Shown here one piece after another: positions 1-64,000 of a stretch of 64,000 nucleotides of DNA. Each line of letters opens with the position of its first letter. Positions within the stretch are counted from its first letter, which is position 1. The translations under genes were made by a program, and so were the position numbers. Under the pieces are notes generated by a model that worked only from the letters and a program-made list of their open reading frames with translations, was not told where the DNA came from and made no database searches. This DNA comes from Octopus vulgaris. Its lineage: Eukaryota. The stretch is taken from the NCBI GenBank assembly GCA_951406725.2, contig OX597819.1:25296001-25360000 (forward strand), given 5' to 3'.

Positions 1-489
1 CCACACCATATGTTTATGGATAAAAAAAATGTAAGCTATGCATCACTGAACGAACTCAAATCCCCTAACTCTAACTCTGCTGTATTCTAGAGCCGAAATT
101 TTCAGCGGTTGTAAGCATATGGCAAAGTTCTTGATGGTGAATTGGAAAGTACCTCCCTCTCCGGATTGACTAATAGACTCTAAGGCACTATTCTTTCAGC
201 CTTATATTTCACGATATAAGGAGGAAATAACTCTAATTCTTCCCTTTTGATTCTTTCTTATTTGCTTTTCGTTTTCCGGTTTTTCAACCTTCCACCTTTC
301 ATATCTACTTCTTTCACGCCTTTTCTTGCTGTTTCTCTCATCCTATTCTATTTTTAGATCGTCATACTATGTGGGCAGAGTCGGATTATTGTGTTAGGAC
401 GCCAGCCGTGATAAAAAAAAACAATGGTATGCTCTCAAAACATGAAACTAATGGTAGCACATAAAATCATGTATTGCATTTATTTAATT

Positions 490-696
490 ATATATATATA
501 TATATGCATACACATATATATATATATACACATACATAAATATATATATATATATACATATATACATAAATATATATATACATATATATATATACATACA
601 TACATACATACATACATACATACATACATACATACATGCATACATACATACATACATACATATATACATAAATACATACATGCATATATATATATC
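490..696. repeat. (TA)n/(TACA)n compound microsatellite
   Basis: Visible runs of ta and taca; source of the YI/HTYI junk ORFs. Confidence 0.95.
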
Positions 697-971
697 TAAT
701 GAGGATAAAATTTCTTTCGAAAAAAATTTTATCAATGGCCAGCATATCAAAAAATACCATTAAAGGTTAAATTTATAAATAATTCATAAATGAGGGCAAA
801 GGAAAAAATTTCTAATGCCAAATATGCCGAAAAATTGGACATATTGTCCATTAACCATATTGTCCATTAACCATATTGCGTTTTGTGAAAAAATTATATG
901 GTTAATGGACAATATGTCCAATTTTTCGGCATATTTGGCATTAGAAATTTTTTCCTTTGCCCTCATTTATG

Positions 972-975
<4 letters not shown>
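697..975. mobile_element. Foldback element embedded in (TA)n, same family as 22555-23165
   Basis: 781-860 is the reverse complement of about 896-975 (about 80-bp arms). The sequence (gggcaaa..aattctaatgccaaatatgccg; tggccagcatatcaaaaaatacc) recurs at 22560-23160. Confidence 0.75.
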
Positions 976-1026
<51 letters not shown>

Positions 1027-1030
<4 letters not shown>

Positions 1031-1273
1031 CCTAGCAGGCAATAAAGGTAAGGAATTTTCAGAGAAGCACGCAACCCAAGTGTTCTGTTCTATCAACGCT
1101 GTCGGATTCCAAACTAATACCGAAATTCTTTAGGTGTAGAAAATACTCGTTTCACAGCGGTAAAACCGTTATGTGGGTGTAATTCAAGTAACAAGACAAA
1201 GAAATACTTTAACACATCTTTAATGATCAGTAAAGATGTGTTAAAGTATTTTCCTTGTCTTATTACTGGGATT
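1027..1273. mobile_element. TA-embedded element with hairpin; internally deleted relative of 16645-17175
   Basis: Shares aaggtcct...cgaaattctt..ggtgtaga...tttcacagcggtaaaa with 16645-16770. Hairpin aaatactttaacacatcttta / taaagatgtgttaaagtattt at about 1202-1251. Confidence 0.65.
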
Positions 1274-1293
1274 ATATACATACATACATAAAT

Positions 1294-1358
<65 letters not shown>

Positions 1359-1992
1359 TGTGTGTGTATGTGTGAGTGTGTATGTATGTGTATATATTTC
1401 TGTGTACATATGTGTGTATGTCATCATACATAAACCACACCCGGTGATAGAACCATGTTATTGGAAATTTGCAAAACATTTTTCTGTTCTGCAATCACTG
1501 CTTTTCACATGTTTGTGAATTTATAGTTCTACTACTGGGCTATTCAAAACATTTCCCATAGAATATTTTATACGTATCTTTCACAGAAACACTTCTATGC
1601 AAAATGTACTTTATCGATAAAGTTTGATTCATTGAAATTTGTTTGAATTTTTTCTATCTCCCCTTCTTGTTTGGAATTGATAGCAATTGCCACAAGACAT
1701 TTGCTTATGTTTTTTTTTTCTCTCGAAAAGAAGATAATTAAAAATTTATCTTTTATGGTAGTTGATGTTTTTCATTCGTTTTATTGTTCATATCAATGCC
1801 ACAAGCCACTCTGAGTGATTACTTTTTCAGTTCAATTTGATTTAAATCAAACAAATTACCTTAGGCCATAAGTGACATATACTTTGTATATGTTTAAATA
1901 TCACATCTACAGGTTCCAAGGTACGAATGTACTAATCTCTCCAACTGAAACATAAACAGGTGTCCACGGCTACCCAATTGCTTCCAGACAGT

Positions 1993-2495
1993 CATCATCA
2001 TCATCATCATCATTGTTCCACCGTGGTCGAGACAATGGAATTTACCATGCTACGCCAGACTTCACGGTCCATCATGGCATTACGGAGGTCCTGTCGCTGG
2101 ATGCCTGTATCCCTGGAGATTACATCAGGGTAGGAGAGTGTGCGCCCTCTGGTATTGCGAGTAGATGGCTTCCAGAGGAGAAGAGTAGAAATTACTTCTT
2201 TTTCAGCTCTACAACAATGTCCAGCAAGCTGGACTCTCCTACCTTTCACAAGAGATGACACAGGTGGTAGTTTCCCATATATTTGCATTTTGGTTGGATG
2301 GCGCTTCTACGAGAGATTTTGAGCTCTCATAAAGAGGCGAGTGTAGGTTCCATCCAACCGCCTCTCAAGCTTCTTTGATAATGTCCAGGTTTCTGAGCCA
2401 TATAGTAGAATTGGTTCGACAGTGGCTTTGAAGATTTCAAGTTTGAAGTCTCTACTTAGATTTGATGACCAGATCTTATCTAAACAGTATGCCAA
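1993..2495 (-). mobile_element. RTE-type LINE, 3' end (5'-truncated, frameshifted)
   Basis: Translation FKATVEPILLYGSETWTLSK...RRVQLAGHCCRA...AMMDREVWRSMV is typical of the RTE-clade RT C-terminus. A (GAT)n tail follows the stop, seen as (cat)n at 1993-2013. Confidence 0.85.
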
Positions 2496-3577
2496 TTTCG
2501 GAGAAATCGCGCCTGTTTGAGATTATCTCCCTTCTCAGCGGAAGTTACTCGTAATTTCAACAAACCGTTTATTTATTCGTGTCTCAAAAAGGAAAATACT
2601 TTTCATAAGTCAAAAATTTAACTTGCATGGTTCATTTATCCTCACTTATCACTTATTTGTTAATCCCTGATCCGGGATAACACAGTGCACTCATTGTAAT
2701 TCGCATTACGCTTATCATAAATTTATTTCTGATAACACTGGCCGCAGATCAGTCGAAGATTATTCTTGGCCAACAAAAGCCCGCTCCATCAACCATCCGC
2801 AGTGCTCATAACAACTTGGAATCTCGGAAGGAAATCCATTTTCCCATATGTTCTATCATATCATTCAGTTATCACTAATTCCTTTAATGCAGCGTATTAA
2901 TATACATGTATTTAATAGATCTTCATTCGTCTTTATTACTCGTACGTATCTGTACATAAAAAAAAGGACAAGTCAAAAGAGCCTGGAGGATTGTGTGCAT
3001 GCAGTACAGCACAGAAGGAACTGGAGTGACCAAGCAAGTCGACCAGTGGCCACATTTGGCCGAATTAAAACTAATTAGAATCAACGTAGAATCAACTAAT
3101 TAGAATCGACGCCTCACATATTCTCACTATCCTTATCTAAGTTAGTCTTCTATTTCAGTTTCAACCTTATCCTAATCACTTTATCTCCGTATGGCTTCCA
3201 GTTAAGCTGGACTAGAGTGTTTTTCTAATATACATGTATGCGTGTGTGAGTGGATATGTATGTGTGAGTACGTACATGCACACATATGTTTGTGTGTGTA
3301 TATGTGCATGTACGTATACATGGTTGTGTTTGTACGTATGTAGACGTTATGAACGCAGGAGGTTTATGTCTATATATTATGAGACTATATATAGTTGCGT
3401 GTATATATATATATGGTTGCGTGTATTCTTTATCCTTTATCTTCATTTTGTTTTTCTACCTATTAGAATAAATTCCCTTTTATTCAACGGTTTTTCATAG
3501 CGTCTATTGTCATTAATAGCCGACGAGAATGCATCGTAGCTCTTCGCTCCGACATTCGAAACTCCGAACACTACAAT

Positions 3578-4083
3578 GACATGGATGTTTCTGGGTCTTA
3601 ACCCGTCGTCAGCCCAGGATAGTGAGATCTGCTGATTGAGGCGACTGTCACGTTAAGTTGACAGTATACAACCACTCTATTGCTCCACCACCGCTCAAGT
3701 CTCTTTGAGACATTTAGAAATTCAATATTTCTAATTACGGTGACCAGTGAATAGATTTCACTGTAAATATATATGTTTGTGAAGGCTAGATAGGCGCCTC
3801 AATCAGCATATCTCACTATCCTGGGCTGATGACGGGTTATGGCCTAGAAACATGCGTGTCCTCAGGTGTGAATCTTGGCTGGTAGGGATGCTTGTCCCCC
3901 CATTCACAAATTTAAAGACACAGAAAATGTGTCAAAGCCGAAGGAAGCGTTCGATGCTTCCTAGGGATAAACAGCGGTGGTGTAATTCCCATACGGGACT
4001 GTCAAGTTAATTTGACAGTATACAATCACTCTATCACTCCACCACCGCTCATGTCTCTTTGAGACATTTAAAAATTTAATATT

Positions 4084-4086
<3 letters not shown>
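3578..4086. mobile_element. PLE-terminus-like element with inverted and direct repeats and two hammerhead motifs
   Basis: 3578-3643 is an inverted copy of about 3795-3860; 3643-3733 is repeated directly at about 3997-4086, followed by (AT)n. Confidence 0.7.
3820..3866 (+). ncRNA. Type I hammerhead ribozyme (complete minimal core)
   Basis: CCTGGG-CTGATGA-C-GGGT tatg GCCT-A-GAAAC-A tgcg T-GTC|CTCAGG: 6-bp helix I, helix II, short helix III, GUC cleavage triplet ending at 3860. Confidence 0.75.
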
Positions 4087-4130
<44 letters not shown>

Positions 4131-4139
4131 CATATATCT

Positions 4140-4392
4140 TTATGTGCGCGCGTGTGTGTATGTGTATGTGTGTGTCTCTGTTCTGTGTTTATCTCCCACC
4201 ATCGCTTTGATAACTAGTGTTGGTGTGCTTACGTCACTGTAGCATAGCAGTTCGGCCAAAGAGCCCGATAAAATAATTATCAGGCTTAAAAAAAATAACT
4301 ACTGGGGTCGATTTATTCGACTAAAAAATTCCCCAAGGTGGTGCCCCAGCATGACCGCAGTCTAATGACAGAAAAGTGAAACATAAAAAGAT
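4140..4392 (+). mobile_element. SINE family A, 3' half
   Basis: Matches the 3' half of the full copy at 63570-63975 (gttcggc..aaaga, ggggtcgatt, ccagcatg.ccgcagtc.aatgac). Confidence 0.8.
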
Positions 4393-4500
4393 AGGGCTAC
4401 ATAGACATTCGTTTCTTTGAAACAGTTATAGTTGTTACATTTGGAAAAAGGAACGGCTACGTAAGGCTCCCACGTTGTCTTAGTTATGCTATAGAGTTGT

Positions 4501-6500
4501 TGAGAGTGGCAGTAGTGTGTTGTGATGAAGGTATCAGTGGGAGTGTGTGTTGTGATGAGGGTAGCAGTGGGAGTATATATTGTGATAAAGGTAGCAGTGG
4601 GAGTGTGTGTTGGGATGACGGTATCAGTGGGAGTGTGTGTTGTGATGAGGGTATCAGTGGGAGTGTGTATTGGGATGAGGGTAGCAGTGGGAGTGTGTGT
4701 TGTGATGAGGGTAGCAGTGGGAGTGTTTGTTGTGATGAGGGTATCAGTGGGAGTATATATTGTGATAAAGGTAGCAGTGGGCGTGTGTGTTGTGATGAGG
4801 GTAACAGTGGGAGTGTGTATTGTGATGAGGGTAGCAGTGGGAGTATTTGTTGTGATGAGGGTATCAGTGGGAGTATATATTGTGATAAAGGTAGCAGTGG
4901 GAGTGTGTGTTGGGATGACGGTATCAGTGGGAGTGTGTGTTGTGATGAGGGTATCAGTGGGAGTGTGTATTGTGATGAGGGTAGCAGTGGGAGTGTGTAT
5001 TGTGATGAGGGTAGCAGTGGGAGTGTTTGTTGTGATGAGGGTATCAGTGGGAGTATATATTGTGATAAAGGTAGCAGTGGGCGTGTGTGTTGTGATGAGG
5101 GTAACAGTGGGAGTGTGTATTGTGATGAGGGTAGCAGTGGGAGTATTTGTTGTGATGAGGGTATCAGTGGGAGTATATATTGTGATAAAGGTAGCAGTGG
5201 GCGTATGTGTTGTGATGAGGGTAACAGTGGGAGTGTGTATTGTGATGAGGGTAGCAGTGGGAGTGTTTGTTGTGATGAGGGTATCAGTGGGAGTATATAT
5301 TGTGATAAAGGTAGCAGTAGGAGTGTGTGTTGTGATGACGGTATCAGTGGGAGTGTGTGTTGGGATGAGGGTAGCAGTGGGAGTGTTTGTTGTGATGAAG
5401 GTATCAGTGGAAGTGTGTGTTGTGTTGAGGGTAGTAGTGGAAGTATGTGTTGTGAAGAAGGTAGCAGTGAGCAGTAGGAGTGTGTGTTGTGATAAAGGTA
5501 TCAGTGGGAGTGTGTGTTGTGATGACGGTATCAGTGGGAGTGTGTGTTGTGATGACGGTACCAGTGGGAGTGTGTATTGTGATGACGGTATCAGTGGGAG
5601 TGTGTGTTGTGATGACGGTACCAGTGGGAGTGTGCATTGTGATGAGGGTAGCAGTGGGAGTGTTTGTTGTGAGGAAAGTATCAGTGGGAGTGTGTGTTGT
5701 GTTGTGGGTAGCAGTGGGAGTGTGTGTTGTGTTGAGGGTAGTAGTGGAAGTATGTGTTGTGAAGAAGGTAGCAGTGAGCAGTAGGAGTGTGTGTTGTGAT
5801 GAGGGTAGCAGTGGGAGTATATATTGTGATAAAGGTATCAGTGGGAGTGTGTGTTGTGATGACGGTATCAGTGGGAGTGTGTATTGTGATGAGGGTAGCA
5901 GTGGGAGTGTTTGTTGTGATAATGGTAGCAGTGGGAGTTATTGTTGTATTGAAAGTATCAGTGGGAGTGTTTGTTGTGATGAAGGTAGCAGTGGGAGTAT
6001 ATATTGTGATAAAGGTAGCAGTGGGAGTGTGTGTTGTTATGAAGGTATCAGTGGGAGTGTGTGTTGTGATGAGGGTAGCAGTGGGAGTGTTTGTTGTGAT
6101 GAGGGTAGCAGTGGGAGTGTGTGTCGTGTTGGACGTAGCAGTGGGAGTGTTTGTTGTGATGAGAGTAGTAGTGGAAGTATGTGTTGTGAAGAAGGTAGCA
6201 GTGAGCAGTAGGAGTGTGTGTTGTGATAAAGGTAGCAGTGGGAGTATATATTGTGATAAAGGTATCAGTGGGAGTGTGTGTTGTGATGAAGGTATCAGTG
6301 GGAGTGTATGCTGTGATGAGGGTAGCAGTGGGAGCGTTTGTTGTGATGAGGGTAGTAGTGGGAGTGTGTGTTGTGTTGATCGTAGCAGTGGGAGTGTTTG
6401 TTGTAATGAGGGTAGTAGTGGAAGTATGTGTTGTGAAGAAGGTAGCAGTGAGCAGTAGGAGTGTGTGTTGTGATAAAGGTAGCAGTGGGAGTGTGTGTTT
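4501..6500. repeat. 30-bp minisatellite (about 65 units) with higher-order structure
   Basis: Unit gtagcagtgggagtgtgtgttgtgatgagg, aligned at 30-bp period in the sequence. 7-bp insertions occur near 5470, 5777, 6204 and 6451. Confidence 0.95.
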
Positions 6501-6929
6501 GTAATAATGATAGCAGTGTGTGAGCGTATGTGCATGTGTGTGTGTGCGTGTGTGTATGTGTGTGTGTGTTGTAATGATAACGCTAATAACGTTGGTGATG
6601 GTTGTTACGCAGATTAATGTATGTTGGTTGGGGATGTTAGTTGTTATAAAAAACAGAGGCGGTGGTAGTTGCAGGGCTGAGTTCGGAGATGAATGGGGCT
6701 AGTGGAAATAGAAGTCGTTGTAACGTTGTTGTGGGATGAATATTGTGATGAATGAACGTGTTGACTTGCGTTAATCATATTGGTAGCTGCATTGGAAACC
6801 ATAGTAATATTTGTGAGCTTTTTGAAGGTGGTCGTAGAGTGACGACAGCTGTTATGATGTAGCGGTGGTAAGAGTAGTGGTTGTAATTACAATGGTGTGT
6901 TTTGAGATGAAGTTAGTAGTAGTAGTCGT

Positions 6930-7378
<449 letters not shown>

Positions 7379-8485
7379 GCTGTTGTTGTTGTTATTCAGT
7401 AGTCTTATTTTTATCACGTGCTTTCTTCTTCTTCTTCTTCTTCTTCTTCTTCTTCTTCTTCTTCGTAGCTGTGGTGATTGCTGTCATAAGCAGTTTTGCC
7501 GTGCTAGTAGTGGTAGGAGTAGCCGCAGTGGTTGTGATAAACAGTGCTGGGCAGTAGTAGTGGCAGTAGCTGGGGGTCGTTGTTTTATAGTGTTGCGGTT
7601 GTAGAAGTTGTAGTAGTTGAAATGGTAGTAGAAGAAGTAGTTAGTGGTAGCAATAGTAGAAATAGCCTCAACATTTGCGGTAGTTATAGTAGAAGTAGTA
7701 GTAACAGTAATATAATACGTAGTTGTAGAAGTAGCAGTAGTAGGGGTAGCAGGTGTTATAAATAGTGCTGAGGTGGTAGTAATGACTGGTTTCTCTGATA
7801 AACCGTGCTGAGGTCGTCGACGTAGTAGTGGTGGTGGAAATGGTGATGGTAGTGGTAGTAGTAGTAGTAGTAGTAGTAGTAGTTGTAGTAGTTGTAGTAG
7901 TAGTAGTAGTAGCAATAGTGGTAGTAAATATGGTAGTGATAGTAGTAATGGTGTAGATGTTGGTAGTAGTAGTAGTGCTAGTAGTAGTTGTAGTTGTAGT
8001 AGTAGTAGTAGTATTCATGGTAGTAGTAGTGCTAGAGAAGTTGCTGGTAGTAGTAGTTGTTGCTTTGATAAACAGTGTTCAGGTTCTAGTTGTAGTGGTG
8101 ATGGTTGTGTGATAGAAATAGCTGCGGTGGTAGTAGTAACAGTTGTTTTTGAGATTATGGTAGCCGTTGTAGTGTTAGTGGTTGTCGTTGCTGAGATTGT
8201 TGTTCGGATGGTAGTAGTAGGTGGTGGTGGTGGTTTCAGTGGTGTTAATTGTTGCTACTGTTGTGGTGGCTATTGTTGTTGTGGTTGTTGTTGTTGTTAT
8301 TGTGCTTTTTGTAACGGGTGTGGCTGTAGTAGTAGTCGTAGTTGGTGACGTGGGTGTGGTGGTCGTTGTGTTGCGAGTGGTAGTTGTGGTGGTTATGATA
8401 GTGGCATTTCTGTGGTTGTTATTGTAGTTGTTGTGGATTGTGTAAGTCTAGTTGCTGCTGCTGTTGTTGTTGTTGTTGTTGTTGT
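7379..8485. repeat. Degenerate (GTA/GTG/GTT)n trinucleotide low-complexity region
   Basis: G/T-rich trinucleotide runs; source of the poly-V/T/S ORFs. Confidence 0.9.
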
Positions 8486-8936
8486 TCTTCTTCTTCTTCT
8501 TCTTCTTCTTGTTCTTCTTCTTCTTCTTCTCCTCCTCCTCCTTCTTCTTCCTCTTCTTCTTCCTCCTTCTTCGTCTTCTTCTCCTCCTCCTCCTCCTCCT
8601 TCTTCTCCTTCTCCTCCTCCTCCTTCTTATTCTCCTCCTCCTTCTTCTTCTTCTTCTTCTTCTTCTTCTTCTCCTCCTCCTCCTCCTCCTCCTCCTCCTT
8701 CTTCTTCTTCTTCTTCTCCTCCTCCTCCTTCTTCTTCTTCTTCGTCTTCTTCTTCTCCTCCTCCTCCTCCTCATTCTTCTTCTTCTTCTTCTTCTTCTTC
8801 TTCTTCTTCTTCTCCTTCTCATCCTCCTCCTCCTCCTCCTCCTCCTCCTCCTCCTTCTCCTCCTCCTCCTCCTCCTCCTCCTTCTTCTTCTTCTTCTTCT
8901 TCTTCTTCTTCTTCTTCTTCTTCTTCTTCTTCTTCC
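8486..8936. repeat. (CTT)n/(CCT)n polypyrimidine tract
   Basis: About 450 nt almost purely C/T on the + strand. Confidence 0.95.
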
Positions 8937-9224
8937 AATCAGGACTCACGCCATTAGCCATAAAGAGTAATCTCTAATTCGAGCCTACTCTAAGCTACTA
9001 AGAATGTGTGTGACAACTTGAAGATCCACCCACCCACCACACGTGATAGACTGGCGGTTGCACGGGCGCGAAAGCTACGTTGTTATCCTCATTCCGTAAA
9101 CGGTGGCTTTTAACGGGTGGAGAGCTGAACCATTCTGGGGCACAGAGGATTCGCAATCTAGACAAGGTTCTGAAAGTTTACCACATCATAGTGGGTTACA
9201 CCATGGTCCCGCTGCTTTGTGGCA

Positions 9225-9412
9225 GAAGTAGAAAGAGTGAGAGAAAATCGTGGTGAAAGAGTACAGCGGGGTTCACCCTACCCCCGCTTGAGCTTCGTGG
9301 AGCTTAGGTGTTTTTGCTCAATAAACACTCACAATGCCCGGTCTGGGAATCGAAACCGCGTTCTTACGACCGCGAGTCCGCTGCCCTAACCACTGGGCCA
9401 CTGCGCCTCCAC
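9225..9412 (-). mobile_element. tRNA-head SINE family D, partial
   Basis: Reverse complement begins gtggaggcgcagtggcccagtggttagggcagcggactcgcgg...ggtttcgattccc (A/B boxes), as in 29749-30140. Confidence 0.85.
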
Positions 9413-9758
9413 TTGCTGCTGCTGTTGCTTTTGTAGTCGTTGTTGTGTTGCTGGTGGCGGCGGTTGTTGTTGGAGGTGCTGCTAATGGTGTGGTTCTTGT
9501 ATTTGATGCTGTTATTGTGATGGTAGTAGTTATTTAGAAAATATCGAAGACGTAGTCATAGTGATTGTTGGAACGGTTGTAAACCTCATGTTGCTGTTTG
9601 TATTGCGGTGGTGGCGGTGGTAGTTTTGGTGACAGTACTAATGGTTGTGTTGCTGTTAATGTATTTCTTTGGTCAGTGCTGATCGATCGAAGATAACTAA
9701 AGTACACGGCAGCAGTAGTAGCAGTAGCAGTAGCAGCAGCAGTAGTAGCAGCAGTAGT

Positions 9759-9802
<44 letters not shown>

Positions 9803-9889
9803 TTATTTATCTTCAGCTCAGCTCTTCGAGATAAAGGTAGTAGTACTAGATACGGTGGAGGTGGACGTGATGGTCAAGTAGCTAACTTA

Positions 9890-11400
9890 TATTCTTCTGC
9901 AATTGTCACTTAGAGTGTCCGCTTGATCTGAATCTCTTGGTATCTGAGATACAAGGAGGAAAAAAGCCATTCGATGGGCCCAGTTGACAGAGGCGTAACA
10001 TGGCAGCAAAGCAACGATTCGGTTTTTGGCAGGCCGTAATGGGCGCATGTTACTCGACTCCAAACGGAGATACTGAAACTGCGACATGTCCAGCATTTCA
10101 TTGACGATTAGCAGGTGCGGTTGCAGTTTGTTAGCCTCACTTTTCTGCAGCTCGTCTCTTTGACTGAGATGCAGTACTGGATCAAGCATAGACTGAGACA
10201 GGGTGTCTGGTGCCTAGTGTATCGTTAGGTAAAGACGCTAAAGTTTTCGAAGCAGTTGTCCGTGAATATCCTTTTCATCTTCGATTTTGAATGTAACGTT
10301 TAAATCTGATAAGTAGATGACATTCATAGCAGTATGTAGATGTATAACCAACGTACAGGAGGTGTAGTTTCCGAAATAGTTATCTTTAATATTCATCTAC
10401 TCGTTGATTTTATAAAGAAAATAAAAAGTGCTCACCTGAAGAGTAGATGAACTTTAGCGCTCAATTTCAATTAGTAGTTGTCCTGAGGAACAATGTGGCT
10501 ACATTGAATCCTAGATTTTGCATCGTGCTGCTGTTTCTTATAGAATTTAGTTATCAAGCAGCTGTTTTATACAACAGTTCATTTCCTTATTTTTCTCAGT
10601 CTGCTCAAGAGCAATGGTCCTGCAGATACAGATTACGACACCCAGTTCATATTATATACCTGACGTTCTGGAAGGTTACAATATGGCAATGTTTAGCAGA
10701 GATAATTGATGGGAATCAAAAAGTGGATGGGGGTAGTCAATTAGAGAGATCGTACGTACCCTTCATTCACTTTTGACACAAAATAATCTGATAATTATGG
10801 TTTTAGGTGACATATCAATATCCTGTTATAAGGCATGGGTTTCGTGAGTTTTTGTTTGATACTTTGTTTAACATCTTCTTAAAATGCTATGGCGTTTATT
10901 ATGTATAGTCCTTGTTGTTTACCTTAGATCTAGCCCGATCATGTAGAGCTATGATGAAAGATATTCCATTCATGACAATTCTGTTTTATTCAGACATTGT
11001 GTGTCTTGGTCTACATTGCTCTATATATCATTATAATTTGACGATTAGCAGGTGTGGTCACAGTTTGTTAGACTCACTTTTCTGCAGTTCATCTCTTTAA
11101 CTGAGCTGCAGTCCTGGATCAAGCGTAGACAGACGACCATGATTTCGAGAAGACTAATTCTAACAAATTGAACGATCACATAGAGACTCCCTCATTTGAG
11201 GGACTGATGCTGGAAGGATGTAATGTATTCGTCATCCTTTCACACACAGTTTGCAGTAGACTCTCAAGATTTTCCTTCCATTCAATTTCCTTGTCATTTA
11301 ACTTGTCAATTCTTCCCCGTATAGACTTCCAGGAGATTTCAGCTTGTACAGTTGATAAGTATATGTCATTTTCAGCTCTTACATCTATCTAATGGGATAT
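9890..11400 (-). mobile_element. Highly decayed Bel/Pao-like LTR retrotransposon (RNase H-integrase region), rearranged
   Basis: Frameshifted minus-strand peptides appear in the expected order: FPSIISAKH, SAGPLLLSRLRK, FKRYIQNR/RIFTDN. A second segment reads MLDMSQF..SRVT. 10101-10193 duplicates 11038-11130. Confidence 0.5.
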
Positions 11401-11569
11401 CTTTTACAGTAATGATTCTGCTTTATTATGTTCAAACTATGGCAGACAGATTTAGAATATTTCATGAACAGATTATTTAGTCATTTGCTTTCAAAATACG
11501 TAGGTTTGTATTTTCGACCTTCATCACTAGCAAGCTCCTGTTTCAAGTTATGCAGGCTATAACTTAAAA

Positions 11570-11735
11570 TTCTAAATACAGGTTGTAATTTAAGATTTCA
11601 CGTTCCGTGTCTCCAAACAGTTCTAAGAATTCTTTTATTCATTTCTGAAGGTTAGTAAATGTATTAACTGTGTTACTATTTATATGTATTGTAACGTATC
11701 ATGTATAAATAAGTGAGGATTTGTGTATGCATGTA
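11570..11735 (-). mobile_element. Short microsatellite-linked element; inverted copy of 12795-12950
   Basis: Reverse-complement match (aaatacaggttgtaatttaag.tttcacgt...ttctgaaggttagtaaa), flanked by (TATG)n. Confidence 0.75.
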
Positions 11736-12319
11736 TGTGTATGTGTGTATATGTATGTATGCTAGCTTGTATGTTTGTATGTATATATATGTAAGTATTT
11801 ATGTATATATGCATGGATATGTGTCTGTCTGATTGAACATACGTGTGTGCATATATATGTATTCATGAAAGAAATTCCAGCTTAGACTGATTTTCCTGTT
11901 TCATTATTTGCAATTTTTACAATTTTACAATTTAAGAATATTGAAATAAACTAGTACTTTCATGCACTACGCAACCACCAGGTTTATGTAGTGACAGTCG
12001 TGTTCCGCAATTGACAACTGTAGTGAAATCGTTGGGTTTATCCTTTAAATACCCCCCGATGTGCTTCAGCAGGCTGAATCTTACGAACTGTGTTTTGACC
12101 AATCAGTATGTGGCTTAGATATCACGGTTTGGTAAGCAAGACAACTGAGTTCTAGGGTAAGTATTTCGACCAATTAGTATGTGACTTAGACGTCACGGTT
12201 TGGTGAGCACGTCAAGGATAATTTACTCTGGTCGCACCTAAAGAAATAATTGTTTGGCTATATTTTGCAATGCTGTAAACAAAATTACTGTTTTCTTCGA
12301 AAATTTTCCCTTACACTCA

Positions 12320-14250
12320 ATAATAATGTTAGGCCAAATACTAAGAAATCAGAGATATCTGCACTTAAACGCCTACAAAACGATAAAACAGAAATCATTA
12401 AGCAAGCAGATAAAGGGGGTGCAATTGTTATAATGGATGCAGAATACTACAGGGATTTAGTTGAGGACCAATTGTAGGACACAACATTCTTCTGTGAAAT
12501 ACCTGCAAATATAGACCACCGCATCATGAAAAAAGTCAATAACCTGGCTTAAAAACAATACAACTCACTCAACATTGACGAAAGAGACTACATTACCAAT
12601 TTCGAACCAAAACCCAGCAACTTCTATGGCTTACCAAAAATACACAAGTCAAAAGAAATTCAAACATGCAGTAAAGGAACAAGAAAGTGAGTGCTTAAAA
12701 TTACTACACCCGAAAGACCTAAAACTCAGACCTATTATAGCTGGTTCACTATGCCCTACATAGATACGCATACATACATACATACATACATACATACATA
12801 AATACTCACTTATGTATACACGATACGATACAATACATATAAATATTAACAGTTAATAAGTTTACTAACCTTCAGAAATGAATAAAAGAATGCTTAGAAC
12901 AGTTTGGAGACACGAGACGTGAAACCTTAAATTACAACCTGTATTTAAATTTATTGACATAATATTGACACCATTTTGAAACCATTATGTACCCACATGC
13001 CTAGTTTCATCCTGGATGATATCGACTTCCTGTCCCACCTTCCCAAAACAACGGAATCAAATTAACCTTTACTTAGTTTTGATGTAGTAAGCATTTCTAC
13101 CAATATTGCACATAATTTAGGAATAAAGGCGATTAAATACCGGGTGGAAAAACATAAAGTGATTCCCAGTAGATTCACGGTGCCATTTATATTAAACGCT
13201 GTCCAACTTATTCTTGAATATAACACATTCTTTTTCAATTGAAAGAACTACATTCAGGTTAGAGGCACAGCAATGGGAACGAGATTTGCTCACGTTTATG
13301 CGAACGCCGCAATAGGATATTTAGAAAACAACTCTATCAAAGAGTAGAGGAAATCTACGGCATTGAATTTAGAAGGTATATTGAAGATGCACGGAAGAGA
13401 TATCTTGACGATTGCTTCATAATCAGGACAAACTCTCTAGATAATCTGGAAGAATTTAATAACCTCCTGAACAACCTGCACCTAACTCCCCAATTACAAA
13501 GGAGATGAATAATAACAAATTACCATTTCTAGACATAATGATGATTAAAAAGTGATATCAACATCACCACTGATATGTACAATAAACACACAGACACGCA
13601 CCAATACCTGAACTTTAAAGCGTGCCATCTAGCACATAAAAAACGCAATATCCCATACTGCCTAGCCAGGAAAATTTGTACCATTGTGAAAGATGTAAAT
13701 ACTAGAGACAAACGCCTAACAGAACTCAAAGAATTTCTCCTTACACAAAAATGGCCTGTCTCTACTTATAGAAAATGGTATACAGCGTGCTATAGAAATA
13801 CTCATACAACGTAGGGCAACCCCCAAAAAGAGGAAAACAAGAACAAGTCACACTATTTATAGTGACACACAATCCGTGTCATCAAAATATCTTTAGCATT
13901 GCACAAAGCAAACTTACCGATCATTGCTCAAAGTAATAAATTAAAGGATATAATCACAGATCGTGCTATGATTCCAAGTAAAAGAAAGCCGAAGAACTTG
14001 AAACAATTATTAACAAAGGCAAAGATTGATCTAAGCAACAATGACGAATCATCAATCGCATCTAAATGCAATGATAATCGCTGTGGTACATGTCAATTAA
14101 CACACGCCGGTCAATATATGAACACAAAAATCAGAAGAATATTTTCCAATGGAAATATGAACTGCAAAAGCAGAAATTTAATTTACTGCATCAAATGCTC
14201 GAATTTTGCAGATATATACGTTGGTCAGACTGGAAATGCATTGCGGGAAC
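12320..14250 (+). pseudogene. Penelope-like retroelement ORF (reverse transcriptase plus GIY-YIG endonuclease), decayed
   Basis: Motifs in order: IIKQADKGGAIVIMD, FYGLPKIHK, LRPIIAG, GTAMG, RYLDDCF, LPFLD, YNKHTDTHQYL, KPKNLKQLL, C..RCGTC, NCKSRNLIYCIKC..YVGQTG. Many stops and frameshifts; interrupted at about 12760-12950. Confidence 0.92.
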
Positions 14251-14759
14251 TTCACCCAAGAGTAGGGTGTCATTCTTCTCTACAGTCCAATAGAGAAAGT
14301 GAACCCATTACTGCATGATAATATAAAAAAGAATTGCTAATTCCCCTATACAGATAGATCGCTTATTACATAGAACTATCTAGCTAGATACATAAAAACA
14401 TAAATAGATTAGACAGATAGTGATAATAGATAAAAAGATTAATACATGCATATACATAGATTGATAAATCGAGACAGATGGAAAAATGAAAATATAAAGA
14501 GATTAATAAACAGTTATTCTTTTATTTGAGACTTGACGCTAATTGGTTCAATCTGCAAGATGTCGTTACAGAGCTAAAATTCTACTTTTGTATCACATAT
14601 TACATCACATATTAAGAATTTAATTCAACGTAAATAATACAAAAATAAATAGATAAAAAGATATATATATATGTATACATAATTTAATATACACAGTATT
14701 TAAATATGAGCTGCTATTAGTTTCATTCGGTGAGACTGTGAAAACACATTAAGCATTAG

Positions 14760-14970
14760 AATAAGTTCTCCTTCCGGGGGTCATATCGACACCCAGGGTC
14801 GATTTTTTGGATTCTCTAGCATATATACCTGCAGATCCACTGCAGGAATACTCACTTTTGCCAGGTGAATGGACTGAAGCAACGTGGAATGAAGTGTTAT
14901 GCTCAAGAGCCCAACGCCCACTCCAAAAATCGAAATCACAATCTTACGATCAGGAATCCAACACCCTAAC
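14760..14970 (-). mobile_element. Diverged CORE-type SINE fragment
   Basis: gaatggactgaagcaacgtggaatgaagtgttatgctcaagag resembles the SINE body at 29575-29620. Confidence 0.6.
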
Positions 14971-16644
14971 TACACACATACACACACATAAGAGAAGTAA
15001 ATGGAATTCACAAATCCAGAAGGATACCAATAAAACACCCAGTGTTAAACGAATTTGGTCAACTACAGCCAAGAATCAGATATCAATAAATGCAAGTAGA
15101 ATACGATTCCAAAATAATGCCTCATGTTTAACAAGTAAATCCAGAATATCGTTTAGAAGAATTTCAAGAAATTCGGAGTGTCAGACAACAAAGATCAGAA
15201 TGGAGAAAATCAAATGTTTAATAGGTAATTAAACTGTAGCAATAAACATTTTAGCCATTTTGAAATGTGGCGCGAATTGGCAATATGACGTAATGTCTTT
15301 GCCGAAGAATTATCATTTTCGTTTTTTTCCCATTGGTTAATATAACTGCTCATATAAAGATTCTAGAAGTTTCGAAAAGAATGTTTGTCCTGAATTTCGA
15401 TTCTTTTTGGTCAGGTTGAGCAGTTATAAAAGCCCTGGATTTGGGGAGAAACTTTAGTGTTCATTGGTGTCACATAACTCCACGTCACTCACTTTTTTGG
15501 AGGCATCGGTAAATTTTATGCCATGTCTACGTTAATCACAAATCTATTTTGATTTGTTGGTTAACGTATTAGATAGAAAGAAGAAATTAGCTAAGGAATT
15601 TATAGTCGTTTTTCTTCACGACGAAGTTATCTTTCTTTCTGTTAAAAAATATAAAATGTTATATTTGTATAATAAAACATAATTAAAAGGAAATGTTTCT
15701 CTTCACGTTTGTTTTTCAACTAAGCATAGATAAATATGCATTTCTGTAATCTTTGATTTATGTTTCTTACAGCGGTTTAAAGGATACGATTAAAATATTC
15801 AACATACATTGTCGTTGATGTAGCGTTCCATGCGTATATGTCTAGATGACGCTATAACTGCAGTTAGGGTTTTAGATATAATGATAACACTTGAGTATAA
15901 GTGACGTTGAATCATTATATTCTCCCTTACTCAGAGAAAAGCCTAAATAAATAATATAACCTAAGAGAAGGCTTAAGGTAGAATAACCGAAAACCGCCGT
16001 AACACCATATAACACCGACGATCGTTTTTGTTGTGTCAACATATTTAGATATAAAAGATATCAGTCAAATTAATATATCCGAAAATATATGTTAATACAA
16101 CGTTATCAAAGCAGTCCAAAATTGGTTAAATTCAATAAGATCTAAAAAAATATCTCTTGGAGACGAACACATACAAAAAGAACGTTAAGAAGAAGTGTAA
16201 CAGAAAAGTCATTTTAGTACTTGACTTTTGATGATGTCAGTAGATAAGGAAAATATAAGAATAAACATAGGAATTCTACCTTCCGACAATTAGAAACTTA
16301 GAAATTCGATGTCACAACAATTATCTATCTATTAAATATACTAAATATTTTTAAGAAAAATTATGCGTATTATGTTATATGAAAAGCAATTATAATTCAT
16401 GGGTTATAGAGAATTGAAGTATTTAAATGCTTTTCTATATTTGTGAGAACATTTCAATGTAAAATTACCTTTATAATTTAATAATATTAATTTAGAATTA
16501 ATTATATAATATGTATCCTCAAAGCAAAGATCACATTTGAAATTACCAGTACTGTACGGTGGTGCGTAACTAATAAGGGACAACTTTAAATCATACTTAA
16601 TGTTCCTATGCTTTAAGTTCCAAATGCACTTTTATATATACATA

Positions 16645-17171
16645 AGGTCCTGGGTGGGTAGAAAGATAGGGTATTTCCAATGCAGTACTCGACTCAAGCT
16701 TCAGGCAATCTACTCCAGACTAACATCGAAATTCTTCCGGTGTAGAGAATTGAAGTTTCACAGCGGTAAAATGGTTGCGTGCGTTTCGTGAAGAGTAAAA
16801 TATAATCTAAAGGAAAAGTTTAAGAAAGACTTTAAAACATTTTTAACGATCAGTTACACTTATCTCGGTACCAACTTTGCTTTCAATGCCAGTTAACGAA
16901 AAAAAGTCCAAGTGAAAATTTACGTAATATTTACGGTTTTAAATATTCATGGCACTTCTTCAGACCTGCATCAAAGATGTACTCTTACATTAACCTACCT
17001 TTGATGAAGGTCTGAGGAAGCGCCACTCTAATGTTTAAAATCGCAAATGTTACGTAAGTTTTCAGTTGGAACTTTTACGTGAACCGACGTTGAAAGCTAA
17101 GTTGGTACAGAGATAATTGTACCTGATAATTAAAGATGTGTTAAAATCTTCCTTTGTATTTTTATTTGGAT

Positions 17172-17172
<1 letters not shown>
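16645..17172. mobile_element. TA-flanked element with long imperfect foldback (about 16800-17172)
   Basis: Arm pairs such as tggcacttcttcagacct / aggtctgaggaagcgcca and ttatctcggtaccaactt / aagttggtacagagataa. Confidence 0.7.
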
Positions 17173-17233
<61 letters not shown>

Positions 17234-17725
17234 TGTGTGTGTATGTGTGTGTATGTGTGTGAGAGAGAGAGAGAGAGAAACTGGGAAAAGTGTCAGGCAT
17301 TGTAAAATGTTATAAAGACGCCGTAAAAATGTCCTTAAGTAATTTCCTTCCTAGTTGACAAATAAAAACAAACAAAAATCAAATGAAAAAAAAACCAAAA
17401 AAACAAAGTCTACCGGCAATTATTAGTGACTCTCAAAGAAAAGGGAAGATAATTTCAAAGCAATTAACAATTAATCTTTCAAAGTTAATTGAACATGCTT
17501 CGATGAAGGAAAACATGAATTTTGTTAACAGTCAAGAAGCAAGGAATGTTTAAGCTTTCATTCCTATTGCTGTTTTATTTAAAACATTCTAATAATTGAA
17601 TTTCACGCATTGAATTAACTAGGTTTCCATTATTGTTTAGCTCCTAGTCAACACTGCCATGAACAATCTGAACTAAATTATCTTATGTAACCCTTCCCAT
17701 CTTCTGTTTTGATATATATATATAC

Positions 17726-17811
<86 letters not shown>

Positions 17812-17813
<2 letters not shown>

Positions 17814-18011
17814 CGGGAAGCTTTATGAAAATAAACAAAAGACGAATGCAGGTGGAATACAAACAAACAATTGTATTAGTATGGCGCTCAGGAATATAAA
17901 TAAAACAAGTCTTTTACGTTTCGAGCCTACGCTCTTCAACAGAAAGATACACAGAAAAGAAACACGGAAAGAAACAAGAAGAGAAAAAAATGCGTGCAGA
18001 AGCTACCGAAT

Positions 18012-18015
<4 letters not shown>
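17812..18015 (-). mobile_element. TA-embedded PLE-terminus-like element with minimal hammerhead (17910-17947)
   Basis: Minus strand TCTTT-CTGTTGA-A-GAGC gtag GCTC-GAAAC-GTA|AAAGA, with one core substitution. Flanked on both sides by (TA)n. Confidence 0.7.
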
Positions 18016-18070
<55 letters not shown>

Positions 18071-18309
18071 TATGTTTATTCCCTCCCTGCTTGAGGTTAC
18101 CGTGGTCTTTTCCGTAGGCTTTTCTTTCCGCGGATAAACCTAATCTTGCTTTTTACATTTTAAAAATTCTTCTGTGATATACGATCACTTTTGATCGGAA
18201 TTTTATTTTATTTTATTTATTTTCGAAAAGGAAAGCTCAACATTTGTATTTGTGCCCTCTGTGTTCAGCCCTGTGTGGCCAATAAAGAAAGTTATATAAA
18301 TATATATAT

Positions 18310-18460
18310 ATTTACATTATTTACATTGGACAGATATGTGTCCTCATCTTGTTTGTTGTTTACACAACGTTTCAGCTGATTTACTCTCCAGTTTTCATCA
18401 GGTGTCCTGGTAGAATTTTGAACCCTACCTTGGGTTCTCATTCCTAAAGTATCTTTTACT
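18310..18460 (-). mobile_element. TA-flanked element with hammerhead (18362-18405)
   Basis: Minus strand ACAC-CTGATGA-A-AACTGG..TCAGCT-GAAAC-GTT|GTGT. Same family as 60870-61040. Confidence 0.7.
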
Positions 18461-18894
18461 GACGTTATTATTAAAATATGTCCCTTACATATTTCAACTT
18501 CCAAAAACAAATTCGCTTCAGTTACTGTGGAGAAAACGTTCCCTCTTATGGCAAGAGGTGAAAAAAACACTATGTTTGCGCAGTGCTGTTCTCTATCAGA
18601 TTCTCAAACACGTTTCTAGTTCTTTAACAGTTATCAATGGGAAATACTGAAGAGAGATAACTCTGGCCAGGTTTTGAAGCCGTAGCTTGAATTAAAACAT
18701 AGTCAACAACATTGACTGGGTTACACTATTAGGCTTGCGTGGTCGAAAGAAATTCAGCAGGGTTTTATTCCCCTACCCCAGTAACTGCAGTGAATTTGTC
18801 ATTAGAAATTGAAAAATATCTGAAGGCTATTTTAACACTGACACTAGCGAACTTCCACCCACCTTATGCATATAGGCATGTTTACACTAACAAA

Positions 18895-19250
18895 AAGGGT
18901 AAAGCCCCCCCCCGCTTCGGTTATAAATGACCATGAGATTGCACCTAGGAATTATCCCCCCAGAAGTACAGGCCCGGACAATGTTGTTTATGGAAGACCA
19001 GCAGTCACCCACGTATGCCAGCATCCCCTCTCCACGCCACACCACCAGTGTTATCCAAGGGAAAGGCAAAGGCCAATACAGCTTGGCACCAGTGACATCG
19101 CAATTCATTTCTACAGCTGAGTGAATTGGAGCAGCGTGAAATAAAGTGTTTTGCTCAAGAACACAACTCACACAGCCTGGTCCAGGAATCAAACTCACTA
19201 CCTCATGATTGTGAGCCTGGCGCTCTAACCACTGAGCCATGAGCCTTCAC
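18895..19250 (-). mobile_element. tRNA-head CORE-type SINE family C
   Basis: Reverse complement matches 38820-39141 (tggctcagtggttagagcg..., ttgagcaa.acactttatttcacg). Confidence 0.88.
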
Positions 19251-19399
19251 AATTTTTTAATGGTAATAATATTAAAATTTGATATGTTTATTTTGTAATT
19301 CTACTTTTAATACTTCGGCAGTTTACAGTGAAACTGTCAACAATACAAACCACTTTCAGTTTTTATTTGTTTAGGCTTTTGCTAAATTTTTCCAGCCAT

Positions 19400-19820
19400 T
19401 GGAGTGCGGCCATGGTGGCGTATTGCCTTGAAGTGTTTAGTCGAACAATACCTCCTCTGTACTTAGCGTTTCGGCAAAAAAGACCGATTGATTAATTTAC
19501 CAGACTAAGAAAACAAAAAAACACCTCTGTACTTTCTCTTTTTAAGTAAGGTAATTAATCTATCGGTCCTTTTTTGCCGAAACGCTAAGTTATGGAGATG
19601 TAAACAAACCAACGCCAATTGTCAAGCTATGAGAAGACAAGCACAAAAAAACATACACACACACATGCAAGTATTCATATACAGACTAAATTCTACGCAG
19701 TTTCCACTTATTAAATTCATTCACAAGACGTAGGTCAACCTGGTGCTATAGCTGAAGCCACTCAACGAATTCAAAACTAGATGGCTGCGAACCAGATGTC
19801 TTAACTGCGCTGCTATGGCT
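19400..19820 (-). mobile_element. SINE family A, diverged
   Basis: tgcggccatgg..., tatcggtc..ttttgccgaa..gctaagtta, cagtttcc, tcacaag. Confidence 0.7.
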
Positions 19821-20051
19821 GCATTGATCGATGAAGAAAGACAAAAAACGTAAAAATGGTTTGTAGCATAAAGACAATGCAGAGTCGAATAAATCGAGCC
19901 GAAGTATTTGACTGGTATCTTACATTATCATAGTTGGAAAGAATTACAGGTAGTCATCCTCTTCGGAATTTTGAAAGTTGATTGTGAAGACATTTTAACT
20001 GTTGTTGTGGGTAACCAATAGTCATCGATTAATGGCATATTTCTTTAAGAG

Positions 20052-21759
20052 CAGTGTTTTCTAATATGAGGTCATGGCAAAATTCAGTGAGGCTACCGAA
20101 AAATTTGAGAAGTAGGTAAGTAGACACAGTGAAGGGTGCCTCCCAATTACTATTCTGTATCTTCCAAAAAATTTCTATTACTGTCTTTAAGTCTTTAACA
20201 AATTATAAAACCATGGATACACTCACACACATTCAATGCATTTGCCGTATCTTAAGTTCTGTCAAGACAGAACAAAGAAAGAATGATTTGATAATAATTT
20301 ATCATTCATAATAACTTTGAGAATGATTTATTCATGAATTATAAAGTATCAAGTTGGCACTGGAAAGTCTCGTATGAATTAATTATGTTACTGCGTTGAA
20401 GAACATATATCCAGTGACAATCTACGAGGGTAATTGCCAGCGTTGCTTTGTTTAATTTTGGAACAGTGTTATAATGTTTCCGAATTGTCAGTAGCATGGA
20501 AAAGAAATCCTAGCTGCCAAATGTGACATCTAACTTTCAGATATTTTGAAGCTGAATTTATAGAACAAACAGCTACAACTTAAAATTATTTTTTGCTGAT
20601 TGTAAGTTGCAACGAAACTGTTGGTGCTTTACTTGGAAAACTTAATATATTTTGGTTAAATATTGGACTCAAATTTTTGATGCATTTTCCATCCCCCACC
20701 ACTATTATGGATGGGCTGTAAATGGATGTTATTTTAGTGTACAATGAGCATTTGAAAAATCTGCGTAATGATATAAAAATTAAGTTCAAAGGTCTTCTGG
20801 AAGCGGACCTTCCAATTTAGGTGGTAAACCCATTCGAGACAAATGCAGCTGATGTTCATATCAGACAGCATTTCCCGTTTTGAATTGCAGAGTGATAAAA
20901 CTAAATTTAATTATTCGTAGACTCAATAGCTTACGGACAAGTAATGAAATTGATTTGAAATTCTCTTTGTTTTGGCTGGAAGTAAAACTATATTTTATTG
21001 TTTATCTTACTTCTTTACATAGTTGGATCGGTTTTTTCCGAGTGTTTTCCTTACAATTAAAAGCTTACAATCGCTCAGGTTTTATACGTAGAGATGATCT
21101 TTGTTTGCTTCTAACAATCAGGGATACTGATGCTGAAAACTTGCAAAACTGCATCTGTCACAAGGATTTCACAGAATAAATACAGTAAAGATGTAATATG
21201 TTTTTATTTTTGTGCTAAAAAAAAATATTATTCTTTTTAGAAGTTATTATCTTTCTGTGTGTCAATAGAATTTTTTTCTTTTGTTATGTGTGTGACATCA
21301 GAAAAAACTGTTTGAGTACAAATGTTTGTTTTATTAAGCACACAAAATATTTTTGTTTTTGTGAAATAGAATAACAGATACAAAATGTGCAATTAATAGA
21401 TTCTGATATTTTTATGTCAATGGCAGAAAACAGGCTATCTGTGAAAATTGAGATGTAACATATTTGTTTATTATTTAAAATTTTTGCTCAAAAATTGTTT
21501 TCAATACAAATTATCAATTTTTAAGTATTTATAGAAATAGATTTCAAAACCAAAAAAAAACAATATTACAAATTTAGTTTTTATTTGATAAATTTAATAA
21601 ATTCTATTTTTATTAAACGTTTTTAACTTTTTCGAAAGTGACCCCTTTCTACCATCAACCATTTATTACAAAACTGAGGTACATTTTCCACCAATAATGT
21701 CTAAGGGAATCAGACAAATGAACGATTCCAAGGGATGGGGCATGAACTAAAAACCACTG
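20052..21759 (+). mobile_element. Decayed hAT (Buster/Charlie-like) DNA transposon
   Basis: Broken peptides GNCQRCFV, LSDI..LNL.NKQLQ, HLKNLRNDIKIKF, VVNPF, ELQSD. Candidate short TIRs cagtgttttc (20052) / aaaaaccactg (21759). Confidence 0.6.
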
Positions 21760-22061
21760 TTTTAGAGAATGTCTAAATAAACTCTGATAAAAGAGCCGAC
21801 AAACCGGCATTCAACCTGCTAGTGATGATAGTGAAATATTTCTGAAATCAAACGTTACCACTTTAAATTCCGAAAGAACACATTGGGCAATATAGTCAAT
21901 AGTAGGTAGCGAACGAAAAATCGATAGGATGCCTTTCACCATAGGTTTGATTGGCAAGCGCTGGCCTGGGGTAAAACAACAACAACAGCACTAACAAGAA
22001 CAACAACAATAACAGCAACAGTTGTAGCAGCATCAACAAGAACAAGAACAACAACTTTTAC

Positions 22062-22223
22062 AGGCGCAGGAGTGGCTATGTGGTAAGTAGCTTGCTTACC
22101 AACCACATGGTTCCGGGTTCAGTCCTACTGCATGGCACCTTGGGTAAGTGTTTTCTACTATAGTATCGGGCCGACCAAAGCCTTGTGAGTGGATTTGGCA
22201 GACGGAAACTGAAAGAAGCCCTC

Positions 22224-22225
<2 letters not shown>
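22062..22225 (+). mobile_element. SINE family A, 5' half ending in its internal (TA)n
   Basis: aggcgcaggagtggct.tgtggtaagtagcttgc...gacggaaactgaaagaagccc. Confidence 0.88.
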
Positions 22226-22257
<32 letters not shown>

Positions 22258-22260
<3 letters not shown>

Positions 22261-22542
22261 TAAGTAGATAAATGAATTATCTTATTACGGATAATTCGAA
22301 AGATAACCGATACCTGGGTAGCAAACTCACAACAGAAAGAACACGGTTGAAGTTACGACCATAGGGCATATACTCCGTGCCTTAGTGCGGAAATTTGAAG
22401 TTTAATTTAATATAATAAGTATAGGAAAGAATGGAGCTGAACGAAGATTTAACTTCGAAGACTTCGAAACATATGTCGAAAATAAAATAAAGGAATTTTG
22501 TTAAATCTTCGTTCAGCTCCATTCTTTCCTATACTTATTATA
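22258..22542. mobile_element. TA-embedded element with a perfect 43-bp inverted repeat
   Basis: 22411-22453 is the reverse complement of 22500-22542. Confidence 0.7.
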
Positions 22543-22554
22543 TATATATATATA

Positions 22555-23165
22555 ACTTCTAAAATAAGGGCAAAAGAAAAATTCTAATGCCAAATATGCC
22601 GAAAAAAGACAAAATTGTCAATACCCATTATAATTTATGCGTCTCGAAACAAACCGATAGAAATTTCTAAAAAATCCGTTATTACCGTATTGGTCCAATT
22701 TTCGGGGTTAATTCATAAGAATTTTCCCCTCCTCAGCGATAAATACGTAAGACATAAATGAAATACTTACTCATACCCATGGAAAAAGCAAGCACTAAGT
22801 TCCGAGCAGACCTAAGTACCCCAAATATATCCAAAATAGAAAATCTTCGGCACATCTCGAGACACGTGTGATTCGAACTAGAAACTTTCTCAGAGTGAGA
22901 GAATCCAGAAGTGAACACTATTAAATTTACAACTAATGTAGGATAAAATTTTTTAGAAAAAAATTTTTACCAATGGCCAGCATATCAAAAAATACCTTTA
23001 AAGGTTAAATTTATAAATAACTTATAAAATAATGGCAAATGAAAAATTCTAATGCCAAATATGCCGTAAAAAGACAAAATTGTCAATAACATTATAATTT
23101 ATGCGTTTTTGATATGCAGGCCATTGATAAAATTTTTTTCTAAAAAATTTTATCCTACATCAGTT
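22555..23165. mobile_element. TA-embedded PLE-terminus-like element (direct plus inverted repeats) with hammerhead at 22682-22742 (-)
   Basis: 22555-22640 is repeated at about 23018-23105, and 22935-22985 is inverted at 23110-23160. Minus strand TTATCG-CTGAGGA-GGGG..CCCC-GAAA-ATTGGACCAAT-A|CGGTAA. Confidence 0.72.
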
Positions 23166-23528
23166 ATATGTATATATTAGATAATATTTCTTGACATTTA
23201 TGCCAAAAACTAATCCGAACAATATCGAATGAAATGAAGACCACTAATCAGTCTTCCCTTCCGCCTCTTCCTCTTCCTCCCCCCTCCTCCTCCTCCGCAT
23301 CATCATCATTATCATCTCCGATGTCTATTGACAATAACTTGAACTTGTCTTTAGAACGATCACGGATGCCCTACACATCTCGCTTCGTCATGGCTGCCCT
23401 GATTTGATTAACTGCTGCAGCTCTACCTGTCCTTGACACTTAGATCTTGACCATTGTCTTAGAAGAATGCCCCCGATAAATTGGATACCGAGTGACAACG
23501 AGATGTCTGAGACATCTCTGACCAACTA

Positions 23529-23731
23529 TAATTAAATTTAGTTTTATCACTCTGCAATTCAAAACGGGAAATGCTGTCTGATATGAACATCAGCTGCATT
23601 TGTCTCGAATGGGTTTACCACCTAAATCGGAAGGTCCGCTTCCAGAAGATCTTTGAAGCTAATTTCTATATCATTACGCAGATTTTTCAAATGCTCATTG
23701 TACACTAAAATAACATCCATTTACAGCCCAT
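23529..23731 (-). repeat. Inverted near-identical copy of 20711-20913 (hAT internal segment)
   Basis: Base-by-base reverse-complement match with only a handful of differences. Confidence 0.9.
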
Positions 23732-25454
23732 TTACTGTTAAAGAGTAGCGGATATCTTCATCACTATCTTGTTCCACAGAATGAGTCTACCATTGAATTG
23801 CTCATTGGTTCACTGAAGGCCATCGACTGCATCTGAGTGTAGTACCTACCGAGAGATTTGGTCATGGATTAGCATGGATCCAGGTTTCATATCCGTAAAT
23901 GACGTTTGTCTTGATGAGTAAAAAGAAATAAAGGTACATGGATGAAAACACAGACATGCGGATAGAGAGGATTGTTAGAAAGAAAACCATTTGTTAAAAC
24001 GGATAAGTAGTAGGAATCTGTGTGTTCCCTGTGTCTGTTAGGAACAACAGCTAAATCTTCCTCAAAACGTGTCCTATAATCTTAAACAAGGAAAAAGAAA
24101 ATAGTCTATGTTGTTTTGCATGCCGCTATATAGATGCGATGGGCGCGACTGCATTGCTTTTCATCACAAATCTGCTCTATCACGGTTGGTATGAAAATTA
24201 AGAACCAATGAATCAATTTGTAACCAACAAAGAGTGTTAGCATTAAAGAATGTATGTAAATAAGCCGGATGAATAGGTCACCATATTTGACAAGGTGACT
24301 GCCTGTTTATTTTCTTCCATTAAACCAAGGCAGTGCACTTGGACAAACGGTAGCACCTTAGACAACTGCTCTCGTGGTACTTCATTGACGTACACGAGTT
24401 CAAATAGGTAAATTGTTATAAATAGTTAAACAGAAACAGGATCAAATCAGCACTGCATGCGTTACATGTAATTCACGAATGTTTCGAATCTGCTTCACAT
24501 CTTTCACTTATCACTACCACAACCATTTCGCCTTTGGATGACTTTGGTAGTGTTCTAAAAGAAAGTGAATTGTTGGTAGATTTGGATAGAACACCTCGTG
24601 GTATATGTTCTGACCATTACTGCATTCTGAATTCAGACCCTGCCGAGCTCAACTTTACTATTCATCCTTTCAGGGTCCATGAAAAAGTACCAATCGAAGG
24701 AAGAGGCTTGACGGAACTGTCAGACGGAGATACCTTCCGTATTTGTTCCAGCTCTTTGTTTTCTGATAGCAACGTCTCTCAATCGATAAAAAAGAAACCT
24801 CACCAGCCTAGTATAAATGTTGATCAGATTCTCTACAATGGCGATGTTCCAGCATGGTCACTGCCTCTGGCTGAAACCAAGAAAAGAATAAAAGAAACCA
24901 AATACATGGTCTTATAAGAAATAGTAACGAAGCAAGTCGAATCTAACCGAGCAAATAAAGTGTTGAACAGAAATGTCAAAAGTCTGCTGTGCTGCATGGC
25001 ATTGTCAAAAGGTTAAATTTCATAAGCCGACTTCAATGTTATAACATTAAATTCAATCAGTGAATTTAGTGTCATAACATTTAGTAGTTATCATGGGCAA
25101 AACACATCACATGTGCAGGTCAAGCGATCATTGTATATACTACAAATGATTATTAAGTTGCATTTCTATATTGACCATATTTTATGGCATATAAGGCGCA
25201 CTTATTTCCCAAGAAAATATCATAAAACATCATCTCAAATCCTATTTAAGCTGCTGGGCCTCCCTTAAGATAATTTTGTCATTCATGCTCACTAGAGTAA
25301 GCTAATTTTAATTCAAACGGTCTTTTCAGTACAGTAATATAAAGTAATGCTTTCTATACAGTAATATACAGTAATGTTTTCTGCTATAGCCAATGTACTT
25401 TTCTGCTATGGCTAAGGTACTTTTGTAATATTTTGCAATTTACTACTAAATATT

Positions 25455-25667
25455 GGTTTCATATTTTGGCACAAGGCCAGCATTTTCGGGGGAGGGGCTA
25501 GGCCAATCAAATTGACCCCAGTGTTCAACTAGTACATATTTTATCGACCCCGAAAGGATGAAAGGCAAAGTGGACCTCGGCGGAATTTGAACTCAGAACG
25601 TAAGGACGGACGAAATAGCGCTAAGCATTTTGCCCGGCGTACTAATGTATCTGCCAGCTCGCCGTCT
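25455..25667 (-). mobile_element. SINE family B
   Basis: tttatcgaccccgaaaggatgaaaggcaaagt.gacctcggcggaatttgaactcagaacg...tgccagctcgcc. Confidence 0.88.
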
Positions 25668-26594
25668 TAGATTGTTTTAAATATTGCATGCTTTAATGCA
25701 CTAAAGTATTTTATCGTGAATATGCACTGCCGAAATTGGGATGCGTCAAATATGAACGTGTGTCTAAAACGCCATCAAATGCTGTAGGTTCTCTTCTGTT
25801 ATTATGCTTTATTTTCTTAGTTGCTTAGAATAGGAAATACAACACTTGAAATATTTCTTGGGAGTCTGAAACCGGTGGGCAATAAGGGAAGACAAAATTG
25901 CAATTCGTGTGTTGATACCATAAGCAGTGTACTAAGTTATATTTTCACCAGAGACTCAGCTCAATTGAGTACATCCGTATCGGACTTCAGTCAGCCAAGG
26001 TTAACTATACATGTAAACGTGTATGGGCTGTTCTGGACAAGCACATTTTTGTGGAAGATGAACATTTGTCTGAGTATGAAAGTCTCTCCTCCACACGCCA
26101 CTCATATTGACCAAAGTAAAGGTCACCGACTTTGGACGATACAACTTGGCGTCAGTGTCGTTGGAGGTGTTGCTTGTCATAACACAAAGCGGTGAAAGAA
26201 ATACCGCATATCATCTAACCCGACCCTCTAATATTTCCGCCATTAACGACCGGGATTGGTTCTTTTTTTATATATTTTAAGTCCGAAAAAATTAAATTAA
26301 AATTAAAAGTTGACCTCAGAGTACTAACTACTAAAGCAAATTCTACGAGACATTCTATCCGATGAGCTAACTGCCATTTTACCGCATCTTGTTCATTGTT
26401 TAACTACATGATATCATTGAAGCACAAATGTTTATAAGTTTATAACCAGCATTCATTGTTAATGAAACGTTTCTCTAATCAGTAGGGCAAAGTAAATTCA
26501 TGTAAAGTTAAGTTTTATTTATTAAAGGCTGCCGCAAGAATAGCGAACTATTTAGAACGAACATGATCGTCCATATACGGTAGCTCACTGATAC

Positions 26595-26806
26595 CCTCTT
26601 TTAGTTGTTTCAGTCATTTGACTGCGGCCATGCTGGAGCACAGCCTTTAGTCGAGCAAATCGACCCCAGGACTTTGTCTTTGTAAGCCTAGTACTTATTA
26701 TATTGGTCTCTTTTGCCGAACCGCTAAGTTACGGGGACGTAAACACACCACCATCAGTTGTGAAGCGATGTTGGGGGTGTGACAAACAGACACACAAACA
26801 TATATA

Positions 26807-26851
<45 letters not shown>

Positions 26852-27028
26852 TTATATATATATATACGACGGGCCTCTTTCGGTTTCTGTCTACAAAATC
26901 CACTCACAAGGCTTTGGTCGGCCCGAGGCTATAGTAGAAGACACTTGTCCAAGGTGACACGCAGTGGGAATGAACCCGAAACCATGTGGTTGGTAAGCAA
27001 GCTACTTACCACAGCAACTCCTGCACCT
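26595..27028 (-). mobile_element. SINE family A, full length with internal (CA)n(TA)n
   Basis: Near-identical to 49040-49480 and to the reverse complement of 63570-63975. Confidence 0.9.
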
Positions 27029-27782
27029 TTTTTAATTAAAATCTAGTGTTTGAAAACAAAATAATTGAATAGTAACGCTGTAGTTAAAGCTGCTTGAATG
27101 ATATCTGATTCTGTTATTAATTTTGCAACGATTTGTGTGAGGATTTACAATTTTAAAGTTGATATATGGAAACCAGGTGCTAATTAACTAGTGGCTGATA
27201 GTTATAAACAGCTAATGAAGGGAAGTCTGCAATAATTATTACTAAGTTAAGCAAATTTCCTTTGCGCAAATTTACTTTCCTCAGATTTTGTTCCATCGTT
27301 TCTTTAATCAACTTTTCTTTCTATGAACCTGTTGCACCTGAACAGTGAGGTATTTATTGGCCTATTTAGAGATATCTTGCAGAACCAAGTGCATCAATCT
27401 CGTTTATTGTACTAGCTAGAAGATACCTTATTACGTCTTCGAACTTTTCTGATTACGAATAATTGTGAGAATGATCAAAACGTGAAGTAACTATATAGTT
27501 ATGTAGCTACTGCATAATTAGTCAATCAAATACTACAAAAATAACCCAGATAAATAACTAGTAAGGTGTATTTTTTTTACCTTTATAAATTAATAGACTT
27601 CACACTAGAAAACTAATCTTCAAGTTCTTTCTATTACTAACTTGATTCAGGCGATTAGCATCAAAAGCATTGACGTTGCTGATTATTGTAAGAAAGTATA
27701 GCGTCTTTTTCTTCTTTACCTTGGTAGAAGAATTCTAAATTATCGATGCCAGATTTACTGCACATATCCGCAGGAAACGTAC

Positions 27783-27784
<2 letters not shown>

Positions 27785-27841
<57 letters not shown>

Positions 27842-27886
27842 GTATGTATGTATGTATGTATGTATGTATGTATATATGTATGTAGG

Positions 27887-27944
<58 letters not shown>

Positions 27945-28050
27945 TAGGCGCGCTCGCACGCCTGTGTGTACAATAGAAAATATACAAGATTTGAATTATA
28001 TACATGCACACGTACATATATATATAATACATAATATACAATATATGTAT

Positions 28051-28117
<67 letters not shown>

Positions 28118-28800
28118 GTGTGTGTTTTATTACATTGTTACAGACTAAAATTTCGAATTATTTGAAATATAGCCGTCGGAAAAGACTTCAATGCAATTTT
28201 TATTAGTTAGTTAATCTTTAAAGTTGAAAGACAAAGCTAATCTTTTGGGATTGGATCACATACTGCAAAGGATAGTAAGAACCATTGCATACACAGACAG
28301 ACATGTAATATATATATGCATACATACATACATACACCCATGCACCCACATATATATATATATGTATATATAGATACATACATGCATAAATTTATATACA
28401 CACGCACAAACACACATATATATATGTATATCTATACGAAAATGTATACGCACACATATATATCTATACAAAAATATATATGCACACACACATATATATA
28501 TCTGTCCATCTATATGTGTGTGTGTGCGTACACACACATACACACACACACGCACGTGCACACACACACATATATATATAAAACACTGCCTAGTCTAGAA
28601 ATTGAATCCAGAGTCCTTGTAGTCATAAGCCATTAGCCTTAACCACTAGGCCACCCCCTTTACATGTATACGTTTATATAGATGTATGTTTATGTCTATA
28701 CATATACAGATGTATGCATATTTATGTATGTCTGCATATCTATATATATACATGTGTGTGCGTGTGTGTATGTGCATGCCTGTGTGTGAATATATGCATG
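27785..28800. repeat. Compound (TA)n/(TATG)n/(CA)n microsatellite field
   Basis: Seen directly in the sequence. Confidence 0.9.
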
Positions 28801-29372
28801 TGTAGCTGTGCGATTATTATTTTGTGTAACTCTGTATTCCTTAAATCGTCAGCAGTGTATCTGAAAAATCGACACTCTGCAATTTCGAACTTTGATAAAT
28901 TCTTGCCTGAAATCATCGAACTCCTGTGACTTTGTAGCCAACAATAAACAGCTTAGAGCTACATAATAAAACTCATTTGACCCATGCATTACTGAGCTAA
29001 TTCACATATTACTAGTCTGACAGTTGTTAACAACAATGAAATACACTGACTGGCCGTGAATATTACTTTTGCTAAATAAACATATAATATAAGAGATAGG
29101 TAGACTTGATTATTTTTCTAAGAATACTCGGTTTTCCTTTTTGCTTTGTAATTTTAAAATCCTACTGTAAACATACAACGTTAATTGCATTTATTTTAGT
29201 TTCGCAGTTGTTCTGGATTACCATAGTCCTGTTGCGTAGACTTTGCCCAGTTCTCAAATTTAATACCTCCTTTTGAAATAACCAACGATGTGCTCAATAT
29301 CAAAAAATATTTTGTGTTTCGAGAAATGTTTGGCTGCTATTTCTATCTTCTATCTCAATCTTCCTTCCATAT

Positions 29373-29699
29373 TTAAAAAACTCCGCCGGTTACGACGACG
29401 AGGGTCCCAGCTAATACGATCAACGGAACAGATTGCTCGTGAAATTAACGTGCAAATGGCTGAGCATTCCACAGACACGTGTACCCTTAACGTAGTTCTC
29501 GGGGATAATCAGCGTGACACAGAGAGTGACAAGGCTGACCCTTTGAAATACAAGTACAACTCATTTTTGCCAGCTGAGTGGACTGGAGCAACGTGAAATA
29601 AAGTGTCTTGCTCAAGGACACAACGCGTCGCCGGGAATCGAACTCACAACCTTACGATCATGAGCCGAATGCCCTAACCACTAAGCCACGCGCCCTCAC
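29373..29699 (-). mobile_element. tRNA-head CORE-type SINE (family E) with TSD
   Basis: TSD tccttccatat at 29362-29372 and 29700-29710. Head gtgagggcgcgtggcttagtggttaggg on the minus strand. Confidence 0.9.
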
Positions 29700-29748
29700 T
29701 CCTTCCATATAGGGACTCAGTAGTTGACACGTTTGCTTCAACCAGTAA

Positions 29749-30140
29749 GTGGAGGCGCAATGGCCCAGTGGTTAGGGCAGTGGACTCGCGGTCGTACGAT
29801 CGCGGTTTCGATTCCCAGACCGGGCGTTGTGAGTGTTTATTGAGCGAAAACACCTAAAAAAAGCTCCACGAGGCTCCGGCAGGGATGGTGGTGATCCCTG
29901 CTGTACTCTTTCACCACAACTTTCTCTCACTCTTACTTCCTGTTTCTGTTGTACCTATATTTCAAAGGGCCGGTCTTGTCACTCTATGTGTCACGCTGAA
30001 TATCCCCGAGAACTACGTTAAGGGTACACGTGTCTGTGGAGTGCTCAGCCACTTACACGTTAATTTCACGAGCAGGCTGTTCCGTTGATTCGGATCAACC
30101 GGAACCCTCGTCGTCGTAACCGACGGAGTGCTTCCATTCA
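29749..30140 (+). mobile_element. tRNA-head SINE family D, full length with TSD
   Basis: TSD tcaaccagtaag at 29738-29749 and 30141-30152; A/B boxes in the head. Confidence 0.92.
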
Positions 30141-30210
30141 TCAACCAGTAAGCAGTTCACAGACTGCGTCCATTTTAGATATATTTTACGTGTTATTGAG
30201 TTAAACTCAC

Positions 30211-30237
30211 GGCGTGTAGAATAAATAGTGTTCCACA
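30211..30237 (-). CDS. Candidate 27-nt microexon (CGTLFILHA) of the minus-strand host gene
   Basis: tgtttactag|...GCC|gtgagt. Phase 0-0, compatible with the exon ending at 45500, and gives FLALEAD-CGTLFILH, a PH beta2-beta3-like pattern. Confidence 0.3.
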
Positions 30238-30714
30238 CTAGTAAACAGATTGAACTAGTATGACAGCGGTTATTCTGCCTACCTAACATCCAAGTAAAAA
30301 CCAACCATTTACCAAATTGTACAAAGTATTTTATATATTCATTTAGCATTTTGATAATAAATTAGAAGTAATTCACTTCCTTTTGTTAATAGTTAATATT
30401 TATGGATTTAGTCTTCGTAGGCATTGCCTACAGTGTGTACTCAGACAGCGTCTCCCAGCTAAGCATACTTCACGAGGATTTTTAAAAAAATGTTCATCAT
30501 TTTCTTTGTTGCAGAATGCTTACAAAAGAGCTGTATATGAATTACACTATGTTGTCAATTACAATAAATATTGACACTCTTGTAAAAACAGGTTCACATG
30601 CGGTCGCATTGTGTAGGGAATACAATCGCACGCGGTCCCATTCTTAATGAATTATTACAAGTCATAAATACATGCAGTAACAATAGAACATAAGTGGATT
30701 GGCAACAAGTCTTC

Positions 30715-31825
30715 TGTTTGAGATATAAACATTATTTATTTCACAATCGTGTTGATGTTGGGAGTTTGTAAACGTTAGCACGTACGTGCGCATGCAACCC
30801 GTGTTTGTGTCTGTGTGTTCGTGTGTGCGTGTGTGGCTGGCATAGAAAAGTACCTGATGGTGGAGGCGGCGAAGATAGTAGGCTCTCCGTGTTGAGTGTA
30901 CATTAGCGTCGTAGCTAATTGTAGCAGGAACAATCGTATATCATTTGGTTGAGCAGCGCTGTCTCTGAAGCCAGTTCTTACAAGAACTAAAACTAAAGAC
31001 AGGTAATTGATTTACTGTTTATGAAGTACACGAAGTGTAAGAGTTCAGTATCAAGATGTTGTGTCTCGGAGCTGAGATTAGTTGAATCACTTGTTGTGTT
31101 TATCTTTCTCTTGATATGGATATTCTTTCAGATATATTTACTGTAGCCGTTTTCCCGTGGTGAGATTTTCACCTAACCGCTTGAGTTGAATCTGTAGTTA
31201 TCTTGTGTACAAGTTAAATCTTCGTAGATAGAGACGATGTTGGCGATGACGTCGTGTCTGTCGCTTGGTTTTTGAAGCGTCTTCATTATATGTTCTGCTT
31301 GGTTATTTTTCTCTTGATATAGATATTCTGCAACTGTTTTTCCGTGGTGAGATTTTCACACTAACAGTATGAGTTGAATCTGTAGCTATCTTATGTACAA
31401 GCTAAATCTTCGTAGGTAGAGACGATGTTGGCGATGCCGTTATGTCTGGTTTTTATAGCGTCTTCATATTATGTTTTGCTTGGTGGTCGCCCGCCTTTCG
31501 GACTGGAACATGGTTGAGTATGCTCTGTGTGGTCAGAGGTTTAGTCCTCACAAGGACTAGAACCAAAGACGAAACGTGTCTGAAAACACTCCTTTATATA
31601 TCGTTTGGGTGGCTCAAAACGAGCCTCAAATGGAATTTTAACCAAAGGTCGTGATTGGCTGTTTTGGAACAATGGCGCGAAATATGTAGAGACAAACCGC
31701 GTCACATGTCAACCAGTGGCGCGAACTATGTAGAGACCACTCGTGTCACATGTCAACCAGTGGCGCGAAAATAAGAGGAGACAAATCGCGTCACGTGTCA
31801 ACCAATCAGGTTAGTGGTTACAACA
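30715..31825 (-). mobile_element. Putative solo LTR
   Basis: The minus strand starts TGTTGTAACC and ends AATAAA..TCAAACA. Internal 44-bp x3 tandem, CCAAT, TATATAAAGG and an about 205-bp tandem duplication. No TSD found. Confidence 0.45.
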
Positions 31826-32586
31826 ACGTTAAACTGGCCAAAGATGTTTGTAATCTCAAACGAGATCATTCTTAATACTTTTCTCAAACAGTGAAGATAG
31901 CAACGAAGAAAACAATATTGCTACACTCTCAAAACACACGAACCATTCTGTATTGGGTATAGAGATTTTTGTTTTTTCCTTCTTTTCATTTAATTTGATT
32001 AAATATAATAACAACTTAAATGCAATGAATAAAACTTGAAAACCAAGTACAAAACGGAAGGCTTTTAAATTCAACAATAAACATTTTGTGTATGACACAC
32101 GCCATTTTCCTTTGTTAGCTGTAACAATAGTTTGTATTCCGTACATTGACTCATTATTATATTCTCCTTATATCCAATTTAATTTCGACAACTACGTTGT
32201 TTTATATAAGTTTCATCATGCCTTTGTTCTCCTAGAACCAGATAAACCTCCTTACACACATATACGCCTTCACATGCACCCGACAGTAAGTCAAAATTCC
32301 ATAAATACTTAATATTCAATTTTATTTATTCATTCCAATTATGAATATTTAATAAATGAATACCGTGAGTTAAATTCACCATTTTTGTTCAACAATTGTC
32401 TATTTATTAGCGAAGTCTCATATAAAATAATTATTTGTTTTAATCTTGGAATTAAATGGTTTCGATTTACGGCCAGGTGACTTTTGGCCAAACCTGTTCA
32501 TATTATTCAAATACGTCTAAACATCGACATGCATGCACACATACAAGTAGATGCGCTAATGTATGATGCATGTATATATGTACACA

Positions 32587-33051
32587 CTAGCAGCATAGCC
32601 CGGCATTGCCCGGGTATGTAAGAGCCCCTAGTAGGCAACGACTAATCCCAATCTGGTCCTTTCCCTCGAGGGAACGAAGGTGCATGTGTAGGTTGCAATG
32701 TCTTCTCTTCACTCGAATACTTCTGTGTATACGATGTTCCTAGCTGTCCCTTTGGGCGAAAACATGAAAACATCATTGCGCCTCTCAACGCGTGAACAGC
32801 CCACGTACAGTCCAGAAAATGTGTTGCATATAAAAAGCTTAGATTCTCGACCCCATGTCGAATTTATCGATTTTTTCAGAACTGGGGGAACTTTTCAAAA
32901 TTTTCGCTTCGTTAGTTTTGAATTATGACATTGGGCTATGTGTGTGTCAAGTTTCATCAGAATCGGTTGAAAGCCGTGGTCAGGGTGAGGGTACAACCTG
33001 ACAGACACACAGACACACAGACAGACAAACTGCCGTTTATATATAGAGAGA
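32587..33051 (-). mobile_element. Non-autonomous Helitron
   Basis: Minus strand 5' A|TC(TC)TATATATAAA, 3' hairpin cccgggcaatgccggg then CTAG|T; internal (GACA)n. Confidence 0.75.
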
Positions 33052-33266
33052 TATCTATTGATATACAAACACACATGTGTACACATAAGTACAGATATGT
33101 ACAAACCTACGTATATAGCTATGCATGCATACAATAACGCACACATATATACATAAACATACACATATATAAACAGATGCGGATACAAAGCACATTATTC
33201 AGTACTTACTTTAGGAAGCAGCGTGAACTATGCTTTTAGTTGGTCGTGAGCAAGTTAATTCTGTCA

Positions 33267-33310
<44 letters not shown>

Positions 33311-33328
33311 TATAGATATATATATATA

Positions 33329-33565
33329 AATTTAAGGAGCAGGTGAAATCCAGGTTACATATATTTACTAGTTAGCAGAACCTCGGAAGAAGTAATTACT
33401 CAACGAGGGGTACTCCATTAGCTACTCATCAGGTCTAACTAAGGTATCTTTTGGCCTGATGATTAGCTAGCAGAGTACCCTTCGTTGAGTAATTACTACT
33501 TCAGAGGTTCTGCGAGCTAGGAAACATATGTAGCTTGGATGTCACGTGCTCAATTCCCTGAATTT
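33329..33565. mobile_element. TA-flanked palindrome (about 235 bp) made of two inverted hammerhead copies
   Basis: Plus arm 33451-33538: GGC-CTGATGA-T-TAGCTaGCAGA..TCTGCgAGCTA-G-GAAAC-ATAT-GTA|GCT. The minus arm carries CTGATGA with a decayed GAAAC. Confidence 0.72.
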
Positions 33566-33769
33566 GGATTTATATTCGCATACACATTAACCGCAGTTGC
33601 TAACCCTGAACTATAAAATAACTTTTTTCATCTTATAGAACTTCGATATAGGAAAAGGTTACATCCTTCTACGTTAATAAACTACTATTGTTCCCGAAAG
33701 TTGCTTTTCATATCTTCCACGGACTGCTCGAAGCTTACTTACTTCTTACACCTGGATCCTGGCCCTTAC

Positions 33770-33807
<38 letters not shown>

Positions 33808-34252
33808 TTAAAATTAAGGATAAAATCTTTATAAGAAATTATCAGTAGTTAGCGTGAAAAACCTCGTAAGAGAAAAAAATCTGTAAATTTTTCAACTTTA
33901 AAAATATTTATTTATATTATATAGCCCGCCATTTTCATAGATATGTAAAGATAAACATTCGTACATGCTGTGGCGAATTCTACGGTTGGCTGTCGGGTTT
34001 GTAATGTTGTGTTTTTTTCTTATAAGTCTTGAGTTCGTTGCACTGAAGAGCATAGAATGTATATTCCGCATTGATTGCGATATCACAGGTGATATGTAAC
34101 TAAATTCTGGTTTTAAATGACTTGCTTTGAAGTTTTGCATTCGGTACAATTTGTTTATTTTAGTAGTTTTGACTGCAAAAGTCCCTCCTAGCGTGCGGTA
34201 CCTATGAATAATAGTACCCTCTATATAATATATATATATATATATATATAAA

Positions 34253-34318
<66 letters not shown>

Positions 34319-34729
34319 TGAGGGAATATTATTTCAAACTTACAGGGAAAAATTCAATTTAGAAATACTAAATCAAATTTCACAAAATATAATATATATA
34401 TATATAAATTAGAAAAAAACCCCACTTTTTATCAAACCCAAAATAATTCAAAAGCCAAATAATATTTATAAATATATTTATATTGAAGTGATTTTACTAC
34501 TACTACTAATATTTTTACTATAATCATTTCTGAAATATAGTCACGAGACACGTGTCATTATTCTACCAAATATATACGTTTTATATATTATTTTGCACAT
34601 TACTTAATCATCGTTATATATTTTATCTTATATTTAATCGTTCTATTATATGTAATTTCATTTTTCATTTTGAATTGATAAAAAGTGGTTTTTTTCTAAT
34701 ATATATATAGTTAATACATATATATATAG

Positions 34730-35154
34730 TTAATCCAAACATGAACAAAGAGAAAACACAACAACGCGAGGTCGTAGAACAAGTATAGTGTTATTGGACG
34801 CTCAGGAAAAGAAAGAAAGAAGGAGAATTCAACGTTTCGAGCGGAGCTCTTGGTCAGAAATATAAAAAAAGGAAACGTCCAAGGAAGGGAAGACGGAGAA
34901 AGAAAATCGCCAACGATACACACGCGGTCACATATTGAAATGACCGGAAGGGAATGGGTGAAGAAAAAGTTCTTTCAAAGACAGGAGAGTGCGAGTGAAG
35001 GAGGTATGTGTGTGTATGTGTTGATATGTGCGTGCGCGCAGGTCTGTGTGTGTGTAAGGATAGCACGTCTGTGTGTGGTTGTGGCTGTTTATCTATGCGT
35101 GTGGTTGGGCTTAGTATTGTTTAAGGTCATAGGAAGAATTTATAGTAATTTAGA

Positions 35155-35155
<1 letters not shown>
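34730..35155 (-). mobile_element. TA-embedded element with degenerate hammerhead (34826-34862)
   Basis: Minus strand ATTT-CTGACCA-A-GAGC tcc GCTC-GAAAC-GTT|GAAT. Shares ttcctgagcg with 17812-18015. Confidence 0.6.
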
Positions 35156-35191
<36 letters not shown>

Positions 35192-36077
35192 TATAGATAT
35201 GTATTTATATATATGTATTTATTATGTGTGTGTACGTACACACACACATCTATAGAGACTACCCACTTTTATAAAACTACGTAATTGTATTTTGTATACA
35301 TTCCAGCTGCAAACGATACCAAAGGTCTCCGTGTGTTTCGAAATTCTTACAATATCCTAATCAACGAGTAAACATCATAATCTAACAAAGGAAAGAGTTG
35401 ATTAAAAATGCATTCCAGCAGCTACTATAATTCTGTTTCTTGAGAATTAGATTAAAGGAATCAAGCAGAATTATTTCTGTTCAAATTACGTTGGGAAATT
35501 TTATAATATAAAACATAAAAAATATTGTTTACAGCATAGATACAAAACTAGATGTTTTAAAGGGGAAGGGAGGGGAGTAGTTGATTATATCGAACCAAGT
35601 ATGTGACTTGTGTATTTTATCGACCTTGGATGATGTGTGGGAGTTGACCTCATAACATTGAAAGTTTGAATAAGCAGGTCTTTCAACATTCTGAAGATTC
35701 TGCCATCGCAGTGAAAACAAGAAAATATTGAAATTAGAAATTCCCCAATGAAAACTACTGTGTTTCTGTTCACTGTTTTTTGTTAGAAACAACAGCCGCA
35801 TCTCCCTGAAAGTCCACGCCCGCCGTTTATTTTTTAAAGGAAAGAGTATGTTGGATCATATAGCCTTGAATATGCCCTAAAAAGAAGAGATGGTCTCGAC
35901 TGGAATGTCTACGGTTATAGGTCTACTTGACTAGGGCTAACTGATAACAACAACAAAACGAAAACAACAGCAACAGCTAAAAGAACAGCACGAATATTGC
36001 TCGATATGGTGCGAAAGTGTTGTAAGGCGTTAGGACAATCCATGGCTGCCTGTGTATTCTGCCATCACTGAATAATA

Positions 36078-36460
36078 TGGAATGGAATGGAAGCACTCCG
36101 TAGGTTACGACGATGAGGGTTCCGGTTGATCCGAATCAACGGAACAGCCTGCTCGTGAAATTAACGTGTAAGTGGCTGAGCACTCCACAGACACATGCAC
36201 CCATAAAGTAGTTCTCGGGGATATTCAGCGTGACACAGAGAGTGACAAGGCCGGCCCCTTGAAATACAGGTACAACAGAAACAGGAAGTAAGAGTGAGAG
36301 AAAGTTGCGGTGAAAGAGTACAGCAGGGATCACCACCATCCCCTGCCGGAGCCTCGTGGAGCTTTAGATGTTTTCGCTCAATAAACACTCACAACGCCCG
36401 GTCTGGGAATCGAAACCGCGATCCTATGACCGCGAGTCCGCTGCCCTAACCACTGGTCCA
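36078..36460 (-). mobile_element. SINE family D, near full length, (TTCCA)n tail
   Basis: Reverse complement of 29749-30140. Confidence 0.9.
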
Positions 36461-36831
36461 AGAAAGACATACAGTACACCTGGTAATGAAATAATTTAGC
36501 GTAAGTAACCGAGGTGGATAATAAAACTGGAATATTTCAACAGCGTATGCCGGAGAATCGGATATTTAGACCCGATTGAAAAGTATTAGGTGTACATATA
36601 TAATAAGCTCATGGCACATCATTTCCATCTTGTGGTGGCGGTGGTGGTGGTGGTGGGGAGGAAACTTACTGCATTGTACTCAGATTCCACACACAAAACT
36701 CTCGAAGGAGAAGGATGAAAAACTCCGTTATTGAAATATACTAATTCAACGTGAAATAATTAAGCATAAGGTTGATTCTAACCAGACACTACGACAACAA
36801 AAGTATCATCGCCAACAACAACATCATCATC

Positions 36832-36871
<40 letters not shown>

Positions 36872-37399
36872 CCACCACCACCACCACCACCATGGGTTGA
36901 AAACAAACTTTCTGGTGCTATTAGCCATCTTTCGAAATAGCAAATCTGATGAGTTGTATATACAAGAGAAACAATCATTGAATGTAATCGAAATAAACGA
37001 TGGAATCATTGAAGTTTGGTTCCAGTTATTACAATAATCACTCCACAACACTGCTTGTCAATATTCTGTCAATATTTTGTCGATATTTTGTCAATACTTC
37101 GTCTGCGTCACTTATTGTTTTTTATCTGCTTGCATTAAAGAATATTATTTACTATCATAAAATGTCTGTCTGTTTGCAACTGGTGTCGTTTGAAATAAAG
37201 ATCGAACAGAATTCAAATAGACAAAATGTCGACTGATTGATTTATTAATTGATTGAAGGTCGCTGTTATCCAATTACTACTTTGGGTGTCTCTTGTGTAA
37301 TATTACTGACGATGTCCATATTGTATAGCTTGAACTGCTTTTGGGAAAGATTCGATACCAATGCTTATAAATGACAAACATTCTGTCATTTATATATTA

Positions 37400-37801
37400 C
37401 TAGCAGTATCGCCCGGCGTTGCTCGGGTTTGTAAGGGAAATAACTATATAAGCATTTTTAGAGATGTAAAGTATAATAGCCATCTCAATATGGCTAACCA
37501 CAAAGGGGGGTGGGTGGTGTTACTGTAGGTTTTTTCGTTCTTAGATTCAATAATAAATTTTTAGAGAGTTACTTCCCTTATATATGCCAAAAATGCATTA
37601 AAAATGGGAAAAATTGATGGTAAGTTTTTTTTTAAATCGTAGACTCATCGTAGACGCGCGCTAATACCCAGAAGGGCTCAATATGAATCACGACTATAAG
37701 ATACCCGGTTTTGGTTAAACTGCACCGCAAAATGTGGGAGTAGTTAGGAATCCAAATCGTAGGAGACAGACACCACACAACCTCACTTTTATATATAAAG
37801 A
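37400..37801 (-). mobile_element. Non-autonomous Helitron
   Basis: Minus strand A|TCTTTATATATAAAAG ... cccgagcaacgccggg ... CTAG|T. Termini resemble 32587-33051 but the interior differs. Confidence 0.78.
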
Positions 37802-37859
37802 TTTACCACCGCTTACATCGTGGAAAGGGCTATACCTAGTTATGTTATCCATATACTGC

Positions 37860-38135
37860 TTGAGTGTTGACGCTGGGAAATCTGGGAAGTCTTTTTGTCG
37901 CGAGTCTTTAGACTTATAGGCATGGGTATCCGGTTTCCATGGCGATTAAGCAACCGAGATTACAACATTTCCCCTGATTGGTCGGAGGGTCATTCGTTTA
38001 CAGCTGAGTAGACTGCAGCAATGTAAAATGAAATGTTTTGCTCAAGAATTTAACGTGCCGCCTGGTCCGGAAATTGAAACAACGATCTTGTGTTCATGAC
38101 TGCAACATCCTAATCTCTAAGCAATGCATCTTCAC
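37860..38135 (-). mobile_element. Diverged CORE-type SINE
   Basis: cagctgagtagactgcagcaatgtaaaatgaaatgttttgctcaag. Confidence 0.6.
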
Positions 38136-38390
38136 AAATGTCCCTTTCCAAAGATCAAACTCAGTGTCCAAGACAACTTAGAAATTTAGGACTCTCATGA
38201 CTAAATATCGAGTAGGAAGTAATGAATTCCAGGATCTACTAACTTATATATTTGGCAGAGAACTTATTAATACTATGCTGTGATGTAGTGTATCTAACGA
38301 TAGTTATTTTGACGGAGTATGTTCTCCAATACATACCCAAAACAGGGATTGAATTCATCTCCGAAAACTTACAAAACACTAGTGGATTAC

Positions 38391-39201
38391 ACTGTGTAAC
38401 AAAATTTTAATTATTTTCTTGTATCTGGTCAGTAAGTATTACTTCCTATTTGCTTCTATCTAGAAATCAAAGGAAATGACTACTATTCCCTTCAAACTTT
38501 GCTTTTTTGACCTGGACGTCAATGTTTCGAAACTGAAGTATTTTCCATTACATTTCAAGCAGATTCAGCACTGAGTTGCTGAAGCAGAGATACCCTTATA
38601 GTAAATATTCTGCTCAATAGCATGTGCTTGACCATAACCACTTGTGCTTGTCCCTTAGTGGCTGACAAAATGCGCATTTCTGATCATGAACAGGTATAAT
38701 GGGGGAGCATCATAGCAACGTCTTGAGTGGGATTCTTTGGGGGTTTGTACAAATGTAACAAAAGCAAAGTTTGAAGGAAATATTTGTCGTTTTTCATACT
38801 TTCTAGAGGTAAGTAAATACGCATAGCTCAGTGGTTAGAGCGTCGTGAGGTTGTGAGCTCGAATCCCGGACCGGGCTGCGTGTTGTGTTCTTGAGCAAGA
38901 CACTTTATTTCACGTTGCTCCAGTTCACTCAGCTGTAGAAATGAGTTGCGACGTCACTGGTGCCAAGCTGTATCGACCTTTGTATTTCCCTTGGATAACA
39001 CTGGTGGCGTGGAGAGGGGAGGCTGGTATGCATGGGCGACTGATGGTCTTCCATAAACAACCTCGCCCGGACTTGTGCCTGGGAGGGTAACTTTCTAGGT
39101 GCAATCCCATGGTCTGTGTCGTGACCGAAGGGGGTCTCCGGAGAGGTAAGTAAATAGGAAATAGCAGTTGCTACCCAAGAACAAAGATCGTGTTACACAG
39201 T
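38391..39201. mobile_element. MITE-like element with long diverged TIRs, interrupted by a SINE
   Basis: Ends actgtgtaaca / tgttacacagt; inner arms ttcccttcaaactttgctttt / aaaagcaaagtttgaaggaa. Confidence 0.65.
38820..39141 (+). mobile_element. SINE family C with 15-bp TSD
   Basis: TSD agaggtaagtaaata at 38805-38819 and 39142-39156. Confidence 0.92.
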
Positions 39202-39534
39202 ATTATATGGTGCATCAGTTGCATGCATTTAAACCTATATATATAGTACCTATATACATTCAGGTAAACTGCTGCGATTTAATTGTATTGACTGTTAGCG
39301 TAAAACAATGCTGTCTAGTCATCAGCTGACTTCACGTGATTATGTTAACTGTAATTTTGTGGTGAATGTTGAGAAATAGACAAATAGTTATTCATCAATC
39401 AGTTGTTTCTTCTTCAACTTTTGATGTTCACTAAAAGTACTAAACGTTGACCATAGACAAAGTACTAAGAAATAAGGAAGAAATTTACTTAGCAAAACAC
39501 ATGTACTGCTTTACAATGTTACATTTATGATTTA

Positions 39535-40385
39535 AGCTGGCAGAATCGTTAGCTATTTCTTTACTGCCCACAAGGGGCTAAACACAGAGGGGACGAACAA
39601 GGACAGATAAACGGATTAAGTCGATTACATCGACCCCAGTGCGTAACTGGTACTTAATTTATCGACCCCGAAAGGATGAAAGGCAAAGTGGACCTCGGCG
39701 GAATTTGAACCCAGAACGTAACGGCAGACGAAATACGGCTACGCGTTTCGCCCGGCGTGCTAACGGTTCTGCCAGCTCGATGCCAGAATCGTTAGCACGC
39801 CGGGCGAAATGCTTAGCGGAATTTCGTCTGCCGCTACGTTCTGAGTTCAAATTCTGCCGAGGTCGACTTTGCCTTTCATCCTTTCGGGGTCGATTAAATA
39901 AGTACCAGTTACGCACTGGGGTTGATATAATCGACTTAATCCGTTTGTCTGTCCTTGTTCGTCCCCTCTGTGTTTAGCCCATTGTGGGTAGTAAAGAAAT
40001 GGGCATTTCGTCCGTCTTGAAGTCCTGAGTTCAAATTCGGCTGAGGTTGACTTTGCCTTTCATCGTTTTGGGGTCGATAAAATAAGTATCAATCAAGCAA
40101 TGGGGCCGATGTAATCGACGTAACCCTTCCCCATAACTTGCTGGCCTTGTGTCAAAATTTGAAACCACTATTATTAAGGTGGCGAGCTGGTAGAATCGTT
40201 AGCACGCCGGACAAAATGCTTAGTGAAATTTCATCAGTCTTCATGTTCTGAGTACAAATTCCGCTGAAGTTGACTTTATCCTTCATCCTTTCGGGGTCGA
40301 TAAAATAAGTACCAGTCAAATATTAGGGCGGATTTAATCGACTTACCCCCTCCACCGGAATTGCCGGCCCTGTGCTAAAATTTGA
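39535..40385. mobile_element. Cluster of four SINE family B copies (one minus, three plus)
   Basis: The minus copy 39554-39780 is inserted in the head of a plus copy (TSD cagaatcgttagc at 39541-39553 and 39784-39796). Further copies at about 40005-40165 and 40178-40385. Confidence 0.9.
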
Positions 40386-40439
40386 AATAGCAAAACTGTA
40401 GAAATGCAAGATTAATTAGTTACGAAAATACCAAGATGG

Positions 40440-40810
40440 TCATGAATTTTGAGTTGTGTCCGAAAGAATACGATCGCAAATACAAGCGGCCGAAGTGGAG
40501 TTTGTCCGAAGGATCCGTAAAATAACGTTACTCGATAGAGTGTCAAGCTAGGAGATCCAGGTTGAGCCGCATTGAGAGGTCAAAACTCTGGTATTATGAG
40601 CATGAGATTAGAATGCTGCAGGAAAGAATCGCAAAACAGATTCACGAAGCCAAGCCAACCAGCAGGAGACCTTGGAGTAGAACAAGAACGGGATGGTTGG
40701 ATGTTATCTATAGTCTCATTTGGTCTATGGCGTTTGCTTCTGAGAGAAGACTATGGAAGAGGTGCCTGAGGACTCTACCCATGTGACCCTTCTAGCTGGA
40801 ATAGTAGGAG
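40440..40810 (+). mobile_element. RTE-type LINE 3' fragment, decayed
   Basis: RSQIQAAEVEFVRRI..TLLDRV...RIERSKLWYYEH..RM..ERIAKQI.EAKP..RRP..R.RT.W. Confidence 0.8.
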
Positions 40811-40925
40811 TGGATGGAATTACTAAGATTACTTAATAAATTCATGCATCTTAAAAATGTATAGTATAATCTCTGAGATGTCACAGCATTGGACAATGAA
40901 TTATTTCCGTTATTGTTGCAATGCA

Positions 40926-40974
<49 letters not shown>

Positions 40975-41010
40975 AATACACACACACTCATATATATATA
41001 TATATATATA

Positions 41011-41177
41011 TATAATTAAGGGCTCCCAAATAAGGATGCCAAGTGCTAGGGACACAAAAAAGGGATAAATTCATCGAGAGTGAAAATCAAAAACATTTAC
41101 CATTTTCACTTTCGATGAATTTTCCCTTTTTTGTGTCCCTAGCACTTGGCATCCTTATTTGGGAGCCCTTAATTATA
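41011..41177. mobile_element. Near-perfect foldback (about 75-bp arms) embedded in (TA)n
   Basis: taattaagggctcccaaataaggatgccaagtgctagggacacaaaaaaggga... mirrored at about 41102-41176. Confidence 0.8.
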
Positions 41178-41272
41178 TTTCTATATGAATAATATTTTTC
41201 TATATGAATAATATTTTGTCTAATGACTAATTCGTCTTTTGTGCTGGGCCACTATGTTATTACCCTTTTTTG

Positions 41273-41319
<47 letters not shown>

Positions 41320-41583
41320 TTATATATCACTGTAAAATATATTTTGTCTAAGGCAAATTGACGGATATCCAATGTAGAATTATGATGAACCATAAGTGGG
41401 GAACCTACCAATAGATTACTTGGACTCCTTCACTAATCTAAGTAATATCGTTAGCCTGGTGTTCTTACATAGGGCTTATGAACTATTTTGCTGGGATTGA
41501 TAATCCTTCACTATTTGTTCTATATATATATATATATAAATTTGCATTTCTACGCAGACACGCACACACATATATTTACATAC

Positions 41584-41627
<44 letters not shown>

Positions 41628-41894
41628 GCATATGCACACATACATACACCCATATAGATATATATTGTATATATATATACATACATTATATATATGTATG
41701 TATATACATTTATAGACTCATGCATATATTTGCATTAGACATCAACCGGTGGCTTCAAATTTTATGCTATCTGCATTGAATCCGATATGCTATGGAATGT
41801 CACATCCTGCAACATGTAATACAAAAATTTCGTGGATATAAAAGCAGCCCACTCCTGTTTTCTTGTATAAAACCGTTTGAATATATGAAGAGAA

Positions 41895-41896
<2 letters not shown>

Positions 41897-41958
<62 letters not shown>

Positions 41959-41972
41959 TAATAATAATAATA
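41897..41972. repeat. (AAT)n microsatellite
   Basis: Seen directly in the sequence. Confidence 0.95.
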
Positions 41973-42473
41973 AAAACAAGAATAAACAAAATGTAAAAAA
42001 ATAGACTCAGTCCCATTGGTTCTGTTTATTGCTTTTATTAAATACTGAAACCTTATACAATCTTTTCAAAACTGGTCGATTGTTATATTATTATTCATGA
42101 CATCCCTGCTAAGAGAAAATTTCTTGTTGAATGGTGAATGAATTAAAAATTGTCTCAAGCTGAGGAATAACACAAAAGACCCATACGGTGAGATCTTGAA
42201 ATATGATTCTTCTTTGTTAATTTTTTCGAAGCTCTCGGTAGGAAAGCATGGTGAAAAAAAAAAATAAAGAGATAAATAAATATCTTATTAATACTGATTT
42301 GTTTTCAGTGACAAGGAAGGTTTTGTATTTTAGAAGAGAGCAAAATAAAGAATCTGTTACGTGCACAGAATAGGTGGAATGGATAATGGTTGGAAAGCGA
42401 ATTGGAACAATATCCGTGACTCGACTGACCACCAACTCATGACTACTTCTTCGTTTCTGTCTTGTTAAACCAG

Positions 42474-42510
<37 letters not shown>

Positions 42511-42658
42511 GAATGTGTATGTGTGTGTGTATTTGTGTGTACAAGAAAATGAGATGCCAAAGGAATAAACGATTATCTTAGGAACTTAATTAACTTAATT
42601 AGCTATTTCTGCTATAAAATGCAATGGATTCATAGTTGAGTGGCTGAGTAACACCTTA

Positions 42659-42945
42659 CATTGGGTTGTCCGGAAAGTTCGTGCCAATTTTTAAAGGAAA
42701 GAAAAAGGTCAATAAATACTTGCCATTACATTTTTAAGCAACCAAATATGAACCATTTTGTTGCACAATGCGTCTCCATCTTTCCTTTAACTTGAAAATA
42801 CCTTCTTTCCAGAATTGCGGTGGTTTCATAGCAAAGAATTCATCAAGGTATCTTTTTCTGTCATGCAAGGAATTGCAATTTTTACCATTAAGACTATTCT
42901 GCAGAGACCTGAATAAATGGAAATCCGAAGGAGCAACATCTGGTG
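42659..42945 (-). mobile_element. mariner transposase C-terminus plus TIR
   Basis: SPDVAPSDFHLFRSLQNSL.GK...FW..GI.KL.ERW..IV..NG.Y; TIR-like ttgggttgtccggaaagttcgtgcc at 42661. Confidence 0.85.
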
Positions 42946-43319
42946 AATTGAAACCACGATCAAGCGCTCCTGAATGCAACAGACGAATCACTAGGCCACG
43001 CGCCTTCATTTTTATTTACGCTGGTAAATGTCTAGGTGACACTCTCGAAAGGCGAAGATTTTAAAGTAGCAAAGCCAGAAACCGGCTAACATGGTTACAA
43101 TTTGTAAGTAGAACAGTAAAAATATGCAAGACTTTCTTAAAGTTCGACATGTAAAAAATATTGGTGTTGTTATCCGATTTCTAGAGATAGATCTTGGAAG
43201 AATACTATTAAATACAAAAAGTGAAATATCTCATATATAAACACACATACAAACACATATACGTACACTCATATACGCATATACTCACATACACATGCAC
43301 ACATATACATACATCCAGT

Positions 43320-43748
43320 GTTTACGTTTTACTTGTTTCAGTCATTAGACTTTGGCTATGCTGGGGCGCCACCTAGGCGAATATCTTAGTAAATGAATCA
43401 ACCCCAGTACTTATTTTTTAAGCCTGGTACTTATCCTACCGGTCTCTTTTGCCGAGCCACTAATGTTACGGGGTCGTAAACACACCAGCAGCGGTTGTCA
43501 AGCGGTGGTAGTGGACAAACACAGACACAAAGACACACACTCACACACACACGCAGACACATACTCCACCACACACACAGAAATACGATGGGCTACTTTC
43601 AGTTTCCGTCAACCAAGTCTACTTACAAGATATTGATTTGCCCGAGGCTATAGTAGAAGACACTTGTTCTAGGTGCTACGCAGTAGGACTGAGCCCGGAA
43701 CCATGTAGTTGGAAAGCAAGCTTCTTACCACACAGACACGCCTACGCT
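43320..43748 (-). mobile_element. SINE family A
   Basis: Same layout as 26595-27028. Confidence 0.85.
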
Positions 43749-45350
43749 TGTATACCTACTTTTGTGGGACTATTAAGAGTAGAAGTGCAGACATAGAGGA
43801 CATTTTGAAAATGTATGTTTAAGGCGATTTAGCTCAGACATGATTCATCACTAGTATTTTTTACGTTACGAATAAAAAATAAACTGCTGGAAACTCACTA
43901 ATTTGTTTACGTCCGTTTCCACAATTTTTGAAAAAAAAAAAAAGTATTGCTTTTTAATAAAAAATAATTTGAAATATTTCTGTTTTGTCAAAATTGCTTC
44001 TGCTATCGAGTAAATGGTATTTATTACTGAGATTCTCTCTCTCTTTAGTTGCTGTACAACATTTATTTGAGGAAAGAAATACATTAAAAGAGACTGCCAA
44101 GACAACGGAAAATTCACAACGTCATTTCAAATCCCTGAGGCTTCCGTTATTTAGGAAGTTTACTGTATGTGTGTACGTACGTACGTATGTATGTATGTAT
44201 GTATGTATGTATGTATGTATGTATGTATGTATGTATGTATGTATGTATGTACGTACGTACGTACATACATTGAATGGAAAATTCTGTTATCGAAAAATAC
44301 ATTAACCACAAGTTTACTTCTAACTCAGATGCTATGTCTATGAAAGACAACAAAATCTAAGGGCTATCTTTAATATTTTTGATCTGATATCTGCAATGAA
44401 ACAGATTTCAGCAAGAATATGTCACGGTTGATTACAATCAGGAAGGAACACAACATTGAAAATTACACGATGCGTTCTAAATATTTCACTCATGACTTTC
44501 TATATGACTCCAGAATGGTAGACCTTCAATAATGACCTGGCGCCAAAACTCTATTGATACCAACTAAAGGCTATATAATACATAGGTATATAGTGTATAG
44601 CCTTTAACTTGAAGATAATACTTATACGGATTGGAAATGTAGCGCTCTTATAACTGTAATTGCTATATTGTCACATTTGAAAGGCCATGCTTCTACACTG
44701 CAAGAACAAGATTTGACTTTAAACACTTATTGAAGAAAAGACACGATTAAATCCTCAACCTCAACGCGCGACAAAAACATGCCGATTATCTGTGGAAGAT
44801 AACCAGAGAAGTTGAGCTAATACACCGTTAAAATATGTAATGCAATCCATAGAAAACACTGCAATAAAATAATAAAATAAAAAAAGTATTTCTGGTGTTA
44901 AGTCCTCTTATAAGTTTCAAGAAAAAGAATATTAGTGAAGCATTCACAACGAAGTACCAAACCAAATGCACAATTCACAGGCGTGATATCAGTATTTGGG
45001 ATAGAAAAGAATACAAAACAAGTTTCTATGGATGATAGTATCCAGATGTCCAGCGGATGTGAGCATTTCACACAAAATTCGTTAGAAACAGAATATTTAT
45101 GAATAAATGTTTCAAAACCCACAACTTCTCTACTTAAATTATAAGTGACATTTATATTCATAATTATTGGTCTATTTGGTTGGTATATTACAAAATGTCT
45201 AAGTTGTAATCTACAACAGCTAGGAGTTTTCAGTAAAAGAAAGGGACCAGCTGTCATGCAATTTTCGCATACATTAGCATATACACATACAGACTTACAT
45301 ATTAGCACATCCTCATTTGCATATCTTCACCTACTCCCGTACACTCACCT

Positions 45351-45399
<49 letters not shown>

Positions 45400-45499
45400 T
45401 TATTACACCAATAAAATACACTCTAATGAAACGCACACTTGTGACATACACATTTCTATTGTATGATTACAAGTGTAAATGCGCATATGAAAATCATAC

Positions 45500-45618
45500 G
45501 TCTGCTTCCAGCGCCAAAAAGTACTGTCGCCAAAACAGGTTTAATGTCTGTTCGACTGTGATAAATTGCCACCGTCCTGTTCGTTTCATTCCGTCATAGT
45601 ATCCTCCGCTGATTTCTC
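45500..45618 (-). CDS. Candidate coding exon 2 of host gene (GEISGGYYDGMKRTGRWQFITVEQTLNLFWRQYFLALEAD; PH-domain-like start)
   Basis: Acceptor tatatctag| (alternative in-frame acceptor ttttag| at 45660); donor GAC|gtatga. Phase-1 start matches the upstream exon. Non-repetitive open frame. Confidence 0.55.
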
Positions 45619-45729
45619 CTAGATATATTATATCAAAAGACAGCAATGAAAGGTCTGCGGCTAAAATGCTATATCCTATATTATTGAATTTTTGTAACAA
45701 TGGCAGACAATGATACCCTATACTCTATC

Positions 45730-46130
45730 TCTCTTTTACTCTTTTACTTGTTTCAGTCATTTGGCTGTGGCCACGCTGGAGCACCGCCTTTAGTCGAGCA
45801 AATAGATCTCAGGACTTATACTTTGTAAGCCTAGTACTTATTCCATCGGTCTCTTTTGCCGAACCGCTAAGTTACGTAAACACACCAGCATCGGTTGTCA
45901 AGCGATGTTGGGGGCACAAGCACAGACACACAAACATACACACACACACATATGTATATACATATATACGACGGTCTTCTTTCAGTTTCCGTCTACCAAA
46001 CCCACTCAAAAGGCTTTGGTCGGCCCGAGGCTATAGTAGAAGTCACTTGCCCAAAGTACCACGTTGTGAGACTGAACCCGGAACCATGTTGTTGGTAAGC
46101 AAGCCACTTTCCACACAGCCAATCCTACGC
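45730..46130 (-). mobile_element. SINE family A
   Basis: Same layout as 26595-27028. Confidence 0.88.
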
Positions 46131-46457
46131 TTAATAATTTTTCAGTCAACCTCTCATTCCTCAAATGTGATTGTTGTTTAGTCTCATATACGATCTGCCG
46201 AGCATGCTTATTATTATAGTTTTTCAAGTCGCATCGATCGAGTATTTTTTGTTTTATATGAAGGACTATAAGGCGGCGAATAGTCAGAATCGTTACAGTG
46301 CCGGACAAGAAATCACGAGCTATTTGTTCTGAGATTCTACTCCCTGAGTTGAAGTCCCACTGATGTCAACTTCACCTTTCATCTATTCGAGATCGATAAA
46401 AATGTGACATTCAAGAGCAGTGAAAGTGCAAAACTCTTAGAAGGTCGGTTAAGATAC

Positions 46458-46548
46458 CTTGCGCTATCTGCTTCCGCTCTTCGCGTTTTGAAAGTAATGC
46501 CCGTGGAAAGATTGGAACGACGCTGTATCGGTCTAATTCGGTAGCCAT
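46458..46548 (-). CDS. Candidate first coding exon of host gene (exon 46671-46458; MATELDRYSVVPIFPRALLSKREERKQIAQ)
   Basis: Strong acceptor ttctttttcag| at 46671, upstream in-frame TGA, Kozak-like aggATGG, donor AAG|gtatct. The 91 coding nt give phase 1. Confidence 0.55.
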
Positions 46549-46742
46549 CCTTTTGGATAAACATCAGTGCTGTGGAGACGGGTGGCTTGTATGTATGGGC
46601 AACTGTCAATCTTTGTAAAAATACCGTGCCCAAGTCAGTACACACGTGGCTAACCTTCACCGACGGAGGCACTGAAAAAGAATTGATTTGAGGGAGGGAT
46701 TCAATTCGCTGGTTAATAAACTTGTATATATTTGTGCAAGAC

Positions 46743-47152
46743 GGCGAGCTGACAGAAACGTTAGCACACCGGGCGAAATGCGTAGCTGTATTTCGTCTGT
46801 CGTTACGTTCCAAGTTCAAATTCCGCCGAGGTCGACTTTGCCTTTCATCCTTTCGGGGTCGATAAATTAAGTACCAGTTACGCACTGGGGTCGATATAAT
46901 CGACTTAATCCGTTTGTCTGTCCTTGTTTGCCCCCTCTGTGTTTAGCCCTTTGTGGGTAGTAAAGAAATAGGTATTTCGTCTGCCGTTACGTTCTGAGTT
47001 CAAATTCCGCCGAGGTCGACTTTGCCTTTTATCCTTTCGGGGTCGATAAATTAAGTACCAGTTACGCACTGGGGTCGATATAATCGATTTAATCCGTTTG
47101 TCTGTCCTTGTTTGTCCCCTCTGTGTGTAGCCCCTTGTGGGTAGTAAAGAAA
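46743..47152 (+). mobile_element. SINE family B dimer with 18-bp TSD
   Basis: TSD tatatatttgtgcaagac at 46725-46742 and 47153-47170; the about 185-bp body is present twice in tandem. Confidence 0.92.
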
Positions 47153-47601
47153 TATATATTTGTGCAAGACATAAATATGCAATCTCATATGACAAAACAT
47201 AGACTGGTCAAATATAAAAACCGCAGAACGACAATAAAACCATTGTAATATTGCTGCAGCAATTAAGGAGAGTGTTGCCATTAATGGCCACCTTGAATTT
47301 ACATTGTAATTTTATTTTGCTGTTGTAACACATTTGTGATAATAATAGACAATGGGGAATTATCATGTGGGTCTGAAAATATCACGAATTAATACAAGAT
47401 TTAGGTATTAATTGAGCTGGGTGAATGATCGAAGAACTTGCTGAACAAATCAAGTTAGAAGGAGAACACCTATGACGTTCAAAAGGAAATAAATGGGAAT
47501 GTTCGATTACGGTTTTAGCATACTTTAGAAATATTCAATCATTTATACTTTAGACGCTCTCTATACTAACATACACAGGCATATGCACACACACACACGC
47601 A

Positions 47602-47634
<33 letters not shown>

Positions 47635-47974
47635 GCACAAATATATACTGACATGCGGTATCAAACACACACACACACACACATCTTAAACTAGTATAAC
47701 ATGTTGAAGGGTGTTACAAAAATTAAATACATTTAATATTTCTAAAGAAACATTATTTAAAATGAAAACAACGACCGGTTTTTCCTTTCTCTGTTCCTCA
47801 CTTCTCTACATGTATGTATGTATGTATGTATGTATGTATGTATGTATGTATGTATGTATGTATGTATGTATGTATGTATGTATGTATGTATGTCTGCATG
47901 TATGTATGTATGTATTTATGTCAGTCTGTATGTATGTATTTATGTCTGTATGTCTGAATGTATGTTTGTATGTA

Positions 47975-48503
47975 TGGGAAGGCATAGCTATTGATCGTAG
48001 CAGGTGGAGAAGGATTGTGCATGAGGGGACATCCACGTTTGAGAAATCTCGAGTTGCACATGAGAAAGTAAGGAGGGATGTCAGGAAGGGCGTCGCTATT
48101 ATACTTCCAGAAGGGAAGGGTCTTCCTTTGATTCTGACATGCATTGTCTGTGCAAGACCCTGATTCAGTAAAGCTGGACTCATGAGTCATCTTCATAGTC
48201 ATAAAACGAGACAGATGAGTGACAACCTGGCCACTGGTGGTGGTGTAACACACCATACTAATCATATCTGTCAGGCATGTGGAAGAGAGTGTAATTCGGC
48301 AGGAGGACTTAAACGACATGCAAAGGTACATGAAGCCCAGTTACAACTACAGCCGGCTTTTACCAGTAAAGGTCTTAGTTGCCAATTTTGTACAAGACAT
48401 TGTAGATCTTTAGCTGGGCTAAAAAGTCACCTTCGATCACAGCACCAGTAACAGTTAAGCTTCGTGCAATGGCCATACTTGATAACGAGGGGGCAGCCAT
48501 AAT
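47975..48503 (+). mobile_element. RTE-type LINE 3' end with three C2H2 zinc fingers, inserted in (TATG)n
   Basis: WEGIAIDRSRWRRIVHEG..FE; then CIVC..GLMSHLHSH (frameshifted), CQACGRECNSAGGLKRHAKVH, CQFCTRHCRSLAGLKSHLRSQH. Confidence 0.8.
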
Positions 48504-48591
48504 TGTATGTATGTATGTATGTATGTATGTATGTATGTATGTATGTATGTATGTATGTATGTATATATATATATATATATATATATTGGCA

Positions 48592-48760
48592 TAGGTGCAG
48601 GCGTGGCTGTGTAGTGAGCAGCTTGATTCCCAACCACATGATTCCGGGTTCAGTCCCACTGCGTGTCACCTTGAATAACTATTTTCTACTATAGTCTCGG
48701 GCCGACCACAGCCTTGTGAGTGAAATTTAGTAGATGGAAACTGAAAGAAGCTCTTCGTAT
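48592..48760 (+). mobile_element. SINE family A, 5' half
   Basis: aggtgcaggcgtggctgtgt...ggaaactgaaagaagc. Confidence 0.82.
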
Positions 48761-49039
48761 ACACACAAACACATGTGTGTGTGTGTGTGTGTGTATGTGG
48801 GCCTGTGTGCGTATCTGTTTGTGTATAGATATGGACTTTTCTCTTTCAAAGTTGTACTTTGTCTAGCGAGTCACTTTATCTTTGGCCGTGTGTTAACACA
48901 CTGAAGCAATTATATCGTGGACAAATCAATTATAACCATTTACTAATAAACAACTCTGCTCAGTTACCGTTTAAGCTACTTCATGAGGTGTTGACATTTT
49001 CACAGCACAATCTGGTCACTGACGCAGTTCCCCTGCAAC

Positions 49040-49261
49040 TCTTTTACTCTTTTGCTCTTTTACTTGCTTCAGTCATTTGACTGCGGCCATGCTGGAGCAC
49101 CGCCTTTAGTCGAGCAAATCGACCCCAGGACTTATTCTTTGTAAGCCCAGTACTTATTCTATCGGTCTCTTTTGCCGAACCGCTAGGTGACGGGGACGTA
49201 AACACACCAGCATCGGTTGTCAAGCAATGCTAGGGGGACAAACACAGACACACAAACACAT

Positions 49262-49312
<51 letters not shown>

Positions 49313-49480
49313 TATACGACAGGTTTCTTTCAGTTTCCGTCTACCAAATCCACTCACAAGGCATTGGTCGGCCCGGGGCTATAGCAGAAGACACTTGCCC
49401 AAGATACCACGCAGTGGGACTGAACCCAGAACCATGTGGTTGGTTAGCAAGCTACTTACCACACAGCCATTCCTGCGCCT
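49040..49480 (-). mobile_element. SINE family A, full length
   Basis: High identity to the other A copies; (ctctttta)n tail. Confidence 0.92.
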
Positions 49481-49972
49481 GTTTAAAAGTTTGCTATTAG
49501 CAAGCTTCATAGATCTCAGTTTTCTCTTGTTTCCTTCGTTACTTGCTGAAACTAGAGGAAAATGGCTTATTGTTTACATGTAGATAGACTTCGACCTTGT
49601 AATATCAGTCATTTCTCGATTATCATTCGTCACATTCATTTTTACCATTTTGCTTTGCACCAGAATTCTGGCGATGGGACGAAAGTTTTAAACTTTCTGA
49701 TATCTTCTTTGCATCATTTTCCTCAGTTTTTGGAAGGTCCCTCAAGTCTTGGTTAATGCTAGAAAAAAAAAAACAAAAAAACTAGGACTACATTATTTAA
49801 TGTCTCCTTTCGCCTTTTAGGAAAATAGAACGGATGTGTTCTGAGAGAGAATTGGCTGCTATTTCAAGCAAGATTTTTGACCACACAGAGGCTTCTTCGT
49901 TGCCTCAACCATTTAGGATTAAGAAATGTTTGATAATGGACACACAATAGCTTAGGTGTAATAGGATAGCAT

Positions 49973-51638
49973 GGATGGTATTAAAAAGTTCTCGGACTAG
50001 TTATGTTAAATAACAAATGACTTATTTACCTAAGTTTCAACATTATATTCGAAATAGTCACCTTCCGCTGCAATACACCTGTCCCAGCGTACCTGCTACT
50101 TTTGGAATCCGGTCTGGAAGTCGTTTTCCGTAAGCGACTCGAGGACCTTCTGCGATTCGCTCTTAGTCTCGACAACGGTGACTTTCGAGCTGAATTTTCA
50201 TCTTGGGAAAGAGATGGAAGTCCGCAGGTGCTAAATCTGGCGAAGAGAGCAGGTGCAGAAGCGATACCATGTTGTTTTTGGCGAGAAGCTCACGAGTGAA
50301 GAGAGCTTGGTGACAGCGTGCACTGTCGTGGTGAAGAATCCAATCCATTACGCTTCACAGAATATCCTCCCTCAAGCACTTAAAACACCGCAGTAGAATT
50401 CTTGGTAGACGGTTTGGCATTGGGAGACGAATTCGTGATCCACAATACCGCGGATACTTTACTCTTTACTCTTTCACTCTTTTACTTGTTTTAGTCATTT
50501 GACTGCGGCCATACTGGAGCACCGCCTTTATTCGAACAAATAGACCCCAGGACTTATCCTTTGTTAGTCTAGTACTTATTCTATCGGTATCTTTTGCCGA
50601 ACCGCTAAGTTACGGGGACGTAAACACACCAGCATCAGTTGTCAAGCGATGTTGGGGGGACAAACACACACACATACACATATATATATACAACGGGCTT
50701 CTTTCAGTTTCCGTCAACCAAATCCACTCACAAGACTTTGGTCGGTCTGTGGCTATAGTAGAAGACACTTACCGAAGGTGCCACGCAGTGGGATTGAACC
50801 CGGAAGCATGTAGTTGGTAAGCAAGCTACTTACCACATAACCACCCCTGCACCTATAAATGTTGGCTATAAAATAAAAAACGATGAGCATGCTCTTAATT
50901 GAGCTGCAGCTCTGTCGTATCTGCTTCGGTTGTGATGGCTTCAGCTTCGTCTCAGGGTCGTACCTGTTGACCCAAATCTTGTCAGCAGTCATCCTCAACA
51001 TGAAAGATGAGTCATTAACGGCACGCTGACGGAGATCTTGACAAACTTCGACGCAATGTTATTTATGATCAGTGGTCAGCAGGCGGGGAACAAACTTGGC
51101 AACGACAAGCCGCGTATTCAATTCCGGCGTTAGGATTGCATTTACGGACCTGACAGGCTAACAACAATAGCCATGTTGTTTATTGTCCCATGACGATTCT
51201 CATACACAAACTGATGAATTTTCTCCTCGTTTCCGGGGGTGTCGCTCGTGACAGGTCTTCCAGATAACTCACCGTCTTCTAGGGACGTTCTCCCGCTTTT
51301 GAAGCACTCGTGCCACTCGAAACATTATGTACGACCCATTGCTTCAACGCTGTAAGCTTTTCGAAGCATGCTCAATGCCTCTCTCTAGCAGACCTCCCAA
51401 GTTTAACACAAAATTTCACGTGGGCCTTTTTTGTTTCAACTTCCTGTCCATCACAAAATTGCACTACTACAACATACACAAGGTCACAAAAATACAAATT
51501 TCACAGCTTGCGAAGTAAATACAGCGATGTCACTGGGCACATTGCTTCATGAAGGTCACTCCCATTGCGCACACAACCGTGTGCTGCCATCCGTTGGCGC
51601 GCTACAGAGATAATCCGAGAACTCTTTGATAACACCTC
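49973..51638 (-). mobile_element. mariner DNA transposon, decayed, both TIRs present; SINE A inserted at about 50456-50853
   Basis: TIRs ..aaaaagttctcgga (49982) / tccgagaactctttga (51614). Peptides WILHHDSARCH, SPDLAPADFHLFPKMK, WV..YDPETK. Confidence 0.88.
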
Positions 51639-52155
51639 ATTTATGTAGGATAAAAACCGGGCAGAGAGCCTTATCGAACTGGATCCCTGTACTGTTGTTT
51701 TGTAAACGAGAAAGAATCTATATAGTTACTTAAACTGTCAAAAATAGCAGTGGAATCATTCTCAAATCACACCATAGTGTCCCAAGAACGTACAACACGT
51801 TGGAAAAATAGTGACAGATACACTGAATAAAATATACAAAAAGGCCATCGCTGAAGCGCTTTTGATCATAAGTCTAATCATTCATTGCTGACTTGGGGAC
51901 AGATGTTAATTTGCTTCAATTAAAAATATCACTTGACTACAAAAAGCTGAAATTTGCATTTCAACGAAGGAGAACATCGCAAACCATTTTCGCATTTATC
52001 TTTACCCTCCTTCAAGAGTTCATTTTTAATTGATGACAGATGATCGATAGCTTTTAAAACACTAATGGAAGGTCGAGACTGACAAAAATAATTTAATCAC
52101 TTACCGAAGAACTTGTAGAAATATGTGTAAGAATTAATCTTGCCCCTGTCTCTCT

Positions 52156-52156
<1 letters not shown>

Positions 52157-52224
<68 letters not shown>

Positions 52225-52617
52225 AATATATATACATATTCATATACAAATGCATATATATATATATATACATATATAGATATATTCATATATATATGTA
52301 CATACATTATATATATAATGTATATATATATATATATAAATACACATTATATACATATATGCATATGTACTCACACACACACATATACATACACGTTTAT
52401 TGTACGAAATACAAAATGATCAAGATAGGAGCTGATCTCTAAATACGCATGCGCCCATACATATGCACAAACACGTACGCGTGCACACATACTGAGACAC
52501 ACACACTCACATACACGTACTCTCACACACACATCCGTATATAAGTATATATGAATGAATGTATGTATGATTGTGTAAATCTACCCATTCGTCTATATAA
52601 ACAGCTATCCATAATAC

Positions 52618-52664
<47 letters not shown>

Positions 52665-53240
52665 CACACACACACACACATATATATACATACCAAGCCA
52701 TCCATTCCTGCCTTCCCTTATTGCCTAGCTATTTTTCCTCTCTCTCTCTCTACATTTATATCTGTGTCTTTGTATTTTTAATCACGCATCCACATACATC
52801 CATGCATACATACATACATAAATACATACATACATACATACATACATACATACGTGCATACATACATACATACAAACATATGTTCACTGTCTTGTTTTAC
52901 TTACTCTATCTCACCCTAGTGTTAAGTACCTCCACGTGTCACCGTTCACCCACGCACATATATACATACACATATTATTGAAGGAAAATATTAGATTGCT
53001 TACCACCCCAAAATAGCTGACACTCTTTTTCTTGTCAAATACTTATGAAATTTCCCCAAGGAAATTCACTTATAATATCGTGAATCTCATAATGAATTTT
53101 GGCGATACTAATCAACTGATTTTAATTTTTTCTTTTATATTTCCCGTCCGTCTTCCTACGTTTTTTCTTTCGTTTTTCCTCCTTCTCTTTTTTTCTCATA
53201 TACATATACATATGCATACATACATACATACATACATACA

Positions 53241-53276
<36 letters not shown>

Positions 53277-53580
53277 TATATATGTATGTATATATATATA
53301 TGTATATCTATATATCTATATGTATATATGTATATATATATGTGTATATATATATATATATGTATATAAGAGGAATGGAAGAAAAATTCAAAGAAAAGAT
53401 ATATATGTTTACGTATACACATACATACATACATACATACATACATACATACATACATACATACATACATACATACATACATACATTCATTCATACATAC
53501 ATATATCCATACGTGTGTGTTTGTGCGAATGTGTGAGTGCGTGCGTGTATGCGTGTATATATGTGTGTATGTGTGTGTGT
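52157..53580. repeat. Compound (TA)n/(TACA)n microsatellite field
   Basis: Seen directly in the sequence. Confidence 0.9.
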
Positions 53581-54816
53581 AAATATTAGCTCTAAAAGGT
53601 GGGAAAATATTAAGATAGAGAGGCATTACGTTGATTGTAGAGTGCGTGTCTTTAATAAATACACGTACCAAGGATTCTTGTGAAAAATAGATTCCGTGCC
53701 AAAAATAGTTTTTTATATGCCCAGGAAAAGGAGATTGATGCGAGTAGTTTCGGTTATTATTATTGCTTCATCAGAGAATAATCGGTTACTCTTCTCCCTA
53801 CTGAAAGCAAAAATAGGTTATATTCTATCTACCGTATGTAAAAGTGTATGAATAATTTGTATATAAAATAGCGCTTTAAATGAAATATTCTAACGCTGCA
53901 CTGTTCTTACTACAGTTAGTGACAAATAAAATTTTCCTTGTCAACGATTGCACTTTAATGCGTGCTAGACGATTCAATTTATCTAATTCTGCAAGAGGTT
54001 GTTGTTTAATACAACTAGTTATAAATGATTATTCTCTTTGTGGTCAGAAAGAAGAATAAACGATCGTTAATGAATTTTGGAACTAGCAAGAACAATCTAA
54101 TTTTTCTGGTTATAGTGCAAAAAAATCATGTTTTAACCACAGTGTATATTTTCATAGTGAGGTTCAAAATGGGTTTGCTAAAACCATATATTCGTAATTT
54201 TACCTACTCTCTGTATACATACAAATAATAGATATGCAAGCAAGCACGCACACATATGTATATATGCATGCATATGTATTATACGTAATACATACGCATA
54301 TATTTATATTTGTGTTTGTGCGTGCGTGTATGTATATGTATACAGAAGAACTACTGACAAGATGTAAGGAATATATTTATATGAAAAATATTGTGTATAT
54401 GATCAAAGTAAGTCTTGTCTGTGCAGCTGTTTCAAATGATCAGTGAATAGTTGATATGATAATGAAAATTATGTAGACAGGTATAAAACTTACAAACATA
54501 TAAGCAAAGATAGCATCAACTAGCATGTATCTTGATGGCTGCGTAGCATCTGTGGCAAGTTCATGACATTTTCTTCAGACGACTAACGGCAAATGTATCA
54601 TAATAAGTAGTGTTTATACAAACATTAGGGTTGATAAGTTAGAGATAAGGAAGCAATAGAGAGGTGTAATGAGAGATACAGAAGTAGGTAGAGAAGATGG
54701 AAAAGAAAACGTGAAGAGAAGTGGAGTAAATATTTTAGTAAAGTGAAAGGAATCGTAGCCAGGGGCGTGGTTAGAGATGGAGAGAAGGAAATAAGGTGAC
54801 AATAATGATAGTGGCG

Positions 54817-54874
54817 ATAGATAGATAGACAGATAGATAGACATATAGATAGATAGACAGATAGACAGATAGAC

Positions 54875-54933
<59 letters not shown>

Positions 54934-54980
54934 GAGTTAGATAGATTGATAGAGAGAGCGAGAGAGAGAGAGAGAGAGAG
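54817..54980. repeat. (GATA)n/(GA)n microsatellite
   Basis: Seen directly in the sequence. Confidence 0.95.
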
Positions 54981-55226
54981 AAAAGAAACAAGAGTAAAAG
55001 AATGGGAAGAAAAGAAAAGATAGAAATAATGTGAAGGTCAGTCAGATATTGTAAGATGTCTGCGACCAGCTGCACATAAGATATATAAAACGAAATAATG
55101 AGAAATCTGGGAGTTGATAAAAGGAAATACATCAATCATACTGAATGTGAGGAATGGAAATAAAACTAAATATTTTATCAAAGTGGAGAGATAAGCAGCG
55201 TGAACTTGTAGCAGCTGCGTCTAATA

Positions 55227-56375
55227 TACAAGGTTCGATTGAAAAGTTCATAAGTTGACCAAGATAGTTTTAAGGAATGTGACCAAATTTTTAAACGTAG
55301 TCCCCCTTGCGGTCCTTTTACTTCTCCCATCAGTCTTGCAGTTCTTGGATCGCATTGGTGAAGAAGCTTCCATATTGTTGGTCAAAAATAGTCATCAACA
55401 GTAGATATGATGTCATCATCACTGCAATAATGGTTCCCTGTTAATTGTTGTTATATGTTGGGGAACAGACAGAGGATCGTCAAATGGACCCAAATCAGGA
55501 AAATAGGGACAGTGATCAACCAGTTTAAATCCATAGTCATGCACAGCAGTCATTGAAACCAAGAATTTGTGTGCAAGAGCATTGTACTGATGATAGAAGA
55601 CCCCTTTCGTCAGTTTTCCAGGGTGTTTGATCATGATAGCTCCCTCCTAACTGTCTCAGCAAGGTGGCATGTTACTCTCCATTGAAGGTGTGGCCCCTTT
55701 GAAGATAGTTAATAAACACAATACCTTTTACATAAAAATACTGAGGTCATCACCTTCACTGTAGATGAAACGACATTGGACTTCTTTGAAGCAGGTGAGA
55801 AGGGGTGCTTCCACTGCATGGACTGTCTCTTTGTCTTTGGTTCAAAGGGATGAAGCCAACACCCATCCTGGGTTAGGAAAGATTCAAGGAAACCAGCTGG
55901 ATCTGCCTCAAACAATGTTAGATTCTCTCGTGGTGTTAGAAGCTCTGGCAACGACTGAGTAGAAACTTTCGTCATGCCAGGTTCATTGTGCAGAATATTC
56001 TCAACTCTCTCACAAGATATACTAATTGTATTTACTATTTGATTAATAGTAAATTGCCTGACATCCATCACAATGTGGTGAATAATCAATGTTTTCTTCG
56101 GTGGTGACAGTTGCAGGACCACTAGACCTTGGGTCATCTTCAAGATTCTTTCTTCTCCTCCTAAATTCAGGTGCCTACTGTTGTACTGCCGATAAAGCTG
56201 GAACAGCATTGCCAAATGTAGAAACCACGCCAGCATGAGTGTCATTGGGGACTAAACCCTTTTTCTGCGGGTACTTGAAAGCATCACGATGCCAAATTTT
56301 GTCAATTTTCAAGAGGATTCGTTACTATTTACTTTTGAAATCATCTTCGACCAGTTAGATGACAGTTTACCCGAT

Positions 56376-56442
<67 letters not shown>

Positions 56443-56562
56443 AAACACAGGGAAAAAATGGAGTTATAAATAAGAAGTACTGGAATTAATACATGCAAGA
56501 TTTCACAGCTCTAACATCATTCCTTCATAAACAACCATGTGCTTTTCAGCTTACCTTCACAT
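55227..56562 (-). mobile_element. mariner DNA transposon, decayed
   Basis: Peptides ISCERVENILHNE.GMTKVS, TQDGCWLHPFEPKTKRQSMQWKH, KVM.SVF, HQYNALAH, HCPYFPDLGP.D. TIR-like ends acaaggttcgattgaaaag / cttttcagcttaccttc. Confidence 0.85.
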
Positions 56563-57018
56563 GCTATAAAAAAGAAAAGGCTGTTTAGCTGGAGGTGCAA
56601 TATTAGTTACGAAGACCTATCATGAGAGACATTCTACCCATAACGATTCAGTTTATTTAAAGTTATCTAAGACAACAAGTCATTTCTCTTTATAAGTCAT
56701 CTGGGAGTTAATTTGTAAGAATTTGGCTATCGTAAAATTCTCAAGTTGGCTTCAGTAATTATTGTTTAGCTTTGAGTCGTAATGGAGTAACTACGACAGC
56801 GCTTAGCCGCTAGAGATAGTAACAATTTTGTCCTTACACTAACGTATTAAGGAAAAGAAAGGACACCCTTGTAACACAACCCGGTCCTGCAAGCTAGAAA
56901 GTATCTCATCATCGCCGCCAAAGCAGGTATCATTTTCTACTCCATTTATATATGTTGCCTGGCCACCACTTAATATGCAAAGCAACAAATTTATTACGCT
57001 TATGTGTATATATATATA

Positions 57019-57300
57019 TGGCCCAGTGGTTAAGGCAGCGACTCGCGGTCGCAGGATCGCGGTTTCGATTCCCAGACCGGGCGTTGTGAGTGTTTATTGA
57101 GCGAAAACACCTAAAAGCTCCACATCGCTCCGGCAGGGGGTGGTGATCCCTGCTGTACTCTTTCACCACTCTTTCTTCCACTCTTTCTTCTGTTGGCCTG
57201 CTCACTTAGCCAGCGGGGTGGCGTCATTCGAAGGCTAAAACAATGCGAACGTATTGTGACCAGCGATGTGTAACAACAACAGATGGTCTGGTCGGTCACG
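57019..57300 (+). mobile_element. SINE with family-D head and a different tail
   Basis: Head and body match 29760-29920; the sequence after about 57175 is unrelated to the D tail. Confidence 0.82.
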
Positions 57301-57334
57301 TGATCACGTGATATATATATATATATATATATAT

Positions 57335-57550
57335 GCGCATGGCTCAGTGGTTACAGCATCGGGCTCACAAGTTCTATCCCATGATCTTGAACAAGTCACT
57401 TTATTTCGAGTTGCTCCAGTTCACTCAGCTGTTAATTGAGTTGCTGCTACCCTGGAGCCGAGTTATATAGGTCTTTGCCTTTCCCTGCTCTGTATGGGTG
57501 CCTGCTGGTCTTCCATAAACACCCTTGCACGGACTTGTGCCTTGGAGGTG
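57335..57550 (+). mobile_element. SINE family C, diverged and deleted
   Basis: gcgcatggctcagtggtt..., ttgctccagttcactcagctg, ctggtcttccataaaca. Confidence 0.78.
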
Positions 57551-58010
57551 TAGGAGCGGGATATCTACGTCGGTTACAAGATTGCTGATGCCCAACAAGT
57601 CCGATTCGGGACAAGCAGGTAAGACCGCAGAGGCTACACGAGAAGGTAGACTAATCAGAGCATGTTATAGTCTCCCTGGTTTTCTCTTCTCTGCAAGTGT
57701 GGTCTTGCAGGTGTCTTCGAAGAAGGCTGTTGCTTGGTGAGCATTGAGACACCAGGCTCACGGTCAGTGGCAAGAAATGATCACAGGCGGTATCAATGTG
57801 GCATGCATCGAAGGATTTCTTTGGGAAGTCCTTCTACTTCTTTGGAGCTCCTTTATCACGGTAACCAGAAAAAAGTCCAACAAGCGGCATGATCTTTGGT
57901 AATCGATGAAATTCCATCTTGATGACGTGTGCTTCCAATACACACACGCACACACGCACATAGATATATGTATATATACATACATAGATATACACGTATA
58001 CACATATATA

Positions 58011-59096
58011 TAGGGTTTGGACAAAATAATGGAAACAACTAGCATCATAGCATTATAATTTTAAAATATCTATAAAACCGTCAAAAGCTTGTTTATTTTT
58101 ATGTTTTTTGATTTATTATTAGAGTTACTTAATATGTTTTGCTAAAAGTGCTGTTTCTTTTCAGATATCATCAGAAAAAGGTAATTAAAATTCGTGAAAT
58201 TCGGACTTTCAAAGAGGTCAAATTGTTAGTGCACTTATGGCAGGCGCTAGCATAACGAAAACAGCCAAAATCTTTGGTGTATCAAAAAGTACTGTCTCGA
58301 AAGCAATGACAGCCTTTAAGAAAGAGGGAAAAACCTCCTCGTCGAAACAAAACTCCGGAAGAAAACCAAAACTTTTAGATAGGGACCGTGGGACTCTTAC
58401 GCGAAATGTTAGACAGGATTACAAAAGTACAGCTCCCAAAATTACTGTAGAGCTTAATGAACACCTTGAGAAACCAGCTGCCACAAAAACTGTTCCTCGG
58501 CAACTGCACAAAGCCGAATTTCACGGGAGGACTGCAATCAGAAAATCATTACTTTAAAAAACAAAGGTTGCAAAGCATTTAGAGTGGAGTAAAAACCTGC
58601 GGGATTGGTCTCTAGAGCAGTGGAAGCATTTTATTTTCTCGGACGAGTCATCCTTTATCTTATTTCCGACCACCGGCTGAGCATACGTGAGGAGACAGCC
58701 AAAAGAAGCATTTGATCCAGACTGCCTTCTTCCAACTGTTAAACATGGAAGAGGATCTGTGATGGTTTGGGGTGGGGTTATATCTTGGATATCCGCCGAT
58801 CCAATGTTTTTCCTTCATGGCAGAATTAATAGTCTAGACTATTTAAGCATTTTATCTAATCAAATTCATCCTATGGTTGCGGAACTGTTTCCAGAGGAAA
58901 GAGCAACCTTTCAGGACGATAATGCACCAATTCACACAGCTAAAGTTGTTACTGAATGGCACGAGGAACATTCTAATGAAGTTGAATATCTTATCTGGCC
59001 ACCACAGTCGCCAGATCTCAAAATTATTGAACACTTATAGTGCATTTTAGAAAAACAAGTAAGGATTTGATATCCTACACCATCATTACTACAAGA
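58011..59096 (+). pseudogene. Tc1-family transposon, DD34E transposase with premature stops, truncated by a SINE
   Basis: Left TIR after TA (agggtttggacaaaataatggaaac). Motifs SDFQRGQIV, SGRKPKL, IFSDESSF, PTVKHGRGSVMVWG, FQDDNAPIH, WPPQSPDLKIIEHL. Stops at about 58555, 58678 and 59038. Confidence 0.93.
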
Positions 59097-59330
59097 ACTG
59101 TTTGTATGTCCTTGTTTGTCCCCTCTATGTTTAGCCCCTTGTGGGCAATAAAGAAATAAGAAACGTTAGCACACCTGTCTTCACGTTCTGAGTTCAAATT
59201 CCACCGAGGTCGACTTTGCTTTTCATCCTTTCGGGATCGATAAATTAAGTACCAGTTGTGTACTGGGCTCGATCTAATTGATTGGCCCCCTTCCCCCAAA
59301 TTTCGGGCCTTGTGTCTTGAGTAGAAAAGA
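59097..59330 (+). mobile_element. SINE family B, rearranged
   Basis: Tail segment followed by the body gttctgagttcaaattcc.ccgaggtcgactttgc. Confidence 0.82.
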
Positions 59331-59926
59331 ATACTTCAAATCGCTGTTTTTTCACTATATCAATAACGGCGGATTTCGTCTTAGTATGCAGTTGCCAATG
59401 GATACTTGCTACTGACGAAGCTCAAAGCAGCAGAAATGCCCATTTAGCAAGGTCAGCGCCGCAGCTGGATGATTTTCGTCTGTTACTGATATATTTTTGT
59501 GCTATTTAACACTGTACATGTATAAGAAATTACGATAGATCGCTATATACATAACCCTGCATACACGTGTGCACGCGTGTGTGTACGTACACATACACAT
59601 TCATACATATGTATATATATATATATGTACGCGCTCATGTGTATGTATGCATGTTTGTACACATGTACACATCAGTAGAAAAATCAGCAAGTGAAATATC
59701 GGAGTGTTAAATATCCATATTTTAACCTTGATTTCATTTTTGCTTTCTTCTTTTTGTGCTATATTTTTGCAATGTAAGCGTTATCAGAGACGCGTTCGTA
59801 ATGTCCATAAAATGGCCTGACTTCTCATATTAAATCAATGTTAAATGTCTGTAAATATCTGTAACTGATTCTGACTCTGTGTTATATTTTACTTCCTTTC
59901 TTCAGAATGGTTAAATATCACTACTT

Positions 59927-59928
<2 letters not shown>

Positions 59929-60023
<95 letters not shown>

Positions 60024-60038
60024 CACACACACACACCA

Positions 60039-60096
<58 letters not shown>

Positions 60097-60106
60097 CACG
60101 CTCACT

Positions 60107-60144
<38 letters not shown>

Positions 60145-60152
60145 CACACACA
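59929..60152. repeat. (CA)n microsatellite
   Basis: Seen directly in the sequence. Confidence 0.95.
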
Positions 60153-60285
60153 CGCTCGCGTGCAGACTTATCACTCTCAGTTAAATTATGTTCTCACTGT
60201 GTATACTCCATTGATAATCTACATCTGAAATCAATTTCATGTAAAAATGGAAAAGAAAAAGAAACACACACATACGTATGTATAC

Positions 60286-60323
<38 letters not shown>

Positions 60324-60869
60324 ACTTATAAAAACATAAACACATACACATGTTACATATGCGAATACATTCATAAATAAACAGGCACATCTATACACCC
60401 CACCACACATATATTCACACACATATATAAGCGTATAGCATATAGATGTATGCATATATATATATAATGTTATAATAATGTATAATCTTTACTCTCTTAG
60501 CTGATCGAGTGCTTTTGTGCTTTTCTATTTGTAGAAGCACTACCACATAATTATATATACATAAACATACATACATTCATAAACGTATATGCATGTGCAT
60601 ATCTAGTGAGTAAAATTTAATGTACGTCTGTTACTGTGAAGGTTAGAGGTTCACATAGACTATGTTCAATCAGGCTGCTTCCAGCGTAGTGGTTAAGCTA
60701 CTACTATACTATTATTATTAGTTATGGCAAACGGAACAAATTTTGGATAAATTACGATAAACATAAGTTTATATCATCTGTTCCTACGCATGCTGCATCA
60801 TTATGATTGTTTGGAACTCTGCATTGGATATTTCCAGTGTAATTGGTTGCTAAACTACTCTGGTGAATA

Positions 60870-61040
60870 TAGTTCGGTATTTAAGAGATGGGGAATTATG
60901 TACATTATTTACATTTACATTTGACGGATAGTTGTCCACATCTTTGTTGTTAACACAACGCTTTGGCTGATGTGCTCTCCAGCCTTCGTCGGGTGTGTTG
61001 GGGAAATTTCGAACCTGGGTTCTCATTCCTAAGCTATTTT
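60870..61040 (-). mobile_element. Second copy of the 18310-18460 family, hammerhead core decayed (60953-60996)
   Basis: Minus strand ACAC-CCGACGA-A-GGCTGG..TCAGCC-AAAGC-GTT|GTGT; shared tgggttctcattcctaa. Confidence 0.7.
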
Positions 61041-61139
61041 TCGATGTTTTTTTAAACCACAACTGACCATCAGGGAACTCTTTATTGCATTGCAACGTGC
61101 TGTGATAAAATGTTCCCCTATTTTCAACATATGTATGTG

Positions 61140-61380
61140 CGTGTTTGTGTATTTATGTGTGTGTGTGTGCATCTTTGTGCCTGTGTTTGTCCCTTACCAC
61201 CGCTTGACGACAGGTGTTGGTTTGTTTACGCCAGTGTAAGGTAACAGAAACCAATAGATAAATGCAAAGTCTGACAAATATAATAAATACAAGGTTTGAT
61301 TCGTTCGACGAAAATTCTTCAAGATGGTGCCCCAGTCTGACCGCAGTTAAATGATTTAAACAAGCAAAAGAGAAAAGATG
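61140..61380 (+). mobile_element. SINE family A, 3' half, diverged
   Basis: ctgtgtttgtccc..ccaccgcttgac.., ggtgccccag..ccgcagt.aaatga. Confidence 0.7.
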
Positions 61381-61720
61381 ATGTCCTTTGAAAATTTAAA
61401 GATACTCCATTAATTTTTCAACCATGGAGTATTCGAAACCGTACCTTACTTGCCCAGAACTCTCTGTTTGCTAATGTTACCAGTGCTGGCTTTCGTAAAA
61501 TACCGTTTATAACCGTTTTCATCTGTTGCCTGCTATTGAAAATCACGGATATTATATTGATATATCGTTTTCGATGTTGTAAGCTTCAGTAAGATATCAT
61601 ATTTTCAAATATTATGGCCAATAAATTGCTTTATATTATAATTTTTCTTTATAGTTAATTCTTTGGTGTACGTATCAAAGAATATATACTGTTTATACTT
61701 TACAAGCATGCGCACTCACA

Positions 61721-61787
<67 letters not shown>

Positions 61788-63569
61788 TACATTCATATAT
61801 TCAGATACAGACACACGTGTATATATACTTACGCATATGCACGCACAGACAGAGGTATGTATGTGTATGTATTCCACTTACATGTACTCTTATTCGTACA
61901 TACTCACCTCATATAGGAATACGAATACGTATCTCTGTATGTATGTTTGTATGGATGTATGAATAAATATATATATAATGTATATATGTATATATGGATA
62001 TATGTTTGCGCAATATGCATATATATGCATTCATATATATATATATATATTTACAGAGACATATATTGTAATAAAATAATCGATGACCTTTTGAATAAAT
62101 GATGTATAGATTTTAAGTGCTGTAATCACATGATCACACACATACCTCCTTGACCTTAACCGAATCTTTGCTCATACCAAACATCACCATCTGGGACTTG
62201 TTAACTAATTTCCATTTTCTGAATTACAATTATCTTCTTTCATACCTCTTCCTTCCAATGGAAATAAGACAGTGAAAGGAAAACATTATCAAATTTGTCA
62301 AGAAAGAAAGAAGGAAGAAAGAAAACAAGAAGGAGCTCAATAAGTGGAAGGGAAAGAAAAGCAAAAGAATACGAATAAGATATCTGTGATAAAATTCGTT
62401 GACTTGTATTAATCATTATTTTTTGTTTTAACCACAGATCCGTCCTGATTCATCAGACCTGTGATGTAACTTGTCCTATCCTTGACGGTGGAGTGTTATT
62501 TTTCCCGGATATTTTCCATTAATAACGTAATTTCAATTTAGTGGCAATCTGGTGGAAGGTTTGCGTCAGAATATGCCATTAATTTAATTTATGTTGGAAG
62601 AAAGAAACGATTCGAATGATTGTCTTTCATCAAGAGAAATGCAAGGAAAAAAATAGGCGGCAGTCAGTGGGATCAAACCTGAATCAACTGCTTGGGAAGC
62701 GAACTGCTTAACAACTCAGTCAGTATTTTGAAACGGTCATCTTAATAATAATTTCCCAGAGGCTTCGTAGCGTAGAAAGATGTCCCACATAATCCATTTG
62801 TCGAAATCTTTTTCCTAGTAATTCGCTACAATAGTCGCTTTAATGATATGAGATACTGGCAGCCAACTATAAATCTTCTATGTTGTTGTTCGAACTGCTA
62901 GGAATAACTGTGTTGTCCCACTCAGATCACATACTATCGTCTTGAAATAGAAAGGGCGCATTCATTCGATAATGCGGTCCTAGTTACTTTTAAAAGTAAC
63001 AGAAGGAACAGAATAGATTTAGATGATGGCCTTGCCGTCGAAAACGGGGATCATCATGAATTTCCTGGAGGAATTCTTTTGTCTAGATTCTTGTGGCAGC
63101 ATTAAAACATGCTCGGCTCATACAAGTCAATCCTTAAGAAATCGGGAGAATTTCATAAGTTTCTGTGACACTTTTGCCCAATCTAACACAAATCCTTATT
63201 GTATAGTGTGCTTCCAAATTATCTACACATCCCGACTGCATTCTGCAAACTAGTCAGCTGTGACAAGCAGTGTTGTATGATGGTTGCAGAATAATTATAA
63301 TCACAGCATAAGTAAGTCAAAGTTGACCTGTAATTAAACAATAGGCACACACAAGTAAGATATATTTCTGGAATGTACAATTCGTATCACCAGTGAAATG
63401 TAAACATATCCGAACCAACATATAGCTTTGAGACACAGAATTAAAGAGTTACACAATTATAAAAATTGCCAAGGAATAGGGGTGTAAAATAATATTTTGA
63501 AAATAAATGGAAATATAAGAACATACAAGGTGCATTTCAGAAGTTTTGAGACATTTATTAATTTCCAAA

Positions 63570-63975
63570 AGGCGCAGGGGTGGCTGTGTGGTAAGTAGCT
63601 TGCAACCACATGTTTTCGGGTTGAGTCCCACTGCGTGGCACCTCGGGCAAGTGTCTTCTACTATAGCCTCGGGCCGACCAAAGCCTTGTGAGTGGATTTG
63701 GTAGACGGAAACTGAAAGAAGCCCGTCGTATATATGTACATATATATGTATGTGCGTGTATATGCTTGTGTGTCTGTGTTTGTCCCCCAACATCGCTTGA
63801 CAACCGATGCTGGTGTGTTTACGTCCCAGTAACTTAGTGGTTCGGCAAAAGAAACTGATAGAATAAGTACTAGACTTACAAAAATATATCCTGGTGTCGA
63901 TTTGCTCGACTAAAGGCGGTGCTCCAGCATGGTCGCAGTCAAATGACTGAAACAAGTAAAAGAGTAAGTAAAAGA
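63570..63975 (+). mobile_element. SINE family A, full length
   Basis: tRNA-like head ggcgcagg.gtggctgtgtggtaagtagcttgc, internal TA/TG tract, gagtaa tail. Confidence 0.92.
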
Positions 63976-64000
63976 TTCCGATCTACTTCAAAGTAAGTGC

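Follow-up and report, generated by a model that had tools for sequence, protein, structure and literature searches.

The 354-nt repeat unit and its hammerhead motif

The window analyzed here, a 64,000-nt stretch of the Octopus vulgaris contig OX597819.1, contains a non-coding, strongly folded repeat unit of 354 nt and 44% G+C (3643-3996, + strand), delimited by its 354-nt spacing, by folding and by a frame scan in which no stop-to-stop frame of at least 110 aa was found. The unit is repeated 1.26 times across 3643-4089; a partial second unit (3997-4089, +), identical to 3643-3735 at 84 of 93 positions, forms the right end of the insertion and abuts a (TA)n tract (4088-4126), followed by a multi-copy SINE-like repeat. 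Folded as a circle in the phase 3736-4089, the unit reached -118.1 kcal/mol (z -7.0), which was equalled by none of 100 shuffles. Neither a reverse transcriptase nor a GIY-YIG frame was detected at the locus or among 26 frames scanned in the window, out of 55 listed and one extra, and the repeat is likely a non-autonomous retrozyme of the Penelope type. The genome sequence is AT-rich, with abundant microsatellites. The SINE-like repeat itself (approximately 4150-4390) carries (TA)n(TG)n at one end and has copies near 26700, 43450, 45850, 49150, 50600 and 63750; it is reminiscent of an octopus repeat. Long G/T-rich tandem arrays with a strong strand skew occupy approximately 4500-9000.

A type I hammerhead motif (3820-3866, +) was recognized by a descriptor, and in the folded unit it sits on top of the long helix formed by 3775-3911. 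Helix I (3820-3825/3861-3866) has 6 bp including one G-U pair; the core occupies 3826-3832, the GAAA 3847-3850 and the triplet 3858-3860, with cleavage predicted after 3860. Our own type I descriptor, for which the minima were 4 bp in helix I, 3 in helix II and 2 in helix III, matched this motif at 3826-3860; it gave three matches in the window, as compared with two over 20 shuffled windows. Rfam returned no hammerhead, either at the gathering score or with E values up to 10. Plain energy folding gave the hammerhead fold in neither this copy nor the inverted one described below (z -0.5), a measure that is uninformative for motifs so small.

A preliminary description of this DNA had called the + copy complete and intact. 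Its helix I, core and triplet are indeed present, but the foot of helix II is flawed, so that "intact" is generous: one C and one A are unpaired at the base of this helix, and a G-U replaces the normal G10.1-C11.1 pair. With no clean pair at the foot of helix II, the motif may be a poor cutter.

Two further hammerhead-like motifs lie elsewhere in the window. One, a type I motif of another family (59405-59451, +), has a 7-bp helix I, a short helix III and a triplet ending at 59444, and its 3-bp helix II carries the same extra base on both sides. The other (18362-18405, -) is a minimal Penelope-type motif with a 4-bp helix I and no loop 3, and the repeat that holds it has a relative at approximately 60906-61041. 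Tc1/mariner transposase remnants were also found at 58198-59037 (+), with HTH_Tnp_Tc3_2 and DDE_3 in two separate frames.

The inverted arm, its family and the adjoining repeat

Head to head with the 5' end of the direct copy lies an inverted arm (3578-3649, -) that represents the 5' half of the hammerhead domain. The arm is the reverse complement of 3789-3860, with 63 identities in 72 nt (E 6e-20), and extends to the triplet from a point some 30 nt upstream of helix I, without the 3' strand of that helix. Beyond the triplet the alignment matches at just 3 of the 37 following positions, confirming the earlier report that the minus copy diverges after its GUC. That similarity stops at the cleavage site, as was also reported, holds for the outer edge of the arm, but not to the single base, since the flanking repeat also matches 3578-3581 and thereby allows five possible join positions. 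The arm and the tandem copy have diverged to a like degree (7/66 and 9/93, Fisher p = 1.0), which fits one insertion event. A stretch at 3101-3133 (+), chosen post hoc, resembles the sequence immediately 5' of the hammerhead (3786-3822) with a score of 38, versus a maximum of 36 in 300 shuffles, and has no ribozyme core downstream.

Family contigs from four runs (X1, X3, X4 and X13) and three organisms were placed on 3430-4092 at 80% identity, yielding 3094, 3160, 1555 and 356 contigs, respectively. The summed depth in X1 peaked at 713,000, which is not a copy number, as compared with 18-64 for single listed contigs; the unit thus belongs to a very abundant family. X13 is RNA only by guess, and the family contigs in it are no sign of expression. 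Scans with family-copy patterns gave no matches in metagenome contigs, viral contigs or prokaryote genomes, and neither the unit nor the poly(A) repeat described below has another copy in the window.

The family contigs of all four runs carry the letters of the arm at 3840, 3842 and 3845, and mostly also at 3856; at position 3608 they differ from the arm. By these letters the family has the helix II of the arm, and the variant in the + copy is private decay. The two copies had been described as differing in helix II while keeping its pairing. The family letters rule out covariation: the + copy decayed by transitions, from which G-U pairs arise automatically. The same contigs give the family a palindromic helix III.

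Across the predicted cut the depth did not fall (548 to 626 in X1, 6814 to 7380 in X3, 265 to 271 in X4, 122 to 218 in X13), and with arm and direct copy combined the upstream and downstream depths were mixed (2815/626, 8428/7380, 538/271 and 44/218, respectively). No pile of loose ends was seen at 3578 or 3860 among the 24 rows listed of 724, which leaves room for a small pile at 3860. In all four runs the depth drops about fourfold after 3682, to which this copy's own substitutions at 3681-3684 could contribute, and near 3680 contigs run into mixed, AT-rich flanks (25 in X3 and 16 in X4). The favoured end of the family therefore appears to lie near 3680, about 174 nt downstream of the cut, and not at 3860. 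A hairpin followed by an A/C-rich single strand precedes this apparent 3' end (3643-3680, 3997-4034), and the single strand is reminiscent of the site, likewise A/C-rich, at which the anole Penelope reverse transcriptase starts. Low depth at 3798-3889 might be taken to mean that most copies lack the ribozyme; we rejected this interpretation because diverged sister copies would escape placement at 80% identity. Ten contigs in X4 carry such a diverged sister sequence upstream of 3907 (window 3877-3907), which appears to keep the small hairpin at 3885-3898, with changed pairs, and to represent a second subfamily of the unit.

On its outer side the arm meets a different repeat, poly(A)-tailed and present in many copies, of which the 3' end (3446-3581, -) was delimited by contig depth and is cut short at 3578-3581. 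The preliminary description had not seen this second repeat; it had named an alignment of the DNA past the minus-copy GTC to the family consensus as a refutation, and that DNA is not of the hammerhead family. The summed depth over 3446-3581 is approximately 23,000-30,000 in X1, again versus 18-64 for single listed contigs, and here the repeat is present only as its last 136 nt. It carries an AATAAA and a folded domain (3509-3581, fold z -2.1) whose closing stem begins at the junction; its 45-codon frame had no Pfam match. Poly-T loose ends occur before 3451 in 27 X1 contigs, by which the repeat is poly(A)-tailed on the minus strand. Sequence and X1 contigs place a decayed A-rich tail, with approximate limits, at 3425-3450 (-); of this, 3425-3445 is probably a worn poly(A) tail, and a TA/TG-rich tract lies to its left.

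After 3581, 35 contigs in X1, 47 in X3 and 21 in X4 depart from the window sequence with a shared continuation. Among the 32 pieces listed (8226 more exist), 18 stop at 3581 and none crosses the arm-to-flank join, and we accordingly rejected this join as a regular feature of the family. That the DNA beyond the arm is unique, or belongs to the hammerhead family, was ruled out by the contigs together with alignment within the window.

Microhomology is present at both ends of the arm. At the outer junction the pieces end at 3581 and the arm reaches 3578, so that the 4 nt at 3578-3581, the final bases ahead of the predicted cut, belong to the poly(A) repeat as well; a 4-nt match has a chance of about 1 in 411. 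At the inner junction, where the arm and the direct unit meet in inversion, the overlap is 5 nt (3645-3649): the majority letter of the family at 3791 is C (2321 of a depth of 2356 in X1), which makes 3789-3793 the reverse complement of 3645-3649, and the latter also opens the direct unit. If ends were uniform over the unit, the edge of the outer overlap would fall on the predicted cut in 1 of 354 cases, the ambiguous interval taking 5 in 354. A search of the window revealed neither the inverted sequence from 3861 onward nor any of the sequence with which the poly(A) repeat continues. No target-site duplication was detected between the flanks beyond TA repeats and 6-7-mers in differing order, and decay could hide one. 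Along the minus strand the 5' half of the hammerhead comes first, then the cut site, then the truncated poly(A) repeat with its tail; both 3' ends point outward into TA-rich tracts. The right end (unit position 3735) sits 60 nt upstream of the inner end of the arm (3795).

Possible origins of the arm

In the interpretation toward which we lean, by a little, a non-coding 354-nt repeat with a hammerhead was inserted here and has since decayed, and its arm was copied by priming, or by template jumping, on a self-cut RNA end. A multimeric hammerhead RNA would have been copied from two DNA ends in a twin-priming geometry (PMC2912911). On the left, a DNA end finishing in GACA would have paired with the last four bases of the self-cleaved RNA, and extension by a reverse transcriptase from 3860 back to about 3790 would have produced the arm. 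On the right, a DNA end in the TA tract would have copied from 4089 to 3643, across a hammerhead still uncut; the 5-nt overlap at 3645-3649 would be where the two cDNAs were joined. Candidates for the left primer are genomic DNA of the neighbouring repeat, which taken separately we consider a tentative proposal, and the nascent cDNA of the poly(A) repeat switching templates, to which we give slightly less weight still.

This origin had been proposed from the position of the edge together with the helix II pairing. The edge at the predicted cut stands, and with its expectation of 1 in 354 under uniformity it supports a cut-end template; the pairing was decay, and the microhomology and the absence of a depth fall at the cut qualify the proposal. 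Further support comes from the 4-5 nt of microhomology at both arm junctions, as in 5'-inverted retrotransposition: about 70% of 5'-inverted L1 junctions have 2-5 bp of microhomology (PMC2912911). Animal retrozymes are described as giving linear self-cleaved monomers in vivo (PMC7229834), a palindromic helix III is the form described as active in dimers (PMC4209133), and weak priming at an RNA 3' end by a Penelope reverse transcriptase is recorded in vitro (PMC11167929). Against it, the same source, in its available portion, has reverse transcription of one reconstituted Penelope element starting internally, with cleavage dispensable and no reads ending at the cut. The cut-end template is weakened by the 4-nt ambiguity of the join and by its post hoc selection from a many-copy family, by a clearest family end near 3680, by the missing parts of both repeats not being nearby, by the lack of a target-site duplication other than TA, and by the flawed foot of helix II, with which the motif may cut poorly.

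An ordinary microhomology join, independent of cleavage and falling at the triplet by chance, explains the arm junction almost as well as a cut RNA end does, and we rate it as a serious contender whose probability falls somewhat short of even. It could have arisen by internal priming on uncut RNA, by a DNA-templated inversion copied from 3789-3860, by a later insertion of the poly(A) repeat that deleted the end of the arm, or by a later microhomology-mediated deletion. Microhomologies of 4 and 5 nt are typical of cleavage-independent routes (PMC2912911; PMC11702581, as far as the available parts of these sources go), templated and two-transcript L1 insertions being among the events described in the latter. 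Six TGTC sites occur in the 447 nt of 3643-4089, family contigs span the cut while the main family end is elsewhere, and in a family of so many copies some ends at the cut are expected by chance. Pairs of hammerheads on opposite strands 100-700 bp apart are also on record (PMC4209133, in part). Nevertheless, a chance join requires a coincidence of 0.3-1.4% per junction, and its two later-event variants need a second event that erased the missing sequence, of which no trace was found.

Ligation of RNA before retrotransposition is very improbable. Here the 2',3'-cyclic phosphate end would have been joined, by an RtcB-type reaction, to a broken poly(A)-repeat RNA, much as in U6/L1 chimeras, whose order and orientation (a 5' RNA that finishes at its natural end, then a 5'-truncated poly(A) element) the locus resembles (PMC6789731, in part), and retrozyme monomers are reported to be circularised by RtcB in vitro (PMC7229834, in part); such ligation, however, needs no shared bases, yet there is a 4-nt match (about 1 in 411 by chance), and no target-site duplication was found.

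A more specific form of the cut-end origin takes 3425-4089 as a single insertion, the hammerhead counterpart of U6/L1 chimeras, and we regard this as unlikely. After copying the final 130 nt of its own RNA, the reverse transcriptase of the poly(A) retroelement would have used four paired bases to switch to a multimeric retrozyme RNA at its ribozyme-cut 3' end, and from another DNA end an inverted copy would have been made of the more upstream part of the retrozyme RNA. Three observations would be explained by one such event: the missing parts of both repeats are absent nearby, the two 3' ends are directed outward to TA-rich tracts, and the right end at 3735 sits 60 nt upstream of the inner end of the arm.

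At stake are two questions, namely whether Penelope-type elements and retrozymes have their RNA cut by hammerheads in the germ line, and whether a template ever starts at the cut end. If the single-insertion interpretation were true, the locus would be a genomic fossil of germ-line hammerhead cleavage. The junction, at a single locus, is suggestive but ambiguous. Because the locus was picked for the coincidence, the odds hinge on genome-wide enrichment, and the many copies of the family permit a direct genomic test, i.e., a comparison of ends at the cut with ends at other TGTC sites. The new finding concerns the neighbour of the arm, a poly(A)-tailed repeat of separate identity that shares 4 nt with it; the hammerhead element, for its part, is an ordinary new member of a class already known.

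Comparison with known systems

No account of a poly(A) retroposon joined to a hammerhead-cut end turned up in the open-access literature searched, and the main text of an Octopus vulgaris repeat annotation, in its available part, contains neither "ribozyme" nor "retrozyme" (PMC13282606). Like the unit described here, animal non-LTR retrozymes are characterized, in the accounts available, by a type I hammerhead and a non-coding, folded unit of approximately 350 bp with less than 45% G+C in head-to-tail arrangement; mussel units measure 350-390 bp (PMC7229834, in part). At 354 nt, 44% G+C and z -7.0, the unit lies within the definition of a 200-400 bp non-coding folded unit with less than 45% G+C. 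The definition also asks for two or more successive units, each having a full hammerhead, and the locus has 1.26 units, so we file the unit as retrozyme-like. An "active" retrozyme dimer likewise has two full hammerheads (preprint 10.64898/2026.07.22.740005, in part), as compared with one here. One axolotl retrozyme motif is described with a mismatch at the foot of helix II like that of the + copy. The definition further includes expression as self-cleaved linear and circular RNA; at this locus cleavage is predicted. The animal retrozymes, as far as their available descriptions go, are without the inverted arm found here.

U6/L1 chimeras share with the locus a 5'-truncated, poly(A)-tailed partner in the same orientation, following an RNA with a cyclic-phosphate end (PMC6789731, in part); here that end is predicted, and whether the RNA stops exactly at it is ambiguous by four bases. 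In contrast to those chimeras, as available descriptions have them, the locus has a 4-nt microhomology, an inverted second segment and no target-site duplication that we could find, and its partner is the last 136 nt of a poly(A) repeat whose membership in the L1 clade would be a supposition. In the telomeric Terminons the hammerhead lies at the priming end, with telomeric repeats downstream (PMC6431247, in part).

There are also parallels with endonuclease-positive Penelope-like elements, from whose terminal repeats retrozyme-type units are said to derive in the part of the preprint available (10.64898/2026.07.22.740005). Their insertions are described with a tail of 30-40 nt between the 3' ends, as against 229 nt here (ends at 3860 and 4089), and the mapped starts of Penelope reverse transcriptase lie downstream of the cut, whereas the arm ends at it (PMC11167929, in part). 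In Penelope hammerheads, as characterized in 2014, A9 is followed by an extra base, helix III is palindromic and pairs occur on opposite strands, as is the case here (PMC4209133, in part). The same elements combine a partial tandem with an inverted, 5'-truncated copy at the 5' end of the tandem and use (TA)n targets, again as here (PMC8557442, in part), and by this analogy the inverted arm beside a partial tandem is known, standard Penelope anatomy.
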